Sequence record: MN850631.1 | Length of the DNA: 64,000 bases | Source: Escherichia phage mio | Direction: 5' to 3' (one strand) | Shown: positions 1-64,000 of the stretch, one piece after another | Layout of the letters: each line of letters opens with the position of its first letter | How positions within the stretch are numbered: position 1 is the stretch's first letter | Position numbers and translations under genes: made by a program | The notes under the pieces: generated by a model | Told to the model about the DNA's origin: nothing | The model's input: the letters and a program-made list of their open reading frames with translations, nothing else | The model's database searches: none

Positions 1-19
1 CACTTTGCAGAAAGTTAAA

Positions 20-349
20 ATGTACTTTAAACAGAAGAACCGTAAAGTGGTCACTATGGTATCTCTTGGTGGTCAGAGTATGTCTGTGATGGAAGATATC
101 AACCCTAAGAGACCGAGTAAAGGTGTTTGTATAAAAATCACAGGGCATGAAGAGTACATCTCAGTGGATGACTTTAGTGCATTCTGTAATGGTTCTGCTG
201 TCTTTAATGGTTTTCACTATGATATCCGAGTGTACCCAATCAAGGGAGATGACATCATGATGCAGGTATTCGATAATAACAATGGATTTACTCATTTTTA
301 TCAGACAACCAAGTCATCATTAAAAACAGTTCTGGAAACACTGATTTAA
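20..349 (+). CDS. hypothetical protein; start uncertain (track start at 5 is TTG; frame is open to window edge so gene may be 5'-truncated)
   Basis: ORF ending TAA 347-349; first ATG at 20; followed by hairpin terminator. Confidence 0.4.
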   Translation: MYFKQKNRKVVTMVSLGGQSMSVMEDINPKRPSKGVCIKITGHEEYISVDDFSAFCNGSAVFNGFHYDIRVYPIKGDDIMMQVFDNNNGFTHFYQTTKSSLKTVLETLI

Positions 350-360
350 AATATCTTAAG

Positions 361-394
361 AGCCTCCTTAATTGGGGGCTTTTTAATTTTTATA
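361..394 (+). terminator. putative intrinsic terminator
   Basis: AGCCTCC-7nt loop-GGGGGCT stem (one G-U pair) followed by TTTTTAATTTTTAT. Confidence 0.45.
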
Positions 395-399
395 AAATT

Positions 400-1650
400 T
401 ATCGGTTGTCCCAACCTCTGGGTCACCATCATATGTGAATAAAATATCTACCCTTCTTAACAACCTTCTTAATCTTACTCTCTATATAGTTATATAGTAC
501 TATATAGTATCTTAGTATCTATCTAGTGGTCTTAATAGCCCATCTGTATAACCCTTCTAAACACTCTTCTAACAAGCCTTCTTAACAGCCTATACAATCA
601 CCTTAACCATCCCTCTACACCTTCTTAGAAGCTCCTATACACCTCTTAATCTCTATGTCAGCTATGACACTCTCTATAGGTGTTCACTAGGTATTACTAA
701 GCCTCTATATAGACTGTTTTAACAAACTTAACAGGAATATCTTTACAGACCTTATCTCACAAGGTCTAACACGGTACTAACAAGGTATCTTATAAGCCTG
801 TTTCTACCTGTATTTTTAAAAGACTGTCTAGGTAATTATTCAGAATTTTAAAATTTTTATAAAATAGGACTATCAAGTCATTTTTTAGGGTCTTTGAAGG
901 AACTCAAAAATATCTGTAGAAGATGTATATCTGCTTGGTAGCCCTTAACAGCTCCCTTACAAGTACTTTGCAAAATTTTAAAATATCCTTAACAATCTCT
1001 TAACGGCTACTACATCCTCTTAACATCTCTTCAGAGGTCTTAACAGATTCTTAACAGAACTAACAAGGCTGTAACAAGTTCTTAACAGATGATACATGGT
1101 CTTTATAGTCTCTTAACAGATGACTAACAAGAGCTAACAAGTTAATTTTTAAGAGTTATTTTGTTAAGATAATTAACAAGTTTCTAACAAGTCTTTAATC
1201 TTTTTAACAAGCTATTAACATGGTCACTATCTCTGGTCTTATCGTTCCCTTTCCCTCTTAGTGATTCTTTAAATAGCCCTCTTAAAAGCTCTCTATAGCT
1301 CTTTGTAAGCTCTTTTAAGCCTCTTCCTAGTAATTACACCCCAACTATGTAGAAAGCTCTTTATAAGGCTTTACAGAGGCTTTAAAGGCTATGTCAAAGA
1401 CTCTTACAAGGCTTTTACGTGGTCTTAACAGAGATTTAACAAGGGACTAACAAGTTGCTAACAAGTGTCTTAAAAGCATAACTATGTAGGGATTGTTAAG
1501 AAATTGTTAAGAAAATGTTAAGGGGGCTAGCATTTACGTAACTTTTAAGCTACTTCAAAGTAACTTTATAGCCCCTTTAACATACTTTTAAGACACTAAC
1601 AAGCCCTTTTTAGTTATTCACAAGAATACTAACGAGATGATAAAGCTTAC
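400..1650. repeat. ORF-free array of short direct repeats (YTAACAR(G) more than 25 copies; TATAGT/CTATAG clusters; AT-rich AATTTTAAAAT stretches)
   Basis: Motifs CTTAACAG, CTAACAAG, TTAACAAG recur on the plus strand, densest 990-1220 and 1425-1475; no ORF of 60 aa or more in any frame between 349 and 2007. Confidence 0.6.
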
Positions 1651-1916
1651 ACCCTTATAAGATTCTTTTAAGGCTCTGGGAAGCTTTATAAAGGACTTTT
1701 TAGGGTGAGTTAATGCAATCCCTTAAGTTAGGTTGATAAGGCCGTTATAGGGCTTTATAGAGCGTTTAAATGGTTGCCCTTCCCTTTCGGGTTATGGGCT
1801 TATATTTAAGTTGATTTGATAAAAGGCTATAGAGTAAGCTATAGAGTTATTGCTTTTTAAGGTCTGATAAGATTCTGGAAAGGAAAGGGAAAGGATTGTA
1901 TAAGGATTGGATAGAC

Positions 1917-1997
1917 GTAAAAAAGCCCCTATGAGATAGATTCTATCGAATCAATATGAAGGGGCTATATAAAGGTATCTGGGGCTAAATAGCCCCG
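1917..1997 (-). terminator. putative terminator region at end of leftward early gene array
   Basis: Hairpin GGGGCTA-AAT-TAGCCCC (1981-1997) and AGCCCCT...AGGGGCT (1924-1966) followed by T-run on the minus strand, just downstream of stop at 2007. Confidence 0.4.
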
Positions 1998-2006
1998 CTG
2001 CGTCGA

Positions 2007-2255
2007 TTAGTTAGTGCCTTCTTTGTCGTAGTACAGGGAGACAATTTTTTCACCCCAATAGTGAAAAGTGTAACCATCTTTAAGAACTTCCTGTTTTGTT
2101 TCTTTCCAGAACTCATCAGAAGGATTATAGTCTTTTATGGTCTGACTGATAAGACCTTTCACCATTTCAAAGGCGTTGTCAGTGCCTACAAGGTCAAATT
2201 TAACATCCAGAGAGGAAAAACCGAACTCGTTAACAGTAGCGCGGATAGTTGCCAT
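2007..2255 (-). CDS. hypothetical early protein (82 aa); track ORF 2007..2513 trimmed
   Basis: ATG at 2253-2255 preceded by AGGAGA RBS in conserved element; longer track ORF reads through the intercistronic element. Confidence 0.55.
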   Translation of the reverse strand: MATIRATVNEFGFSSLDVKFDLVGTDNAFEMVKGLISQTIKDYNPSDEFWKETKQEVLKDGYTFHYWGEKIVSLYYDKEGTN

Positions 2256-2322
2256 TTTTGAATCTCCTAGTTTAAGGGTTTTATTTAGTGGGGAGGTTAT
2301 CGCCTCCCCGTTGATTAGTAAT
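2256..2322 (-). promoter_or_regulatory. conserved intercistronic element, hairpin type A
   Basis: Core CATTTTTGAATCTCCTAGTTTAAGG..TTAGTGG plus perfect stem GGGGAGG-TTATCG-CCTCCCC (2290-2309) then GTTGATTAGTAATTTAC. Confidence 0.5.
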
Positions 2323-2586
2323 TTACTGCATGTTGGCGTATGTTGCAAGCCTTTTTTCGTTGTATTTTGTAAGAATCTCACAAGATAAAACATCGTAATT
2401 TGTAACAGCGTTGCCTTTGTCGAGGTCAAAGAATCCAAATGTTTTACCATCTTTGAATCCGACAACTTCGTAAGACTCTTTGATGATTTCACCATTGAAC
2501 AAATCGCTTTCAATGCGGTGTAATAATGCTACGTTTTCTTTGTCGGTTGCAATTTGTAAAAGTGTGGTTAATTCTACGTTTTTCAT
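2323..2586 (-). CDS. hypothetical early protein (87 aa)
   Basis: ATG at 2584-2586, RBS GGAG; flanked by conserved elements. Confidence 0.55.
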   Translation of the reverse strand: MKNVELTTLLQIATDKENVALLHRIESDLFNGEIIKESYEVVGFKDGKTFGFFDLDKGNAVTNYDVLSCEILTKYNEKRLATYANMQ

Positions 2587-2652
2587 CTTGATAACTCCAG
2601 TTTAGGACTTTATTTAGTGGGGAAGGTCATTCCCTCCCCGTTGATTGACAAT
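2587..2652 (-). promoter_or_regulatory. conserved intercistronic element, hairpin type A (imperfect stem)
   Basis: Core ..CTCCAGTTTAGGACTTTATTTAGTGG plus GGGGAAGG-TCAT-TCCCTCCCC then GTTGATTGACAATTTAC. Confidence 0.45.
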
Positions 2653-3183
2653 TTACAGATTTTTGATTGTCTCGTCAATATCTTTTTCAATATCTTTTAA
2701 AGTTTTTTCTAAGTTCTTGATATTGAACGTTAAACCTTCACCTAGAGTCTTAGAGTAACCGCTAGGGCGTAAATCATGCAGCTTGATTTCTTCCACATTG
2801 GATAAGTTTACCATCTCACCATTTGCAGCATAGGCTATAGATACAGTGTTTTCAGGCGAGTTGTAAAATTTGTTCAAGGACTTGATAGAACGTTCATAAG
2901 CCATTTTATAACCGTTTAAAAGGCTTTTAACGTGATTGTGAACGTTTTTACACTCATCTAGATAAATCTCTAAGAATAACGGTAATAATTCCGCTACAGC
3001 TTGCATAAAGTGAGAAACTACAACAGTAGAAACATTACGACGATGGACGTAATAAGCCCCGTTTTCTGATTTGGTGATTGTTGCAAAATGTACACCATTA
3101 CAACGGAATTCATAGGTATCTTTAACAGGCTTAGACATAACACTATTTGAACGAATGAAGTTGATAGCTTTAAACTTGTTCAT
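2653..3183 (-). CDS. hypothetical early protein (176 aa)
   Basis: ATG 3181-3183 with AGGAGA RBS in conserved element. Confidence 0.6.
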   Translation of the reverse strand: MNKFKAINFIRSNSVMSKPVKDTYEFRCNGVHFATITKSENGAYYVHRRNVSTVVVSHFMQAVAELLPLFLEIYLDECKNVHNHVKSLLNGYKMAYERSIKSLNKFYNSPENTVSIAYAANGEMVNLSNVEEIKLHDLRPSGYSKTLGEGLTFNIKNLEKTLKDIEKDIDETIKNL

Positions 3184-3404
3184 TTTTGAATCTCCTAGTT
3201 TAAGGACTTTACTTAGTGGGGAGGTTATCCCTCCCGTTGATTAGTAATTTACTTGTTTTGATATCTGATTGCAAGCAATTTTTTAAGCTTACCTATAAAG
3301 AATCTTTTAAGTTAATCCCTTTTAAATAAACCCCCCTCGAACAAAGTTACCAATGTCAATAGGGATTGTCAACACTTTTTTAAAAGTTTTTTGTAAGTTG
3401 TTGA
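3184..3404 (-). promoter_or_regulatory. extended intercistronic region: type A element plus additional promoter-like hexamers
   Basis: Type A core and GGGGAGG-TTAT-CCCTCCC hairpin at 3184-3250; minus-strand TTGACA hexamers at 3354-3359 and 3368-3373; 221 bp gap versus ~65-95 bp elsewhere. Confidence 0.4.
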
Positions 3405-3746
3405 TTAACTGATGAATATTTTTTCAGGTTTTACGTAGCTGATACGCTGATTTTTTAGTAGGCTATCCCATAACAAGGCGGCAATGTGCCCATATCCGGC
3501 CTCACGCAGCCCCTTCATCGTTTCAACTCGACTCTCAAAACGATTTGCGTAATACTCGCTATTAAGTGTCGTTTTGTTCCCTTCGTTATCTGTATGGATG
3601 ATTTGCATCACTTGAAAGGGGCTGACATCCTCGCCTTTGTTCCACTGCTCAAAGTATTTTAGGCACTGCATAGGTGACATCTTATCACTGACTTGAGTTG
3701 ACCAAGATGAATTTTCTTTATTGGTAATTACGGTTACATAAGCCAT
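3405..3746 (-). CDS. hypothetical early protein (113 aa)
   Basis: ATG 3744-3746 with RBS in conserved element. Confidence 0.6.
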   Translation of the reverse strand: MAYVTVITNKENSSWSTQVSDKMSPMQCLKYFEQWNKGEDVSPFQVMQIIHTDNEGNKTTLNSEYYANRFESRVETMKGLREAGYGHIAALLWDSLLKNQRISYVKPEKIFIS

Positions 3747-3835
3747 TTTTGAATCTCCAGTTTAGGACTTTACTTAGTGGGGAAGGTCATTCCCTCCCCG
3801 TTGATTGACAATTTACAGACTTTTATCAGGCTTGT
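3747..3835 (-). promoter_or_regulatory. conserved intercistronic element, hairpin type A
   Basis: Core CATTTTTGAATCTCCAGTTTAGGACTTTACTTAGTGG plus GGGGAAGG..TCCCTCCCC then GTTGATTGACAATTTAC. Confidence 0.45.
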
Positions 3836-4069
3836 CTAGTCTTTTTCAATGATAATTTCATATTGACCATCAACACTGTCAAAATAGATTCCATCGTCAT
3901 CTTCTGTCTTAAAGTAACATTGTATGTCATCACTGGCGGGGTAGTCTTGTCTTGCTATCTGACAAACTTGAATAGCATTTTCTTTACTTCCTGTGAACTC
4001 CTCAAGCCCTTTAAAATCGCATGAATGACCATTACAGATGGAAAGGATGAGGTAAACGGTTGTAAGCAT
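3836..4069 (-). CDS. hypothetical early protein (77 aa), Cys-containing, acidic
   Basis: ATG 4067-4069; upstream spacer 4070-4132 lacks the conserved core (divergent element). Confidence 0.5.
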   Translation of the reverse strand: MLTTVYLILSICNGHSCDFKGLEEFTGSKENAIQVCQIARQDYPASDDIQCYFKTEDDDGIYFDSVDGQYEIIIEKD

Positions 4070-4132
4070 GATTTAAGCCCTCTAAATGGCCCTGTATGGG
4101 CCTTAAGTTGGAAATTAGTGTCTTTGTACTGA

Positions 4133-4696
4133 TTAACCTAAAAGGTCTTTTAAATTGCGTTCTGTGATGTTTGCCGTGATTTTATCCAGCAGGTCACAAA
4201 ACACGGAACTATCACCGCTATTCTGTACAATTTTCGCCATACTTAACAAATCATCGTCAACATAGCCTAAATTGCGGTTAGTTGCATCTGGTACAAAGAA
4301 AGGCGCATACATCGCACTAAATTTCGTTGAGTGGATACTAACAATCCAATTTTTATCAAAGTATCCGGTAAAGCTGGCAATTTCGCTCATGTTGTCACAA
4401 GAATAATCGTCCTCAAGTTCTTCCTCTGGGATATCCATTTCGATAACAATCACTTCCTGCGTTTCCATTTGGAAAGCTGCTGTGATAAGCCCCGACTCTA
4501 AGGCGCTTTGAATGCAGCGTTCACGGATATAAGAATCTTCCTCATCTTCCAGACATTCCGTTTTGATAACCTTGTTCATTGGGTAAACGTAGAAACAATC
4601 GTCCATGTAGGAACAGTTCCAGATACCTTCAGGTTTATCGCCACCATTCAGCAGGTTTACAAAGTTTTTGAGTGTAGTTCCGTGATAGCATTTCAT
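4133..4696 (-). CDS. hypothetical early protein (187 aa), acidic
   Basis: ATG 4694-4696 with AGGAGA RBS in conserved element. Confidence 0.6.
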   Translation of the reverse strand: MKCYHGTTLKNFVNLLNGGDKPEGIWNCSYMDDCFYVYPMNKVIKTECLEDEEDSYIRERCIQSALESGLITAAFQMETQEVIVIEMDIPEEELEDDYSCDNMSEIASFTGYFDKNWIVSIHSTKFSAMYAPFFVPDATNRNLGYVDDDLLSMAKIVQNSGDSSVFCDLLDKITANITERNLKDLLG

Positions 4697-4788
4697 TTTT
4701 GAATCTCCTAGTTTAAGGACTTGATTTAGTGGTAAAGCTCTTTATCTGGGGCTTACTTTATCGAACTATAAGCCCCTTGTAAAGTACT
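4697..4788 (-). promoter_or_regulatory. conserved intercistronic element, hairpin type B
   Basis: Core CATTTTTGAATCTCCTAGTTTAAGGACTTGATTTAGTGG plus AAAGCTCTTTATCT-GGGGCTTA-N13-TAAGCCCC-TTGTAAAGTACTTT. Confidence 0.5.
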
Positions 4789-4992
4789 TTATCGGTTATT
4801 TTTGATAACTTTTAAAACTGCGCGGTATCCTAAGCAATAAGAATCACCGAAGAGCGACCGACCCATGAATGAATCCTCTTTGATATCCTTTGCAGTGACA
4901 GTCTTTTCTACGCCGTGAAAAAGAACTATATCGCCAACTTTGATATCTTTGATATGAGTAGTTTCAATGTTTAAACCGTTGATAATAGCCAT
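4789..4992 (-). CDS. hypothetical early protein (67 aa)
   Basis: ATG 4990-4992 with RBS in conserved element. Confidence 0.5.
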   Translation of the reverse strand: MAIINGLNIETTHIKDIKVGDIVLFHGVEKTVTAKDIKEDSFMGRSLFGDSYCLGYRAVLKVIKNNR

Positions 4993-5092
4993 TCTTGAAT
5001 CTCCTAGTTTAAGGACTTTACTTAGTGGGGAGGTTATCCCTCCCGTTGATTAGTAATTTACTTGTTTTAAAAATCAATGTCAACAAAATTTT
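4993..5092 (-). promoter_or_regulatory. conserved intercistronic element, hairpin type A, with sigma70-like hexamers upstream on minus strand
   Basis: Core plus GGGGAGG-TTAT-CCCTCCC; minus strand reads TTGACA-17nt-TAAATT just upstream of hairpin. Confidence 0.5.
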
Positions 5093-5497
5093 TTAGAGTT
5101 CTGCATAAATTGCATCGCAGATACCACGAAAATCATGATTTGTCAAATTACGTTGTAACCAAGTGGCGAAAAAGTCAGCGATTGCAAAGTTAGCGTCATA
5201 CTCGACAGATAGCCACACTTTAACAGCAAACCGAAACATTTTCAAATCAAGCTCTTTATTCATTATCTTAGATTTGCCTAACATGTCGGTCATTTCATAT
5301 TGTGCACCGTCTAGCGTGATACCTGCTGCAACGTCAGCCAATGAGTTTTTTACGTTTTCAACGTCTAAGATAACGCTTTGAATCTTCCCAATAATGTTGT
5401 GCAATGTTTCGTCCGGTGCTGATGACGTAATAACATTAATCCGGTTAACGGTCAAACGTGCTTTTAAGATTGATAACTCGCGATTATTAATAGCCAT
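5093..5497 (-). CDS. hypothetical early protein (134 aa)
   Basis: ATG 5495-5497; RBS in variant core CATTTTTTAGTTCTCCAATTTAGG. Confidence 0.6.
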   Translation of the reverse strand: MAINNRELSILKARLTVNRINVITSSAPDETLHNIIGKIQSVILDVENVKNSLADVAAGITLDGAQYEMTDMLGKSKIMNKELDLKMFRFAVKVWLSVEYDANFAIADFFATWLQRNLTNHDFRGICDAIYAEL

Positions 5498-5583
5498 TTT
5501 TTAGTTCTCCAATTTAGGATTTAGTAGTAAAGCTCTTTATCTGGGGCTTACTTTATCGAACTATAAGCCCCTTGTAAAGTACT
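5498..5583 (-). promoter_or_regulatory. conserved intercistronic element, hairpin type B
   Basis: Variant core plus GGGGCTTA-CTTTATCGAACTA-TAAGCCCC then TTGTAAAGTACTTT. Confidence 0.5.
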
Positions 5584-5856
5584 TTATACTAAATGCAGCT
5601 TTTTGCCTTTTACCATGATGTAACTTGTTGCGCTATTGCTATGCACATCTTGATAAATTCTGCGCAAACGGCCTTCGTAGTATACTTTCCAACTGGTTGG
5701 AATCTTTTTCCCGTATCCTGTAGCAGTTTTTTGGAGTCCTGCAAGTTGCCAATCTAAGATATGTTGTTCGGCTTGTAAATCCTCGAAGTGCATTACACCG
5801 TTCACATAGTGGCGCAAAGTTACATTTAGAGTACGACCGTTGTTAGTAGTATACAT
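5584..5856 (-). CDS. hypothetical early protein (90 aa)
   Basis: ATG 5854-5856 with RBS in conserved element. Confidence 0.55.
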   Translation of the reverse strand: MYTTNNGRTLNVTLRHYVNGVMHFEDLQAEQHILDWQLAGLQKTATGYGKKIPTSWKVYYEGRLRRIYQDVHSNSATSYIMVKGKKLHLV

Positions 5857-5943
5857 TTTCTAATCTCCTAGTTTAAGGACTTTACTTAGTGGGGAGGTCA
5901 TCCCTCCCGTTGATTAGTAATTTACTTGTTTTAAAAACCAAAA
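5857..5943 (-). promoter_or_regulatory. conserved intercistronic element, hairpin type A
   Basis: Core CATTTTCTAATCTCCTAGTTTAAGGACTTTACTTAGTGG plus GGGGAGG-TCAT-CCCTCCC; minus strand TTGATT-17nt-TAAATT upstream. Confidence 0.5.
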
Positions 5944-6276
5944 TCAAGAGAAATTTTTTCGTTTGCTCAATTCTTGAACAATTACAGCGTAGTAGTCTTT
6001 TAAGTCACTGATATTTAAAGCATTTATCAGTGAATTATAATCATCGACTAACTGAAAATCATCTTTGAAGATATCACTTATCTGATAGGTTTTCGCTTTG
6101 AATCTGAAGCTCATTTCTAGCCGCTTTATTTGCTCATCACTTAAACGCTCCAGAAAGCTCATTACAAGGCTACTATTGACCTGTTGCGTGATTGCCTTAC
6201 TTGCCAGATTGTAGGCGCTGTAAGCCTTATAAAGTGCTATAATGGCGATGATTGCAGTGATGCCCATCATTAGCAT
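5944..6276 (-). CDS. hypothetical early protein (110 aa) with N-terminal hydrophobic helix
   Basis: ATG 6274-6276; N-terminus MLMMGITAIIAIIALYKAY; overlaps next ORF by 7 nt. Confidence 0.55.
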   Translation of the reverse strand: MLMMGITAIIAIIALYKAYSAYNLASKAITQQVNSSLVMSFLERLSDEQIKRLEMSFRFKAKTYQISDIFKDDFQLVDDYNSLINALNISDLKDYYAVIVQELSKRKNFS

Positions 6277-6566
6277 GGTGTTACCTCTCTGCGTGATACT
6301 TTACCATTTACAGTTATCTCATAAGCTTCTAATAAATCACTTTCAGATTTAACAGGGCTTTTAAAAGTATCATCATAAACATTAATTTGCAATACAGGCT
6401 TTTTATACTCCCTGCAACTATTCCATAAGCAAATTACTACGCGACGGCCTTTTATTTTGCCGTGTAACCATTCCATAACATCATGACTATTTCTTGATGT
6501 CTCGATAAAATCGATTTTATTGAGTAATTTGCTTAGATTTTCACGCACTTGATTTGATAATTTCAT
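6270..6566 (-). CDS. hypothetical early protein (98 aa)
   Basis: ATG 6564-6566 with RBS in conserved element. Confidence 0.55.
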   Translation of the reverse strand: MKLSNQVRENLSKLLNKIDFIETSRNSHDVMEWLHGKIKGRRVVICLWNSCREYKKPVLQINVYDDTFKSPVKSESDLLEAYEITVNGKVSRREVTPC

Positions 6567-6658
6567 TTTTGAATCTCCTAGTTTAAGGGCTTTATTTGAT
6601 AAATCTCTTTATCTGGGGCTATCCTACCAGCTTGTTAGCCCCGTGTAAAGAAATCTAT
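6567..6658 (-). promoter_or_regulatory. conserved intercistronic element, hairpin type B variant
   Basis: Core CATTTTTGAATCTCCTAGTTTAAGGGCTTTATTTG plus GGGGCTA-N14-TAGCCCC then GTGTAAAGAAATC. Confidence 0.45.
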
Positions 6659-7171
6659 TTAGTTCTTAAAGATATTCATCACTGAATCTTTCAACGATTC
6701 CAAACGTTCTAATACTTCAGATTCTGCGTCTGCGTTGTTCACCTCTTCTTTTAGTCTATCCTCTAAATCATCGCCGTCACGATAGCACCAATCGAAAGCG
6801 TATCCAAGATAAAAACTTTCTAAAACCGTGCTACCGTTTGCATCCACAACTTTCGCGGCAAGGCTATACTCTGAAGCCTCTAAATCTCTTTCTAGTTCTT
6901 TCTGTAAGCTTGTGTAAGCCTCTTTCGATGGATTCTCACGGCCTTGTTTTGCATAGTCACTTGAAAGCTGCTTAAGGCTGTAATGCAAAGGGATTGCATA
7001 TTTAAACTCATTACGCTGACAGTTGGTGTTTTTAATAGTTACACCGCCTTGATGGTCATCTGTAAACTCCCAATTATCCATATTATGGCTTGCTTCGTAG
7101 CAATTAACAGCCTCATAAATGATGGAAAATTTTTCTTTTACAACTTCAAAGGTAGCGTCTACAGTTTTCAT
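6659..7171 (-). CDS. hypothetical early protein (170 aa), acidic C-terminal half
   Basis: ATG 7169-7171 with RBS in conserved element. Confidence 0.6.
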   Translation of the reverse strand: MKTVDATFEVVKEKFSIIYEAVNCYEASHNMDNWEFTDDHQGGVTIKNTNCQRNEFKYAIPLHYSLKQLSSDYAKQGRENPSKEAYTSLQKELERDLEASEYSLAAKVVDANGSTVLESFYLGYAFDWCYRDGDDLEDRLKEEVNNADAESEVLERLESLKDSVMNIFKN

Positions 7172-7266
7172 TTTTGAATCTCCTAGTTTAAGGACTTGAT
7201 TTAGTGGTAAAGCTCTTTATCTGGGGCTTAAGATATCAACTTTTAAGCCCCTTGTAAAGTACTTTA
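7172..7266 (-). promoter_or_regulatory. conserved intercistronic element, hairpin type B
   Basis: Core plus GGGGCTTAA-N13-TTAAGCCCC then TTGTAAAGTACTTT. Confidence 0.5.
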
Positions 7267-7524
7267 TCAGATTAAATTGCCAGTTAATGATAAGTGCATT
7301 TTATAGCCTTTTTTGGTAAAAACGTTCACTTTACCGAGTGATTTTACACCTTTAAAAAGGTTGTTTGAACTGCGTTTTAAGGTTAGTTGCTTATCAGCTT
7401 TCACGCCCCACCTTACAGCAGTTTGTTTTCCGTTGTCAACCACTTTTCCGCATAACTTTTTAGCCATAACGCGAGCGTCATCACGAGTCTTTGCAGTAAT
7501 TACAACGTTTTTGATAATAGCCAT
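7267..7524 (-). CDS. hypothetical early protein (85 aa), lysine-rich; start moved from TTG (7539) to ATG (7524)
   Basis: ATG 7522-7524 with GGAGA RBS inside conserved core; track start codon is TTG. Confidence 0.5.
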   Translation of the reverse strand: MAIIKNVVITAKTRDDARVMAKKLCGKVVDNGKQTAVRWGVKADKQLTLKRSSNNLFKGVKSLGKVNVFTKKGYKMHLSLTGNLI

Positions 7525-7613
7525 TTTTAAGTTCTCCAATTTAGGATTTAGTGGTAAAGCTCTTTATCTGGGGCTTACTTTATCGAACTATAAGCCCCTT
7601 GTAAAGTACTTTA
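7525..7613 (-). promoter_or_regulatory. conserved intercistronic element, hairpin type B
   Basis: Variant core CATTTTTAAGTTCTCCAATTTAGG plus GGGGCTTA-CTTTATCGAACTA-TAAGCCCC. Confidence 0.5.
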
Positions 7614-7994
7614 TTAGTTAATTTTGAAAATTGTCACATAACCATCGCTCCCGATGATTTGTGATACCCCAGCTTTTTCTACTTGATAGCCCATATTTTC
7701 AAGATGGTAAACAGCATCATCGTAACCATATGCGCCACCCTGATAACGTCGCTTATCACATTTTATCAGGTTTTTACCGCGTCCAGCAAGTGCATTCAGT
7801 ACGGCTTTTTCACTTGATAGTGTACCATCTATCATGGTTGCCGTGTAATGGTTGATTTTATTCCCATTAATATCATACTTAAAATTGAATGCGTGAACAA
7901 TAATCAATTTACCGTTAAATTTTTCATCAAGTGACTTCTCCAGTGCGTTGCGGAAGTTGTCTTTATTGATGAATTTCGGTGCACGATAAGCCAT
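7614..7994 (-). CDS. hypothetical early protein (126 aa)
   Basis: ATG 7992-7994 with RBS in conserved element. Confidence 0.6.
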   Translation of the reverse strand: MAYRAPKFINKDNFRNALEKSLDEKFNGKLIIVHAFNFKYDINGNKINHYTATMIDGTLSSEKAVLNALAGRGKNLIKCDKRRYQGGAYGYDDAVYHLENMGYQVEKAGVSQIIGSDGYVTIFKIN

Positions 7995-8082
7995 TTTAGA
8001 ATCTCCTAGTTTAAGGTAAGTTAGTAAAGCTCTTTATCTGGGGCTTAAGATATCAGCTTTTAAGCCCCTTGTAAAGTACTTT
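7995..8082 (-). promoter_or_regulatory. conserved intercistronic element, hairpin type B
   Basis: Core CATTTTAGAATCTCCTAGTTTAAGG plus GGGGCTTAA-N13-TTAAGCCCC then TTGTAAAGTACTTT. Confidence 0.5.
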
Positions 8083-8289
8083 TTATATATCGTAATAGTA
8101 AACCGCTGTCTGTTTTATATGTCGCTTTGTATTCTTTGTTAGGTAGCAATTAGAGTTAATTGCCGTTTCTACATAGTTGCAATAATCAGCTTCTGATATT
8201 CTACGCCATGCGCCGCACACTTGCATATAAAAACGTTTTGCCTTTGTGTTAACGTTGGTTGTAACCATCAATTCGCGACTGTACATCAT
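8083..8289 (-). CDS. hypothetical early protein (68 aa); first gene of the leftward array
   Basis: ATG 8287-8289; upstream partial core CATTTTGGATTCTCCAGTTTAGGAAG. Confidence 0.5.
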   Translation of the reverse strand: MMYSRELMVTTNVNTKAKRFYMQVCGAWRRISEADYCNYVETAINSNCYLTKNTKRHIKQTAVYYYDI

Positions 8290-8539
8290 TTTGGATTCTC
8301 CAGTTTAGGAAGTGGGCTTGCTTGCCCGTCTGATGCAAATATTAGATAACCATACTCAAAGAGTCAATAGGAATTTTAAAAATATTTTTGCAAGAATTGT
8401 AATGAAACGGGTGCGCGCGACTACCACAAAACAGAACTACAATCAAGAATTATTTTTCAATCCGCTACAAATTTTTCTGTTGACTTTTATTTCCAGATGT
8501 GGTAGCCTTGTGAGAAATGGCGACATTCCCACCTGCACC

Positions 8540-8725
8540 CACCTACCTGCACAATTCTAAAATGATTTTTCTTGCCCGACCTGAGTGGGTTCTGCACGTT
8601 TTGAAAATGAAAAAGCTCTTTGGAGATTACCTGCACAGTTTGAAAATGAATTTTCTCTTTGGAGTTCAAAATTCTCTCTACAGATTTCTCTACAGAACTC
8701 TACCTGCACAATTCTAAAATGAAAA
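8540..8725. repeat. direct repeats in ORF-free gap (CTACCTGCACAATTCTAAAATGA twice; two tandem ~38 bp CTGCACNTTTTGAAAATGA...CTCTTTGGAG units)
   Basis: Identical 23-mer at 8543-8565 and 8700-8722; related units at about 8590-8627 and 8628-8665. Confidence 0.55.
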
Positions 8726-8795
8726 AGCCCTCCTTACCTGAAAAATTTACCAGATAAGAAAGGCTTAGTCTATTGTGAATATTCTACAGAGTTTC

Positions 8796-9581
8796 TTAGT
8801 TCTTTGCGTCTAAGAAGGTAACTTCCGGTGAAGAGAAAATTCCCTCAACATCCTCATCAGTTCTTGCATAGATATATGTATCTGCATCACTGCCAAATGT
8901 TACTGCAATTCTGTGATTGCTCTTCGACAGGTGGGTAACTAGAGCGTTACTTAGAGACATCTTTTCAACCGGAGGGTTACTTTGATGTACCTTACCTTTT
9001 CTTCGTCTGAAGAGGGTAACTGCATCGTCAGTGAACACTACTACACCTGCAAAGTATTCTGGTTCACAGTAGTTCTTCCAACCTGAGCGTAACTTGTGGT
9101 ACATCTCTCCTTCGTAGACATATAGATAGACATCTACACTCTTCATCACCTGATTAATGATAACGGTGACGGCTTGAGGGTCAAGTCCACCGATACCTGC
9201 ACCAATCATAGGTAAACCAACTTTCTTCAACTGATTAACTTCACAGTATCTGTTAAGTTGCTTCAAAGATGACTCTAAAGCACTGTATCGGGCATCTTTA
9301 CCAGTCTTAAGCTGAGTGTAAAGATTGGCTATACGGCCTTGTTTTAAACGTGCTACAGAGAAATTGCCTAGCAAATTTTCACAGGGTTTGTGACCTATAC
9401 CACCTGCATACAGATAAACTTCTGTATCGGTCTCATATGCTTTTGGGTAAAGTTTAGAAATCTTATCAGCGATACCTGCACCCATTAAGTTCATACAGTT
9501 GCAACCGTGACCAATGATATCAAACTTACCTTTATCAAATGCGGAGAAGATATCCCCATTGATGATTTTTACAATACCCAT
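8796..9581 (-). CDS. macrodomain protein (TARG1/DarG-like ADP-ribose binding/hydrolase fold) with ~100 aa C-terminal extension
   Basis: N-terminal GDIFSAFDKGKFDIIGHGCNCMNLMGAGIA...GLPMIGAGIGGL matches the macrodomain pattern; ATG 9579-9581 overlaps upstream stop. Confidence 0.65.
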   Translation of the reverse strand: MGIVKIINGDIFSAFDKGKFDIIGHGCNCMNLMGAGIADKISKLYPKAYETDTEVYLYAGGIGHKPCENLLGNFSVARLKQGRIANLYTQLKTGKDARYSALESSLKQLNRYCEVNQLKKVGLPMIGAGIGGLDPQAVTVIINQVMKSVDVYLYVYEGEMYHKLRSGWKNYCEPEYFAGVVVFTDDAVTLFRRRKGKVHQSNPPVEKMSLSNALVTHLSKSNHRIAVTFGSDADTYIYARTDEDVEGIFSSPEVTFLDAKN

Positions 9582-9782
9582 CTAGCATCTCTCCCAAGAT
9601 TCTTTATCTTCTGAAGGTTTTACACGTTGTCCTTCGTGGTCTACCCAGATACATCCACAACCTTCACAGATTACTGGCATTGCATAGCCAGCTTTAAAGT
9701 CATCTTCAGTGATAAGACCTTTTAAGTCACCTGTATCACGTCCAAACATTTCGATAGCACAATCTTTGCAGAAGTCAGCCAT
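9582..9782 (-). CDS. small Cys-rich protein (66 aa), putative zinc ribbon; track start (GTG 9860) replaced by ATG 9782
   Basis: CKDC...CEGCGC motifs; ATG 9780-9782 overlaps upstream stop by 8 nt. Confidence 0.45.
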   Translation of the reverse strand: MADFCKDCAIEMFGRDTGDLKGLITEDDFKAGYAMPVICEGCGCIWVDHEGQRVKPSEDKESWERC

Positions 9783-10002
9783 TGATAATTGCCTCTTGAA
9801 TGATGATACCTTTACCACAACGACTTTTAAAGTCTTCCAATGGCTGGGAGATAAAGCCACGTAAGCAATAACTGAATGCTAATTTTTTCCTGTAGACTAT
9901 CACATCATTTGCTGTAAAAGGAATCACTTCATTCCTTCCAATAAATACTGCTGAACGTACAATCTTGCAGGTCTTTTTATCTCTGGCTAGTATTACTTTC
10001 AT
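9775..10002 (-). CDS. hypothetical protein (75 aa)
   Basis: ATG 10000-10002; part of tightly overlapping leftward operon. Confidence 0.45.
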   Translation of the reverse strand: MKVILARDKKTCKIVRSAVFIGRNEVIPFTANDVIVYRKKLAFSYCLRGFISQPLEDFKSRCGKGIIIQEAIING

Positions 10003-10303
10003 AGTTTACCTTCTCAGTTAGCTCATACAAGTCAACATGCTCAATACTATCAATGTTGATACCAATCTTTTTGAAGCGTTCTATCACTTCGTTGTCAGTC
10101 ATCCATATCAGACACCAATGATTATGGATGGATTCTTCAAGAAGGTCAACACAGTCTTTAAAAGTTTTTGTATCACTTCTTGTTCCGACTACTGCGATTG
10201 TCCCATACAACCACTTACCATTACCATAAGATACTTGTGCTACGCCAACTTCTTTATCTTTCTCGTAGTAAACGGCTACAAAATCTCTTCCGTTAATCTG
10301 CAT
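9977..10303 (-). CDS. hypothetical protein (108 aa); start moved to ATG 10303 (track start TTG 10342)
   Basis: ATG 10301-10303 preceded by AGAGGAA RBS; alternative ATG at 10333. Confidence 0.45.
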   Translation of the reverse strand: MQINGRDFVAVYYEKDKEVGVAQVSYGNGKWLYGTIAVVGTRSDTKTFKDCVDLLEESIHNHWCLIWMTDNEVIERFKKIGINIDSIEHVDLYELTEKVNYESNTSQR

Positions 10304-10607
10304 TTGTAAGTTCCTCTGTTGGTAATTCACCATTCTCAGCAAAGTATTGAAGGTACGGCAACAGTTCTTTTACCTGTTCTTGATTGAGCTTCATTCTTTG
10401 ATTACCTACAAAATCTTTGCCTACTAACGCTGGGATATCAAGTGTTTTCCAGCCACCATCTAGGTACTGAATAGAGACCTCTTTAGCACCTAACCAGATA
10501 CATGGTTCATATGATGAACTTTCTTGTAAAGTACAAATCTCTCCTTTAGCATCTTTAAATTCTGCATAAGAAAATCCACGATTTGTTGGCTGGAATTGCA
10601 TAATCAT
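10293..10607 (-). CDS. hypothetical protein (104 aa)
   Basis: ATG 10605-10607; overlaps neighbours. Confidence 0.5.
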   Translation of the reverse strand: MIMQFQPTNRGFSYAEFKDAKGEICTLQESSSYEPCIWLGAKEVSIQYLDGGWKTLDIPALVGKDFVGNQRMKLNQEQVKELLPYLQYFAENGELPTEELTNAD

Positions 10608-10873
10608 TTCCTCGTTTTAAGAACTGCTAAGATTTCTTTAGAGTCTGGTAAGAACCATGTGTAGTGATTCTCTTTGATTTCTGGATGAGTGTCAACCTTT
10701 ATTTTGCACTCTTTACCAACATGCTTCAGTTGTGCTGTGATGCCTTGCATAAAAATATGACACATCACGTTATCCATAATGGTCGGTGAGAAATCAATTC
10801 GCATATAAGTTTCTTTTGGTCGTGGTAGCAGTAAGTACCCTTCTACATAGAAAGTGTCTTCATTCTCTGTCAT
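10604..10873 (-). CDS. hypothetical protein (89 aa)
   Basis: ATG 10871-10873; ATGA-type overlap with upstream gene. Confidence 0.5.
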   Translation of the reverse strand: MTENEDTFYVEGYLLLPRPKETYMRIDFSPTIMDNVMCHIFMQGITAQLKHVGKECKIKVDTHPEIKENHYTWFLPDSKEILAVLKTRK

Positions 10874-11139
10874 TGCTGTTTGTTCCCTAATAAAAGCATA
10901 TCAATAAGGTTATTAGCTTTGATTGTGCACTGGTAAAAACCATCACGATAAAACTCAAGGGCTGCTGCCACATCACTACCAGTATTACCTTTGACAGTGA
11001 ATCTTGACTCTTCTTGAGTGTACTTGTCACCCTCACTCACTTGGGAGTTTTTGAATGTACTGTTCACTTTGTTCGTTGAACACCCTGACATAATTATCAG
11101 TAACACAAACATTATAAAACTCTGGCTTAGTTTTTTCAT
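10870..11139 (-). CDS. putative lipoprotein (89 aa), o-spanin-like; gene starts inside the upstream TM-protein gene in another frame
   Basis: Signal MKKLSQSFIMFVLLIIMSGC with lipobox-like MSGC; AGAGGT RBS 8 nt upstream of ATG 11137-11139. Confidence 0.45.
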   Translation of the reverse strand: MKKLSQSFIMFVLLIIMSGCSTNKVNSTFKNSQVSEGDKYTQEESRFTVKGNTGSDVAAALEFYRDGFYQCTIKANNLIDMLLLGNKQQ

Positions 11140-11380
11140 ATGTTAGTACCTCTTTTGTATGCTTATTCTTAGCAAGCACATCTTTCAAATCGTTTTTGTA
11201 ATTGGCGCTTAGTGTGGCTAAACCTTCCTGATAAGCATCTTTAGCAACACTTATTAGTTTCTCATTATTTAGCTCAGCTTCAGCAACTTGATAGTCTCGG
11301 TAAGAGTATCCTCCCCAGACACCCGCTCCAACTAAGAAAACAATTATGAAAGTAGCTTGACAGAACTCTTTAAATGTCAT
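11033..11380 (-). CDS. membrane protein with N-terminal TM helix and coiled-coil-like periplasmic part (115 aa), i-spanin-like
   Basis: N-terminus FIIVFLVGAGVWGGYSY hydrophobic; AGGAGA RBS 7 nt upstream of ATG 11378-11380; overlaps lipoprotein ORF by 107 nt. Confidence 0.5.
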   Translation of the reverse strand: MTFKEFCQATFIIVFLVGAGVWGGYSYRDYQVAEAELNNEKLISVAKDAYQEGLATLSANYKNDLKDVLAKNKHTKEVLTYEKTKPEFYNVCVTDNYVRVFNEQSEQYIQKLPSE

Positions 11381-11394
11381 TTAACAATCTCCTG

Positions 11395-11420
11395 AAATGA
11401 AAAAGGCTCCCGAAGGAGCC
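11395..11420 (-). terminator. putative intrinsic terminator
   Basis: GGCTCC-CGAA-GGAGCC hairpin with T-run on the minus strand. Confidence 0.45.
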
Positions 11421-11432
11421 TGTATCTTAACC

Positions 11433-11897
11433 TTAACCGAGGACTTTAGCAAGGACATTTGCAGCCATCGAAGAAGCTTTTGCAGCAGCAGCTACCCCAG
11501 CTTTGACGGTGCTATCCTTGATAGCAGATACCGTTGCAGCATCAGTAAAGAGATAAGTAGTTGTTTTAGAACCACTTGTAAAGGAAAGCATAAGAGCAGT
11601 TTCCAGATTGAAAGAGCGATACGGAGCACCTTCTTTAACAATACCTTCAGCACCTAATTCTGAAGCCATCCCCATATCATAGATAGTCATCAGGTTTTCT
11701 TTGTGTGCTGTCGTTGAGCCAGAACCTTTTACGTGTTTCTTAACATTCAAAAGAGCGCGATACTCTCGAATGTTACCATCTGCTTTTACGTTGACAGCAC
11801 GGAAGATTTTACCCTCAAAGTTGTTCTTGATAATGTTACGAACTACTTCAGATTTGTTTGCCGTAACGTCCAGTGCTACCGTAATGATATTGTTCAT
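11433..11897 (-). CDS. hypothetical protein (154 aa), Ala-rich C-terminus
   Basis: ATG 11895-11897; no recognisable motif. Confidence 0.55.
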   Translation of the reverse strand: MNNIITVALDVTANKSEVVRNIIKNNFEGKIFRAVNVKADGNIREYRALLNVKKHVKGSGSTTAHKENLMTIYDMGMASELGAEGIVKEGAPYRSFNLETALMLSFTSGSKTTTYLFTDAATVSAIKDSTVKAGVAAAAKASSMAANVLAKVLG

Positions 11898-11907
11898 AAG
11901 TTTTCTC

Positions 11908-12603
11908 TCAATGTTTAACTAACATGGTTTTGATGTGTGGAAGGATTCTGTTCACCTTCTGCACATTCTTCTCTGTATCTTCTATAAAACATACTATATT
12001 AAAGTAAGGCAGAATGCAAGACTGAATCATCCTCACTTTCAAACTTTCTGCACTTATAGAGTTAGTCCCAAAACCACGCATAAAAAGCATGTAGTCATGC
12101 TCTGTGTTATGCCTTAAAAACATCTCAGTAGGTATTCTCTGAGATTCACCTCTCGCTGTCAAGAGTCCAACAGCAGCATGATTAGCAATTGCATCAATGA
12201 TATTGAAAACATACGTTGGTTTTGCTCTTACAGAGTCAAGAAGATTAGTGTACTGTAAAAATGAACCATCAGTCAATTCCGTTGAACAATCTTCGTGATT
12301 AAAATTTGTAAGAACACCATCAATATCTGCTAAGATAAGGTTACCTTTCTCTACAAGGTCTTTATTGACTATGACTAAGCTATCACGACTTACACCTATA
12401 GTCTGTCCAGTCTCTTTATCTTCAACATTCACAATTGGCTCTGATGTGTGGAACTCTTCAAGTGAACATACAACTTCTCTCGCAGTGTCTTCAAAATCCC
12501 TGCACTGTTCTGGAGTCCATACACAGGAATCAAGACCTAACTCATGAGGATGTAAGTCATAAGCATGACACAGTACTTCATCAGACTTTCTTAATTTTTT
12601 CAT
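11908..12603 (-). CDS. HAD-superfamily phosphatase-like protein (231 aa) with N-terminal domain of unknown function
   Basis: LADIDGVLTNF (DxDG motif I) and GLLTARGE (motif II-like) in the C-terminal half. Confidence 0.45.
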   Translation of the reverse strand: MKKLRKSDEVLCHAYDLHPHELGLDSCVWTPEQCRDFEDTAREVVCSLEEFHTSEPIVNVEDKETGQTIGVSRDSLVIVNKDLVEKGNLILADIDGVLTNFNHEDCSTELTDGSFLQYTNLLDSVRAKPTYVFNIIDAIANHAAVGLLTARGESQRIPTEMFLRHNTEHDYMLFMRGFGTNSISAESLKVRMIQSCILPYFNIVCFIEDTEKNVQKVNRILPHIKTMLVKH

Positions 12604-13129
12604 GGTTTACCTTAGAAATGTTTGTTGCAAATTCACATTGAGCGATGACTTTCATGTTGTTATAGACATCTTGAGAATATTTCTTAGCTTTAGGGATTCT
12701 GTACGAATACCCAGCATTATATGATGCTAAAACTTTTTGTAAAGTCTTCTTTGACTTTGGCTGACCATGCACCTTTGTCCAAAACTCAAGTTCTTTGTGC
12801 GTTTCCTTTGCAGCATAGTCAAAGTCTTTTAAGAGTTTCTTTTTAGCCACATTAGGACTGATTTTGTTACGCTTTACAACAGTCTTCAAGTGATTCTGGA
12901 AAATACCATAATCATGTGTCTTTTTATTCTCTACCTTCAGACCTAACTCTGACTCTTGTAAGGCTATAGCAGCTAGAGTGATACCCCAACCTTTACCCAT
13001 GTTATTCTCACCATACTGGTAAGCTTTTAACATGTTTACTTTTTGGCTAATTGATAGCTCTGGGCAGTCAACTGCATAAGATAAGTGTGCTGTAAACATT
13101 AAGCACAAACCTAGAATCAATTTCTTCAT
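12581..13129 (-). CDS. secreted lytic transglycosylase (SLT domain) with N-terminal signal peptide
   Basis: Signal MKKLILGLCLMFTAHLSYA; SLT motifs ALQESELG, DYGIFQ, ASYNAGYSY. Confidence 0.7.
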   Translation of the reverse strand: MKKLILGLCLMFTAHLSYAVDCPELSISQKVNMLKAYQYGENNMGKGWGITLAAIALQESELGLKVENKKTHDYGIFQNHLKTVVKRNKISPNVAKKKLLKDFDYAAKETHKELEFWTKVHGQPKSKKTLQKVLASYNAGYSYRIPKAKKYSQDVYNNMKVIAQCEFATNISKVNHEKIKKV

Positions 13130-13184
13130 TGGTTCTCCTGTTTAGTTTATCGTGACAACAATTATACAGCACTCTGCACAAAAT

Positions 13185-13212
13185 ACAAATAAAAAAGGCC
13201 GCCGAAGCAGCC
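13185..13212 (-). terminator. putative intrinsic terminator downstream of rIIB
   Basis: GGCTGC-TTCG-GCGGCC hairpin (minus strand, one G-U pair) followed by TTTTTT. Confidence 0.4.
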
Positions 13213-13229
13213 TTTTAAGAAATTACTTA

Positions 13230-14339
13230 TTAGATTTCACGTTTACGTTGTGAGATAAGTTCTCCAGCAGTGCCAACGATGACATGCAAAGCTTCAGTCT
13301 TGCCATCCCATTCTTTCAGCACTTTACGTTGGTTATCAACGATTGCTGCAACTTCATAACGAGACGAACGCATCTTCATATCGTTGTAATCAGTTGGAAC
13401 AGATACAACATCTCGTGGATGGACACGAACCTTCAGGATTGTATCACCTGAGAAGCAACGAACATAATCCCAAGCACCAACATGAAGACCTTGAGAGCAA
13501 GTTACGTTACGGTTATTATCAACCATCCAACGTGGCATCTCTACAATGTTACCCAAATCATTAGGTACTCTGTAGGTGTGGGAGTCAACCAGCTTGCCTT
13601 CACGAGTAGACACTTTCTTCCAACCAATGATGTAGCCTTCTTCATCAATTTCAACATCAAGGTGAGATACGAATCCCCAAAGTTGTTCTACAGAATCTTT
13701 AGATGGGTTTTCCATCAGTTTTTCGAAGAACATCACAAGGCGTTCAAAACCCTTATCTCCAGTCTTCATCATGTGAAGAATACGGTCAACAAGAGTAGAA
13801 CGCATCTCAACAGCACCGTAGAATAACTTGTCACCTTTGATTGTGATAGCACCTTGAGTGAAGTTTTCGATAGACTTACGAATATTCATCAGTTCAAAGG
13901 CTTTCTTGAACTCACCTTTCACAACATGAACTACAATCTCTTGATAGTTCGGATGAGTAGATTCAACAATTTCAGACTCTGAACCGTAAGTCATAATTAC
14001 AGAGTCACCAGTAATCATGTACTCAATCTTGTCATCTTTCTGCATAGCTTCGTGCAGTTTATTTACTGGAGCTTTCTCTACAGATTCTTTAACAACCTTT
14101 TTAACTGGCTTGTCAGCTTTCTTTTTAAAGGTCTTAGCAACTTGCTTTAAAGTCTTTGTAGCTGGTGTAGAAGTTGCCTTTTTATTCCCTTTTAAGGTTG
14201 CTTCATGACGCTCTACAGCACGACCGACTGAACGGGTTGAGGTGTTAAATTTCTGTGCAATAGCTGTTTTAGTCAGCTTGCCCTCTTTAACCAGTTTGTA
14301 AATTTCTGCGTCAATCTGTGCTTTAGTTTTAGTAGTCAT
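13230..14339 (-). CDS. rIIB: rIIB-like protein
   Basis: 369 aa with N-terminal helix-turn-helix-like region, immediately downstream of the rIIA-like gene (conserved rIIA-rIIB order). Confidence 0.6.
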   Translation of the reverse strand: MTTKTKAQIDAEIYKLVKEGKLTKTAIAQKFNTSTRSVGRAVERHEATLKGNKKATSTPATKTLKQVAKTFKKKADKPVKKVVKESVEKAPVNKLHEAMQKDDKIEYMITGDSVIMTYGSESEIVESTHPNYQEIVVHVVKGEFKKAFELMNIRKSIENFTQGAITIKGDKLFYGAVEMRSTLVDRILHMMKTGDKGFERLVMFFEKLMENPSKDSVEQLWGFVSHLDVEIDEEGYIIGWKKVSTREGKLVDSHTYRVPNDLGNIVEMPRWMVDNNRNVTCSQGLHVGAWDYVRCFSGDTILKVRVHPRDVVSVPTDYNDMKMRSSRYEVAAIVDNQRKVLKEWDGKTEALHVIVGTAGELISQRKREI

Positions 14340-14418
14340 CTTATTACTCTCTCTTGTTAGTTAATAAATCATTTTGTGAGACTATTCTAAGGGGCTTCAA
14401 AGCCCCTTGTCAAGCACT

Positions 14419-16785
14419 TTAATCGTAAACTGTTGTACCTTCTGGAACACATTTCACATTAAAGCCTAAAAACTTACTCACTTCAATAGGTGACACTTTA
14501 TTCCAATCTAAATGGGAAAGCAAGAAGTTTTCTTGTTTTCTTTTTGAAAGGTAGTTTGTCACCTTAATGACCATGCGGTCACCAGCTTTCTTAATTTTCT
14601 TGTACAGCTTTGTATCATTGTCAAGGCATTCTTTCAAAGTTTGCAATCTACTAATGGTGTAAGTGTATGCAAACGGTGCAGCAACATACTGGATTTTACC
14701 GAATATTGCCTCTACAGCCTCTTCGTTACCTTCTAGGAAGATAGTTTTGCTAGTATCTCGTGAATAGCAATAGCCACGAGAAATCTTCTTGTTATTGAAT
14801 GTAAAGTTTCTGGCAATAATCCAACTGCTTGTAAGGTCAAGAACACCATTCATGTAGATGCGTGTCATATACCTGTTATGATTAATCCAGTGAACATCAG
14901 TTAAGCTGTCGTTCAAGAGCTTCTCATCTACTTCAATCCAGTCTTCTGGTATCTTTTTCCAATTTGCTTTTCGGAAAACATAGACTGTCTTCCCTATAAC
15001 ATTAGCAACTGACTTAGCTACATCTTCTGGAGATGAGCAAAAGCATTCACCATCAACTGTGTCACCTACTGCCTTAATGTAAAGCTGAGGTTCTTCAATT
15101 GTGTCTAAGTCTTCTGATACCTCTGTGTATGAGGCTACACCTTCTGCTGGAACAGCTTTCCAGAGTTTTACAACACCCCTTACAGCTTCTTTACGCTGAT
15201 AGTGGTGTTCCTTATCAGACATCTTCACAATCTTTAACAAGCTTTTATCAAGTTTATGCAGATTGATTAAATCATCTAACTCTTTCTCAGTCGAGAATAC
15301 AAACACAATACCATTGTATCTGTGAAACAGACTTGATTCGTTGGCATAGTCTCGACATGCACCACGCAGAATCTGATTGCGGCCTACAGTCTTCTCAGTG
15401 CCATTTTTATTACGACGGTCATTAATCACGAACAAAAACTGTTCAATTTGGCTTTTACGCATTGCACCAAAGATATTGAACATACTCGCCTCTTGAGTGT
15501 AGGAAAGTGCTGTTGCACGAATCTTACTCTCTAAAGAGTTGAACTTAACATAAGCAACTGGATTGTATAGGTAGTCCACTTTAGGAATGTTGTTTCCTTT
15601 ACTGTCAACCTTAATATTACCTTTGCCGTCACGTTCATAGATGACTGAGCCATCTTCTGCGTAGATAATTCCACGACGAATGTTTAGCAATTCTTCTTCC
15701 AGAGAGTCAAGCTTAACACCTCCCCACTCTAGCTTTGGACACACAGCATTAAACATTTCTCGTGAGTTCAAACGTAACTCTGCATAAGCCTGTGCAGCAT
15801 CCATGAGTGTAGGTTGGTTATTAACTCCCTTAATAACGTCCCTTGTAATTGCTTCAGTTATCTTTTTAGTAGCCTCAATGATAACATTTTTTGTCGTATC
15901 ATTCATCTGCAATGCTTCACGAGAAGCTGCAATAGCAACTGAACCAATAGGCATGTAAATGTTTACAAGGTCTACGCTCCTACGGAAAAACTCTGGCAAG
16001 ACTTTGAAGAAATCATCACCAAGTAATGCTTCCATGTTAACAGGGTATGCAATGTTACCCATCACCACATTAAACTCTGTCCTGTTACCACTAGAACGCC
16101 AACTTTGCTTATGAATCATAGCATCATAAACACCCTCTTCACGGGCAATGACGTTCATATCTGCTAACACATCATCATATACAATATTGCTTTCTGGTTT
16201 TACAGCAAAGTATGAATATACGTGACCAGCCTCTTCAAAGAACTTTGAGATACGGTGGTCAGCAACTGCCACACGTACAGCTAAGCCATTAGGTTCATTC
16301 GTTTGGTTAGTAGTAAGCTTAGTTACTTGAGGGATACCATTCTCAAGGTAAACAGAGTACTTATTAACAACACCATCAACATAGCTAGATACTGTGAATG
16401 ACTGAGCAATTGCAAATGGGGATTTTGAGCCGATACCCATTGCACCAATGTAGTCATTAGAGTCATTCTTCGTAGAAGCCCCGTAGTTCAGATACAAACT
16501 CATTACCTTGTCGTGGGTTAAACCAGTTCCAAAATCACGGACTTCAAAGTAAGGCTCAAATCGAGTAGGTAAATGCACATGGAATGGGATGTTCTCTTTT
16601 CCAGCTTCTTTCTGAGCATCCACTGCATTACATGACAGTTCACGAATCACTGCTCGCTCTTTAAATGTGTATACACCAGAACTCAAAAGGCTGAACATTT
16701 CAGGTGTCATTGTAATCTGTGCTTGAGATGTCTCCAAAGAAGTTGAACTCTTAATCACTTCTGCGTGGTCGTTTACCATGCGCAT
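14419..16785 (-). CDS. rIIA: rIIA-like protein (GHKL ATPase-like N-terminus)
   Basis: 788 aa; N-terminal RAVIRELSCNAVDAQKEAG matches the ATPase-like box of rIIA family; AGAGGA RBS before ATG 16783-16785. Confidence 0.75.
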   Translation of the reverse strand: MRMVNDHAEVIKSSTSLETSQAQITMTPEMFSLLSSGVYTFKERAVIRELSCNAVDAQKEAGKENIPFHVHLPTRFEPYFEVRDFGTGLTHDKVMSLYLNYGASTKNDSNDYIGAMGIGSKSPFAIAQSFTVSSYVDGVVNKYSVYLENGIPQVTKLTTNQTNEPNGLAVRVAVADHRISKFFEEAGHVYSYFAVKPESNIVYDDVLADMNVIAREEGVYDAMIHKQSWRSSGNRTEFNVVMGNIAYPVNMEALLGDDFFKVLPEFFRRSVDLVNIYMPIGSVAIAASREALQMNDTTKNVIIEATKKITEAITRDVIKGVNNQPTLMDAAQAYAELRLNSREMFNAVCPKLEWGGVKLDSLEEELLNIRRGIIYAEDGSVIYERDGKGNIKVDSKGNNIPKVDYLYNPVAYVKFNSLESKIRATALSYTQEASMFNIFGAMRKSQIEQFLFVINDRRNKNGTEKTVGRNQILRGACRDYANESSLFHRYNGIVFVFSTEKELDDLINLHKLDKSLLKIVKMSDKEHHYQRKEAVRGVVKLWKAVPAEGVASYTEVSEDLDTIEEPQLYIKAVGDTVDGECFCSSPEDVAKSVANVIGKTVYVFRKANWKKIPEDWIEVDEKLLNDSLTDVHWINHNRYMTRIYMNGVLDLTSSWIIARNFTFNNKKISRGYCYSRDTSKTIFLEGNEEAVEAIFGKIQYVAAPFAYTYTISRLQTLKECLDNDTKLYKKIKKAGDRMVIKVTNYLSKRKQENFLLSHLDWNKVSPIEVSKFLGFNVKCVPEGTTVYD

Positions 16786-16814
16786 AATACTTTCCTCTTA
16801 GTTTACTGTTAAAA

Positions 16815-16991
16815 TTACTTATTAAACATTTTACCAGAACCGCCACACATAGGGCAACAACCTGCTCTTGTATAGCCTTCTCCATTACAGTAGTCACATT
16901 TTTTGTGCTCTGCAAAGTACTTGCAAAGAAGGTAAACAAATACTGCTATGCTACCAAGCGACAGTAAAATTTCTATCCAATATGCTTGCAT
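16815..16991 (-). CDS. small membrane-anchored zinc-finger protein (58 aa), not in ORF track
   Basis: Hand translation MQAYWIEILLSLGSIAVFVYLLCKYFAEHKKCDYCNGEGYTRAGCCPMCGGSGKMFNK; TM helix plus CxxC..CCPMCGG; replaces out-of-frame track ORF 16751..16939. Confidence 0.3.
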   Translation of the reverse strand: MQAYWIEILLSLGSIAVFVYLLCKYFAEHKKCDYCNGEGYTRAGCCPMCGGSGKMFNK

Positions 16992-17308
16992 GACTCACCC
17001 CTCATATTTTTGTAAAGGATAAAACTTCTGTCATGGACGATACTTGTAGACACTGCAAAGTTACTTTCAAGCATCTGTTTGTTTGGATTGTAGAAGCTTT
17101 CTTTAAACTCGTCAAGTGCAAATTGGTGATGTTGTGGAAGACCTTTTACACAGACTTTTATTGTGATTGCTGCTGCAATCTTGCCAGTCAGTTCTTCTTT
17201 AGCTGCTACTAAAATTTTGTTAAGGAACTTTTTACCATCTTCAGGTTTCTTAATGTTCTCCCAACGTTCTTCTAGGACAACGTTAATGTTCATTTCTTTG
17301 ATTTTCAT
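16973..17308 (-). CDS. hypothetical protein (111 aa)
   Basis: ATG 17306-17308 with GGAGAAGA RBS. Confidence 0.5.
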   Translation of the reverse strand: MKIKEMNINVVLEERWENIKKPEDGKKFLNKILVAAKEELTGKIAAAITIKVCVKGLPQHHQFALDEFKESFYNPNKQMLESNFAVSTSIVHDRSFILYKNMRGESCKHIG

Positions 17309-17320
17309 AATCTTCTCCAG

Positions 17321-17346
17321 AAATTAAAAAGGCTCCCGTAGGAGCC
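17321..17346 (-). terminator. putative intrinsic terminator downstream of NAMPT-like gene
   Basis: GGCTCC-CGTA-GGAGCC hairpin with T-run on the minus strand. Confidence 0.45.
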
Positions 17347-17361
17347 TCTTATCATATACTT

Positions 17362-19143
17362 TTAAAGCTGCTTGTCAATATTATTTCGAATATCACCAAG
17401 AGATGTGTAACCGTACTGCTCAGAGTCACTAAAGACTAAACGTAAAGCACAAGCTGGATGTTCAAGTGCATCTGCAAAGCTCTGGAATCCATAGCCATCT
17501 ACAGCTTTCAACTTATCACCATCCCACATAGGTGCTACACCACCAAAAGCAGACTTCTTAACACCACTATCTGTTTTAGGGTCTTTTGCAAGCATAATCT
17601 CTTTACCACCAATGCTTGCAAGAGTTGCTTTAACAGCAAATGCAAAGGTGTCACGAGTCATGTACTGGTAAGTGTAAGAGCCTACGCCAAACACTACGTT
17701 AGAGCTTGCAAAACCCATTTCATACAGACGCTTCAGGATTTCGTTTGCACGTTCCAGCGTGATAGAGTCACCATAGATAAGGCCGATATGCTCATCAAGT
17801 ACCTTAAACCCTTTAGAGTTAATAGTTCCTCCAAAGATGTTGTACAGTGTCTTAATAGCTCCATCAATTTCAGCTACAGGACGTGTTACAACGTTTGCAG
17901 AACCAACCATATAAGCATTTTTCAACATCACTGTATCAGCAACTTCAAAGTCTTCTCTGTCAACAACCATTTCGTAGCCTTCTGACAGTAGCCATCCAGC
18001 AATACCATAGTTGATGTTTTCAAGCTTCATGTTCAGAACAGCATTCAACATTGTGTCACTAGCTTCCAGCTTGCTTAGGTGCTCGTAATAAGCCTTCTTA
18101 GCACACTCTAAGTGGATTGCTTTATAACCTGTGACAATATGTACAGGGTCTCCAGAGTCAGGGCGAATTACCAGCTTACCATCCCGTTCCATAATTTCTT
18201 TACGAAGTGCTGGTAAGATTTCTGACACAGTTCTCCAGAAGTTATAAGTATCTGAAACAATACTTGCAATACCAGTTGGGTAAGTTTCTGTTAAGAAACG
18301 ACGGAAGGTTTGCAACTCACCTTTAAAGCGTCTTTCTTCTTCAATCAACTCATTACCACCTTCCCAAGCAATGTTTGCACACATTACAGAGTGCTCAGTG
18401 GCTGGTACAGAACTACCAATATCAGAGATTGGGTAAGACTGTCCATAGATTCGTTTAGCCGTATACACAGCAGGGAAGCTATCAGTTCCTTTAAAGCTGG
18501 TTAAGTGGCCTACAGCGTTAAATGCGTCATCAGTAAAGCCTGACATACCACGCATAGCAAAGTCATGGCACTGATAAGGTAAATGCAAGTCATTGTCACA
18601 AGTAAGGTCAGCCCACTTCTTACAGGTACGCTTGTAGTGTAATGCAATAGTAGCAATGGTGCAAGCTTTCCAAATCTCAGCAGAGAAAGCATCCTCCAGA
18701 TACCCTGCTACCCAATGGAAACCTGAAACAGTGTTCTGGAAGACAATCATTGGGACACGCATTGGAACAACTGTGCCTTCTTCTACAGCGTATACTTCAA
18801 CTGGTAGATAACCTAAGTCGTGAAGTGCTTCCCAATGCTCTCGACCGATAGCATCTTTACCCAGAACACCATTCATGACTTCTAAGATTTCATCAATTGC
18901 TTCTTTTTTATCACGTTCAAAGAAGGTGGCGTTCCAGTGGTCTATCAAGTAATCTTTAACAAAACGTTGAATACCGAAAGCCACTACACCATCAATTGCT
19001 AAGGGGCTGTTAAACCATTTATCACTACGTGGTGTCAGGTTGAACATCAAGTATTCTGTTGCACTAGGATACTGGTAAACATGACCAGATTTGTAAGCAT
19101 CTGCGTTTAAACCTGCTGGTACTGCATAAAGTGATTTAGTCAT
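17362..19143 (-). CDS. nadV: nicotinamide phosphoribosyltransferase family protein (NAMPT/NadV-like; possibly a Namat-type nicotinamide ADP-ribose transferase)
   Basis: 593 aa, N-terminus ...AYKSGHVYQYP... typical of NAMPT family; adjacent to Prs-like gene. Confidence 0.8.
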   Translation of the reverse strand: MTKSLYAVPAGLNADAYKSGHVYQYPSATEYLMFNLTPRSDKWFNSPLAIDGVVAFGIQRFVKDYLIDHWNATFFERDKKEAIDEILEVMNGVLGKDAIGREHWEALHDLGYLPVEVYAVEEGTVVPMRVPMIVFQNTVSGFHWVAGYLEDAFSAEIWKACTIATIALHYKRTCKKWADLTCDNDLHLPYQCHDFAMRGMSGFTDDAFNAVGHLTSFKGTDSFPAVYTAKRIYGQSYPISDIGSSVPATEHSVMCANIAWEGGNELIEEERRFKGELQTFRRFLTETYPTGIASIVSDTYNFWRTVSEILPALRKEIMERDGKLVIRPDSGDPVHIVTGYKAIHLECAKKAYYEHLSKLEASDTMLNAVLNMKLENINYGIAGWLLSEGYEMVVDREDFEVADTVMLKNAYMVGSANVVTRPVAEIDGAIKTLYNIFGGTINSKGFKVLDEHIGLIYGDSITLERANEILKRLYEMGFASSNVVFGVGSYTYQYMTRDTFAFAVKATLASIGGKEIMLAKDPKTDSGVKKSAFGGVAPMWDGDKLKAVDGYGFQSFADALEHPACALRLVFSDSEQYGYTSLGDIRNNIDKQL

Positions 19144-19188
19144 CTTTTAATCTCTCTCAAAATGGGGCTTTCAAGCCCCTATAAACTT

Positions 19189-20070
19189 TCAATCAAGGTT
19201 TGCTACAGTAACTTGACCATAATGTGTTAAGCCACGGTCTTTAGCTTCGCCTAAAGAGTTTGTAGTGTAAACATGGTCGATACCATTGTCAAGAAGGTTT
19301 TCAACACCTTTAGAGAAGATACCATGTGTTACATAGAGTTCCACACGTTTTGCACCTGCTTCACGTAGGTGTTTTGCTGCTTCTATGAAGGTTCGACCAC
19401 CATCACAGATATCATCCAAAATCATGACGGTTTTATCTGTCAAGTCAACATCATCAAGGATTCGCATACCAGTGATTTCACCAGTCTTAAGGTTGCGTAC
19501 TTTAGACATTGTGATGTATGGTTTATCCACCTCTTTAGCGGTCTCTGCAATCTTCTTAGCAGCACCTGCATCTGGGGCGACTAAGTAATCAACCAGTGGG
19601 TCATTTGCATAGTGGACTGCAATTTCCTTTTGAGGAATACTCTGGAAGCAGTTAAACAGGTTATCTGGTACATAACTGTGAGGGTCAACTGCACAGACTG
19701 CATCAAAACCCATTGCATTAACCTGTTGTGCAAACACTTTCAAAGCTGCTGCATCACCTTTAAACATGTGACGGTCGTAACGTGCATTTGGCAAATAGTA
19801 AAAGATAGCAGTCTTCATAGCAAACTTATGAGGTACTAAATCATCAATTGCTTCTTTAGCAAGTGCCACAGCAAATAATGTGTCTTTGTCATAACCCTTT
19901 ACAATCATAATCACGTTGTTGATGGATGATGCAGCATAAGCAGTAAAATCAACAAACTCTGGTGAAAAATGTCCACCAATCTCACCAGAAGGAAATTGGA
20001 CGATGTTAAACTCTTCTTCATGAGTCCCTTTAGTTGGTGAATGAACTGTAACACGGATAGATGTTTTCAT
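19189..20070 (-). CDS. ribose-phosphate pyrophosphokinase family protein (Prs-like; possibly an ADP-ribose pyrophosphokinase)
   Basis: 293 aa; PRPP-binding loop VMILDDICDGGRT; C-terminus YVTHGIFSKG. Confidence 0.8.
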   Translation of the reverse strand: MKTSIRVTVHSPTKGTHEEEFNIVQFPSGEIGGHFSPEFVDFTAYAASSINNVIMIVKGYDKDTLFAVALAKEAIDDLVPHKFAMKTAIFYYLPNARYDRHMFKGDAAALKVFAQQVNAMGFDAVCAVDPHSYVPDNLFNCFQSIPQKEIAVHYANDPLVDYLVAPDAGAAKKIAETAKEVDKPYITMSKVRNLKTGEITGMRILDDVDLTDKTVMILDDICDGGRTFIEAAKHLREAGAKRVELYVTHGIFSKGVENLLDNGIDHVYTTNSLGEAKDRGLTHYGQVTVANLD

Positions 20071-20085
20071 AGTTTTCTCTCTCTC

Positions 20086-20364
20086 TCAATCAAAAGTTAC
20101 GTTTGTTACTGCCATTGCAGATTTGCATTTTACAGGGTCTACAACGTGGTAAAGTACACTACAGTTACCTGTGCTGTCTGGTACAGGTTTTACCCATTGA
20201 TGCTTTATAGTTGGCTCTCCTAAGTCTTTGTAAGAACCATCCGTAAAGTTGTTTACCATCTCAAGTGCAATTGGTTCTGGAACATGACCACGTATCATGT
20301 ACATCTCACAACCATTACCACCTTCACTGACTAATGGTAAAATCTCCCACTTTTCTTTAGCCAT
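20086..20364 (-). CDS. hypothetical protein (92 aa)
   Basis: ATG 20362-20364. Confidence 0.5.
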   Translation of the reverse strand: MAKEKWEILPLVSEGGNGCEMYMIRGHVPEPIALEMVNNFTDGSYKDLGEPTIKHQWVKPVPDSTGNCSVLYHVVDPVKCKSAMAVTNVTFD

Positions 20365-20872
20365 TGTAAGTTGCCCTATAAACTATCTCGAACTTCAACA
20401 GGAGAGATATTGCCAAATCTGTATAGTTGTTGTCAAGCACATCTGGCATATTATTTTTGATATATTTCTCTTGTTCTTCGTAGGTCATCTTAGGGGTACT
20501 TAGGAGGCTATCTCCTTGCTTCTGGTTATCAGCTTTAGTTTGGATAAACCAGTTTGCACAGTGATGCTCACCACCCTTTGTAACAGGTTTGTGGTGGCCT
20601 AATGTAAATGTTTGCTTACCTGTATACCTGCAAAGATTGTTCAGTGTTGCAATAGTGTTCTTCACAACACACCATTCATACAGGTTATCTATTGTGTAGT
20701 GTGGGTAATAACGGACAAGTGCTCTTTCACGGTAGTTATCACGATTCCAAAGAACCATATGATTAGAATTTGAAGGGTCGTATTGGTGGGAGTCAATGAA
20801 CTCTTGACGTTCCTCAAAGCTGAGTCTTAGAACTGACATTGCAGCCGAACGTTTCAGGTTTGACAGATACAT
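20357..20872 (-). CDS. putative HNH endonuclease
   Basis: LGHHKPVTKGGEHHCANW resembles the HNH core (HH..P..KGG...N). Confidence 0.45.
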   Translation of the reverse strand: MYLSNLKRSAAMSVLRLSFEERQEFIDSHQYDPSNSNHMVLWNRDNYRERALVRYYPHYTIDNLYEWCVVKNTIATLNNLCRYTGKQTFTLGHHKPVTKGGEHHCANWFIQTKADNQKQGDSLLSTPKMTYEEQEKYIKNNMPDVLDNNYTDLAISLLLKFEIVYRATYNG

Positions 20873-20881
20873 TTTATCTCC

Positions 20882-20910
20882 AAAATAAAAAGGGAACCTT
20901 TACAGTTCCC
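20882..20910 (-). terminator. putative intrinsic terminator
   Basis: GGGAAC-N7-GTTCCC hairpin with T-run on the minus strand. Confidence 0.45.
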
Positions 20911-20923
20911 TTATAGTATCTGT

Positions 20924-21244
20924 TTACTGAGCTACTTTCAAGATGCTTGTGAATGAAATCTCACTCTCATCCATAAACTCTTTTGCTTCTCCAGTAACTT
21001 TCACAAAGTTATCTAGGCAGATAATCTTCTTATCCTTCTTGCTGTAGGTTAGCTTAACCTTTTCAATATCTTTCTTAGAGTTTTTCTCTTCATTAAAGAG
21101 CTTCACAGCTTCTTTAAATGGTAGATATGAACCGTCATCATCGCTGATAAAACCTGTGCCACAATAGTAGAAGTTGTATTCTTTAGCCATAAACTGGCAC
21201 AGTACGAAAATCTGTAATTTGCGAGTGTTATAAACTTTGCTCAT
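20924..21244 (-). CDS. hypothetical protein (106 aa)
   Basis: ATG 21242-21244. Confidence 0.5.
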   Translation of the reverse strand: MSKVYNTRKLQIFVLCQFMAKEYNFYYCGTGFISDDDGSYLPFKEAVKLFNEEKNSKKDIEKVKLTYSKKDKKIICLDNFVKVTGEAKEFMDESEISFTSILKVAQ

Positions 21245-21246
21245 GA

Positions 21247-21504
21247 TTATTTAGCCTTCTTGTTACGTTTACGGTTACGAGCTTTCTTAGCTGCTCGTTT
21301 AATAGCTGCTGCACCAGACGGACGGTGGGCTTGTTTCTTACCACCTTTGCCACGGCCTACATAGATACTCTTCATAATCTCATTAGCCAGCTTCTCATCC
21401 ATCTTAAAGTTCTGCATAAGATGAGTCACATCAACACCAGTGAGCATACCTAATGAAGCTAGTGCTGCTTTTACTTTTGATTTAAAGCTATTCCAGATTC
21501 CCAT
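21247..21504 (-). CDS. small protein with highly basic C-terminal tail (85 aa)
   Basis: C-terminus AAIKRAAKKARNRKRNKKAK; ATG 21502-21504 preceded by TTGAGAGAGA motif. Confidence 0.5.
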   Translation of the reverse strand: MGIWNSFKSKVKAALASLGMLTGVDVTHLMQNFKMDEKLANEIMKSIYVGRGKGGKKQAHRPSGAAAIKRAAKKARNRKRNKKAK

Positions 21505-21627
21505 TTCGTATCTCTCTCAATCTTTTCAAAAATGTTTTAAGTCCTTCTTCAGTGACACCAACGGCTAAGTTTGTTCTGTAGAGCATTGTAAAGTGGCCTT
21601 TACCGATAACCTACTTTACAACGAGGT

Positions 21628-22113
21628 TTATTCTGCTCTCCACTGACAATCACCTTGCCACCCATACTCTTTTCTCCAGAGGTTTTGATTATCAGAACCA
21701 CGATACGGTTTAACTGTTGGTTTAGATGAATCATACTTACCATCAATCACCACGTCAACATATTTCATCACATCTAGGTGAATTTTTTCGTGTAACTGAA
21801 AACCTGTCCATAGCCAGATAGACTTCTCTGGGTAAACAGTTTTAATACGTTTGCATATGTTGGTAACCTCTTGAATATTTCTATCATCCAGAGGTTCTCC
21901 ACCAAGTATCGACAACCCACTGACAGCATTATCACCCATTAGCTGGATGATTCCGTAGAGGTTTGCATAAGTAAATACTTTACCAGCATTAAACTTCCAA
22001 GACTCCCTGTTAAAGCAGCCTTCACAGTGATGCTTACAACCAGCTACGAAGAGGCTTACACGAACCCCTTCACCATTAGCTGTATCAAATGGTCGAATCT
22101 CCATGTAATTCAT
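21628..22113 (-). CDS. nrdG: anaerobic ribonucleotide reductase activating protein (radical SAM)
   Basis: CKHHCEGCFN cysteine cluster; lies downstream of nrdD. Confidence 0.8.
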   Translation of the reverse strand: MNYMEIRPFDTANGEGVRVSLFVAGCKHHCEGCFNRESWKFNAGKVFTYANLYGIIQLMGDNAVSGLSILGGEPLDDRNIQEVTNICKRIKTVYPEKSIWLWTGFQLHEKIHLDVMKYVDVVIDGKYDSSKPTVKPYRGSDNQNLWRKEYGWQGDCQWRAE

Positions 22114-22172
22114 CTAGTTACCTCGCCAATACATATAAACGCTCTTTAAACCTTTTCTTCGAATTGTTTTAC

Positions 22173-22568
22173 TCATTCAAACACCACCTGACAGGGAACC
22201 TGTTTAGTAATAAACTCTTCGCAGTGCTCTTTAATGAAGTTTTGTAATGGCACACAGTCTTGTGCACAAGTCATTAGCATAATGTACTCTGGATTCATAA
22301 TGTTTTCAAGACTGTAGAAGACAATATCGTTAGATAGTTCATGACCGTCTTCTTCAGACCAAGTTCCAGTGACTACAGCTAATTTGTCAAGCAATTCATT
22401 AGGCAATGCTACGCCATCTTCTACAGAATCACTTAGAACATTGTCGCCGATATACAATGTGAAGGTTGTGTGGAATGTTGAGTACCTTACGTGATTCTTT
22501 TCGCAAGAGCCACACTCTGAGGCATAATCCTTAATCCACTCTAACTGTTTTTGGCTCAACTTAATCAT
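22173..22568 (-). CDS. hypothetical protein (131 aa), Cys-rich
   Basis: ATG 22566-22568; between nrdD and nrdG. Confidence 0.5.
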   Translation of the reverse strand: MIKLSQKQLEWIKDYASECGSCEKNHVRYSTFHTTFTLYIGDNVLSDSVEDGVALPNELLDKLAVVTGTWSEEDGHELSNDIVFYSLENIMNPEYIMLMTCAQDCVPLQNFIKEHCEEFITKQVPCQVVFE

Positions 22569-22765
22569 AATTTCACCTTAGTCGGTAATGCACTGAATGC
22601 TATAGATAACCCTAAAAATGGTTTGAAGCATGACCATAAATCCATCTGACCATTATATGATAAATTCCATTGTGGGTCTGAAAAACCCCATACCATAGCA
22701 CTAACCCCAAAGAAGAAGATTATAGTGCGGAGTATGTATATCATCGTTTTTGATATCTTAAACAT
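22565..22765 (-). CDS. small hydrophobic membrane protein (66 aa)
   Basis: Two predicted hydrophobic segments; ATG 22763-22765. Confidence 0.4.
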   Translation of the reverse strand: MFKISKTMIYILRTIIFFFGVSAMVWGFSDPQWNLSYNGQMDLWSCFKPFLGLSIAFSALPTKVKL

Positions 22766-22918
22766 TTTAACTTATCTCTCAATTCACAATAAGAGAGTCC
22801 TAAAAAGAACCCTAGTAAGACAGAACCTATGAACAACCCAATAATACTCTCTGCCATATCTAACATCCAATAAAAAGGTGATGTAAGCCTACCAAGACCC
22901 ACATCACCTTGTCAAGTT

Positions 22919-25063
22919 TTACATAGAGACTCTATCACGAATCTCAGCAATTTTTGCATCGTTCATTCGGGATTCGCCTTTAATCTTAGTCCATCCAAGA
23001 TACCCGCACACCCTGTTAATCACAGAGATATCGTGTGAATGACAAACCTCACATTCTTCAACATCAGCCTTTGGCCTGTTACCACAATGTTCACAGATTG
23101 CTAAGTCAAAGTTAAGTCCCTGATAGAAACCTTTCAACATCCCTCTTGTAATACAACTTTTAAGTGCTGTTAAGTTTTCTGGGTTAGCTACCCTGACATA
23201 CTGGATTCTCCCACCTCTACAGATATGGAAGAATGGCTCTTCTAAGTCCTGCTTCTCAAATGGTGAGATGTCTGCTGCAACATTCATATGGAAACTGTTT
23301 GTAAAGTATTCCTTATCAGAAACACCTTTGATAACACCAAACATATCTCTGAACTGTTTTAGCTGAGTTCCGCAAAGTGATTCTGCTGGAGTACCATAGA
23401 CGGCGTATAAGAAGCCATCTTCATTTTTAAACTCTTCAGTTTTCATGTTGATGTATGCCAGAACATCGTATGCAAAACTACAGCTTCCAACTTCATGAAG
23501 TCGTTTACCTTCAGCAAGAACAGATAGCTCATCGAGCGCAGTAACACCAAAAGAAGCTGTGAAGGACTTCACGATATCCCAGCCAACCTTGTCAGTAGGT
23601 TTCTTAGTTCCTTTGTACAGACCACCTTGTGTGAATGCAAGAGGGTTAGAACTTGCTGGCATATTAGCAATCATTTCGTAGCGTTTCTTGTGGAAGCTGC
23701 GAATCATCTCTAGGTACTTATCAAGCTCTTTCCAGAAATCTAAACCATTCTCTTTAGAATACTGGTAAATCATCGGTAAGTTCAAAGATACAGCACCAAT
23801 ATTAGCACGACCAACGTAGAACTCTTCTCCATTCTCGTTAAGATATGGGGATAAGAAAGCTCTGCAACCCATCGGTGAAATTACCTTGCCAGAACGCTCA
23901 AAAGCCTCTGCTACAGCACCATGACCAGATACGCTTAAGAAATCTGGATACATTGCTTTAGAGCAACACTCAATAGCTTTACTGTACAGGTGACCTTGAC
24001 AGATATTTTCATCATGTCTCTTCTGGTCGTAGATATAAACAAGTTTAGGGAATACAACAGGTTTTTTGCTCTTACCTTGTCCATTCATACGAACATCTAG
24101 GAGAGTACTTGCAATCATGTATTGTAGTCGGTTGTCTTCATTAGACATATCTGAGTCAAGTAAACCAAATGTTAAAGTTGTGAATGCAAAATCACCACGG
24201 CTGCAAGGTACAGTATTTAGCTTCATCTCTAGTGACTGGAAGCCTTGAGTTAATTCAATCTGTAGCTGCTCCATGACATAGTTATGGTAATGTTCTTTAG
24301 GAATACCATAAGATGCTGCTTTCTCAGCATGATAGCGTAGAGACTTCTTAGCATACGGTACGAGTACCTTGTCAATCTCTGCTAAAGTAAAGCCACCAAA
24401 TTGCTGTGCAGTTGCTGAAAGAACTACGTCACCAATAACCTGTAAGGCCGACAGTACAGATTTTGGTTCACAATATTCGATGCCAGACATTTCAAAGCCA
24501 CCTTTCAGGACTTTACCAATGTCAAACAGGCAACAGTTGATACCACCAAAAATTAGGTCTCTTAAGTCATGGATGTAGATAAACCCTTTTTCAATGTCTT
24601 CAAGTTCCTCTGGTGTTAAATGGTACTGTTTAAAGATTTCTTTAGTCAGATAACCACGAATAATTGAACCTTTTGTAGAAATTAAACTGCTGTCAAAGTT
24701 AGCATTTTCACGGTCACCTAAGAAGAGTGTGTCTTTAGTCTTTTGGTAAAGCTCATCCCAATTTTGAGCAACCTCTTTACGGTAATTTCTGTATGTTGAG
24801 TAAGACTCATAAATCTCGTGATTAACTTCTGCCAAAGCACCCTCAACAATACTGTGAATATCATTTACTGAAATGAGTAAATTATTCTGCTTAGTGGATT
24901 TTACCAGAATCCTCATAAATGCTGACTCAAGAGCTTGGGTAACATCTGGTGGAAGTTCTTTATATCCAACCCTGTTAGCTGATTTAGTTACTGCTGCTAA
25001 AACTTTTTTGATATCAGGTTCTTCAAGTGAGCCGTTCTTTTTAATAATCTGTACTTTGTTCAT
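22919..25063 (-). CDS. nrdD: anaerobic ribonucleoside-triphosphate reductase
   Basis: 714 aa; C-terminal glycyl-radical motif RVCGYLG and zinc-site cysteines. Confidence 0.9.
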   Translation of the reverse strand: MNKVQIIKKNGSLEEPDIKKVLAAVTKSANRVGYKELPPDVTQALESAFMRILVKSTKQNNLLISVNDIHSIVEGALAEVNHEIYESYSTYRNYRKEVAQNWDELYQKTKDTLFLGDRENANFDSSLISTKGSIIRGYLTKEIFKQYHLTPEELEDIEKGFIYIHDLRDLIFGGINCCLFDIGKVLKGGFEMSGIEYCEPKSVLSALQVIGDVVLSATAQQFGGFTLAEIDKVLVPYAKKSLRYHAEKAASYGIPKEHYHNYVMEQLQIELTQGFQSLEMKLNTVPCSRGDFAFTTLTFGLLDSDMSNEDNRLQYMIASTLLDVRMNGQGKSKKPVVFPKLVYIYDQKRHDENICQGHLYSKAIECCSKAMYPDFLSVSGHGAVAEAFERSGKVISPMGCRAFLSPYLNENGEEFYVGRANIGAVSLNLPMIYQYSKENGLDFWKELDKYLEMIRSFHKKRYEMIANMPASSNPLAFTQGGLYKGTKKPTDKVGWDIVKSFTASFGVTALDELSVLAEGKRLHEVGSCSFAYDVLAYINMKTEEFKNEDGFLYAVYGTPAESLCGTQLKQFRDMFGVIKGVSDKEYFTNSFHMNVAADISPFEKQDLEEPFFHICRGGRIQYVRVANPENLTALKSCITRGMLKGFYQGLNFDLAICEHCGNRPKADVEECEVCHSHDISVINRVCGYLGWTKIKGESRMNDAKIAEIRDRVSM

Positions 25064-25082
25064 TATTGCCTCTTTACATGCT

Positions 25083-25103
25083 AAAAAGGTCTCCGAAGAG
25101 ACC
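25083..25103 (-). terminator. putative intrinsic terminator
   Basis: GGTCTC-CGAA-GAGACC hairpin with T-run on the minus strand. Confidence 0.45.
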
Positions 25104-25111
25104 CTTTCATT

Positions 25112-25318
25112 TTAAATCTTTTTAGAAAACTTTGAAAAGAGTTTTCTTAGTTTTTCAGTGATGCCTAACTGTATCTCTAAGATTTCAAAGATAACCCATA
25201 GTAACATGACTCCAAACAACAAACCTTGTTTAAAGTCAGTAAATAGGTTAGCAATAAGCATACCAATTACAATAACTGGTGCATCAATAACCAAACCTTC
25301 CCAAAGGCGTTTAAGCAT
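25112..25318 (-). CDS. small hydrophobic membrane protein (68 aa)
   Basis: Two hydrophobic segments; ATG 25316-25318. Confidence 0.4.
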   Translation of the reverse strand: MLKRLWEGLVIDAPVIVIGMLIANLFTDFKQGLLFGVMLLWVIFEILEIQLGITEKLRKLFSKFSKKI

Positions 25319-25553
25319 TATTCACCTCTGCCATAAAATTCTGTAGTGTCCCAACAGGTTTTAGGTTTTGTCCATCAGTTTTCATGATGAATGGCATCTG
25401 ACGAACTGGCATCTGTGCAATGTCCATTAGTTCCGATAGCTCATAGTCCTGCCCTAACATTCTCACAACATGGTCAATACCACGAGCTTTTGCAAAATTC
25501 TTTGCAGTCTCACACTGAGGGCATCCAGTTTTGGAGTAAATTACATAAGTCAT
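25311..25553 (-). CDS. glutaredoxin-like protein (NrdH/Grx-type redoxin)
   Basis: CPQC active site near N-terminus; adjacent to nrdB. Confidence 0.7.
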   Translation of the reverse strand: MTYVIYSKTGCPQCETAKNFAKARGIDHVVRMLGQDYELSELMDIAQMPVRQMPFIMKTDGQNLKPVGTLQNFMAEVNNA

Positions 25554-26626
25554 TAAGGAACCTCTAAAAATCCACTATTCAAATCATCTACAACAGTATT
25601 CAACAGGTACGCACCGTTCTGTTGCTCCTGATTAGCATTCTGCTCTTTATCAATTTCCATCTTCTTAATCATGTACTTCAAAGGTGGTTCTTTAGGAGCT
25701 ACAAAGTCTCTTTGAATGCCAAACATGTCATACAGTGGGGCAGCATTATAGTAAACCCACTCATGAAGAAGCTTTGTATTTAAGCCAACTACAGCACGTC
25801 CTTCGGAGAAGATATAATACGACCATTTCTCTTCACTTTCAACTACTTCATCTAGGATTACTTTAATCTCTGGAAGAATTTGTTGAAAAGCTTTCTGCCA
25901 CTCATCATCTCTTAAAGTTTCTTTTAAAACTTCAATATCAATTTTAGTGTGAAGGATTTCGTCAAGCATAATCTTCTGGACAGCTTGAGCAATACCCTGA
26001 AATTTATCTTGAGCATCAAGTGCAAAGGTACATGCAAAGGATGCCATAAAAGATATACCTTCCAGTGCAGTCACTGCAAATAGACCTTTCAGAATCACTT
26101 TATGGAAGTGTAAAGGGTCTTTGTCCAGAAGTGAGTCACGCACATAACTCAGTCGGTAGTTTATACCTTCATCCAGTAATTCTTCAAGAACACGATTCAC
26201 AGTTTTTAATCGGTCTTGCACAGCAACATTCTGGTTAATCTCATCTAAGATTGTTTCAGGGTTTTTAATACATTGCCTTACAATCTCTGAGTAAGTAAGA
26301 GCATGTAGGTTTTCAATCTCAGACTGCTTCATAATTGCAGTTGCATAAATGTCATCAGAGATAAAGGGTGCAAAGGCAAATGCCAAGCTCTTAGCAACTT
26401 GAGTATCTGCTTCCCATTGCCACTTAAGAATCTCAAGCATTACACCTGACATTGATGCTGGGACACTCTCAAAATCAAGACGTGATTGTTCAAAAGGGAA
26501 CTCATCTTCTGACCAGTCTTGTGCTTTTTGTTGTTTATAAAGTTCAAAGATTTTCGGGTAGTGCTTATTAAGAGAGTCAAAAGTTTTTCTCTCACCACCT
26601 AAAAAGATTGGGTGCTGGTTAATCAT
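25553..26626 (-). CDS. nrdB: ribonucleotide reductase small (beta) subunit; start moved to ATG 26626 (track start is TTG)
   Basis: Diiron-site region ...EILHTKIDIE...; ATG 26624-26626 overlaps upstream stop (ATGA). Confidence 0.85.
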   Translation of the reverse strand: MINQHPIFLGGERKTFDSLNKHYPKIFELYKQQKAQDWSEDEFPFEQSRLDFESVPASMSGVMLEILKWQWEADTQVAKSLAFAFAPFISDDIYATAIMKQSEIENLHALTYSEIVRQCIKNPETILDEINQNVAVQDRLKTVNRVLEELLDEGINYRLSYVRDSLLDKDPLHFHKVILKGLFAVTALEGISFMASFACTFALDAQDKFQGIAQAVQKIMLDEILHTKIDIEVLKETLRDDEWQKAFQQILPEIKVILDEVVESEEKWSYYIFSEGRAVVGLNTKLLHEWVYYNAAPLYDMFGIQRDFVAPKEPPLKYMIKKMEIDKEQNANQEQQNGAYLLNTVVDDLNSGFLEVP

Positions 26627-26880
26627 AGCGTGATTTCTCCTTTCTTTATCATTTCTGAGGCTTGTTTTCTGTCTAAAACTTCCCAATTTTCTTTGTTAAA
26701 CATCTCATAAGGTCTTGCGTAGATTTTACCATCTGCTGTAGAGATGTAAGAGATACCAGCAACCCATGAGTCATCCTTTTGTTTTATCATCATATCTGTG
26801 CTACTCACATAGTACATCGTTTTCCGAGGCTTGTGGAGCAAGTATATAGGTCGCTCATGTTCTTCTATTAAGTCTTTCAT
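26623..26880 (-). CDS. hypothetical protein between nrdA and nrdB (85 aa); start moved to ATG 26880 (track start GTG 26946)
   Basis: ATG 26878-26880 with GGAGAG RBS. Confidence 0.4.
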   Translation of the reverse strand: MKDLIEEHERPIYLLHKPRKTMYYVSSTDMMIKQKDDSWVAGISYISTADGKIYARPYEMFNKENWEVLDRKQASEMIKKGEITL

Positions 26881-26935
26881 GGTCTCTCCAAAGTTATTTT
26901 TAGAGGGTCTTTTACGACCCTCGTAGTTATTAAAA

Positions 26936-29170
26936 CTAAACACCACAACCCTCGCAATAAGCGTCTTGCAGTGCAGATTTACCTACACCAATGCGACTGT
27001 TAAGGTAGTACATGGTTTTCATACCTACTGAGTTGGCATAAATCATGTACTTCAAAGCTTGAGCCAATGATACCTTCTTAGACTTTGCATAGTCAACATA
27101 GAAGTCTGAAGAGATAGCTTGACCAGTGAACTTTTGAACAATTGCATAGCAATCAATCAGGTCAAAGGTGTCAATATCCCAAGCAATTTCATAGACATAC
27201 TTTAACTCTTCGTAATCTGGAACAATAAACAGTACGTTACCAGTTGCAGACTTTTTAGTTAAAATAAAGTCACGAATTGGGTACAAGCCATTTGTTGTAT
27301 TGGTTGCCAGTGAAGAACTCTCATTAGGCATGTAGGCTTCTAATACAGAGTTACGGATTCCGCCATTCTCTTTGATACGTTGTGCTAAGTCATCCCAATC
27401 ATAACGAAGTTTTGCATCATGCTTCTCATCAATCTTCCTGTTAGCTGTCTTCGGAGGAACCCAACCTTCAGGATACTTAGTGAACTGCATATACTCAGGT
27501 ACACCACGTTCTTTAGCAAGTCTTAAAGAGGCTTCGTGTAAGTAGTAAGAGTGCATTTCAGCAAGCTCATGAAGCTTAGTCTTACCTGCTCTTGAAGAGT
27601 AGTTCACGTAGTTTTTTGCAAGGTAATGAGCCACATTTGTAAGGCCAATCCCAACAGAACGACGCTTCTGAACATGGTTACGCATCGACGGATACGGATA
27701 ATCCATAAGGTCAATAACGGAGTCAACCATTGCAAGAGCATAATAAGCAACGTCAGCGTATTCATCTTCTGAAATTCTCCCTGCAACCAAACTAGCTAGG
27801 AAGCAAAGAGCTACCTCACCATCCTCTTTTACAGCATCATCTCTGTAAAGGTCTGTTTCTTTCTCAAAGCCGTACACTGGCAACACAATTTCCATACAAA
27901 GGTTTGACATCTTCAAAGGTTCTTTAAATGGTGTATGTGTGTTTGCATTATTTGTGAAGAATGGATACACACGGCCTGTTGCATAACGCTGCTGGATAAA
28001 CAGTTTAGCAATTTCACGAGCCTTTACTCGTCTGTGCTTAACACCTGAATGTACTGCATGACCAACTGCCATAGCAAACTCATCAGCAGATGCTGTGTAG
28101 AACATGTCATAGAGCTTTGGTGCATCCTTGTAAGAGAATAACAACCAGTCTGTATCATATTGAACACACTGCCAGAAGTAATCATTTGTACCAAATGAGT
28201 AGTCCATCTCGTTAATACGTTTCGAAGGAACCGTTGTAGGGTGCTTCAAACGCAGTAAATCTTCAATCTGTGGGTCTAGAGCAGTGTAGAAGTTGTTAGC
28301 TGAACCACCACGACTCTTCTGTTTGTTTGCCTCTACAGATGAACGTACAAGCTTGTAATAAGGTAGTTTACCCATGTGCTCAATAGTATTTTGACGGATA
28401 CCATCACCGATAGTGCGAGTCTCCATCAGCATACCAATACCAGCTTGCTTTGTAGTCATATCATAAGCTACCTTTGCAGCAATACCAAGTGACTCAGCAG
28501 TATCATTCGCCTTAATCAAGCAGCATGACGCATAACCTGATTTAGTGGCTCTTAAACCATTCAGATAAGGCGTAGGAGCGTTAATCTTCAGGTCAGATAG
28601 ATAAGTGTACAGCTTGATAACATCTTGCAGTCTACGGTGCTTTGGTTGCTTCTCAAAGGCTTTCATAGCCATACCCATAAACATAAATTGTGGTGACTCA
28701 AAAAGTCTTCCAGTTTTAATATCACGGATACCATACTTGTCTCTGAACTGTTTCAATACTGCATAGCCGTAAGAGATATCTTTTGAGTGTACGATGTAAC
28801 CTTGCAGATATTCAAGCTCTTCCTGTGAATAGTCCATCTTCTCCCAAAGTCCCGCTCTCTCCATATTTTTAACGAAGGTAACCAGCGTAGGAACCTTAGT
28901 AAAGCCTCCAAAGGCTTCTTTGTAGATAATCCCTAGAAGTAGCCGTCCAGCCATAGCTGAGTGCTCTTGAGTTTGTTTATCAACACAAACATCAATCATG
29001 GCTTGGTGCATCTCTTTTGTAGTGCAACCCTCATAGACACGTTTCAAGGCTTCCATAGTGACTTCTGACCAGATAATACCATGCTTATCTGCCCATGATG
29101 CCCACTTATTCGGTCTTTCTGGGTCAAAGCTTACTACTGTACCGTTTGATTTTTTAATTGTCTTAATCAT
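26936..29170 (-). CDS. nrdA: ribonucleotide reductase large (alpha) subunit
   Basis: 744 aa; N-terminal ATP-cone-like region; Cys pair near C-terminus (CEGCGV). Confidence 0.9.
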   Translation of the reverse strand: MIKTIKKSNGTVVSFDPERPNKWASWADKHGIIWSEVTMEALKRVYEGCTTKEMHQAMIDVCVDKQTQEHSAMAGRLLLGIIYKEAFGGFTKVPTLVTFVKNMERAGLWEKMDYSQEELEYLQGYIVHSKDISYGYAVLKQFRDKYGIRDIKTGRLFESPQFMFMGMAMKAFEKQPKHRRLQDVIKLYTYLSDLKINAPTPYLNGLRATKSGYASCCLIKANDTAESLGIAAKVAYDMTTKQAGIGMLMETRTIGDGIRQNTIEHMGKLPYYKLVRSSVEANKQKSRGGSANNFYTALDPQIEDLLRLKHPTTVPSKRINEMDYSFGTNDYFWQCVQYDTDWLLFSYKDAPKLYDMFYTASADEFAMAVGHAVHSGVKHRRVKAREIAKLFIQQRYATGRVYPFFTNNANTHTPFKEPLKMSNLCMEIVLPVYGFEKETDLYRDDAVKEDGEVALCFLASLVAGRISEDEYADVAYYALAMVDSVIDLMDYPYPSMRNHVQKRRSVGIGLTNVAHYLAKNYVNYSSRAGKTKLHELAEMHSYYLHEASLRLAKERGVPEYMQFTKYPEGWVPPKTANRKIDEKHDAKLRYDWDDLAQRIKENGGIRNSVLEAYMPNESSSLATNTTNGLYPIRDFILTKKSATGNVLFIVPDYEELKYVYEIAWDIDTFDLIDCYAIVQKFTGQAISSDFYVDYAKSKKVSLAQALKYMIYANSVGMKTMYYLNSRIGVGKSALQDAYCEGCGV

Positions 29171-29187
29171 TTTCGAATCCTACAGAT

Positions 29188-29210
29188 GAAAAGAGCCTCC
29201 GAAGAGGCTC
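29188..29210 (-). terminator. putative intrinsic terminator
   Basis: GAGCCTC-CGAA-GAGGCTC hairpin with T-run on the minus strand. Confidence 0.45.
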
Positions 29211-29216
29211 CCTAGT

Positions 29217-29555
29217 TTAAATCTTGAAAATTTGCTCATTCTGCCACATATCGTAAAACTTATCACTTACTTTTGTGACTGAAGAAGTGTGCATACAATT
29301 CAGGGAGAACCATGATGATGTATTATCATCCATAAGTGTTTCAAGTTTTTGTGTGATATTCACATCCATGTCTGCAACAACGTAATTACCTCGCATCTTG
29401 CAAACAATTCTTCCAAACAAGATTGCACTTCTACCTCTTCGGTCATCACAGTACATAACTGTGTCCCCGTGCTTAACATCTTGTCCGATACTATCAACAC
29501 CTAATTTAGCACCTGAGATAATGTCATCATAAGATAGCTTTTTTGCTTTAGACAC
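29217..29555 (-). CDS. hypothetical protein (112 aa), probable GTG start
   Basis: GTG 29553-29555 preceded by GGAGA RBS. Confidence 0.45.
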   Translation of the reverse strand: MSKAKKLSYDDIISGAKLGVDSIGQDVKHGDTVMYCDDRRGRSAILFGRIVCKMRGNYVVADMDVNITQKLETLMDDNTSSWFSLNCMHTSSVTKVSDKFYDMWQNEQIFKI

Positions 29556-29871
29556 GGTATTTCTCCAAGTTTCTTTTTAGATATAACCAACCATAGTCAG
29601 TCCTTTCTACACCCATAAAGAGCGGAGCCATCACAACTTTACCGAAAGTATTCCTGTGTTGGCAGATTTCAAAAGAATACTCTTTCTCAATGTCAATCCC
29701 GTATTTGTACAGGACTGCTTTTAAAACTTGTTCATTATCCAGAAGTGTATCTGGAGTCTCACCATATTTTTCTAGTAACGGGTCATTCATAAACACCGTC
29801 ATAGAAATATTGTAGTTTGAGAAGTGGCTCTTCTGAGCCACACCCTCTTTATTAATGTTCTGTGAATCCAT
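29548..29871 (-). CDS. hypothetical protein (107 aa); start moved to ATG 29871
   Basis: Track start 29880 is TTG; ATG 29869-29871. Confidence 0.45.
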   Translation of the reverse strand: MDSQNINKEGVAQKSHFSNYNISMTVFMNDPLLEKYGETPDTLLDNEQVLKAVLYKYGIDIEKEYSFEICQHRNTFGKVVMAPLFMGVERTDYGWLYLKRNLEKYRV

Positions 29872-30607
29872 TATAACCAACCCCTTTTAACCAGCACTTC
29901 AGGTTATTAGCATCATAATTCAGTTTCGGGTATGAGGTTACATGGAACTGCTCACCATCATAGTAGACAATATCTGCAATCCATAGTCCATTCTCTTTAC
30001 AGAAGTCTTTATCTGCTTTAGAGGTAATTGGATTAACTTCTACAAAACCATCTACACCCAAATCCTTTAAGCTACCTACAATACCTTTGCAGATAACGCA
30101 TGTCTCAGATACTACCACAAAAAGTTCTTGGCTTTCAAGTTCTACAATGTATTCACCAAGCTGTACTTTAGGGAGATTTGATTGCTTCATAATCTTCCCA
30201 TCGGCTGCACGAACAATCGCATACCACTCTTTACCATCAACTACTGACATTCTGATAATACACTCTTGACCAGTACGCTTTTCAATGTCTGCAAGACGTT
30301 TTAAAGCTTCTTCATAGTCATCTGTGTACTTCAGGTCATTATTATGGCAAACAGCTTTCATAGCACCGTTATGGTCATGTTGTGACAGATAAATTAGACC
30401 GTCAAGAACATATTGCAAATCTGCCTGAGCATCCAGTGTCTCAATGGGGTCTTTCTCTTCAATTGCTTTTACAAGCTCTTTTGCTTCTTCAAGCATACAC
30501 AGAGACTGGGATTTCAAAGACTCCCAATACTCATCACTGTAAGGTTGCTTTTGGGTGTTTCCGCAACGAAGATTCCAGTTTTTTACTGATTCTCTTGAGT
30601 TAAACAT
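29852..30607 (-). CDS. hypothetical protein (251 aa)
   Basis: ATG 30605-30607 with AAGGAG RBS. Confidence 0.55.
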   Translation of the reverse strand: MFNSRESVKNWNLRCGNTQKQPYSDEYWESLKSQSLCMLEEAKELVKAIEEKDPIETLDAQADLQYVLDGLIYLSQHDHNGAMKAVCHNNDLKYTDDYEEALKRLADIEKRTGQECIIRMSVVDGKEWYAIVRAADGKIMKQSNLPKVQLGEYIVELESQELFVVVSETCVICKGIVGSLKDLGVDGFVEVNPITSKADKDFCKENGLWIADIVYYDGEQFHVTSYPKLNYDANNLKCWLKGVGYNGFTEH

Positions 30608-30831
30608 TTGGACTCCTTAAAAAATCTGTTAACTTTTAGCTCTCGTGTTTCAATATATTCCAGATGCTCACGTAGCTCTTGACGTTTAAGCATTAGGTGC
30701 TGCATTTGTGATTCAACAGCTTCAACTTCTTTAATTATTGACTCTCTGGCATTTGCAAGAATGCGCTCAAGTTCTTCAATCTTGCTGTCAACTTTTGCTA
30801 CATGACTCACAGCTTTACTTTTGTTAAACAT
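30583..30831 (-). CDS. coiled-coil protein (82 aa); start moved to ATG 30831
   Basis: Track start is TTG; ATG 30829-30831 preceded by TTGAGAGAGA. Confidence 0.45.
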   Translation of the reverse strand: MFNKSKAVSHVAKVDSKIEELERILANARESIIKEVEAVESQMQHLMLKRQELREHLEYIETRELKVNRFFKESKCLTQENQ

Positions 30832-30852
30832 TTTATTCTCTCTCAATAGTTA

Positions 30853-31350
30853 TCAAGCACAGTTTGCTTTCATTACCTTATGGATTCTTTTTTCAGCATC
30901 TTCATAAGTTTCTTTAGTGATAAACTTAATTGCTGCAATGTTGGCATTGTAGAAGAGTCTGAGCTTCGAGTCAATCCTTTTTGTCATTACATCGAACTTA
31001 TGTTGAAGGTTTGCTTCACCATAAACTAGACCACCTTTTGTGTAGTAGGTCTGAATAATGTAAAAGTCAAAAGACTCCTTTCCAAAGCTTTCAATATCTT
31101 TTTTAATATACTCAGAAGAAGTCTCATAAGTCAGCCAATCACTTTCCTTAGTGACTATCTTCTTCCGAGTCTTACCAGCAACTTTTCTTTTGGTCACACT
31201 GTTAAGCTGTTTCTTTCCGATATAGTATTGTCCAGTCTTCTTACAGTGTACTAAATAGACAAAGCCAAAATGTTTAGTGGGGTCAACTTCCCCACATAAA
31301 GATACCCAATGACCATAGGTGGGGCAATTGCCAAATCCTTTAATCTTCAT
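30853..31350 (-). CDS. putative GIY-YIG homing endonuclease
   Basis: N-terminal FGFVYLVHCKKTGQYYIGKK resembles the GIY-(10-11)-YIG motif. Confidence 0.5.
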   Translation of the reverse strand: MKIKGFGNCPTYGHWVSLCGEVDPTKHFGFVYLVHCKKTGQYYIGKKQLNSVTKRKVAGKTRKKIVTKESDWLTYETSSEYIKKDIESFGKESFDFYIIQTYYTKGGLVYGEANLQHKFDVMTKRIDSKLRLFYNANIAAIKFITKETYEDAEKRIHKVMKANCA

Positions 31351-32380
31351 TCATACACGGCTCCCAATTATATTTCTTGAAAGAGAAATTGTCTTTTGGA
31401 TTTCTCTCTTGATAAGCTAGGAAGAAATGCTGTTCCATTAACTCTAATGGTGTTTTGGTAACAGTCTGTCCATCCCATGACACATAGGTATAAGAGTCTT
31501 TTTTAGCATAGAGTTCATAGATAGCGTCAAGGCAATCTTTGTAGGTCTCTTTACCCTCTAAAGCATTCATCACAGCTACTTTACCAGCACCTTTTAGGCC
31601 GAAGTAGTTGTCTGCGTTATCTCCAGCAACAGCCTGATAACACAAGAATTTAAAACCTACACCAACTGTTTTTGCAGATTTTGGTTTTGATTTGATAGGA
31701 CAATCCCAGATATCACCAACATTATTGTCAGCGATAAAGATTAGTGGTGACTTTTCATAAGTCATATCAATACAATAAGTCCCTTCAGCTTGTCGAAGGT
31801 CTTTGTCAATACTCATAAGAGCAGCTTTCTTACCCATCTTCTCAGCTTTAGCAATTACGATTGAATCGGCTTCGAAGCCCCCCTTTAAGAGTTTGAACTC
31901 TGGTCTTGACAGAAGATACTCACGACAAGCAACTAAGTGTGTTGGTGTGACAGCATCTTTACGGTTACCTTGATATTGGTGCTCAAGACCTTTAATGTCT
32001 TTATGTTTATGCACACCTTTCTCTGTTAAATAACCTACCCAAGTTCTTTCTTTACCAACAACCTTAAGCCATTCCTGAAGCACCTGTTGAGTCGCCATGA
32101 TAGCTTCTTTTTCACTCTTAGCTTCTTTCCAAGTCTGTCTTTCCCATTCATCTTCATCAAATGTCAGGCCAAGTTCTTCCACAAGGATTCTCTGGTCTGC
32201 TAACCATCTTGCAGCATCTTTCGCATTATCAAATGGTTCAGATTCTTCTGCTGTGAGTTTATTGACATATTTATATTTTGCTTTCTCAACTACACAAGCA
32301 CCTTTATAGGCAATACTGTCAGAGTCAATAAAAACATGTGTAACTGAATCGGGAAGTTTTGTTAATGTGTACTTCTCCAT
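31340..32380 (-). CDS. RNase H / 5'-3' flap endonuclease (FEN family)
   Basis: N-terminal VFIDSDSIAYKG and central ...FEADSIVIA...SIDKDLRQ acidic clusters as in phage FEN/RNase H. Confidence 0.6.
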   Translation of the reverse strand: MEKYTLTKLPDSVTHVFIDSDSIAYKGACVVEKAKYKYVNKLTAEESEPFDNAKDAARWLADQRILVEELGLTFDEDEWERQTWKEAKSEKEAIMATQQVLQEWLKVVGKERTWVGYLTEKGVHKHKDIKGLEHQYQGNRKDAVTPTHLVACREYLLSRPEFKLLKGGFEADSIVIAKAEKMGKKAALMSIDKDLRQAEGTYCIDMTYEKSPLIFIADNNVGDIWDCPIKSKPKSAKTVGVGFKFLCYQAVAGDNADNYFGLKGAGKVAVMNALEGKETYKDCLDAIYELYAKKDSYTYVSWDGQTVTKTPLELMEQHFFLAYQERNPKDNFSFKKYNWEPCMNED

Positions 32381-32395
32381 TATGGCTCTCCATAT

Positions 32396-32423
32396 GAAAA
32401 AGCCCCATACTGAGTACAGGGCT
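32396..32423 (-). terminator. putative intrinsic terminator downstream of SSB-like gene
   Basis: AGCCC-N13-GGGCT hairpin with T-run on the minus strand. Confidence 0.4.
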
Positions 32424-32442
32424 TTAAAGTAACTTTTAGAGA

Positions 32443-33300
32443 TTAGTCTTCTGTATCGAAGTCTTCATCTTCTTCGTCATCTGGGTCTGGCAAATCTTCA
32501 TCATCACCATCATCAGAAGCATTCGAAGGTTTATGGTCTGTTGCATCTTCTTCAGTGATTTCACCGTTATCTTCAACACCATCAAGACCAAGCATAGCCA
32601 GTTCATCTTCATCCAGTTCAGGTTCACCATTAGCACCGTTACCACCAGTGTAAGGTACAAGGGTATCAATGATAAACTGTTCCTGAATAGGTTTTGTCAG
32701 AACATTGTTCTCAAAAGTGTAGAAGTGAGTAGAAAGAATCACACTACCAAAAGAACCGTTACCAACTGCGATATCTGGATGAATTACGTCATAGTTCTTG
32801 TCATCTTCATGTTTATCAGATGCTTGAGCTTTGATTTTCTTCATCGGCTGCTTAACAGCTACACGCTTACCATTTACTTCTTCAATCAGCATTACAGGGA
32901 ATGACTGTTTAGCTGTCCATACAGCACCATCTTTATAAGCTGCTGCACGACTTACTTTCAAGATGTAGTAAGTGTCTGCTTCAAAAGGTGGTTTACAACC
33001 AAACTTCTCTTCGAAGTCATCTGCATCAACTGCTTCAGTAGTAACTTTATCCCAGCCTTCTGGATTTTTCTTAGACTTAGTAAACTCTTTAAACAGTTTG
33101 TTACCGTCTTCTGCCAGAATTGATACGCTGTAGTTACAATCTTTTCCTGGGAATTTCTTGTCAATGGATTTACCTTTTCCCGGACGTGGTGAAGTGTTCA
33201 GGTAATAAAACCACACATCTTTCAGAAGGTAACGCAGAGTTTGACGTTCAGTACCATTGTACTTCTCTACCGGAGCTTTCATTTTAACAACTTTAGACAT
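32443..33300 (-). CDS. putative single-stranded DNA-binding protein with acidic C-terminal tail
   Basis: 285 aa; C-terminus DDGDDEDLPDPDDEEDEDFDTED; sits between RNase H and primase-helicase. Confidence 0.45.
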   Translation of the reverse strand: MSKVVKMKAPVEKYNGTERQTLRYLLKDVWFYYLNTSPRPGKGKSIDKKFPGKDCNYSVSILAEDGNKLFKEFTKSKKNPEGWDKVTTEAVDADDFEEKFGCKPPFEADTYYILKVSRAAAYKDGAVWTAKQSFPVMLIEEVNGKRVAVKQPMKKIKAQASDKHEDDKNYDVIHPDIAVGNGSFGSVILSTHFYTFENNVLTKPIQEQFIIDTLVPYTGGNGANGEPELDEDELAMLGLDGVEDNGEITEEDATDHKPSNASDDGDDEDLPDPDDEEDEDFDTED

Positions 33301-33372
33301 TATTTAAACCTCTATCTCAATTTATGAAGAGTACCAATTCTAATTTGTTGATACTCTATTGTCAAACATTAA

Positions 33373-33522
33373 TTACTGGAAGTTGTGCTTATCTTTAGAA
33401 GCTGCTTTACGTGCAGTTTTTCCAGTTCTTACACGCTTCTCTTCATAGTATTTTGCTGGTTTTCCAGCAGTGGCTTTTAAGGAATCCCCAAAAACTTTTT
33501 CAAATGCTTTAGAGTGTTTCAT
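33373..33522 (-). CDS. small lysine-rich protein (49 aa), not in ORF track
   Basis: Hand translation MKHSKAFEKVFGDSLKATAGKPAKYYEEKRVRTGKTARKAASKDKHNFQ; ATG overlaps upstream stop (ATGA). Confidence 0.3.
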   Translation of the reverse strand: MKHSKAFEKVFGDSLKATAGKPAKYYEEKRVRTGKTARKAASKDKHNFQ

Positions 33523-33806
33523 GATATTCTCCGATATACTTGATATTCAAACACATTTTCTTTAATTATAAACAGCCAACTAATATTATGCTGAGGTAGT
33601 GCAATGATGACCGTAATCATGCTCTGATGGAAATCTTGTTTTGTCTCAACTTCCCCATCGCATTTCATGTGGAGCATTCTATAGAACCTATCAATCTTTG
33701 TCAAACACTCTTCCTGAAATTTATTTAAACTTTTTTCTTCAAAGAAGGGTGTGAACCCCTCTCTTTTATAACTATCACTCAGTTTCGAATGGGCAGTCAT
33801 CTGCAT
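33519..33806 (-). CDS. hypothetical protein (about 95 aa); start uncertain (ATG 33806 or 33800; track start is GTG)
   Basis: Overlaps the 3' end of the primase-helicase gene. Confidence 0.35.
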   Translation of the reverse strand: MQMTAHSKLSDSYKREGFTPFFEEKSLNKFQEECLTKIDRFYRMLHMKCDGEVETKQDFHQSMITVIIALPQHNISWLFIIKENVFEYQVYRRIS

Positions 33807-35760
33807 CCTCACTTAATACAGGTGGAATCGTTGAGCTTTGACGCTGCTCTTCAGTATAGACTTCACCAGTCTCACGGTCAAATACTTCATCCTCATAATG
33901 TGGCAAAGAGTCATCGTAATGGTCTTCAGTTTCACCAATACCAAACTGTTGGCGAATATTTTCTGCCGCACCATCAATGTCAACTCCACAACCAGAGGCT
34001 TTAATGAGACGTCCTGTATCTGGATTGTACCAAGTATGACCAGCAATACCCGTTGACTTACCGTGACGACGACACTTAGTTAACTTGATTTTTGTCAAGT
34101 TTTTCTTAACAGGGTCTGGGTCAACCTTGTTACGCATTAACAGAATGTTGTTCATAGAAATCTGGAAATACGCACCAGAGCCTTTAATATCCTCTTCAGA
34201 GATATCCCCACCTTCAGAGTTAGCCTTCTGACCACCTGCACTCTTACGAACGTGACAGACGTTCACCTGTGCATACTGGTAGCGTTTGCAACGACGCAAT
34301 AGCTCAGATAAAACTTCCTCTTCATCCGTATCTGAACGTGACAGAGCCAACGTAATAGGGTCAAGAATAATAATCTTGCAGTCTAGACTATTAACAAGAT
34401 AGTCAACAAACTCCAGCAAGTTATCTTGGTCAATTGCCCCTTGATGGTCTACGATGTGGATACGACGGCCTTTAGATAGCTCTGCGTGTGCTTCCTTCAA
34501 TTCATCCCAATCACGTTCGTCATAAGGAATCTCAGAAATCTGCTTGCTCAGGTGGATTGCACAGAGCATCTCCATCAACTCTTCATAGGTATCTTCAACA
34601 GGAATTACACCAATATTGTAATCGGTATCTTTCCAAGCGGTGTAAATCATTTCACGAGTGTATGCTGATTTACCCACTGAAGATGGTGCTGCCAGAGTTG
34701 TAATCTCACCTAAACCGTAACCACCATAAGTCAGTCTGTTCAAATCTCCGAAAGATTCTGGGAAAGGAATCAATGGAATCTGACCACGATTCTTCATTGC
34801 CTCAAAACCATCTGCGAAGTTCTTGATACCAGCAGGACAGTAACGAGGTGCATTGTAGATACGCTGCTTAAATCCTTCCAGAACTGTATCTTTCTCTTTA
34901 TAGAACTTTGTCCACCACTCGTTAAGGTCTTTTACACCCTCTGGGTACTGGAATAAACGAACCTTCTCAATAGGTAGGATACCAGCAGCCTCTTTAGTAG
35001 CTTTAGCACCTGCTTCATCATTATCAAAGCACAAGTAAATCTCATCAAATGATGTAATGTACTGATAGTTATCCTTGATAGACTTGATGTTTGCACCTGA
35101 TGGAACAGATACGTGACAGTAATTCTTACGACGAGACTTGTCCTTAATCGCAAGAGAAGTCATATAGATTGCTGTCGCACATTCCATCTCACCTTCCCAG
35201 ATGAATAGACGGTTACCACCTTCTGGAGCAATCCATGAACCGAACATCGCCAGTTCACCTTTAATGTCTCCAACACCACCTGAGAAGTCTTTTAGCTTAC
35301 CTCGTAGGTGTTCTTTTGGATGGTCTTCTGGATAGCGATGCCGTACACGGTAGCCAACATGTTCTAGCTTACCATCTTCATTACGTTTGTAAGTTGGGTA
35401 GAAATGTGCGTCAATTTCACCGTCACTGTCAATGTCAACCTTGATACCCAAACGCTCAAGGACTTTTGCAGGAATCTTCCTGTCTTTCAAGTCCATTGCT
35501 TCTAGGTTTTCTTTTACATCGTCTAAATCCATTCCACGGAAAGTACGGTTTTTATTGTCTGAACCAGTAGAATAAGTGCTCACGATTTGTCCTTTATCAA
35601 AATCCCACTCTGGGAAACCTTTGTTACAACTAAAGCAAGTCATCGAATAAGAATCATCGTCATGATGATAGATTGAACCAGCATCTGATGAACCACAACG
35701 TGGACATGCACAATGACCAATAAACTGACCAGCCTCTTTCAACTTACGACCTTTAGACAT
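33775..35760 (-). CDS. DNA primase-helicase (T7 gp4-like); start moved to ATG 35760
   Basis: N-terminal zinc ribbon CACPRCG...CFSCNKG; C-terminal DnaB-like helicase with Walker A ...APSSVGKS; track start is GTG. Confidence 0.85.
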   Translation of the reverse strand: MSKGRKLKEAGQFIGHCACPRCGSSDAGSIYHHDDDSYSMTCFSCNKGFPEWDFDKGQIVSTYSTGSDNKNRTFRGMDLDDVKENLEAMDLKDRKIPAKVLERLGIKVDIDSDGEIDAHFYPTYKRNEDGKLEHVGYRVRHRYPEDHPKEHLRGKLKDFSGGVGDIKGELAMFGSWIAPEGGNRLFIWEGEMECATAIYMTSLAIKDKSRRKNYCHVSVPSGANIKSIKDNYQYITSFDEIYLCFDNDEAGAKATKEAAGILPIEKVRLFQYPEGVKDLNEWWTKFYKEKDTVLEGFKQRIYNAPRYCPAGIKNFADGFEAMKNRGQIPLIPFPESFGDLNRLTYGGYGLGEITTLAAPSSVGKSAYTREMIYTAWKDTDYNIGVIPVEDTYEELMEMLCAIHLSKQISEIPYDERDWDELKEAHAELSKGRRIHIVDHQGAIDQDNLLEFVDYLVNSLDCKIIILDPITLALSRSDTDEEEVLSELLRRCKRYQYAQVNVCHVRKSAGGQKANSEGGDISEEDIKGSGAYFQISMNNILLMRNKVDPDPVKKNLTKIKLTKCRRHGKSTGIAGHTWYNPDTGRLIKASGCGVDIDGAAENIRQQFGIGETEDHYDDSLPHYEDEVFDRETGEVYTEEQRQSSTIPPVLSEDADDCPFETE

Positions 35761-35953
35761 TAGCACCTCTTCGTTGTAGTTCTGCTTTTAATCCATTTTC
35801 AATCTTGTCAAGTTCATGAATTTCATCTGCAATCTCTTTCCTTCGCGATTCAACTCTCTTAAGACGTTCAATCATTACCTCATTGGAAAGAGATGAGAGT
35901 TCCACTAAACGGTGGTCAATAACTTTAAAATTGTCTTTTACTCTCATCTTCAT
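35753..35953 (-). CDS. small coiled-coil protein (66 aa)
   Basis: ATG 35951-35953 preceded by AAGAGAGA. Confidence 0.45.
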   Translation of the reverse strand: MKMRVKDNFKVIDHRLVELSSLSNEVMIERLKRVESRRKEIADEIHELDKIENGLKAELQRRGANV

Positions 35954-35961
35954 TCTCTCTT

Positions 35962-36705
35962 TTAAATCTTCAGGATAGCTCTTAACTTGCTCTCAAGGTC
36001 TGCAAGAGTACCATTATTATGAATAATGTCACGCTCATATTTTGTAGAAATGCCATTTTCTGAAACATGTGATGAAACTTTGTTCACATTGTCTCTTTTT
36101 ACTTCAATGGTTTGGTGTGCAAATCTACTCAGCCACTCAGCTTCAGAGTCAAATCTCAAATCACTGATTAAAACAACACCTTCTTGATTTCTAAGTGAGC
36201 ACATTTCATGGAATCTAACCATTCTTTTTTCAAGGTCTTTAGACCAGAACTTGTCGCCCATTACTTTACGGACAACTTCAGTACCCCAAATCTGTTGAAT
36301 TTGTCTTGATGAGAATTTATACTTTTTGCTAAATCCCAGACGTGTCAATAGAGTCGGTTTAGCAACCTTCTTAAGCTCCATGATTAATCGTCCGGTTAAT
36401 TCTGACATAAGCTTGAAGTCCATATGGTAACGTTCATCTCTGAAGGTGAACTCCATAGCTTCCGTAACTTTAAGCATCAGCTCAGGATATGATAAGTCAA
36501 AAACCTGCGGAGCCTCTTTAGTTTCACCGTACAGGTCATTCCAAGTCAAGTCAAATATCTTTGATGCAGATAGTTTAAGGTTGTCTGCAAAGGCCATTAC
36601 TTCAACATTGTAGCCGTACTCATCCTCTAAGATGTTCTTCACAATAGAACATGAGGTGTCTTTTCCAGAACGTGCCTTTCCAGTAAATGCGATGATTTTA
36701 CTCAT
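35962..36705 (-). CDS. deoxynucleoside monophosphate kinase-like protein
   Basis: N-terminal P-loop FTGKARSGKDT as in phage dNMP kinases. Confidence 0.55.
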   Translation of the reverse strand: MSKIIAFTGKARSGKDTSCSIVKNILEDEYGYNVEVMAFADNLKLSASKIFDLTWNDLYGETKEAPQVFDLSYPELMLKVTEAMEFTFRDERYHMDFKLMSELTGRLIMELKKVAKPTLLTRLGFSKKYKFSSRQIQQIWGTEVVRKVMGDKFWSKDLEKRMVRFHEMCSLRNQEGVVLISDLRFDSEAEWLSRFAHQTIEVKRDNVNKVSSHVSENGISTKYERDIIHNNGTLADLESKLRAILKI

Positions 36706-36766
36706 TTTATCTCCATTAATTACTAAAAAGCCCCCAACTAAGGAGGCTTGTAAGATTTATAAAGAC

Positions 36767-37567
36767 TTAGTGCAGTTGGTCAGCAGACTCTTTTTCAGCC
36801 ATAGTTGAGAGTTGCTTCACAAAATCATCACCGAAGTTAATGCGCAGTTTCTCTTCAATGATTGAAGCACCAATATTCACCAAAACATCATTGATTGCTT
36901 GCATACTAACACCACCAGTCATCTCCTCGATGAACTCCATACTCACACCCATCATCTGTGACAGTTGGATTAGTGCAACGATATTCATCATTGTAGAGAT
37001 AGCTGGAATCATCAGTGCAACTTTCACCTGAAGTGGTTCGATGTCAGCAACAGAGTCATTCTCAACAGCTTCTTCCAAAGACTCTTTAGTTTGCTGGATA
37101 ATCTCTTTGATTCGTGGGTTTAGCTCTTCTACACCCCAATCAAGTTTTTCATATCGTGAAAGCTTTTCTTCCATGCGCTTCTCAAGAACAGCCATAACAG
37201 CACTCGTTGATGAGATAAGCATATCAATAATGAAATCAGTGTCCTTAGTCAGCAACAGCTCCTTATCTTCATCTGACATCCTGATATAGTCATTCTTTTG
37301 CATTTCATAAAAAATGAACTCAGCAAGAGCATCAACACCAACTGCAATAGATGCTAGAGCAAGTGTAGTGTCTGTCAACATCATGTTAACCTGTTCTGCA
37401 AAAGCACCGTTATCAGACTTATCTTCAGGCAAGTTATAGCTTGCAGGCATAAACTGTTTTGTGTAGTTGTTCCCACGAAGAATCATAGCCATGCTTTCTA
37501 CGGCATTGATTAAAAATGCCTCGTCAATACCCTTTTCTTCAAGCATCTTTTCTACATCAATATTCAT
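36767..37567 (-). CDS. hypothetical protein (266 aa), acidic
   Basis: ATG 37565-37567 preceded by CTGAGAGAGA. Confidence 0.55.
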   Translation of the reverse strand: MNIDVEKMLEEKGIDEAFLINAVESMAMILRGNNYTKQFMPASYNLPEDKSDNGAFAEQVNMMLTDTTLALASIAVGVDALAEFIFYEMQKNDYIRMSDEDKELLLTKDTDFIIDMLISSTSAVMAVLEKRMEEKLSRYEKLDWGVEELNPRIKEIIQQTKESLEEAVENDSVADIEPLQVKVALMIPAISTMMNIVALIQLSQMMGVSMEFIEEMTGGVSMQAINDVLVNIGASIIEEKLRINFGDDFVKQLSTMAEKESADQLH

Positions 37568-37568
37568 A

Positions 37569-37991
37569 TTATTTCTCTCTCAGTTGGTTAAGTTTCTTTC
37601 TAGAACATTTTAAGTTTTCAGATGAAGAAAAGTCAAGTGTCTTTTCAGAACGTGGATAGTAGTGCCTATCCCAAGAAGTTTCAACATCGTTAATCAGTGA
37701 CGCTAGATTACACAGGTCTGTACCACTTTGCAACTTCTTTTTAAGAGAATCTAGTAAAGCAACTGTGTCTTTAGCTTTACGTCTAGCTGTAGCAACATCT
37801 TTCATATGCTCAAATACAGAGCATTTCAAGTCATCTTCATAGTTTTCAGACAACTCTATTTCATGTTGTATATCAACCATTCTCCTGTGATGGTGAGCAT
37901 ATTCCCGTTGAGCAGCAATGTCAAGTTCTTCCAACTTCTGCAAAGCTCTAACAAAGTCAGCTATGTCTGGGTGAACAAACATTTTCTGCAT
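37569..37991 (-). CDS. hypothetical protein (140 aa)
   Basis: ATG 37989-37991; first gene of leftward block, divergent from DNA polymerase. Confidence 0.5.
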   Translation of the reverse strand: MQKMFVHPDIADFVRALQKLEELDIAAQREYAHHHRRMVDIQHEIELSENYEDDLKCSVFEHMKDVATARRKAKDTVALLDSLKKKLQSGTDLCNLASLINDVETSWDRHYYPRSEKTLDFSSSENLKCSRKKLNQLREK

Positions 37992-38248
37992 GTAAGCCTC
38001 TTTTAAGTAACTATTAAGTTTTAATCTTTTATCTTAACGTATTCTATACGTTATACTTTAAAGCTTTTTAAAAGCTATTAAATAATCTTTTAAGAGTTTT
38101 AAAGTATCTGTATAGTTAAACTGTTAAGTAACCTTTTAAGTAGAAACCCACTTCGCAAAGATTAACACCTTGTCAAGTACATTGTCAACTTGCTTTTTAT
38201 AATTTTTTGCAGTAATGTATGAGGTTAATGATTTTAGAGGGAGTAAAA

Positions 38249-40948
38249 ATGGAAAACGTAGATTTTAAAAACTTACATTTGGTTGGTGATACAGAAACTG
38301 ATGGTTTACTCCTTGAGTTCACTAAAGTTCACGTAATGGCCTTTGCAGACTATAAATCTGACGATGAAGAGCCACCTGTATGGGTCTTTACAGATGAGCC
38401 TATCCTCGGTCACAAGTACACTAAGTACATTAAGGGTGGCTTACGAGAAGGTATTGAGTTTGCGTTAAAGGCAAAACGTCTTTGCATCCATAATGGTCTC
38501 GGTTATGACTGGTGGGTTTTCAATCACATTGCACCTGATTTATGGAACTTTGATAATCCAAAGTGTAAACCGTGGAGTAATTTCTTTCAGGACTCTCTTA
38601 TCCAGTCTCGTGTTCAGTGGATGGATAGACCAACTCCAAAGGGTTATAAAGGTGCTCATGGCTTGGCTGCATGGGGTGCTCGTGTTGGTGTTCGTAAGCC
38701 AGAGATTGAGCATTGGGGTGTGTGGAATGCAGAAATCTTCACTCGTGTTGTAGAGGATATCCGTATTAACGCCAAAACTAAACGGGCACTTGATAATGAG
38801 TATCTCAAGCTTAAGAAGTGTGGCATAGACACTTATGAAACCTATATGCGAGCCAAAGAGACATCTTTCTGGATGAGCCAGCAAGCTATTAATGGTTGGA
38901 AAGCTGATAAAGAGCTTATGGAGTTCCATGTAAAGGAACTTGACAAGTTGACTAATGAGCTTGCTTCAGAGGTTGAACCACATCTGCCTCCAACTATTAA
39001 GACTAAAGGTAAAGTTACTGGAGAAGAGTTTGCAAAAGCTTGGAATGAGTATGTTGAAACATTTGGTCATGCAGATGGACTGAAGAGAATTACCAAGTAC
39101 CCTAAGACAAAGTACCGTCAGCAGGTACGTAATGGTGAGATGCAGACATATGAAATCAAACCATTTGGTAAGCCAACTACAAAGATTTTTAACATTGAAA
39201 AGAGAAATTGCTATACACCAACCAACACTGTAACTGGTGAAGAGTACAAGGAAGGCTTTGTAGCAATGAAGGATGCTCGTGCAATTTGCAATGAGTTGAA
39301 CGCAAAGATTGGTAAGAAATGCAAAGACTGGAAGCCAGTAAAAACAGTCAAAACTGTGAAGTACTATAACAGTCATGTTGTTAACCACTTTGAACTTGAG
39401 TCAAGTCGCTACACAGGTTTGATTGATGCACCATATACACCAATTGAGTTCGAAGTTTCTCGTATGACTCAGGTAGCAGTTGTTAAAGACTACTTGAAAT
39501 CAGTTGGTTGGATTCCAGATGACTGGAACTATAAGAAAGACTCTGATGGTCGCCCTGTCAAAGTTTGTCGTTTCAAAGACAATAAAAAGATGATTACAAA
39601 ACATCCTAAGTGGCAGGAAATGGTTGAGCGGTGTGGTTTGAGCTATGTTGAACATGAAGGTGTCCAGTACATTGAGCATAACTGGTCTGTGAAGAAATAC
39701 ACAGATTTGCTTGAGCCTTGCTTAATCCGTACTTCACCAAAACTTACTGAATCATCTTATGATACGATTGAAGGTGAACTTGGACAGAAGATTGCTAAGT
39801 ACTACACTTTGATGCACCGACGCAGAACTATTGAGAACTCAAAGGATGATGAAAAAGGTTGGTTGAACCAGATTCGCCCTGATGGTCGCCTTAGTGCTGG
39901 CGCAATGGTGTTTGGTACTTCAACTGGACGTATGACACAATATGGTATTGTAAACGTACCGTCTGGTGCTGCTGTCTATGGAGAACCAATGAGGGCAGTG
40001 TGGATTTGTGAGGAAGGTACTAACGTTGTCTCTGTAGATATGAACTCAGCCCAGCTAGTTCTTCTTTGTAACTTTATGGGTGATAAAGACTTCACCAAAG
40101 CGGTAACGCAAGGTAAAGAAGAGATTGAGTTTATTCGTCAAGAAGATGGACGCTATTACTGCAAACATTTTGATGAGTACCTAAACCCAGAGATTGATAA
40201 GTACCTTCGCTATGACTCTGAGAATGACCTGTACGTTGTCTATTCAGGGACTGATGCACATACACTTAACAGTGTTTACTTTAGCTTGAATGATGAGCAG
40301 GATATCTTGACTTGTCGAGCTACTCAGGATGAGAATCTTCTTCATGAGATTAGCAAAGGTCGTAAGAAAGCTAAGAATGGTATCTATGCACTACTGTTCG
40401 GTGCAGGTGATGAGAAGTTTGCTAAGACGATTAAAGCTGCGACTACTCAGGAAGGTGCGCTGACTAAACAGACTTACTTTATACGTTTGCCTAAAATTAA
40501 GAAGCTGTTAGATGACTTGGAAGCTGACTACAAAGCAACTAAAAAGGCGCTTGAAGAGGTGTTTGGTAAGACTGCTGCAATCTCTAAAGGGGGTTTTGTA
40601 AAGGTTGCTGGAGCTTGGTTGTGGTGTAAATCTCCACATAAGTTATTGAATTATTTGCTCATGGGTTCGGAAAGTCAGATTCAGAACGAGGCAATTAACC
40701 TTGCTTGCCGTCGTATGATTGACGAAGGTTTGATGAAGTTGAATGGTCGCAAACCAGCTATAGGTGCTCGTTTATTGTGCTCCTATCACGACGAGACGAG
40801 TTGGGAATGCCCAGAAAGTATGACGGCAGAGGTGAAGGCTGTCACTGATTGGTATTACGGGCAAGCTTCTAAGAACTTAGGTCTTAAGAAAGAAACACTT
40901 GTTACAGGTACTGGTAAGGTTGGCAAAAGCTGGTATGAGGTACACTAA
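38249..40948 (+). CDS. DNA polymerase, family A, with 3'-5' exonuclease domain; start set to ATG 38249
   Basis: Exo motif LVGDTETDGL; Pol motifs DMNSAQL (A), KGRKKAKNGIYALLFGAG (B), YHDETSWECP (C); AGAGGGAG RBS before 38249. Confidence 0.9.
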   Translation: MENVDFKNLHLVGDTETDGLLLEFTKVHVMAFADYKSDDEEPPVWVFTDEPILGHKYTKYIKGGLREGIEFALKAKRLCIHNGLGYDWWVFNHIAPDLWNFDNPKCKPWSNFFQDSLIQSRVQWMDRPTPKGYKGAHGLAAWGARVGVRKPEIEHWGVWNAEIFTRVVEDIRINAKTKRALDNEYLKLKKCGIDTYETYMRAKETSFWMSQQAINGWKADKELMEFHVKELDKLTNELASEVEPHLPPTIKTKGKVTGEEFAKAWNEYVETFGHADGLKRITKYPKTKYRQQVRNGEMQTYEIKPFGKPTTKIFNIEKRNCYTPTNTVTGEEYKEGFVAMKDARAICNELNAKIGKKCKDWKPVKTVKTVKYYNSHVVNHFELESSRYTGLIDAPYTPIEFEVSRMTQVAVVKDYLKSVGWIPDDWNYKKDSDGRPVKVCRFKDNKKMITKHPKWQEMVERCGLSYVEHEGVQYIEHNWSVKKYTDLLEPCLIRTSPKLTESSYDTIEGELGQKIAKYYTLMHRRRTIENSKDDEKGWLNQIRPDGRLSAGAMVFGTSTGRMTQYGIVNVPSGAAVYGEPMRAVWICEEGTNVVSVDMNSAQLVLLCNFMGDKDFTKAVTQGKEEIEFIRQEDGRYYCKHFDEYLNPEIDKYLRYDSENDLYVVYSGTDAHTLNSVYFSLNDEQDILTCRATQDENLLHEISKGRKKAKNGIYALLFGAGDEKFAKTIKAATTQEGALTKQTYFIRLPKIKKLLDDLEADYKATKKALEEVFGKTAAISKGGFVKVAGAWLWCKSPHKLLNYLLMGSESQIQNEAINLACRRMIDEGLMKLNGRKPAIGARLLCSYHDETSWECPESMTAEVKAVTDWYYGQASKNLGLKKETLVTGTGKVGKSWYEVH

Positions 40949-41009
40949 TTAGTATTGACAAGGTGCTCAGGGAAGAGTACCTTATACTATATCTTGTATA
41001 GGAGGTCAC

Positions 41010-41219
41010 ATGACGCTTTCGGAGATTGAAGTTCAGTTGCAATGTGCAGGTTATTCTCAAAAGGAGATTGAAGACATGCTTATTGTTATTTGCAGTGGTT
41101 ATAGAGTAAACCCTGAAGCTCTGCGTATAGCAGATATCTTTATTGCTGGAGGGAAAATCGCAAAAGATAAGACAGGATATTTGAAAGGTGAGCGTGTAGA
41201 CATCGAGAATTTGCTATGA
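41010..41219 (+). CDS. small protein (69 aa), paralog of 41422..41640
   Basis: GGAGG RBS; shares MTL...GGKIAKDKTGYLKGERVDIENLL with the downstream paralog. Confidence 0.5.
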   Translation: MTLSEIEVQLQCAGYSQKEIEDMLIVICSGYRVNPEALRIADIFIAGGKIAKDKTGYLKGERVDIENLL

Positions 41220-41425
41220 GCCACCGTGGAAGAACCCATGCAGCGATGATGAAAGGTGCTTCAAAGGAAACTATCAAGAACCGTAAGCAGAAGTTGTTTG
41301 AGAGAATGAACAGGTTAATTGACAATTCATCTCTTTCAGGTTCTGAGAAGGTTTTCTTGAAAGGTAATCTAAAAAGCATTGCACAAGAACTTGTAGATAT
41401 TGAATATTGGAGACATCAAAAATGA
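41216..41425 (+). CDS. hypothetical basic protein (69 aa)
   Basis: ATGA overlap with upstream gene. Confidence 0.5.
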   Translation: MSHRGRTHAAMMKGASKETIKNRKQKLFERMNRLIDNSSLSGSEKVFLKGNLKSIAQELVDIEYWRHQK

Positions 41426-41640
41426 CACTTGCAGACGTTATTCAGCAACTTCATGATAACTGCTACACTCCAGAGTTAATTCAGGAGATGTCCATTGTAG
41501 TCATGCCTAGCAAGTTCTTAAAAGGTTTTAATCGTGAGGCTTTAAAGGTCGCGCATATCCTTATCGTTGACGGTAAGATTGCAAGAGACCATACAGGTGT
41601 TCTTAAGGGTGAACGTATTGATATCTTGGAATTGCTATGA
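41422..41640 (+). CDS. small protein (72 aa), paralog of 41010..41219; start moved to ATG 41422
   Basis: MTLADVIQQL...DGKIARDHTGVLKGERIDILELL; track start 41407 is TTG. Confidence 0.5.
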   Translation: MTLADVIQQLHDNCYTPELIQEMSIVVMPSKFLKGFNREALKVAHILIVDGKIARDHTGVLKGERIDILELL

Positions 41641-41813
41641 ATAAGTTATATAGTCTCTGGGGAAGGATGGGTAAAGACTCTGACTGGAATCTGCTCAAAA
41701 CAAATGTAAAAAGTAATGAGATAGCGTACTACAAAATTCATTACTACAAAACTTTCAGAGAGCTTGAGTATCGTGAACAACAGACAGGAGAAGTATTATG
41801 TGGAAATCAGTAA
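41637..41813 (+). CDS. small protein (58 aa), not in ORF track
   Basis: ATG 41637 overlaps upstream stop (ATGA); hand-translated open frame to TAA 41811-41813. Confidence 0.3.
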   Translation: MNKLYSLWGRMGKDSDWNLLKTNVKSNEIAYYKIHYYKTFRELEYREQQTGEVLCGNQ

Positions 41814-42034
41814 TTGTGCTTGGTGTTATTTTTCTATCTGGCTGCAACCCTTCTTATGAAGATAAAAATGCTTCTTACAGCCTCCCACCAGAGATGCAAG
41901 ATTGCAGAGTATACAAGTTACATGGTGATGCTATAAGTAGGGATATTGTTGTGGTCAGATGTCCAAACTCTCAAACAACGACATCTTACAGCTATGGCAA
42001 AAATGGACAATCACATACTACGGTTATTGAGTGA
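41798..42034 (+). CDS. putative lipoprotein (78 aa)
   Basis: Signal MWKSVIVLGVIFLSGC with lipobox LSGC. Confidence 0.5.
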   Translation: MWKSVIVLGVIFLSGCNPSYEDKNASYSLPPEMQDCRVYKLHGDAISRDIVVVRCPNSQTTTSYSYGKNGQSHTTVIE

Positions 42035-42044
42035 GGTTTTCACG

Positions 42045-42251
42045 ATGGAAGTCCTAGTAAACTATATCTACTGTTATGATGTTATTCACTCCACTACAAC
42101 CGTAGCTCAACGTAACCCAATCGTCCCACGAGAAGGTGAGTTTGTTCGCATTGATGGTTGTACTTACACTGTGGAAAGCATCATTCATAAGTTTGATGTT
42201 GCTGGCGATGTTCAAGTTATCGACGTAGAGATTGGTGGTAAGAGAAAATGA
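42045..42251 (+). CDS. hypothetical protein (68 aa); trimmed from track ORF 41946..42251
   Basis: ATG 42045 preceded by GAGG; the longer ORF overlaps the lipoprotein gene. Confidence 0.45.
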   Translation: MEVLVNYIYCYDVIHSTTTVAQRNPIVPREGEFVRIDGCTYTVESIIHKFDVAGDVQVIDVEIGGKRK

Positions 42252-42466
42252 CTGTAGAAGATAAATTTAAGAACGCAGTTCTTACAGAAGATGGTGAGCT
42301 TGAAACATTCATTCTTCGTGTTGATGGTAAGCTATTCCGGTGTCGTTGTGGGTCAAACTGTTTTCATAAACCAGATAAAAATGATTTAGAGCTTTACGCA
42401 TGTAATGCTTGCAATACTTGGTATCACTCAGAGGTGAAAAATGACAACACTATACAAACAAAATAA
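42248..42466 (+). CDS. small zinc-finger protein (72 aa)
   Basis: CRCGSNC...CNACN four-cysteine motif. Confidence 0.5.
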   Translation: MTVEDKFKNAVLTEDGELETFILRVDGKLFRCRCGSNCFHKPDKNDLELYACNACNTWYHSEVKNDNTIQTK

Positions 42467-43541
42467 AGATGGCTCTTTCAACGTCTGGTCATGTGTTGCT
42501 GTAGGTGACAAAGTTATTACAACCTACGGTAAAGAAAATGGCAAGATGATGTTTGAAGAGTATACAGCAGAACCTAAAAACATCGGTAAAAAGAATGAGC
42601 GTAACGCTGAACAGCAAGCTCTCTTTGAAGTTGCTGCTAAGTATAAAAAGCAAGTCGACCGTAAGGGTTACGCTTACACAAAAGAGTCTGCACAGAATAC
42701 TGAGAAGGTAGGTGTACAGCTTGCTCATGATGCTGCAAAGGTTAGCCATGCAAAGTATCTGAAGTTCCCTGCTGATGCTCAACCAAAACTTGATGGTGTC
42801 CGTTGTAGAATTTCAAGAGATGCTGATTCAGTCAGTTTCACAGCTTATTCTCGTGAGAATACTGTTTACAACGTTCCAACAGAACTAATCCCAGATTTGC
42901 TTTTGTTGCTTAAATTACATCCACAAGTTGAAGACTTTGACGGAGAGATTTATGCTCATGGTTGGGACTTAGAAGATATTGTATCTATGATTAAGAATGC
43001 TGACAATCCAGACCGTCACCTTCTTAAATTCTACTGGTATGATATCTGTGACAATTCAAAATCTTGGCCTGAGCGTCGTGAAGTTATTGATAACTCACCT
43101 ATTGTCGAGCTTGGTGATACCTGTAGGGTGGTTCCTGTACAGACTATCCGTGTTAACTCTTGGGGAGAGTTTGATGAAGCTCATGATAAGTGGGTTGAAG
43201 CTAAGTTTGAAGGTGCAATGTACCGCTCAATCTCTGAAGAATCTTTCTACGAGTGTGGTCACCGTTCATACTTCTTGATTAAGCACAAGAAGATGCACAC
43301 TGAAGAGTTTAAAGTAACTGGTGTAAAGACTGATAAACGTGGTCATGGTAAGTTCGTCGTAGAGACTCTTCCTAACGTCTTTGTAGATGTCTCATGGAAG
43401 ACTACTCATGAGAAGAAACAGTATCTTGCTGAACACCCTGAAGAGTTTATCGGTAAACCTTTAACGGTTCAGTTCCAGAAGATGACTCGCAAGGGGTCTT
43501 TACAGTTCCCTGTCGGGCTAGTTATTAGGGATTATGAGTAA
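42441..43541 (+). CDS. ATP-dependent DNA ligase
   Basis: Adenylation motif KLDGVRC (KxDG) with downstream nucleotidyltransferase-like region; 366 aa. Confidence 0.8.
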   Translation: MTTLYKQNKDGSFNVWSCVAVGDKVITTYGKENGKMMFEEYTAEPKNIGKKNERNAEQQALFEVAAKYKKQVDRKGYAYTKESAQNTEKVGVQLAHDAAKVSHAKYLKFPADAQPKLDGVRCRISRDADSVSFTAYSRENTVYNVPTELIPDLLLLLKLHPQVEDFDGEIYAHGWDLEDIVSMIKNADNPDRHLLKFYWYDICDNSKSWPERREVIDNSPIVELGDTCRVVPVQTIRVNSWGEFDEAHDKWVEAKFEGAMYRSISEESFYECGHRSYFLIKHKKMHTEEFKVTGVKTDKRGHGKFVVETLPNVFVDVSWKTTHEKKQYLAEHPEEFIGKPLTVQFQKMTRKGSLQFPVGLVIRDYE

Positions 43542-43544
43542 ACT

Positions 43545-43691
43545 ATGTTAAGTACAACCATTCTGTTTGCATTAGTTGTCTTTGTGTTGTCTTACATCAC
43601 AAGTAAACTTTTGAACACATCCTTTGCAATGGGTGTTTTGTTCACAATCTTTTGTTTTGTAACACATATAGCTATCAGGACTTTTATATAA
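43545..43691 (+). CDS. small hydrophobic membrane protein (48 aa), not in ORF track
   Basis: Hand translation MLSTTILFALVVFVLSYITSKLLNTSFAMGVLFTIFCFVTHIAIRTFI; two hydrophobic segments. Confidence 0.35.
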   Translation: MLSTTILFALVVFVLSYITSKLLNTSFAMGVLFTIFCFVTHIAIRTFI

Positions 43692-43698
43692 AAAGTTG

Positions 43699-43726
43699 TT
43701 GACATAGAAAATTTGGTGAGTATACT
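43699..43726 (+). promoter_or_regulatory. sigma70-like promoter
   Basis: TTGACA (43699-43704), 16 nt spacer, TATACT (43721-43726). Confidence 0.4.
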
Positions 43727-43974
43727 GAGCAGCATAAACCAACGGATACTCACCAGCATCACTTAAGAGGCTTCTAAGAGGGTTTTTAAGTAATGTATCG
43801 CACAGTAAGGTGATGTGAAGTCTGGCCTTGCATGGTGTAGTCTGGTATGGAAGGATGGCAGTAGCCTTATAAAAAATCTGCCAAATAAGCTATAAAATCT
43901 GTTGACAAGTCAGGTGTTATAGCTTATTTTTATACTCAATGTAATACAAAATTTAATATAACTTTGAGGTCATT

Positions 43975-44358
43975 ATGAAAAAGATTTTATTAGCTACTGC
44001 AATGGTTATGGCAATGAACTTACCAGTCAATGCAACAGAACTCCCAAATGTGGACTTATCAGGTGTTCCAGAAGACACTTGCCAGATTGTGAAAGGTGTT
44101 GCTTTATCTAATGGTGAGTTACTTAAACCAATCTCTGAAGAGTCTTTGACAGAGATGACTGATAAGGTGACTGACTACCAGTATCGTGTTCTTGCAGAGT
44201 ATTTCCTACAATCTGCAAATATTAAAGAGAAACACCATGATGATATTGATGTACAGGCTATGCTCAATCATCGTATCCAGTTTAAAGAAGATTTGATGCA
44301 AAAAGCTATGTATGGTGTTGAGTATTTCTTAGAAAACAGAAGCTGCACAGGTATTTGA
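43975..44358 (+). CDS. secreted protein (127 aa) with signal peptide
   Basis: MKKILLATAMVMAMNLPVNA signal; GAGG RBS. Confidence 0.55.
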   Translation: MKKILLATAMVMAMNLPVNATELPNVDLSGVPEDTCQIVKGVALSNGELLKPISEESLTEMTDKVTDYQYRVLAEYFLQSANIKEKHHDDIDVQAMLNHRIQFKEDLMQKAMYGVEYFLENRSCTGI

Positions 44359-44359
44359 T

Positions 44360-44572
44360 ATGGCTCTTAAAAAGTTACATCCCAGAAGCGGTTATGGTAA
44401 GATAATTGACGATACAGACGGCTTTACAGTCTTTACAGTTATCTGTCAAGATGATTCACAGATTGAAAAGGCTCTTGATGATTATCTTAATGATGAACGT
44501 GAAAAGGTTAGAGCTACAAACATAGACTCATTGATTGATACTCCACGCAAACGGAAGAAGAAAGATGAATGA
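44360..44572 (+). CDS. hypothetical protein (70 aa)
   Basis: ATG 44360; basic C-terminus. Confidence 0.5.
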   Translation: MALKKLHPRSGYGKIIDDTDGFTVFTVICQDDSQIEKALDDYLNDEREKVRATNIDSLIDTPRKRKKKDE

Positions 44573-44864
44573 GGTTTTTGACCCTTATGCTCCACAAGAT
44601 GATTGGGAGGCTGACAGAGAGGCTGAAATGGAGAGTTATATTTGTCCAATGGATGTAGACGAAATGAGAGACTTCGTTTCACATCGTTTTAAGAGAGAGA
44701 TTAAAACCAGAGGTCTTTCTCAAGAACAAGTTGCTAAAATTTGTGGTATCTCTCAGGCTCGTGTATCTAACATAATCCACCTCACTGGTAATGTCTCTCT
44801 TGAGTATATGTTGGAAGTATGCGAAAAATTTGGTGTTAATTTTAATTTAAGGCTGGCAGATTAA
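44565..44864 (+). CDS. putative helix-turn-helix DNA-binding protein; start set to ATG 44565 (alternative 44535)
   Basis: LSQEQVAKICGISQARVSNIIH resembles XRE-type HTH. Confidence 0.5.
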   Translation: MNEVFDPYAPQDDWEADREAEMESYICPMDVDEMRDFVSHRFKREIKTRGLSQEQVAKICGISQARVSNIIHLTGNVSLEYMLEVCEKFGVNFNLRLAD

Positions 44865-44865
44865 T

Positions 44866-45225
44866 ATGAAACGTGAAAACATTATCCACTCTGAAAACTT
44901 TGCATTAGGCTTTTATGGTGTACCTACTCACCTTGAAAAGTATTATGGTGTGAAGATTCTTTCCAATCTCATTATGGCTTACAAAGATGGTAAGATTAAG
45001 CATACTGAGAAGAAACGTGTCATGGGCTATATGGCTGTAGGCTCAGCAATCTCGAACATCAAGCTGGAAACAACTAGTAGCCAGAGTGTGAAAGACCACT
45101 TCATCAAAGAGCTTTACCATAACCTTGATGGTGTAGATGTTCAGGCTGTTTGGTTGGATGTTGATGGTCACAACTACACAAGCTTTGTTTTCAAAAACGA
45201 TGACATTAAGTGCTTGTTCCCATAA
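44866..45225 (+). CDS. hypothetical protein (119 aa)
   Basis: ATG 44866. Confidence 0.5.
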   Translation: MKRENIIHSENFALGFYGVPTHLEKYYGVKILSNLIMAYKDGKIKHTEKKRVMGYMAVGSAISNIKLETTSSQSVKDHFIKELYHNLDGVDVQAVWLDVDGHNYTSFVFKNDDIKCLFP

Positions 45226-45238
45226 TAGGTGATTAACT

Positions 45239-45754
45239 ATGATTGATGTCTACTTACAAGATGCTCATGCAGATTTCCTTAAAGAGATGCTTAAAAAGTT
45301 TATGGCTTCACAGTATGAAAATGAAGCATCTTTTAAAATAGTTACGTGTGGTGATGAAGCTGGTTTTGTTGAGATTGAGCATGAAGGTACTGGAAAAACT
45401 GTTTGTAAGTTACCTGATAGTATGTTCTCTAAAACGTTCTTAACAAAGACTAGTATAAATGTTAAGCTTGTACCACAGATTGAAACATACTCTGGTACAG
45501 ATTACCCTAAAGGTTTCAAGTCACTGATGAAGTACTTCTTAGATGACTTTGTGAGTAATCTTCTGAGGGAGGTAAAAGAAAGTCGTACAGTGTTAACTGT
45601 AGAGAACATGGGAGGAACTATCAGGGTCACTTCTGACTGTTTTGTTATGAGCCTCTTCGACTTCGTTCCTAAGAACTTTGATGGTATTCTGGATGAAGAA
45701 GATGACTGTGTAGACTTTATATTGGTTCTTGAGCCAGTTTTTGAGGTTAAATAA
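45239..45754 (+). CDS. hypothetical protein (171 aa)
   Basis: ATG 45239. Confidence 0.5.
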   Translation: MIDVYLQDAHADFLKEMLKKFMASQYENEASFKIVTCGDEAGFVEIEHEGTGKTVCKLPDSMFSKTFLTKTSINVKLVPQIETYSGTDYPKGFKSLMKYFLDDFVSNLLREVKESRTVLTVENMGGTIRVTSDCFVMSLFDFVPKNFDGILDEEDDCVDFILVLEPVFEVK

Positions 45755-46015
45755 ATGAAAATTGAACACTGCTATGAGTCTGATGGAACACCTATCCGTT
45801 GTCCACATTGTGGGTGTACAGACTTACAAGGTGAGGTAAGTGAAATAGTCAACGGTCATATTGCTGAAGAAAGTACCCGATGCACAGGGTGTAATGAAAT
45901 TATCGCTTTCTGGGCTTATGGTTCATACCAACCCTCTCCACATTTTATCTACCATCGTAGTAAAGTTGTGAAGAGTGTCATCAACTGGTTCATTAAGAAA
46001 GGGTTTACAAAATGA
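45755..46015 (+). CDS. small zinc-ribbon protein (86 aa)
   Basis: CPHCGC...CTGCN motifs. Confidence 0.5.
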   Translation: MKIEHCYESDGTPIRCPHCGCTDLQGEVSEIVNGHIAEESTRCTGCNEIIAFWAYGSYQPSPHFIYHRSKVVKSVINWFIKKGFTK

Positions 46016-46557
46016 TTAAGCTAATATTTGCAAGTGGTGAAAATGGTGAATTTGGTACACCGACTGGTATGCCGTGGCCTCGACATAAACAGGACATGCA
46101 AGAGTTTAAGAGACTCACTAAAGATAACTTAGTAGTAATGGGTAATGAGACTTTTAAGACTCTGGGGAGTAAACCTTTACCAGAACGTGCAAACCTAATC
46201 TTAACAAATTCTGTACCATATTTAGGTATAGACTTTGGCAAAGATGATGTAATGTATGCTAAGGCCAGTAAAGAATCCTTTGGAGCATTTTTGAAATATC
46301 TTGATAGCTCTATTGATGAAGATGTCTTTGTAATTGGTGGTGCAGGTGTTCTTGTCAATGCTTTGCCGTATGCTGGTGTAGTTTTCCATACAGTTTTCCA
46401 TAAAGTTACTGAAGAGGCCACTGTGCATTTACCTTTTGAAAACTTCTTCGATAAACTGTATGATAGCCGTGTATTTGCAAAGGTGCAGTCAAGACCCTCC
46501 GATGATGGTAAAGCAACCTTTGAGATTTATGTTCCACAAGTAAAAGGACACTTTTGA
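46012..46557 (+). CDS. frd: dihydrofolate reductase
   Basis: N-terminus IKLIFASGENGEFGTPTGMPW and ...VVMGNETFKTLG...LILT; immediately upstream of thymidylate synthase. Confidence 0.85.
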   Translation: MIKLIFASGENGEFGTPTGMPWPRHKQDMQEFKRLTKDNLVVMGNETFKTLGSKPLPERANLILTNSVPYLGIDFGKDDVMYAKASKESFGAFLKYLDSSIDEDVFVIGGAGVLVNALPYAGVVFHTVFHKVTEEATVHLPFENFFDKLYDSRVFAKVQSRPSDDGKATFEIYVPQVKGHF

Positions 46558-46558
46558 T

Positions 46559-47458
46559 ATGTCACAAGCTGATTTGAGTTACAAAAATATCCTGAACCAT
46601 GTTTTATCCGTTGGTGAACTGCGTACTACACGAACTGGAGATGTTATCTCTGCTTTTGCTCCACCTCAGTTTCGTTTTGATATGCGAACTGGTTTCCCAC
46701 TCTTAACATCTAAACAGGTGTTTACACGGCAAGTTATTGGGGAAGCTTTATGGTTCCTGAATGGTGAGAATAAACTTGGTGAACTCCGTTACCGTACTTG
46801 GGATGAAAATGACGGAGAACGCTGGACTATCTGGTCAGATGATTTTAAACGCTGGTTAAGCTCTAATTATTCTTCTGAACAAGACTGGTTAGATGACGCA
46901 GGTGGGAGAATCTACGGGGTTCAGTGGAGAAACTTTGAAGGTCATAATGGTTGTGTTGTAGACCAGTTAGAGACCTTAGTAACGAAGATGAAGGGTGATA
47001 TTACAGACCGCTACATGCTTGTTAATGCTTGGAATGCAGCAGATATTGCATCCAACTCGATGGCTTTAGCACCTTGTCATGTTCTGTTTCAGATTTATAT
47101 CACTAACGAAGGTGAAGTTGACTTACAATGGTATCAGCGTTCTGTGGACACCTTTTTAGGACTTCCGTTTAACATTGCATCCTATGGTTTTATTCTGGAA
47201 GTTCTTTGCAAGATGACTGGATACACTCCACGATATTTGATAGGTGTCTTTGGAGATACTCAGATTTATCAGAACCATATGAAGCAGGTTTATGAACTGA
47301 TGAATAATGAAGAGTTTCATGCACCTACTTTTGAGATTGGTGTACCACTTAACACCCTCAGTGATTTAAAGCATCTTACTGCAAGTGATTTTGTTGGTGG
47401 CATTAACAACTACCAACATGCAGGGAAGATTGAAGCACCTTTGTCAGTAGGTAAGTAA
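46559..47458 (+). CDS. thyA: thymidylate synthase
   Basis: Active-site region ALAPCHVLFQ and overall ThyA-like sequence. Confidence 0.9.
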   Translation: MSQADLSYKNILNHVLSVGELRTTRTGDVISAFAPPQFRFDMRTGFPLLTSKQVFTRQVIGEALWFLNGENKLGELRYRTWDENDGERWTIWSDDFKRWLSSNYSSEQDWLDDAGGRIYGVQWRNFEGHNGCVVDQLETLVTKMKGDITDRYMLVNAWNAADIASNSMALAPCHVLFQIYITNEGEVDLQWYQRSVDTFLGLPFNIASYGFILEVLCKMTGYTPRYLIGVFGDTQIYQNHMKQVYELMNNEEFHAPTFEIGVPLNTLSDLKHLTASDFVGGINNYQHAGKIEAPLSVGK

Positions 47459-47462
47459 AAAC

Positions 47463-47505
47463 AAAAAAAGGCTCCTTTTTACGGGAGCCTTAAAATTTTA
47501 TTTTT
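47463..47505. terminator. putative bidirectional intrinsic terminator between convergent thyA and tail operon
   Basis: AGGCTCC-N8-GGAGCCT hairpin flanked by an A-run upstream and T-rich run downstream. Confidence 0.5.
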
Positions 47506-47869
47506 CAGTATTCTTTGTGTTCTTCTCAGTAATAGCTTGGAGGGCTGATACTGATTGAGCCAGATTGTTCACACTGTCAGAGAATTTATCAAGAGTTTTC
47601 GTCAGTTTTGCATTCTCACCCTTAACATTCTCTAACTGAACTTTCTGGTTCTCCATCCCTAACTGAATAAGTCTCATGTCAGACTGTAAATCACGAATAG
47701 CTGAATAGTTACTACTTGTGTAATTATCTAGCTGCTGTAACTTTGTTTTGACAGACACTTCTTGCTTACCACTTGAAACTTGCATAGTGGTATACATCCC
47801 AATAACACTAAAAATACCAACAACAATTGCACCAATATTATTTTTAAAAGCTTCCTCTAGCCACTTCAT
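47498..47869 (-). CDS. membrane-anchored coiled-coil protein (123 aa)
   Basis: N-terminal hydrophobic helix IGAIVVGIFSVIGMY followed by heptad-like region. Confidence 0.5.
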   Translation of the reverse strand: MKWLEEAFKNNIGAIVVGIFSVIGMYTTMQVSSGKQEVSVKTKLQQLDNYTSSNYSAIRDLQSDMRLIQLGMENQKVQLENVKGENAKLTKTLDKFSDSVNNLAQSVSALQAITEKNTKNTEK

Positions 47870-48064
47870 TTATTTCTCCCCCTTAAAAGCTTTTTCTAAG
47901 TTATCTACGAACTCATCATCAATAGGTGTGTCTGTCTTACCCGCAAGGTATCTTGCAAGCTTAAAGAACACTTTCTCAATCATGTATTCACTCAGAAGGG
48001 ATAAAATGAGTTTCCAGAAGAAGCTACCTAGATTTTTTAGAAGAATTGCTAGGATTGTAGGCAT
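47870..48064 (-). CDS. small membrane protein (64 aa), holin-like size
   Basis: One hydrophobic segment ILAILLKNLGSFFWKLILSLL and charged C-terminus. Confidence 0.4.
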   Translation of the reverse strand: MPTILAILLKNLGSFFWKLILSLLSEYMIEKVFFKLARYLAGKTDTPIDDEFVDNLEKAFKGEK

Positions 48065-48143
48065 TTAATCACCTCATCAGCCAAGATGGTGAGAATACCC
48101 ATAGAGAATATTAACACCATCTTAACAATCAGTCAACAAGGGA

Positions 48144-50492
48144 TTAAGCAGTTCTCACCCAAGCCATTAACTTATAGAACTGGTTAGTTACACTAAATGC
48201 TGAACCAGAACCTGTACTTCCAGTGTTACCACTCACTGTATGGCTGTGAGCACCAATACCAACACTGTGAGCATGGTTACCATTTGATGCAGCAGTACCA
48301 CTTACTGAGTGTGAGTGATTCCCAGCACTACCCGTTTGTACGGTATTCCTGTTACCATCAGAATCCCAATCACCCCTTGTACCACTTGGTTGCGCACCAG
48401 TAGTATAACCATGTGTATGGGCACCTGTTGTGTTCGTTGAACCACTCACTGAGTGGGTGTGAGCACCAGTAGTGTTAGTGGTTTTTGTTCCGTAGTCAAA
48501 AGATGAAGTAGTAGCAGAAAAACTGTGTGTGTGTGATGGTAAGTTACCAACAGCTAACGTCACAGAATCTGAACCACCAGTTGTAGCAACATCTGAACCA
48601 TTTGCTGCTGCAATTCTGATAGTTCTACCAACACCATTATTCAGGTACGTCCAAGTTAGACCAGGCAGTGCTGTATTAGGGTTAACATTACTGTTAAACC
48701 ACGTTACAATACCTACTGGATAGATTTTATTAAGGTCTGTAGAGTCACTTACTGCCTGTGCAATCTTCTGGTCAGTCTCAGTTTTAGTGTATGCACCGAT
48801 GTCTGAAGGGGATGGTTTATCTTGGTCTGTATAGATTTTAGCCCAAGTATTCTCAAATCCATACCCATCTCTCGCTGACCTATACCAAAAACCACCATTC
48901 CTATAGTTAAATTTTAATTGAGCAGATGGTGTAGAGCTACCACCCTGATACATATGGTAGACTAGTTGTGTTGAACCACCAGATTCCCCTGTAACATTAT
49001 ACAGACCAGTTCTAGCAGTCCAAGCGATACCATCACCATCACCTACCTCTGTACCAGTGCCAGAAGAGTAAGCAAACATATACCTAGAGTTTGCGTCAGA
49101 TTTCGTATAATATCTAGCATCTAAGTTAGACCAATCTGAAGGTTGAACCTGTCCAGTGATTGCTAAAGTTGCATTCATTTCAAATGCTGAACCGATGGTA
49201 AGACCTTTACCTGTTTTGTAGTTAAACAGCCTTAAGTTGTTATTGTTATCAGCATCACCATTACCAACATACCACTTAGCTGTCCCATCAGCAGATAACC
49301 CTCTAATGAACAATGTCGTTGCAGTTTTTGCTTTTAACGCAAGAGCTTCACCATCAGAGTTGATAACTTGTCGTACAGAAAATGTATTGACAACATTAGT
49401 TCTTGCAATCGTACTTAATGTTGCTGCCGGAATATATCTAGAGTCAATGTTAGTCCAATCTGAAGGTTGAACTTGACCAGTTACAGTTAGTGTTTTATTG
49501 ATATTAACACTTGTCCCTACAGTAATTTTGCCACCAGTTTTGTAGTTTTCTAGAGCTACGTTATCACCTTCATTACTATTACCAATGTACCATCTGTTGA
49601 CACCTGCGCTATCAATCGCTTTAATGTACAATGGCTGTGCAGCATTGGCATTCTGTAGCCTAATTGCCTCACCATCTTTTTTGAAAATACTTAGTTGGTT
49701 AAACGTGTTAGTGCCAGTGAAATTATTATTAGCAGCTAACTGTGCAAATCTCTGATTAGCTACTGTCTGAGTAAAGTATCTAGCATCTAAGTTGGAGAAG
49801 TCAGAAGGTTGAACTTGACCAGTAATAGCAAGGGTTTTATTAATAGCAACACTTGTGCCTAGAGTAATGGTTGAACCTTGTTCACTCTCAATTTGAACAT
49901 CTCGGCTGCCTTTAATTAGGTTCCCGATAGCCCAAACTTTTTCACTACTAGCATCCCTAGCTACAACAGCAGTGTATGCCTCACTAGCACTTGCAGGGTT
50001 TCTTAGTGTTAGAATCTCCCCATTTGCTGTAATAGTCTGCTTGACGTTAAACGTGTTTGAGTTAGCCAACCTTGCATACCTTGCATCATTCTCTTCATTA
50101 GTTCTCATCCCAAGTTCATTAGGGCTTGGCTTATTCAAAGTATGGTAAACAGTTGCTGACCTTGAAGCATCTGCAATAGTTAGTTTAAGGCCATTTGCGT
50201 TGATTTTAAAAGCCTTTAAAACATCCCCCATAGTAATCTCAGAAGAGCCTGTAGGGTCAAACACTGCCTTACCACCATAAAGTAACTTGACAATTCCTAA
50301 GTCACCAGTCATAGTGCTGCCAGCAATCTGAACAAATCTTTCAAGCTTAAAAGATGCTAAGAAGTCTTGATAGGTCATTCGACGGTCTTCATCACCCAGC
50401 ATTTCAGGTCTCTTTTTAACTCTGACATGGAGAAGGTCGTCTGAACGAATTGTGTCGATTGAGTTTAACTGACTCAATTTGTAATCTGCCAT
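48144..50492 (-). CDS. tail fiber protein with three internal repeat domains and HxH-rich C-terminal tip
   Basis: 782 aa; repeated TGQVQPSDW/F.N.D.RY units; C-terminal TNTTGAHTHSVSGS...GNHSHSVSGTAASNGNHAH. Confidence 0.7.
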   Translation of the reverse strand: MADYKLSQLNSIDTIRSDDLLHVRVKKRPEMLGDEDRRMTYQDFLASFKLERFVQIAGSTMTGDLGIVKLLYGGKAVFDPTGSSEITMGDVLKAFKINANGLKLTIADASRSATVYHTLNKPSPNELGMRTNEENDARYARLANSNTFNVKQTITANGEILTLRNPASASEAYTAVVARDASSEKVWAIGNLIKGSRDVQIESEQGSTITLGTSVAINKTLAITGQVQPSDFSNLDARYFTQTVANQRFAQLAANNNFTGTNTFNQLSIFKKDGEAIRLQNANAAQPLYIKAIDSAGVNRWYIGNSNEGDNVALENYKTGGKITVGTSVNINKTLTVTGQVQPSDWTNIDSRYIPAATLSTIARTNVVNTFSVRQVINSDGEALALKAKTATTLFIRGLSADGTAKWYVGNGDADNNNNLRLFNYKTGKGLTIGSAFEMNATLAITGQVQPSDWSNLDARYYTKSDANSRYMFAYSSGTGTEVGDGDGIAWTARTGLYNVTGESGGSTQLVYHMYQGGSSTPSAQLKFNYRNGGFWYRSARDGYGFENTWAKIYTDQDKPSPSDIGAYTKTETDQKIAQAVSDSTDLNKIYPVGIVTWFNSNVNPNTALPGLTWTYLNNGVGRTIRIAAANGSDVATTGGSDSVTLAVGNLPSHTHSFSATTSSFDYGTKTTNTTGAHTHSVSGSTNTTGAHTHGYTTGAQPSGTRGDWDSDGNRNTVQTGSAGNHSHSVSGTAASNGNHAHSVGIGAHSHTVSGNTGSTGSGSAFSVTNQFYKLMAWVRTA

Positions 50493-50507
50493 TATAAGTT
50501 TTCCTCT

Positions 50508-50528
50508 TAAAAGGGGCTATAAAGCCCC
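50508..50528 (-). terminator. putative intrinsic terminator between the two fiber genes
   Basis: GGGGCT-ATAA-AGCCCC hairpin with T-run on the minus strand. Confidence 0.4.
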
Positions 50529-50538
50529 TGTAAAGAAA

Positions 50539-51705
50539 TTAAGCTGTTCTCTGCCATACATACAGAACAAAGGATGGTTGTTCAACACTGAATGCTTGTC
50601 CAGAACCTGTAGAACCAGTTGTACCAGAATGTGAGTGCTCTGTTGTTGAAATACTCACACTACCACTGTGAGTGTGTGAACCAATATTAGTTACATGGGT
50701 GTGTGAACCAATATTTAAAGTGTGAGCATGGTTACCATTTGATGCAGCAGTACCACTTACTGAGTGTGAGTGATTCCCAGCACTATCCGTTTGTACGGTA
50801 TTTCTGTGACCATCTCTGTCCCAATCTCCAGATGCACCTGTTGATTGATAACCAGTAATATAACCATGCGTATGAGCACCAGTAGTGTTCGTTGAGCCAC
50901 TCACTGAGTGGGTGTGAGCACCAGTAGTGTTAGTGGTTTTAGTTCCGTAGTCAAAGCTAGAGGTTGTCTTAGTCCCATAATCAAAGGAACTAATAGACAT
51001 TGTTGCTCCATGTGTGTGACCACCACCAGTGACGTATACTGAGTGAGTATGTGCAGGGATGTTGTTAACTGTCAGTGCAGTAGTTTGCGAACCAAACGTT
51101 GAACCAACTGGCCTAGAAGCACTATCATAACCCACGAGTGCTCTTCCTTTTGAAACTAACTCCCAAGTACCTCCACAAATTAAATATGTAGAGGGGTTTG
51201 CAGGATTCATAGAGAGATGGATAGTACCTACTGGATAAGAAGCCTGAACAGCCTTGTACAAGTTATTTACTGCTCTTGCTGTAGCGTACTTATCTGCATC
51301 TTCATTATAAAGATTAGATGTTGTCCAGTTCTGGACATTACTCAAACCAACCTGTGCTTTAGTTGTATTGTGTGGGTTACTCTTATCATTAATATGTTGT
51401 TGAACAAGGTTATTAACCTCTTCTGAAGACATAATCTGTAGATTTGCTCTTGCCTCAGCTACATTAGTAACGTCTGATAAGTTGTTTTCAGCAACTAACT
51501 GGAGAGCATTAATAACATTATCTAAACCAATTTGTGTCTTAGTAACACCATGAGGGTTATTTCTCAGGCTTGAGTGTGGAGCAAGTAGTTGCTCAAGAGT
51601 GCATCTCTTATCCTCAATACCCTGCTTAAGATGGAAGATATCACTAAGGTCAATTGGTAAGGCTGCTTGAGGCAAGGCACTAATTTGAATTTCACCTACT
51701 GCCAT
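50539..51705 (-). CDS. tail fiber protein (second, shorter) sharing the HxH-rich C-terminal tip
   Basis: 388 aa; C-terminal TNTTGAHTHSVSGSTNTTGAHTHGY...GNHSHSVSGTAASNGNHAH near-identical to the larger fiber. Confidence 0.65.
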   Translation of the reverse strand: MAVGEIQISALPQAALPIDLSDIFHLKQGIEDKRCTLEQLLAPHSSLRNNPHGVTKTQIGLDNVINALQLVAENNLSDVTNVAEARANLQIMSSEEVNNLVQQHINDKSNPHNTTKAQVGLSNVQNWTTSNLYNEDADKYATARAVNNLYKAVQASYPVGTIHLSMNPANPSTYLICGGTWELVSKGRALVGYDSASRPVGSTFGSQTTALTVNNIPAHTHSVYVTGGGHTHGATMSISSFDYGTKTTSSFDYGTKTTNTTGAHTHSVSGSTNTTGAHTHGYITGYQSTGASGDWDRDGHRNTVQTDSAGNHSHSVSGTAASNGNHAHTLNIGSHTHVTNIGSHTHSGSVSISTTEHSHSGTTGSTGSGQAFSVEQPSFVLYVWQRTA

Positions 51706-51707
51706 TA

Positions 51708-59726
<8,019 letters not shown>

Positions 59727-59727
<1 letters not shown>

Positions 59728-59966
59728 TACATTTTTCCTGCTCTTCTAAGTTCGTTGTAAGCAATTTCCTCTTTATACGACCTCTGAATTTCAAGAAATT
59801 GTCTCAATGATAATAAATCAGAGAATGTCATAGCAAAGAGTTGGTCAAGTGTTTCTTTACACCCTTCCATACCATAAATAGCAAGCACAAATTTCATCTC
59901 GTCTGCTTCTTCATAGGTTGCCTCTACAGCAGCATCAGTTAGTGGTGTCTGTAGAGTGTTACCCAT
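59727..59966 (-). CDS. -1 frame extension ORF of tail assembly chaperone (C-terminal part of the predicted frameshift fusion)
   Basis: Frame is open from slippery site TTTTTTC (60005-60011) through to stop at 59727. Confidence 0.5.
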
Positions 59967-59968
59967 GT

Positions 59969-60367
59969 TTACTGAGAAGTTAGGCTTTTGAAAATGCTTG
60001 CTTCGAAAAAACTTCCGAAGTTTGCCTCCAGCGCAAATGCTAAGTAATCAATAAATTCACCGTAGTTTGCTTGGAAGTACGTATCAATATTAAGTGGGAA
60101 GTCGTCAACAGTTGCCCCTTGAAATAACAGGGTTGCCATCTCTTCAAGGTTAATTTCTTCAATTCTGTCAAAACAAGCTTCAACAAGTTCTTTAAATGGA
60201 ACCGTCGGAGCTTCCTTCTTACTCTTGTCAGTCAGACTTGATAGCATCTGTGCAAAGGTTGGAACAACAATTTTACCCAACTTCATAGACATCTTAATAC
60301 CGTCTCTTGCCCCAAGCAGAACGATATTTACTTTCTTACCATTAATTACTCTAAATTCTGTTTTCAT
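59969..60367 (-). CDS. tail assembly chaperone (132 aa)
   Basis: Directly upstream of tape measure gene; contains slippery heptamer near its 3' end. Confidence 0.55.
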   Translation of the reverse strand: MKTEFRVINGKKVNIVLLGARDGIKMSMKLGKIVVPTFAQMLSSLTDKSKKEAPTVPFKELVEACFDRIEEINLEEMATLLFQGATVDDFPLNIDTYFQANYGEFIDYLAFALEANFGSFFEASIFKSLTSQ

Positions 60368-60392
60368 TGTGATTCCTTAATACTTTTAAAAG

Positions 60393-60428
60393 AAACAAAA
60401 AAGGGGAAGACCTTTTAAAGTCTCCCCC
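60393..60428 (-). terminator. putative intrinsic terminator downstream of tail tube gene
   Basis: GTCTCCCC/GGGGAAGAC hairpin (one bulge) followed by a long T-run on the minus strand. Confidence 0.45.
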
Positions 60429-60440
60429 TTATAGGATTTA

Positions 60441-60887
60441 TTAAACACTTGACGCTGGAATTGTAGAAGTGTAGTCTAACTTCTCACAACCAAAAATCCA
60501 AGTTTTAGAGTTCTGGTCACGACCAAGTTCAATCTGTGGTAACTCCTGCAACCAAGCGTTAATACCAGTTGCCAGAACAGAGCCTGATGGGTCGTAGATT
60601 ACGAAGTTAGAAGAGATATCTTCTTCAAGTTCCATATTGTCTTGTTTAGCTTGAATTGCAGAAAGCATCTGGTTAGAGAGAGAAGTCTGCATTAACTCAA
60701 TCTCAATAGTACCTGTCTTGTCTGCATTTCTTGTCAGAGCAACCTGACCACCTGCACCAACAACTGGTGTCACAAGTGGTGATGTTCTCTGTAGACGCAA
60801 GAATGAGTCTGGGGCAAAGCCTTCAATGGCAATACCATTCCAGCTACATACAACGTCTTTAGGGGAATATTGCTGATACATAGCCAT
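60441..60887 (-). CDS. putative tail tube protein (148 aa)
   Basis: Size and position between sheath and chaperones; followed by terminator. Confidence 0.5.
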   Translation of the reverse strand: MAMYQQYSPKDVVCSWNGIAIEGFAPDSFLRLQRTSPLVTPVVGAGGQVALTRNADKTGTIEIELMQTSLSNQMLSAIQAKQDNMELEEDISSNFVIYDPSGSVLATGINAWLQELPQIELGRDQNSKTWIFGCEKLDYTSTIPASSV

Positions 60888-60902
60888 TCCAATTTACCTC
60901 TA

Positions 60903-62255
60903 TTATTCGTAAGCCACTGTACCTTTCAAGTCAACATCCAAGATAGCCCCTGCTAAGATACCTGCGAAGGTAACATCTTTCAGGATACGTGCTTTCTTGT
61001 CTGCTAAAGCAACTTGAGAGGCTTTAGGAACATTAACTGTGTAAGATGACAGGAAGTTTCTGTTGACTGCTCTTTGCAGAGAGGTTTCAATGACTTGACG
61101 AATACGGGTAATACCAGTATCATCATAAGTAATCTTACCACCCTTCTGGTTAATTAGCAAGTCTCTCAGAGAAGTTTTCAGGTCTGATTCTAACCAGTCA
61201 ACACCACGGACGATATCAATCCATTCCCCACCAGAAGTAATCCCTCTACGAACCACTGGAACACCACCATCAAGGTCAATAAAGTTACAGTGACGTACAT
61301 CTAAAGCAGACTTCTGAATACTTGTCAGAGGTCTCTGATTAGATGGTTGCAGAGAAGCTGCTACACCAGTTAGCTGAGCATTACCCCAAGCAATTGAACC
61401 TGCATCATATGGAGCACCATAAGCAATGTATGCCATCTCTGGATAATCTGCTGCTGCTGCGTGATGCCACAAGCAAACTGTACGAGTGTACATATTCTTA
61501 GCAAGCTGTGCTGGAACATCATTCGCACTGGCTAATTCTGTACCTTGCAGGGCTGTTACATCGGAGTTAGCCGTAAAGAAGATTTTCTTGCGAGCCTGAA
61601 TCTCAGAAGCCATTGCTAAGACAAACTGTTGAGTTCTATCTTCTGCTGCAATGAAATACCAGTCGGTAGAATAAGCTTCGATAGCTGCCAGAGCAGTTGC
61701 TGCTGTATCGGCAGTTGTACTTGCAATATATACAGTCTGTGCTGTGGTTGTTACTTTCACAAAGTCATTATCACCAGCTTTGGTAATAATCATTGTTGCA
61801 GAGCCATTGCTACCAGTTACGTTCACAGAAACCTTATCTTTGATTGTTGGGTCAGCTTCAATCTGTGTTTTAAACTGTTGCAACACGTTTTCAGCAGTGT
61901 CTTCAGCTTGCGCTGTATACTGATATGGTTGAGAAATTCCACCGCCAGCAGCTACAGTAATTGAGTAGTCTGTACTTTCAGCAACGGCATTAGGAATTGA
62001 TACAGTGTACTGCATAGCACGTCTACCAATATAAAGCTGAGTTACTTTAGGAGTCTGACTCCAAAGTTGTTTAGCAGCCTTATATGCAGCAGTATTCTCA
62101 TCGAAATCTTCAGCAACTTCAGTTAAGGAAGTGTAACCACGTACTCTTTCTTCAAAATTATCTGTTGAAGCTAAGAATAGTGGCAAACCAAAACCTTCTC
62201 TTGTAGTTCCTGCGGTGTTCAATGTAATATCTACATTAACAATTGGATTCCACAT
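60903..62255 (-). CDS. putative tail sheath protein (450 aa)
   Basis: Size and position immediately upstream of tube gene. Confidence 0.55.
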   Translation of the reverse strand: MWNPIVNVDITLNTAGTTREGFGLPLFLASTDNFEERVRGYTSLTEVAEDFDENTAAYKAAKQLWSQTPKVTQLYIGRRAMQYTVSIPNAVAESTDYSITVAAGGGISQPYQYTAQAEDTAENVLQQFKTQIEADPTIKDKVSVNVTGSNGSATMIITKAGDNDFVKVTTTAQTVYIASTTADTAATALAAIEAYSTDWYFIAAEDRTQQFVLAMASEIQARKKIFFTANSDVTALQGTELASANDVPAQLAKNMYTRTVCLWHHAAAADYPEMAYIAYGAPYDAGSIAWGNAQLTGVAASLQPSNQRPLTSIQKSALDVRHCNFIDLDGGVPVVRRGITSGGEWIDIVRGVDWLESDLKTSLRDLLINQKGGKITYDDTGITRIRQVIETSLQRAVNRNFLSSYTVNVPKASQVALADKKARILKDVTFAGILAGAILDVDLKGTVAYE

Positions 62256-62855
62256 TTATTTTACCCCTTTGGAGTCTACATCTAGATGGATAGTATATTC
62301 TGGTGGCTCTTGTCCTTCTTCATAAACCAACTCACCATCAACAATGACACGCTCAATAATACTTCCACGTTCATCCTTCAGGACTGAGTTTTTTACAAGA
62401 GTTACAACAAGAGGCGCAGAATTTTCGAAATCTGTATTGAGATAAGTATAGTCATTCGGGATAGCTCCAGTGTCTAGTACTGTAGCCCCTGTTTCTTCAA
62501 GGATTAAATCTCTGACTGAACTCATCTCTAATCGTTGTTTAAGCTCAAGCATAATACTGTGAGCACCTTTACCATTTACCGTAATCAATACAGGAATCTG
62601 AAAAGCAATTCTGTAGCAAACTACATCATCCTCAACAAACTTATCAAGAACCCAACCATAAGGTGTTGCAGCATCTTGACAATATACGGTGATAAATGGC
62701 TGGTCAGGTTTTAAACCTTTGTCATTTGAGTTATCAGAAGGGTAAGCTCTAATTACGTTTGGTCTATTATTTTTATCACGAGCTAATCTGTGACCAATAA
62801 CATCCACTAAGGTTCTAACTAGACCTTTTTCAAGTTCTGCTGTTTCTAACTGCAT
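62256..62855 (-). CDS. hypothetical structural protein (199 aa)
   Basis: Upstream of sheath gene. Confidence 0.4.
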   Translation of the reverse strand: MQLETAELEKGLVRTLVDVIGHRLARDKNNRPNVIRAYPSDNSNDKGLKPDQPFITVYCQDAATPYGWVLDKFVEDDVVCYRIAFQIPVLITVNGKGAHSIMLELKQRLEMSSVRDLILEETGATVLDTGAIPNDYTYLNTDFENSAPLVVTLVKNSVLKDERGSIIERVIVDGELVYEEGQEPPEYTIHLDVDSKGVK

Positions 62856-63231
62856 TCATTTTATCCCTTCTAATAATGATATATTCATAATGGGACGTAT
62901 GGGCTAATTGCTGTGACCAATCCATCGTCATAAATACTTCATACTCATGACCATCAATCATAACAATATCAGACTCATTCCACTCTACATCATCTGAAGT
63001 TCTAAGTTTATATGTGGTATACAGGATTCTTGTATCGGTAAGCCTGATACCTTCCGGTAAAGCAATCTGTGTACCATTCTTTACAGAACCTTTGATATAT
63101 GGCTGGATATTACCTTTGCAGTTAACCTCTACAATATCTTGTGAAGCTACCCAATCACCATCATCATTATAATAACCGTCTTCAGAGACTTTACGCTTTA
63201 CTACAAAGCTGTGTCTGTTTAAGAGTCTCAT
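62830..63231 (-). CDS. hypothetical structural protein (133 aa)
   Basis: Overlapping neighbours in late operon. Confidence 0.4.
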   Translation of the reverse strand: MRLLNRHSFVVKRKVSEDGYYNDDGDWVASQDIVEVNCKGNIQPYIKGSVKNGTQIALPEGIRLTDTRILYTTYKLRTSDDVEWNESDIVMIDGHEYEVFMTMDWSQQLAHTSHYEYIIIRRDKMNAVRNSRT

Positions 63232-63710
63232 TTCTTAATACCCTTCTTAGTAGAAATTTTATAAGCAAGGTTATCTCTTAAGTCACCTGTCTCAACAAGA
63301 GGTGCGTTAAAGCCTTTTTTCTTGACTGTGGAAGGTGCGTTAGGAGGGAGGATAGCAGAATTACCAAAGCCCCTTTTAATTGCCTTTTGAGCATTCTTTG
63401 CAAATGCTTCTAAGGTATCTGAAGGGTCTGTGTTGAGACTGCTAAGTTGCTTATATAGATTCTTCTTAGTCTGCTCTAACAAGGTCTGTTTGGTTAGCAT
63501 CATAGTGATTTCAAACAACCTACGATATACTTTACCAGAAGCTGAAGGAACCCCAATAACTTCTTGTAAATACATTAAAGCAGGATAAGAAAAACCAGAG
63601 CTATGTTGACCTTGTTCTTGAAAATACCCAACTTGAGCATTAGCCGTTTGCAAGTTCTTCATAGCCCCGACTAATTTTGCTCTAGCGGGGTGAATAACCC
63701 TTTTAACCAT
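63228..63710 (-). CDS. hypothetical structural protein (160 aa)
   Basis: ATGA overlap with upstream gene. Confidence 0.4.
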   Translation of the reverse strand: MVKRVIHPARAKLVGAMKNLQTANAQVGYFQEQGQHSSGFSYPALMYLQEVIGVPSASGKVYRRLFEITMMLTKQTLLEQTKKNLYKQLSSLNTDPSDTLEAFAKNAQKAIKRGFGNSAILPPNAPSTVKKKGFNAPLVETGDLRDNLAYKISTKKGIKK

Positions 63711-63973
63711 TATTCATCTCGCTCGATAATAAATACGCCATTAACACGGTTGCAGTAATCTCTACCTTCGTATTTGGCAGCATCACCATATTCTGTGTAT
63801 TTCTTGACAGAGCAAGGATTCTGACGACGCATATCAATATCGCACTGATTAATACCACCTGCATAGGGTAGTCCTGAAACAGAGCTTTTAACAAGGTCGT
63901 CATAAACAGCTTTCAGAGATTTGAATCTGGAAGAGTTACGTAAATAAACACCACCAACCTTCTCATCTCCCAT
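63710..63973 (-). CDS. hypothetical structural protein (87 aa)
   Basis: ATG 63971-63973; near window edge. Confidence 0.4.
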   Translation of the reverse strand: MGDEKVGGVYLRNSSRFKSLKAVYDDLVKSSVSGLPYAGGINQCDIDMRRQNPCSVKKYTEYGDAAKYEGRDYCNRVNGVFIIERDE

Positions 63974-64000
63974 CTTGGCTACTTGAAAGAGTAAATATTT

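What the first reader, a model, noticed from the sequence alone, without database searches (positions are those of the whole stretch)
48144..51705. Two tail-fiber genes share a near-identical HxH-rich distal tip (duplicated receptor-binding module)
The 3' ends of the two fiber genes share stretches of near-identical DNA (for example 48268-48352 versus 50722-50806 and 48431-48490 versus 50891-50945). These encode Gly/Thr/His-rich repeats (TNTTGAHTHSVSGS..., GNHSHSVSGTAASNGNHAH) like the metal-binding HxH boxes of T4 gp37-type fiber tips. The shared tip on different shafts suggests recent duplication or gene conversion, a route for host-range change.
Basis: partly seen in the sequence, partly recalled or inferred. 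Interest (0 to 1): 0.5.

Follow-up and report, generated by a model that had tools for sequence, protein, structure and literature searches.

The report
Recombined tips of two phage fibres
The short and long tail-fibre genes of this Felix O1-like phage share a 261-base patch at their receptor-binding tips that recombination copied between them: a real but fairly ordinary case of host-range shuffling on a fibre design that is already described.

Summary
An ungapped 261-nt block (48240-48500 vs 50695-50955) is 87% identical between two genes that are otherwise about 49-62% identical in their tips. The block includes a 65-nt perfect run (permutation P<5e-5) and is identical at silent sites.

The genes are the long fibre (LTF, 782 aa) and short fibre (STF, 388 aa) of a Felixounavirus. 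Both tips match the solved T4 gp37 tip (2XGF). Cryo-EM of the close relative Bas63 has already shown both fibres in the virion with this collar-needle(HxH)-head tip, so the architecture is known.

The block is not a recent duplication. It is a recombination or gene-conversion mosaic between old paralogues, and its edges lie in conserved FDYGTK and HxH motifs. The window's STF keeps an STF-type collar and C-terminus but has LTF-type needle flanks. The receptor-contacting head is the most divergent part of the block: 8 of 28 residues differ, and those differences are old and specific to each gene.

Across 14 Salmonella-infecting relatives with a different head type, heads are more alike within a genome than between genomes (P=1e-5; three lineages have 100% identical heads). 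Exchange between the two fibres therefore recurs.

This is a new member of a known kind, of moderate interest.

The parts
48144..50492 (-). Long tail fibre gene (LTF, 782 aa), orthologue of Felix O1 gp77 and Bas63 gp27
   Evidence: ORF. PHROG 4277 'tail fiber protein', full length, 1335 bits. Pfam gp37_trimer x3, gp37_C, Phage_fiber. Same position as the annotated fibre genes in relatives. The N-terminal 130 aa are 96-98% identical to Bas63 and Felix O1.
50539..51705 (-). Short tail fibre gene (STF, 388 aa), orthologue of Felix O1 gp76 and Bas63 gp26
   Evidence: ORF. PHROG 2097 'tail fiber protein', E 3e-138. Pfam Gp10_C, 62 bits against a cut-off of 27. 2XGF match at E 8.8e-25. The N-terminal 156 aa are 96-97% identical to Bas63 and Felix O1.
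48240..48500 (-). LTF copy of the shared 261-nt block (aa 665-751)
   Evidence: ungapped, 87.4% identical to 50695-50955.
50695..50955 (-). STF copy of the shared 261-nt block (aa 251-337)
48411..48506 (-). LTF ascending-needle segment (aa 663-694, SSFDYGTKTTNTTGAHTHSVSGSTNTTGAHTH; two HxH motifs). STF counterpart: 50866-50961
   Evidence: 90% nt identity between the paralogues, pN 0.03. The STF copy is 0.91-0.94 identical to LTFs that carry three different head types, but only about 0.67 (median) to other STFs.
48327..48410 (-). LTF head insert (aa 695-722, GYTTGAQPSGTRGDWDSDGNRNTVQTGS; 'GDWD' type A). STF counterpart: 50782-50865 (GYITGYQSTGASGDWDRDGHRNTVQTDS)
   Evidence: It aligns to the T4 gp37 head segment between the third and fourth HxH motifs of 2XGF. 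77% nt identity, 8 of 28 residues differ. Codon table.
48267..48326 (-). LTF descending-needle segment (aa 723-742, AGNHSHSVSGTAASNGNHAH; two HxH motifs). STF counterpart: 50722-50781
   Evidence: 60 of 60 nt identical between the paralogues, pS = 0. It lies inside the 65-nt perfect run.
48534..48722 (-). LTF collar domain (aa 591-653), similar to T4 gp10 and gp37. STF counterpart: about 51052-51237 (aa 157-218)
   Evidence: Pfam Gp10_C. PDB hits 2XGF, 2FKK and 5HX2. Paralogue nt identity is only 0.49 here, which serves as the baseline.
48738..49067 (-). LTF internal domain (aa 476-585) similar to the phage Mu tail fibre S
   Evidence: Pfam gp37_C, E 4e-25. phmmer to PDB 8JU3, E 1.9e-23. Not part of the shared block.
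49111..49868 (-). Three diverged shaft repeats of the LTF (92-nt cores at 49111, 49435 and 49777; motif ITGQVQPSD[WF].N[LI]D.RY)
   Evidence: Repeat family D2, 70-78% identical. Pfam gp37_trimer, 3 stretches. The Bas63 paper describes beta-helix repeat domains here.

Best explanation
The window comes from a Felix O1-like myophage (Felixounavirus). The two genes encode its short and long tail fibres. Both fibres attach to the baseplate through conserved N-termini, and both end in a T4 gp37-type receptor-binding tip. That tip has a gp10-like collar and a trimeric beta-needle held together by HxH motifs. By homology with T4 each HxH layer binds one metal ion, giving 6 predicted layers in the LTF and 9 in the STF. 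At the far end is a small head insert where the chain turns back. Because of that turn, the shared 261-nt block encodes one physically contiguous unit: the head plus the four needle layers nearest to it. The block is a mosaic made by homologous recombination (gene-conversion-type, non-reciprocal exchange) between the two old paralogous tips. The conserved needle-repeat DNA (FDYGTK and GxHxH motifs) serves as the homology arms, in the way shown experimentally for T-even adhesins. In the allele carried here (shared with 'phage A132'), the STF kept its own collar, C-terminus and the 5' half of its head. Its ascending needle flank, the 3' half of the head and the descending flank are LTF-type (JH2/HK3-type LTF). 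Eight head residues stay specific to each gene, probably because selection keeps two related but distinct receptor specificities. The likely receptors are LPS-core epitopes of Escherichia or Citrobacter. Shown here: the homology, the tract, its boundaries, the silent-site identity, the mosaic pattern, and recurrent exchange in relatives. Inferred: metal binding, the receptor, the role of selection, and whether the exchange happened inside one genome or between co-infecting genomes.
For: Identity of the genes: and the papers read. The tract is real and non-random: (65-nt perfect run against a permuted maximum of 37). It is not purifying selection alone: pS is 0.00 (descending flank) and 0.33 (ascending flank) against 0.52-0.53 outside the block. 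JH2's STF encodes almost the same flank peptides yet differs from the LTF flanks at pS 0.56-0.64. The pattern is allele-specific, not genus-wide: paralogue identity per segment is about 0.49 (collar), 0.3 (head) and 0.4-0.6 (descending flank) in most of 37 genomes, but 0.90/0.77/1.00 across the window's ascending flank, head and descending flank. Mosaic and direction: the window's STF collar and C-terminus are nearest to STF orthologues (0.94-0.97), its ascending flank is nearest to LTFs of head types A, B and C (0.91-0.94), and its descending flank is 1.00 to its own LTF. In the head, pS is 0.33 to the LTF but 0.78-0.89 to other type-A STFs, while pN is 0.21 against 0.03-0.05. The codon table shows the switch at about head codon 17/18. 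Recurrence: in 14 distinct genomes with the type-B head on both fibres, within-genome LTF-STF head identity is 0.896 against 0.838 between genomes (permutation P=1e-5), with no effect in four control segments. UAB_Phi87, Seyj1-1 and BPS17L1 each have 100% identical paralogue heads that carry private variants (perfect runs of 98 nt in UAB_Phi87 and 126 nt in Seyj1-1). Head as specificity module: type B occurs in 86 records, 80 of them Salmonella phages; type A occurs only in Escherichia/Citrobacter-associated phages; L008 and L009 carry a T4-like head. Precedent for recombination at conserved adhesin motifs: Tetart et al. 1996 and 1998, as summarised in PMC3157838.
Against: No structure could be predicted: the single-chain AF2 model had pLDDT 36.6. 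The domain mapping therefore rests on sequence alignment to 2XGF and on the Bas63 paper. For this window the head clusters by gene at the amino-acid level, so any recent conversion did not carry the whole head. The patchy pattern could also come from several separate events, or from an STF-to-LTF transfer followed by divergence. 'A132' carries the same STF allele (96.5%) with a different LTF head. So the exchange predates this genome, and at least one later inter-genomic recombination occurred. An intragenomic origin is not demonstrated for the window. The segments are short (60-96 nt), so the pS and pN estimates have wide errors. The receptor and metal content are untested.
Confidence: 0.75

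Rival explanations
1. The shared block was not exchanged between the two genes inside one genome. Instead, each gene acquired it separately by recombination with other co-infecting phages, drawing on a common pool of tip cassettes (ectopic inter-genomic exchange).
For: The locus is strongly mosaic. The LTF tip is 94.5% identical to JH2/HK3 and the STF tip 96.5% to A132, and no record covers more than 86% of the locus. A132 and JLBYU28 pair a type-A STF with a type-C LTF. The same head types occur in unrelated phages: phiNP (45 kb), P2-like Salmonella phages and T4-like phages.
Against: Three lineages have 100% identical LTF and STF heads with private variants. Within-genome identity exceeds between-genome identity at P=1e-5, and only in the head. 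This is most simply explained by exchange between co-resident copies. Even in this rival the event is still a transfer between an LTF-type and an STF-type tip, so only the venue differs.
Confidence: 0.2
2. The similarity is retained ancestral sequence, held by strong purifying selection on the structurally constrained, metal-binding needle repeats. No recent exchange took place.
For: The flanks encode conserved HxH and FDYGTK motifs found in nearly all tips. pN in the flanks is about 0-0.03.
Against: Silent sites are identical too (pS 0.00 in the descending flank). The same peptides in JH2, HK3 and JLBYU28 STFs are encoded with pS 0.42-0.68 relative to the window's STF and LTF. Most genomes show only 0.4-0.7 identity in these segments. 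The run-length test gives P<5e-5.
Confidence: 0.03
3. A recent tandem duplication of a fibre gene, or of its 3' end, produced two copies of the tip that are now diverging.
For: The two genes are adjacent, in the same orientation, with homologous C-terminal tips.
Against: Both genes are present at the same position in every one of about 47 Felixounavirus loci examined. The collars are 49% and the C-termini about 60% identical in every genome, and the N-termini and shafts are unrelated. The high-identity part is an internal patch, not the whole tip.
Confidence: 0.02

Closest known systems
Bas63 (Escherichia phage JohannRWettstein) STF gp26 and LTF gp27, cryo-EM 2025 (PMC12609058); Felix O1 gp76 and gp77 (PMC3185647)
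   Same: Same genes in the same position. The backbone DNA is 97.7% identical and the N-terminal baseplate-binding domains are 96-98% identical. Both fibres are in the virion, and both end in a gp37-like tip made of a collar, an HxH needle and a head.
   Different: The heads differ: Bas63 has the ISWIGQNS type on its LTF and the FINRGY type on its STF, and no paralogue block longer than 50 nt. HxH counts also differ (window 6 and 9; Bas63 6 and 7). The papers do not report sequence exchange between the two fibres.
T4 gp37 receptor-binding tip (PDB 2XGF)
   Same: Direct sequence homology across the collar, the HxH needle repeats and the position of the head insert. The FDYGTK and GxHxH motifs are shared. 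L008 and L009 relatives even carry a T4-like head sequence.
   Different: The head sequence differs (28 aa GDWD type against the 31 aa T4 head). The number of HxH layers differs. No gp38-, gp57A- or Tfa-like chaperone is recognisable beside the genes. In this phage the tip sits on two different fibres. Iron binding is untested here.
Recombination at conserved motifs that swaps adhesin specificity in T-even phages (Tetart et al. 1996 and 1998; summarised in PMC3157838)
   Same: Short conserved motifs flank hypervariable specificity segments and act as crossover points. The tract edges here fall in FDYGTK and HxH motifs.
   Different: In the T-evens, exchange was shown between phages or with plasmid copies of the same gene. 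Here donor and recipient are two different fibre genes (paralogues), and in relatives the result is matched heads on both fibres. No experiment was done here.
Concerted evolution of paralogues where selection keeps the specificity residues (the general gene-conversion pattern; named from the author's own knowledge, not tested or cited here)
   Same: Silent sites and flanks are homogenised while a few functional residues stay copy-specific.
   Different: This is a viral genome with very short tracts (60-130 nt). Intragenomic conversion and inter-genomic recombination cannot be told apart from sequence alone.

Membership tests
T4 gp37-type receptor-binding tip (collar-needle-head, PDB 2XGF) | Sequence homology to the solved tip across the collar and needle | tested here: met
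   phmmer: STF aa 146-355 to 2XGF residues 18-223, E 8.8e-25; LTF aa 652-762, E 1.3e-13.
T4 gp37-type receptor-binding tip (collar-needle-head, PDB 2XGF) | gp10-like collar domain | tested here: met
   Pfam Gp10_C: STF 62 bits against a cut-off of 27. The LTF scores 24.3 bits, just below the cut-off. PDB hits to T4 gp10 (2FKK, 5HX2) for the STF.
T4 gp37-type receptor-binding tip (collar-needle-head, PDB 2XGF) | Series of HxH motifs on both the ascending and descending halves, with a head insert between them | tested here: met
   LTF has 6 HxH motifs (3 + 3) and STF has 9 (4 + 5). A 28-aa insert aligns to the T4 head segment.
T4 gp37-type receptor-binding tip (collar-needle-head, PDB 2XGF) | Interwoven trimeric six-stranded needle with octahedral metal sites | tested here: inconclusive
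   The single-chain AF2 model failed (pLDDT 36.6). The tools offer no multimer or metal prediction. The feature is supported only by homology and by the Bas63 cryo-EM description.
T4 gp37-type receptor-binding tip (collar-needle-head, PDB 2XGF) | Dedicated folding chaperone (gp38/gp57A in T4) | tested here: not met
   The neighbouring small ORFs match only PHROGs of unknown function, and no Tfa-like gene is adjacent. A chaperone elsewhere in the genome was not searched for.
Felixounavirus STF/LTF pair (Bas63 gp26/gp27) | Position between the baseplate wedge/LTF-platform genes and the holin/td genes, with conserved N-terminal baseplate-binding domains | tested here: met
   Gene order. N-termini 96-98% identical; the 100-aa and 285-aa upstream proteins are 97-99% identical.
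Felixounavirus STF/LTF pair (Bas63 gp26/gp27) | Both proteins present in the virion | not testable with these tools
   Shown for Bas63 by cryo-EM. In Felix O1, gp77 was found by mass spectrometry at 31% coverage and gp76 at only 9%.
Gene-conversion / recombination tract between paralogues | A sharply bounded block of high identity, including silent sites, inside otherwise diverged paralogues | tested here: met
   0.90/0.77/1.00 inside the block against 0.49 and 0.62 outside; run test P<5e-5; pS 0.00-0.33 inside against 0.52 outside.
Gene-conversion / recombination tract between paralogues | Paralogues in one genome closer to each other than to orthologues in other genomes | tested here: inconclusive
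   In the window this is met for the needle flanks (the descending flank is 1.00 to its own LTF against about 0.85 to the other type-A STF orthologues, though A132's STF is 0.98) and at silent sites of the head. It is not met at amino-acid level in the head. It is clearly met in type-B relatives (P=1e-5).
Motif-mediated adhesin swapping (Tetart-type) | Tract boundaries coincide with conserved motifs | tested here: met
   The left edge is at the FDYGTK codons and the right edge just after NGNHAH. The perfect runs in relatives end in or next to conserved HxH motifs.

The most novel reading that the evidence does not exclude
In Felixounaviruses the two co-resident fibre genes may form a standing donor/acceptor pair. 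Frequent intragenomic conversion across the conserved HxH needle repeats would copy head cassettes from one fibre to the other, so a new receptor specificity gained by one fibre spreads quickly to the second. This would explain the matched heads in most Salmonella-infecting members. Selection would hold a few residues apart where dual specificity pays, as in this window. That would make paralogue conversion a built-in host-range mechanism rather than an occasional accident.
Probability: 0.3. Interest if true: 0.55.

Novelty: new member of a known kind. Interest (0 to 1): 0.35.

Why it matters
Felix O1-like phages are used for Salmonella typing, biocontrol and therapy, and their host range depends on these two fibres. 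The results show three things. The distal head plus the adjacent needle layers behave as a cassette that moves between the two fibres of one phage and between unrelated phage families. Head type tracks host genus (type B with Salmonella; type A with Escherichia and Citrobacter). A handful of head residues stay specific to each fibre. Together these give a concrete design rule for fibre engineering: swap at the FDYGTK and HxH junctions. They also give a testable list of candidate specificity residues, namely head positions 6, 8, 9, 11, 12, 17, 20 and 27. For this window itself the result is mainly a well-documented example of known phage-fibre mosaicism.

Tried and rejected
(1) AlphaFold2 single-chain prediction of the STF tip gave pLDDT 36.6 and pTM 0.12, with essentially no secondary structure. 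This is expected for an interdigitated, metal-bound trimer, so no fold search was run on it.

(2) A regex-based extraction of head inserts failed for most alleles. It was replaced by an alignment-based extraction.

(3) The T4 gp37 tip paper (PMC2996694) and the T4 fibre-domain review (PMC5899708) are not held. A literature search for 'His boxes' returned nothing useful. The T-even precedent is therefore cited through PMC3157838.

(4) The paper opened for phiNP's receptor (PMC12892995) is about other phages, Eifel1 and Eifel2. It only shows LPS-core dependence of a Citrobacter-infecting Felixounavirus.

(5) One script failed on a file name and was re-run.

(6) Purifying selection alone, recent tandem duplication and compositional similarity were considered and rejected (see the rival explanations). 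An assembly artefact was also rejected, because the two alleles occur independently in JH2/HK3 and in A132.

(7) The promoter/terminator scan of the locus found nothing above the shuffled expectation, apart from the bidirectional terminator at 47468-47491.

(8) The large protein-database searches were not used, because the phage DNA collections already answered the question.
Full report
**What is at the coordinates.** The interval holds two adjacent minus-strand ORFs, 48144-50492 (782 aa) and 50539-51705 (388 aa), separated by 46 nt. The whole interval matches 232 phage records, nearly all of them Felix O1-like myophages (Felixounavirus) of Escherichia and Salmonella, where these ORFs are annotated as tail fibre proteins (loci). 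The adjoining tail/baseplate DNA (52000-64000) is 97.5-97.9% identical to E. coli Felixounaviruses, including Bas63. No record covers more than 86% of the fibre interval, so the fibre locus is the divergent part of an otherwise ordinary genome.

The N-terminal 130 and 156 residues of the two proteins are 96-98% identical to Bas63 gp27/gp26 and Felix O1 gp77/gp76. The shaft of the long protein is only 48-53% identical, and the tips are 69-85% identical. I call the two genes LTF (long) and STF (short), following the Bas63 cryo-EM paper.

**Checking the observation.** The repeat finder and pairwise blastn both report a single ungapped 261-nt direct repeat, 48240-48500 vs 50695-50955, at 87.4% identity (E 2.6e-91 in the pairwise search). 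It is in-frame in both genes (LTF aa 665-751, STF aa 251-337).

The true pairs are 48268-48352 / 50723-50807 (83 of 85 identical) and 48431-48490 / 50886-50945 (58 of 60).

- Over the 570 alignable tip positions the two genes are 68% identical, yet they contain a 65-nt perfect run. None of 20,000 permutations of the differences exceeded 37. There is also an 81-nt window with one mismatch, against a permuted minimum of 8.
- Outside the block, nucleotide identity is 0.49 in the collar and 0.62 in the C-terminus.

**What the tips are.** Both C-termini match the crystal structure of the T4 gp37 receptor-binding tip, 2XGF (STF E 8.8e-25 over chain residues 18-223; LTF E 1.3e-13). The STF collar also matches T4 gp10 (Pfam Gp10_C, gp37_C, gp37_trimer and Phage_fiber).

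The alignment places the window's HxH motifs on the T4 HxH motifs. It places a 28-residue insert (LTF GYTTGAQPSGTRGDWDSDGNRNTVQTGS; STF GYITGYQSTGASGDWDRDGHRNTVQTDS) where T4 has its head segment. The LTF has 6 HxH motifs and the STF has 9.

None of this architecture is new:

- Whichard et al. 2010 noted that both Felix O1 gp76 and gp77 resemble T4 gp37 at the C-terminus, and found gp77 (and weakly gp76) in virions.
- The 2025 Bas63 cryo-EM study shows both a 430-A STF and a 630-A LTF on the baseplate. Each has a collar, a six-stranded HxH needle in which the chain doubles back, and a small head.

Because the chain doubles back, the shared block (ascending needle, head, descending needle) corresponds to one contiguous physical unit. 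That unit is the head plus the four HxH layers next to it. This is an inference from the alignment. My single-chain AF2 model was useless (pLDDT 36.6).

**Duplication, selection or exchange?** I extracted the STF and LTF tips from 37 and later 47 Felixounavirus loci, codon-aligned them, and split them into collar, ascending needle, head, descending needle and C-terminus.

- In every genome the collars are about 0.44-0.52 identical and the C-termini about 0.47-0.65 identical between LTF and STF. The genes are therefore old paralogues, not a recent duplication.
- In most genomes the central segments are also diverged (head about 0.3). Bas63 and allfine share no stretch longer than about 50 nt.
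- The window is an exception, at 0.90 / 0.77 / 1.00 for ascending flank, head and descending flank.

Purifying selection cannot explain this. Synonymous divergence is 0.00 in the descending segment and 0.33 in the ascending one, against 0.52-0.53 outside the block. The STFs of JH2, HK3 and JLBYU28 encode almost the same flank peptides but differ from the window's sequences at pS 0.42-0.68.

**The mosaic in this window.** The LTF tip is 94.5% identical to the LTF tips of phages JH2 and HK3. The STF tip is 96.5% identical to the STF of the record labelled 'Campylobacter phage A132', and the next best match is 79%. Segment-wise nearest neighbours of the window's STF are as follows:

| STF segment | Nearest neighbours |
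|---|---|
| Collar and C-terminus | STF orthologues (0.94-0.97) |
| Ascending flank | After A132's STF, LTFs carrying three different head types (0.91-0.94) |
| Descending flank | Its own LTF (1.00), then the JH2 LTF (0.98) |

The STF allele therefore carries LTF-type needle flanks, which argues for LTF-to-STF transfer.

Inside the head the signal splits. At silent sites the window's STF is close to the LTF (pS 0.28-0.33) and far from the other type-A STFs (pS 0.78-0.89). At replacement sites the reverse holds (pN 0.19-0.21 against 0.03-0.05).

The codon table shows why. Head codons 6-17 are STF-type. Codons 18-28 are LTF-type at every silent site, apart from two single-base replacements (H20 and D27).

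Both amino-acid subtypes are old. The LTF subtype also occurs in the unrelated 45-kb Citrobacter phage phiNP, with saturated silent divergence (pS 0.61-0.73).

The window's STF is thus a multi-patch mosaic, and the eight fibre-specific head residues have been kept. This fits conversion under selection, although separate events or the opposite direction for part of the tract cannot be excluded. A132 carries the same STF allele beside a different LTF head. The exchange therefore predates this genome and was followed by inter-genomic reassortment.

**Exchange between the two fibres is recurrent in the genus.** The alignment of all tips shows about ten discrete head types per fibre. Only two occur on both fibres: type A (GDWD; window, JH2, HK3) and type B (GGxYGGDSIGGK; Felix O1 and many Salmonella phages).

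- Type B is found in 86 phage records, 80 of them Salmonella phages, at 145 places. Of the 51 listed Felixounavirus-sized records, 39 have it at two or more places.
- UAB_Phi87, Seyj1-1 and BPS17L1 each have LTF and STF heads that are 100% identical in nucleotides while carrying variants private to that phage. The perfect runs are 98 nt in UAB_Phi87 and 126 nt in Seyj1-1.
- In 14 distinct genomes with type B on both fibres, within-genome LTF-STF head identity is 0.896 against 0.838 between genomes (permutation P=1e-5). Collar, C-terminus and both needle flanks show no such effect (P=0.13-0.72).

This is the signature of concerted evolution, and it is confined to the head cassette.

**Head cassettes also cross phage families.**

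- Type B is in P2-like and T4-like Salmonella and E. coli phages.
- Type A is in phiNP.
- L008 and L009 carry a near-T4 head on their LTFs.

**Mechanism and comparison with what is known.** The tract edges fall in the conserved FDYGTK and HxH codons. This is the arrangement shown experimentally for T-even adhesins, where crossovers in short conserved motifs swap the hypervariable specificity segments (Tetart et al. 1996 and 1998, summarised in PMC3157838). What differs here is that donor and recipient are two different fibre genes of the same virion.

The Bas63 paper reports high variability in both tips but says nothing about exchange between them. I found no paper that does, though the library is incomplete. 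No chaperone-like gene lies beside the fibres.

The receptor is not known for type A. Related Felixounaviruses depend on the LPS core.

**Verdict.** It is wrong on 'recent duplication' and imprecise on the 'duplicated receptor-binding module', because the head is the part that differs most. The architecture is already published and the process is of a known kind. The window adds a new allele combination and a clean example. The genus-wide evidence for head-cassette concerted evolution between STF and LTF is a modest new point.

- Interest: 0.35.
- Novelty: new member of a known kind.

Noticed in passing
L004 (MG065664.1 'Campylobacter phage A132', UNVERIFIED); also GU169904.1 'Staphylococcus phage SA1' and MG065668.1 'Campylobacter phage A126': Records labelled as Campylobacter or Staphylococcus phages contain typical Felixounavirus fibre loci. 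A132's STF tip is 96.5% identical to the window's. The host labels are probably wrong, or the samples were contaminated or mixed.
   Followed up: partly
L008 and L009 (IMG/VR UViG_2706795709 and UViG_2706796285), LTF tip: Their LTF head inserts (YIEAWNGTG.GG.KMSSYAV.YR.GGSNTNA) are almost the T4 gp37 head sequence. This implies head-cassette exchange between Tevenvirinae and Felixounavirus. The STF-tip search also hit 11 Tequatrovirus records.
   Followed up: partly
L041 (OR565852.1, Citrobacter phage phiNP) 2425-3851: A 45-kb unrelated phage has a 282-aa 'tail collar fiber protein' with a T4-like collar and needle and the window's LTF-subtype GDWD head (about 92% aa). A tail fibre assembly gene follows it. 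Beyond that lie a serine acetyltransferase gene and a hicAB toxin-antitoxin pair.
   Followed up: partly
window 48738-49067 (LTF aa 476-585): An internal LTF domain matches the phage Mu tail fibre S (PDB 8JU3, E 1.9e-23; Pfam gp37_C). The LTF therefore combines a Mu-S-like domain with a gp37-like tip.
   Followed up: no
window 49111-49868: Three diverged copies (70-78%) of a repeat of about 330 nt in the LTF shaft (ITGQVQPSD[WF].N[LI]D.RY; Pfam gp37_trimer x3). This shaft region is only 48-53% identical to Bas63 and Felix O1, although the N-termini are nearly identical.
   Followed up: no
window 50866-50990 (STF aa about 239-280): The STF has a tandem duplication of the FDYGTKTT motif (SSFDYGTKTTSSFDYGTKTTN) where the LTF has one copy. 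Some relatives (L029, L031, L033) have three. This recalls the duplications of a small adhesin domain described for T4.
   Followed up: no
L012 (86,231-bp contig, the length published for phage EC6) and L016 (84,419-bp contig, the record length of Salmonella phage Si3): The LTF ORFs are truncated (541 and 453 aa), as the Bas63 paper also noted for EC6 and Si3. This may be a frameshift or a sequencing error.
   Followed up: no
window 47468-47491: A perfect bidirectional terminator-like hairpin (AAGGCTCC...GGAGCCTT) lies between the converging thymidylate synthase gene (+) and the genes downstream of the fibres (-).
   Followed up: no
L030 and L051 (BPS17S6 group), LTF tip: These LTFs have a much shorter, aberrant head region (...GGYINSFYGDSSHTSFQPGGGAW...) and lack the descending repeat, while their STFs carry a normal type-B head. 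This is a distinct tip variant and was not examined.
   Followed up: no

What the first reader, a model, noticed from the sequence alone, without database searches (positions are those of the whole stretch)
59727..60367. Programmed -1 ribosomal frameshift in the tail assembly chaperone upstream of the tape measure gene
Near the 3' end of chaperone ORF 59969..60367 the transcribed strand has the slippery heptamer T-TTT-TTC (plus-strand GAAAAAA at 60005-60011) in the correct zero-frame phase. The -1 frame is open from that site through ORF 59727..59966, ending one base into the tape measure start codon. This is the conserved G/GT-type chaperone frameshift of tailed phages.
Basis: partly seen in the sequence, partly recalled or inferred. 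Interest (0 to 1): 0.5.

Follow-up and report, generated by a model that had tools for sequence, protein, structure and literature searches.

The report
Felix O1-type tail chaperone frameshift
This is the usual -1 ribosomal frameshift site that lets a tailed phage make a short and a long tail-assembly chaperone from one gene; it is real and strongly conserved, but it is already annotated in close relatives of this Felix O1-like phage.

Summary
The window is a Felix O1-like myovirus (Felixounavirus; 99.1% identical to Escherichia phage warpig). On the minus strand a 132-aa chaperone ORF (59969-60367, Pfam Phage_TAC_15) carries T_TTT_TTC at 60011-60005 in X_XXY_YYZ phase. From there the -1 frame runs 92 codons to a TAA (59729-59727) that overlaps the tape-measure ATG.

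This is more than chance. Of 63 in-phase heptamers in the window's 68 long ORFs, only this one has a -1 extension over 38 codons. The heptamer is in phase at the same GSFF/GCFF position in 14 sequence groups, down to 27% protein identity. Synonymous variation collapses around it. The downstream ORF's own ATG is not conserved: it is absent, moved or mutated in relatives. A Buttiauxella homologue with a different gene layout encodes the same GSFF without a slippery run.

I found no conserved downstream RNA structure. An SD-like GGAGG lies 13 nt upstream but is only partly conserved.

The frameshift is already annotated as a joined CDS in phages Mushroom, Meda and Moogle, and mentioned in the Moogle genome paper. 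I found no experimental proof for this lineage.

Verdict: correct, ordinary, already known. Its use is in annotation.

The parts
59969..60367 (-). Tail assembly chaperone, zero-frame product (G-like), 132 aa
   Evidence: ORF and translation. Pfam PF21822 Phage_TAC_15 at E=1.5e-19, 71 bits against a cut-off of 22. phrog_1613 'tail assembly chaperone' at 4.5e-47. AlphaFold model has mean pLDDT 77.7: a beta-hairpin followed by a helical bundle.
60005..60011 (-). Slippery heptamer T_TTT_TTC (S119-F120-F121: AGT TTT TTC) in X_XXY_YYZ phase
   Evidence: Sequence. It is the only in-phase heptamer in the shift window. It is invariant and in phase in all 34 loci first tested, in Arno18, P778, Felix O1, CR3 and Av-05, and in three metagenomic lineages. 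U_UU.U_UU.C falls in the efficient H_HH.U_UU.Y class in E. coli (PMC4066793).
59727..60005 (-). -1 frame extension (T-like part): 92 codons plus TAA. C60005 is read twice.
   Evidence: Translation. Residues 14-92 match phrog_4963 'tail assembly chaperone' at 2.8e-55. The extension is 92-95 codons in Ounavirinae relatives and 123-124 in Vequintavirinae, and always ends at or just before the tape-measure start.
59727..60367 (-). Whole coding path of the predicted fusion chaperone (121 + 92 = 213 aa)
   Evidence: The same 641-nt span is annotated as a two-piece joined CDS in Mushroom (CPT_Mushroom69) and in Meda ('Tape measure chaperone frameshift product'). Moogle carries the equivalent joined CDS.
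59964..59966 (-). ATG of the separately listed 79-aa ORF. It is internal Met134 of the fusion and is probably not a conserved initiation site.
   Evidence: No purine-rich SD in the 18 nt upstream (CCTAACTTCTCAGTAAAC). It is ATA in L014. The first in-frame ATG lies 4-5 codons further on in L026, L028 and Moogle-like phages. P778 has only a TTG. L032 and phiEa21-4-like phages have no in-frame start before codon 38-58. No ORF is called or annotated in this interval in L073, L075 or phiEa21-4.
59982..60022 (-). Island of nucleotide conservation around the slip site (…CTTCGGAAG-TTTTTTC-GAAGCAAGCATTTTCAAAAGCC)
   Evidence: This is the only blastn-detectable similarity between the 641-nt region and the Erwinia phiEa21-4 group: 41 nt at 92.7%, while the proteins are about 40% identical. 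A 51-nt query is at least 99% identical in 201 of 298 phage records, whereas no record reaches 99% over the 641 nt. Synonymous codon identity is 0.88-0.92 at codons 117-128 against about 0.5 elsewhere.
60025..60029 (-). SD-like GGAGG, 13 nt 5' of the heptamer. Possible upstream stimulator (inferred).
   Evidence: Anti-SD duplex of -9.3 kcal/mol. The motif is present at 11-12 nt in Felixounavirus-, SUSP- and Moogle-like phages, Arno18 and Av-05. It is absent in phiEa21-4-like phages, L032, P778 and CR3. The spacing lies within the 6-17 nt range searched for SD stimulators in PMC4066793.
59990..59993 (-). Second, weaker in-phase -1 shift motif: tetramer U_UUC at codons I125-F126
   Evidence: U_UU.Y ranks second among tetramers in E. 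coli, but the maximum for tetramers was about 10-fold below the best heptamer (PMC4066793). Whether it is used is not known.
57499..59727 (-). Tape measure protein, 742 aa. Its ATG overlaps the fusion's TAA (TAATG).
   Evidence: phrog_4036 at E=0 and Pfam TMP_3 at 3.6e-17.
60441..60887 (-). Tail tube protein, 148 aa (context)
   Evidence: phrog_280 at 1.2e-47 and Pfam PF11681. The homologue is labelled Phage_Tube_PhiTE.
60903..62255 (-). Tail sheath, 450 aa (context)
   Evidence: phrog_205 'tail sheath' at 1e-122.
60392..60430 (-). Intrinsic-terminator-like hairpin (13-bp stem plus T-run) between the tube and chaperone genes (context)
   Evidence: A terminator is annotated at the same place in phage Meda and listed among the features under the match for KhF1 and XTG1.

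Best explanation
Ribosomes translating the tail assembly chaperone gene (60367 to 59969, minus strand) mostly terminate at TAA 59971-59969 and make a 132-aa chaperone. A minority slip back one nucleotide when the two tRNA-Phe occupy UUU-UUC of U_UUU_UUC (60011-60005). They re-pair to UUU-UUU, continue with CGA (Arg), and read 92 more codons to the TAA that overlaps the tape-measure ATG. The result is a 213-aa fusion: residues 1-121 of the chaperone plus a 92-aa C-terminal domain.

By analogy with lambda gpG/gpGT and P2 gpE/gpE+E', both forms would coat the tape measure protein, and the extension would recruit tail tube subunits. Neither form would end up in the virion. The slip appears to rely mainly on the heptamer itself. 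An SD-like GGAGG 13 nt upstream may help. No downstream structure is evident.

What is shown: the sequence anatomy, the homology and the comparative conservation. What is inferred: that slippage actually occurs, how efficient it is, and what the two proteins do.
For: Anatomy.

Family and synteny: the first ORF is PF21822 Phage_TAC_15 and phrog_1613; the second is phrog_4963; the sheath, tube and tape measure genes flank them.

Uniqueness in the window: only 1 of 63 in-phase heptamers has a long -1 extension (92 codons against a median of 4 and a next-best of 38), and only 1 of 20 Phe-Phe dipeptides is T_TTT_TTC.

Conservation: the heptamer is in phase at the homologous position in all 34 loci, in Arno18, P778, Felix O1, CR3 and Av-05 (27-42% identity), and in L073, L075 and L076 (48-51%). 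From the window's codon usage, Ser-Phe-Phe would be written T_TTT_TTC only about 13% of the time (my arithmetic from the counts).

Synonymous-site conservation peaks at the site. The local 51 nt are at least 99% identical in 201 of 298 records.

The -1 extension lacks a conserved start codon, or any start codon. The -1 peptide directly after the slip (R-x-x-x-[FP]-x-[KR]-P) is conserved even where the nucleotides differ.

Natural negative control: the Buttiauxella noackiae chromosomal homologue (47% identity) keeps GSFF but writes it GGC TCA TTC TTC. It has a TGA in the -1 frame just after, and is followed by a separate 201-aa gene with its own ATG.

Motif competence: U_UU.U_UU.C is an efficient class in E. 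coli, is under-represented in E. coli genes, and is used by IS elements (PMC4066793).

Independent annotation of the same frameshift: and PMC4319497.
Against: I found no experimental detection of the fusion for any Felix O1-like phage in the searched literature.

No significant or conserved downstream RNA structure: z-scores run from -2.4 to +1.6, mostly near 0. No Rfam match.

The SD-like element is missing in 5 of the 12 representative sequences folded.

In the window and most Felixounavirus genomes an ATG lies 2 nt after the zero-frame stop, so some independent translation of a 79-aa product by re-initiation cannot be excluded.

The strong nucleotide conservation 3' of the heptamer can be explained by dual coding alone, so it is not independent evidence for an RNA signal.

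Confidence: 0.86

Rival explanations
1. There is no recoding. The 79-aa ORF (59966-59727) is translated on its own from its ATG, by termination-reinitiation after the chaperone's TAA two nucleotides upstream. The heptamer is incidental.
For: The ATG at 59966-59964 lies 2 nt after the TAA. It is present in nearly all Felixounavirus genomes sampled. Many GenBank and RefSeq records, including Felix O1 itself, annotate two separate genes.
Against: There is no SD before that ATG. It is ATA in L014, displaced in the L026, L028 and Moogle groups, a lone TTG in P778, and absent in L032 and phiEa21-4-like phages, where the conserved N-terminal part of the domain precedes any start codon. Gene callers and annotators find no ORF in this interval in L073, L075 or phiEa21-4. 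This rival does not explain the invariance of AGT TTT TTC across 14 groups, nor its absence in the Buttiauxella homologue whose next gene has its own start.
Confidence: 0.06
2. The same 213-aa fusion is made by transcriptional slippage. RNA polymerase adds one extra U in the U6 run, possibly helped by the small nascent hairpin CUGGAG-GCAAA-CUUCGG just upstream, and the edited mRNA is then translated normally.
For: A terminator-like hairpin followed by a T-run was flagged at 60031-60015. It has a predicted energy of -7.2 kcal/mol. Hairpin-assisted slippage on short runs is known from Roseiflexus IS630 (PMC5009743). The protein product would be identical to the ribosomal one.
Against: Efficient slippage by bacterial RNA polymerase is reported for runs of 9 A or T. 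T5C5 needs a strong GC hairpin immediately adjacent, and it yields a deletion, not an insertion. Here the run is only 6 T. The hairpin is weak (6 pairs, 2 of them G-U), lies 3 nt away, is not conserved in phiEa21-4-like phages, L032 or CR3, and falls within the chance expectation of the scan (2 found, 1.1 expected). What is conserved is the phase of the heptamer, which matters for ribosomes and not for polymerase.
Confidence: 0.04
3. The shift happens, wholly or partly, at the downstream in-phase tetramer U_UUC (59993-59990; I125-F126) by single-tRNA slippage, giving a fusion with a junction five codons later (…FFEASIF-QKPNF…).
For: The motif is in phase and leads into the same -1 frame. ATT TTC is conserved in 8 of 10 Ounavirinae representatives. 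U_UU.Y is the second-best tetramer in E. coli.
Against: The maximum frameshifting on tetramers was about 10-fold lower than on the best heptamer. The tetramer is lost in Arno18 (ATC CTG) and in L075 (GCT ATC CTG), which keep the heptamer. Arg immediately after the heptamer is conserved in the -1 frame in all compared groups except Av-05. In CR3 it is kept even though the zero-frame residue changes from E to G.
Confidence: 0.04

Closest known systems
Phage lambda gpG / gpGT tail assembly chaperones (-1 frameshift at G_GGA_AAG)
   Same: Two overlapping ORFs sit between the major tail/tube gene and the tape measure gene. [quoted passage not shown] The fusion carries an extra C-terminal domain. 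The arrangement is widely conserved among long-tailed phages (PMC5009743). From my own knowledge, no strong stimulatory RNA structure is known for lambda, which matches what I see here.
   Different: The slippery heptamer differs: U_UUU_UUC with tRNA-Phe, instead of G_GGA_AAG with tRNA-Gly and tRNA-Lys. This is a contractile-tail phage. The Pfam family differs: I detected no sequence similarity to lambda G, and the match is to PF21822 Phage_TAC_15. The ratio of products is unknown here (30:1 in lambda).
Phage P2 gpE / gpE+E' (myovirus tail chaperone frameshift)
   Same: A contractile-tail phage with a chaperone pair upstream of the tape measure gene and a -1 shift on a T-rich heptamer (T_TTT_TTG in P2, from my own memory of Christie et al. 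2002; I did not check it here). The review notes 2- to 3-fold higher efficiency in P2-like phages than in lambda.
   Different: The last base of the heptamer differs (C against G). No detectable sequence homology was tested or found. The gene neighbourhood is Felix O1-type (sheath, tube, chaperone, tape measure), not the P2 FETUD operon.
Annotated frameshifted tape measure chaperones of Felix O1-like phages (Salmonella phages Mushroom and Meda; Citrobacter phage Moogle)
   Same: This is the same gene. Mushroom and Meda are 98.3-98.6% identical over 1.5 kb, and both carry a joined CDS over the identical 641-nt span. [quoted passage not shown]
   Different: Nothing material. Those annotations are predictions too. 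Other records of the same genus (Felix O1 RefSeq, warpig) list two separate ORFs.
Escherichia coli dnaX -1 frameshift (upstream SD-like stimulator)
   Same: An SD-like GGAGG lies at a comparable distance (13 nt) 5' of the heptamer. That spacing is within the 6-17 nt range searched for SD stimulators in PMC4066793.
   Different: From my own knowledge, dnaX also has a strong downstream hairpin and shifts at about 50%. Here there is no downstream structure, the SD-like motif is not conserved across the family, and its effect is untested.

Membership tests
G/GT-type phage tail assembly chaperone pair with programmed -1 frameshift | Located between the major tail/tube gene and the tape measure gene, on the same strand | tested here: met
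   Order on the minus strand: sheath 62255-60903, tube 60887-60441, chaperone 60367-59969, -1 ORF 59966-59727, tape measure 59727-57499.
G/GT-type phage tail assembly chaperone pair with programmed -1 frameshift | The second reading frame is -1 relative to the first, overlaps its 3' end, and is open from the slip site to its stop | tested here: met
   92 open codons after the heptamer, against 18 stops in the same frame upstream.
G/GT-type phage tail assembly chaperone pair with programmed -1 frameshift | A slippery X_XXY_YYZ heptamer in zero-frame phase within the overlap, conserved among relatives | tested here: met
   T_TTT_TTC is invariant and in phase in 14 sequence groups, down to 27% identity. 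Synonymous variation is suppressed. The motif is competent in E. coli.
G/GT-type phage tail assembly chaperone pair with programmed -1 frameshift | The downstream domain has no conserved independent translation start | tested here: met
   In the window itself an ATG without an SD exists, so independent initiation is not excluded for this genome.
G/GT-type phage tail assembly chaperone pair with programmed -1 frameshift | Both a short and a long protein are made in a fixed ratio, both are needed for tail assembly, and both are absent from virions | not testable with these tools
   This needs an expression assay and genetics. I found no published data for Felix O1-like phages.
Pfam PF21822 Phage_TAC_15 (tail assembly chaperone family) | Score above the curated gathering threshold over most of the model | tested here: met
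   71.2 bits against a cut-off of 22, E=1.5e-19, model positions 1-124 of 127. All 92 database homologues carry PF21822.
Conserved tail-assembly-chaperone fold (solved chaperone structures such as B. subtilis YqbN) | Structural similarity of the G-like domain to a solved chaperone | tested here: inconclusive
   [not shown]
dnaX-type stimulated -1 frameshift signal | Conserved upstream SD-like element and/or downstream stem-loop | tested here: not met
   No significant or conserved downstream structure. The SD-like GGAGG is present in the window but absent in 5 of the 12 representative sequences folded.

The most novel reading that the evidence does not exclude
The frameshift in this family may be tuned by unconventional, non-structural cis elements. 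One candidate is the near-invariant block AAG-UUUUUUC-GAAGCAAGCAUUUUCAAAA, which is shared by genera whose chaperones are only about 40% identical. Another is the facultative SD-like GGAGG 13 nt upstream. The block could act as a linear stimulator (for example through mRNA-rRNA or nascent-peptide effects) rather than being conserved only because two reading frames overlap there.
Probability: 0.1. Interest if true: 0.35.

Novelty: already known. Interest (0 to 1): 0.13.

Why it matters
The main value is for annotation. Many Felixounavirus records, including the Felix O1 reference and this window's nearest relative warpig, list two separate small genes. The phiEa21-4 record leaves a 236-nt unannotated gap where a single recoded gene with two products is the better description. 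Felix O1-like phages are widely used for Salmonella and E. coli biocontrol and typing, so correct structural-gene models have some practical use. Biologically, it adds a well-sampled U_UUU_UUC example, with a natural negative control, to the catalogue of G/GT-type frameshifts. It does not change current understanding.

Tried and rejected
- Downstream stimulatory RNA structure. I folded +7..+60, +7..+90 and +10..+50 for 10 diverse relatives against dinucleotide shuffles. Nothing was significant or shared. An 8-bp hairpin at 59956-59922 exists in the window but starts 48 nt after the heptamer, too far for a canonical stimulator.
- Rfam scan of 59600-60500 at E up to 1. It returned only two sub-threshold chance hits over the terminator region.
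- Upstream SD-like stimulator as a family feature. Rejected as universal, because it is absent in 5 of 12 representative sequences. I keep it as a possibility for this genome.
- Upstream hairpin plus U-run as a transcriptional slippage signal. It is weak, not conserved, and within the chance expectation.
- Solved-structure relatives by sequence, using the fusion and a profile of 18 homologues. None found.
- The protein database search with the fusion returned only 124-136-aa products and no fused entries, so it did not show where other annotators place the junction.
- Xu, Hendrix and Duda 2004, the defining paper for this class, is not held in the library. I could not check whether Felix O1 was in their table.
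- Literature searches for experimental evidence in Felix O1-like phages found only genome announcements.

Full report
**What the window is.** The 1.5 kb around the finding is 99.1% identical to Escherichia phage warpig and 98-99% identical to more than 200 Felixounavirus genomes, including relatives of Felix O1, Mushroom and Bas63. On the minus strand the genes run in this order:
- tail sheath, 62255-60903, phrog_205;
- tail tube, 60887-60441, phrog_280 and PF11681;
- a terminator-like hairpin;
- a 132-aa ORF, 60367-59969;
- a 79-aa ORF, 59966-59727;
- the tape measure protein, 59727-57499, phrog_4036 and Pfam TMP_3.

The 132-aa ORF is a tail assembly chaperone by curated criteria: PF21822 Phage_TAC_15 at 71 bits against a cut-off of 22, and phrog_1613 at 4.5e-47. 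The 79-aa ORF matches phrog_4963, also labelled tail assembly chaperone, over its full length.

**Checking the observation.** Every coordinate in the finding is right.
- The zero frame ends ...GCA AAC TTC GGA AGT TTT TTC GAA GCA AGC ATT TTC AAA AGC CTA ACT TCT CAG TAA. T_TTT_TTC therefore occupies 60011-60005 in X_XXY_YYZ phase.
- Re-reading C60005 gives CGA AGC AAG..., and 92 sense codons follow (RSKHFQKPNFSVNMGNTLQ...RRAGKM). They end at TAA 59729-59727, whose last A is the A of the tape-measure ATG.
- The same -1 frame has 18 stop codons in the first 320 nt of the chaperone gene, the last at 60050-60048, and then none for 107 codons. The permissible shift window is 79 nt long and contains only this heptamer.

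**Is it more than chance?** The heptamer alone is not. The window's 68 ORFs of at least 100 aa contain 63 in-phase X_XXY_YYZ motifs, about 0.47 per gene of this length. The combination is unique, though. The -1 extension behind those motifs has a median of 4 codons, the runner-up reaches 38, and only this one reaches 92. Among the 20 Phe-Phe dipeptides in these ORFs, this is the only one written T_TTT_TTC.

**Comparative evidence.** This is the strongest argument.
- The heptamer is present, in phase and at the homologous GSFF/GCFF position, in all 34 loci first collected.
- It is also present in Pectobacterium phage Arno18 (42% identity), Yersinia phage P778, and the Vequintavirinae phages CR3 and Av-05 (27-29% identity).
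- It is present in three further metagenomic lineages at 48-51% identity.
- In every case the -1 frame then stays open for 92-95 codons (123-124 in the Vequintavirinae) and stops at, or a few nucleotides before, the tape-measure start.
- From the window's own codon usage, Ser-Phe-Phe would be spelled T_TTT_TTC about 13% of the time (my arithmetic from the counts). Invariance across 14 groups whose other synonymous sites are about half randomised is therefore not neutral.
- A codon-level alignment of ten Ounavirinae representatives shows synonymous codon identity of 0.88-0.92 at codons 117-128, against roughly 0.35-0.7 elsewhere. AGT TTT TTC is identical in all ten.
- At the DNA level, the only blastn-detectable similarity between this 641-nt region and the Erwinia phiEa21-4 group is a 41-nt island centred on the slip site.
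- A 51-nt probe is at least 99% identical in 201 of 298 phage records, although no record reaches 99% over the whole 641 nt.

**The downstream ORF does not look like an independent gene.**
- Its ATG (59966-59964) has no Shine-Dalgarno sequence.
- The ATG is ATA in one otherwise near-identical genome (L014).
- The first in-frame ATG lies 4-5 codons further on in the L026, L028 and Moogle groups. P778 has only a TTG.
- There is no in-frame start before codon 38-58 of the extension in L032 and in phiEa21-4-like phages. There, the conserved motif (C-P-x-T-x-A-A-V) lies upstream of any possible start.
- Gene callers find no ORF between chaperone and tape measure in L073 and L075. The phiEa21-4 RefSeq record leaves 236 nt unannotated.
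- The -1 peptide right after the slip, R-x-x-x-[F/P]-x-[K/R]-P, persists even where the nucleotides have changed. This places the entry into the -1 frame at the heptamer rather than further downstream.

**A natural negative control.** A chromosomal homologue in Buttiauxella noackiae (47% identity, same Pfam family) keeps the GSFF motif but encodes it GGC TCA TTC TTC. It has a TGA in the -1 frame immediately after. It is followed by a separate 201-aa gene with its own ATG. So the protein sequence does not force the slippery run. The run appears where the gene layout needs a frameshift. This is a single example.

**Mechanism.** U_UU.U_UU.C belongs to the H_HH.U_UU.Y class, which was found among the most efficient -1 motifs in E. 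coli. It is under-represented in E. coli genes and is used by IS elements (PMC4066793). Both the P-site and the A-site tRNA-Phe can re-pair perfectly or by wobble.

I found no downstream stimulatory structure. Folding energies of the 3' flanks of ten relatives are indistinguishable from shuffles, and no shared helix exists. There is no Rfam match.

An SD-like GGAGG (60029-60025) lies 13 nt upstream, within the range where such elements are sought. It arises from the Leu-Glu-Ala codons CTG GAG GCA. It is lost wherever Glu is GAA (P778, L032 and the phiEa21-4 group) and is also absent in CR3. It may boost slippage in this genome, but it is not a family feature.

The invariant 22 nt after the heptamer coincide with the stretch where both reading frames encode conserved residues. 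In that stretch every substitution is non-synonymous in at least one frame. Arno18 and L075 have diverged there while keeping the heptamer. I therefore attribute this conservation to dual coding, not to an RNA signal.

The roles of the two proteins are inferred from lambda gpG/gpGT (PMC5009743): both would bind the tape measure, the extension would recruit tube protein, and neither would stay in the virion.

**Rivals.**
- Independent initiation of the 79-aa ORF is disfavoured by the start-codon data above. It cannot be excluded as a minor additional route in this genus.
- Transcriptional slippage would give the same protein. However, the run has only six T. The small upstream hairpin flagged is weak, not conserved, and within chance expectation. 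Known cases need nine A or T, or a strong adjacent GC hairpin.
- A second in-phase tetramer, U_UUC at 59993-59990, could contribute a little. It is lost in lineages that keep the heptamer.

**Structure.** An AlphaFold model of the 132-aa protein, built from an 18-sequence alignment, has pLDDT 77.7 and pTM 0.71. It shows an N-terminal beta-hairpin and a helical bundle.
- Foldseek found nothing significant in the PDB.
- The fold test of membership is therefore inconclusive. The Pfam test is met.

**Comparison with what is known, and novelty.** This is a G/GT-type chaperone frameshift, closest in spirit to P2 gpE/gpE+E' (a contractile tail and a T-rich heptamer). It has already been annotated for this very gene:
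- joined CDS features over the same 641-nt span in Salmonella phages Mushroom and Meda, the latter labelled 'Tape measure chaperone frameshift product';
- an equivalent joined CDS in Citrobacter phage Moogle;

I found no experimental confirmation for Felix O1-like phages. The feature is ordinary and already known. The practical outcome is that records listing two separate genes (Felix O1 RefSeq, warpig) would be better annotated with a recoded fusion.

Noticed in passing
window 60392-60430 (minus strand): A strong intrinsic-terminator-like hairpin (13-bp stem AAGGGGGAGAC…GTCTTCCCCTT followed by a T-run) sits between the tail tube gene and the chaperone gene. It may lower transcription of the chaperone and tape-measure genes relative to sheath and tube. 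Phage Meda annotates a terminator at the same place.
   Followed up: partly
[not shown]
   Followed up: partly
L072 2501-3486 (Buttiauxella noackiae JPRU01000001.1): A chromosomal homologue of the chaperone (47% identity) lacks the slippery heptamer. It is followed by a 201-aa gene that starts at an overlapping TAATG, has a weak PF21822 hit of its own, and precedes a TMP_3 tape measure gene. This is a different two-gene layout of the same module. An in-phase A_AAA tetramer lies 3 codons before its stop (my reading of the sequence printed).
   Followed up: partly
window 59922-59956 (minus strand): An 8-bp hairpin CUCUACAG…CUGUAGAG lies inside the -1 extension, starting 48 nt after the heptamer. 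A stem is predicted at the equivalent position in the SUSP- and Moogle-like sequences folded (CAGACCCC…GGGGCUG). It is too far downstream for a canonical frameshift stimulator, and its purpose, if any, is unknown.
   Followed up: no
window 4133-4696 (minus strand): The second-longest -1 extension in the window. An in-phase T_TTA_AAA heptamer lies 7 codons before the stop of a 187-aa ORF of unknown function (phrog_3303), with 38 open codons in the -1 frame. I did not examine it in relatives.
   Followed up: no
GenBank/RefSeq records of relatives: Annotation of this gene pair is inconsistent across about 300 records. Some have a joined CDS, some have two separate 'chaperone' genes, and many say 'hypothetical protein'. 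phiEa21-4 has an unannotated 236-nt gap. A few records label the chaperone 'Hc1 head closure protein' (VpaE1_ev78, VpaE1_ev108) or 'head closure protein' (C600M2).
   Followed up: partly
window, all ORFs of at least 100 aa: None of the 20 Phe-Phe dipeptides is encoded TTT TTT, and only the frameshift site has T_TTT_TTC. This is consistent with avoidance of long in-phase T runs outside the programmed site.
   Followed up: no
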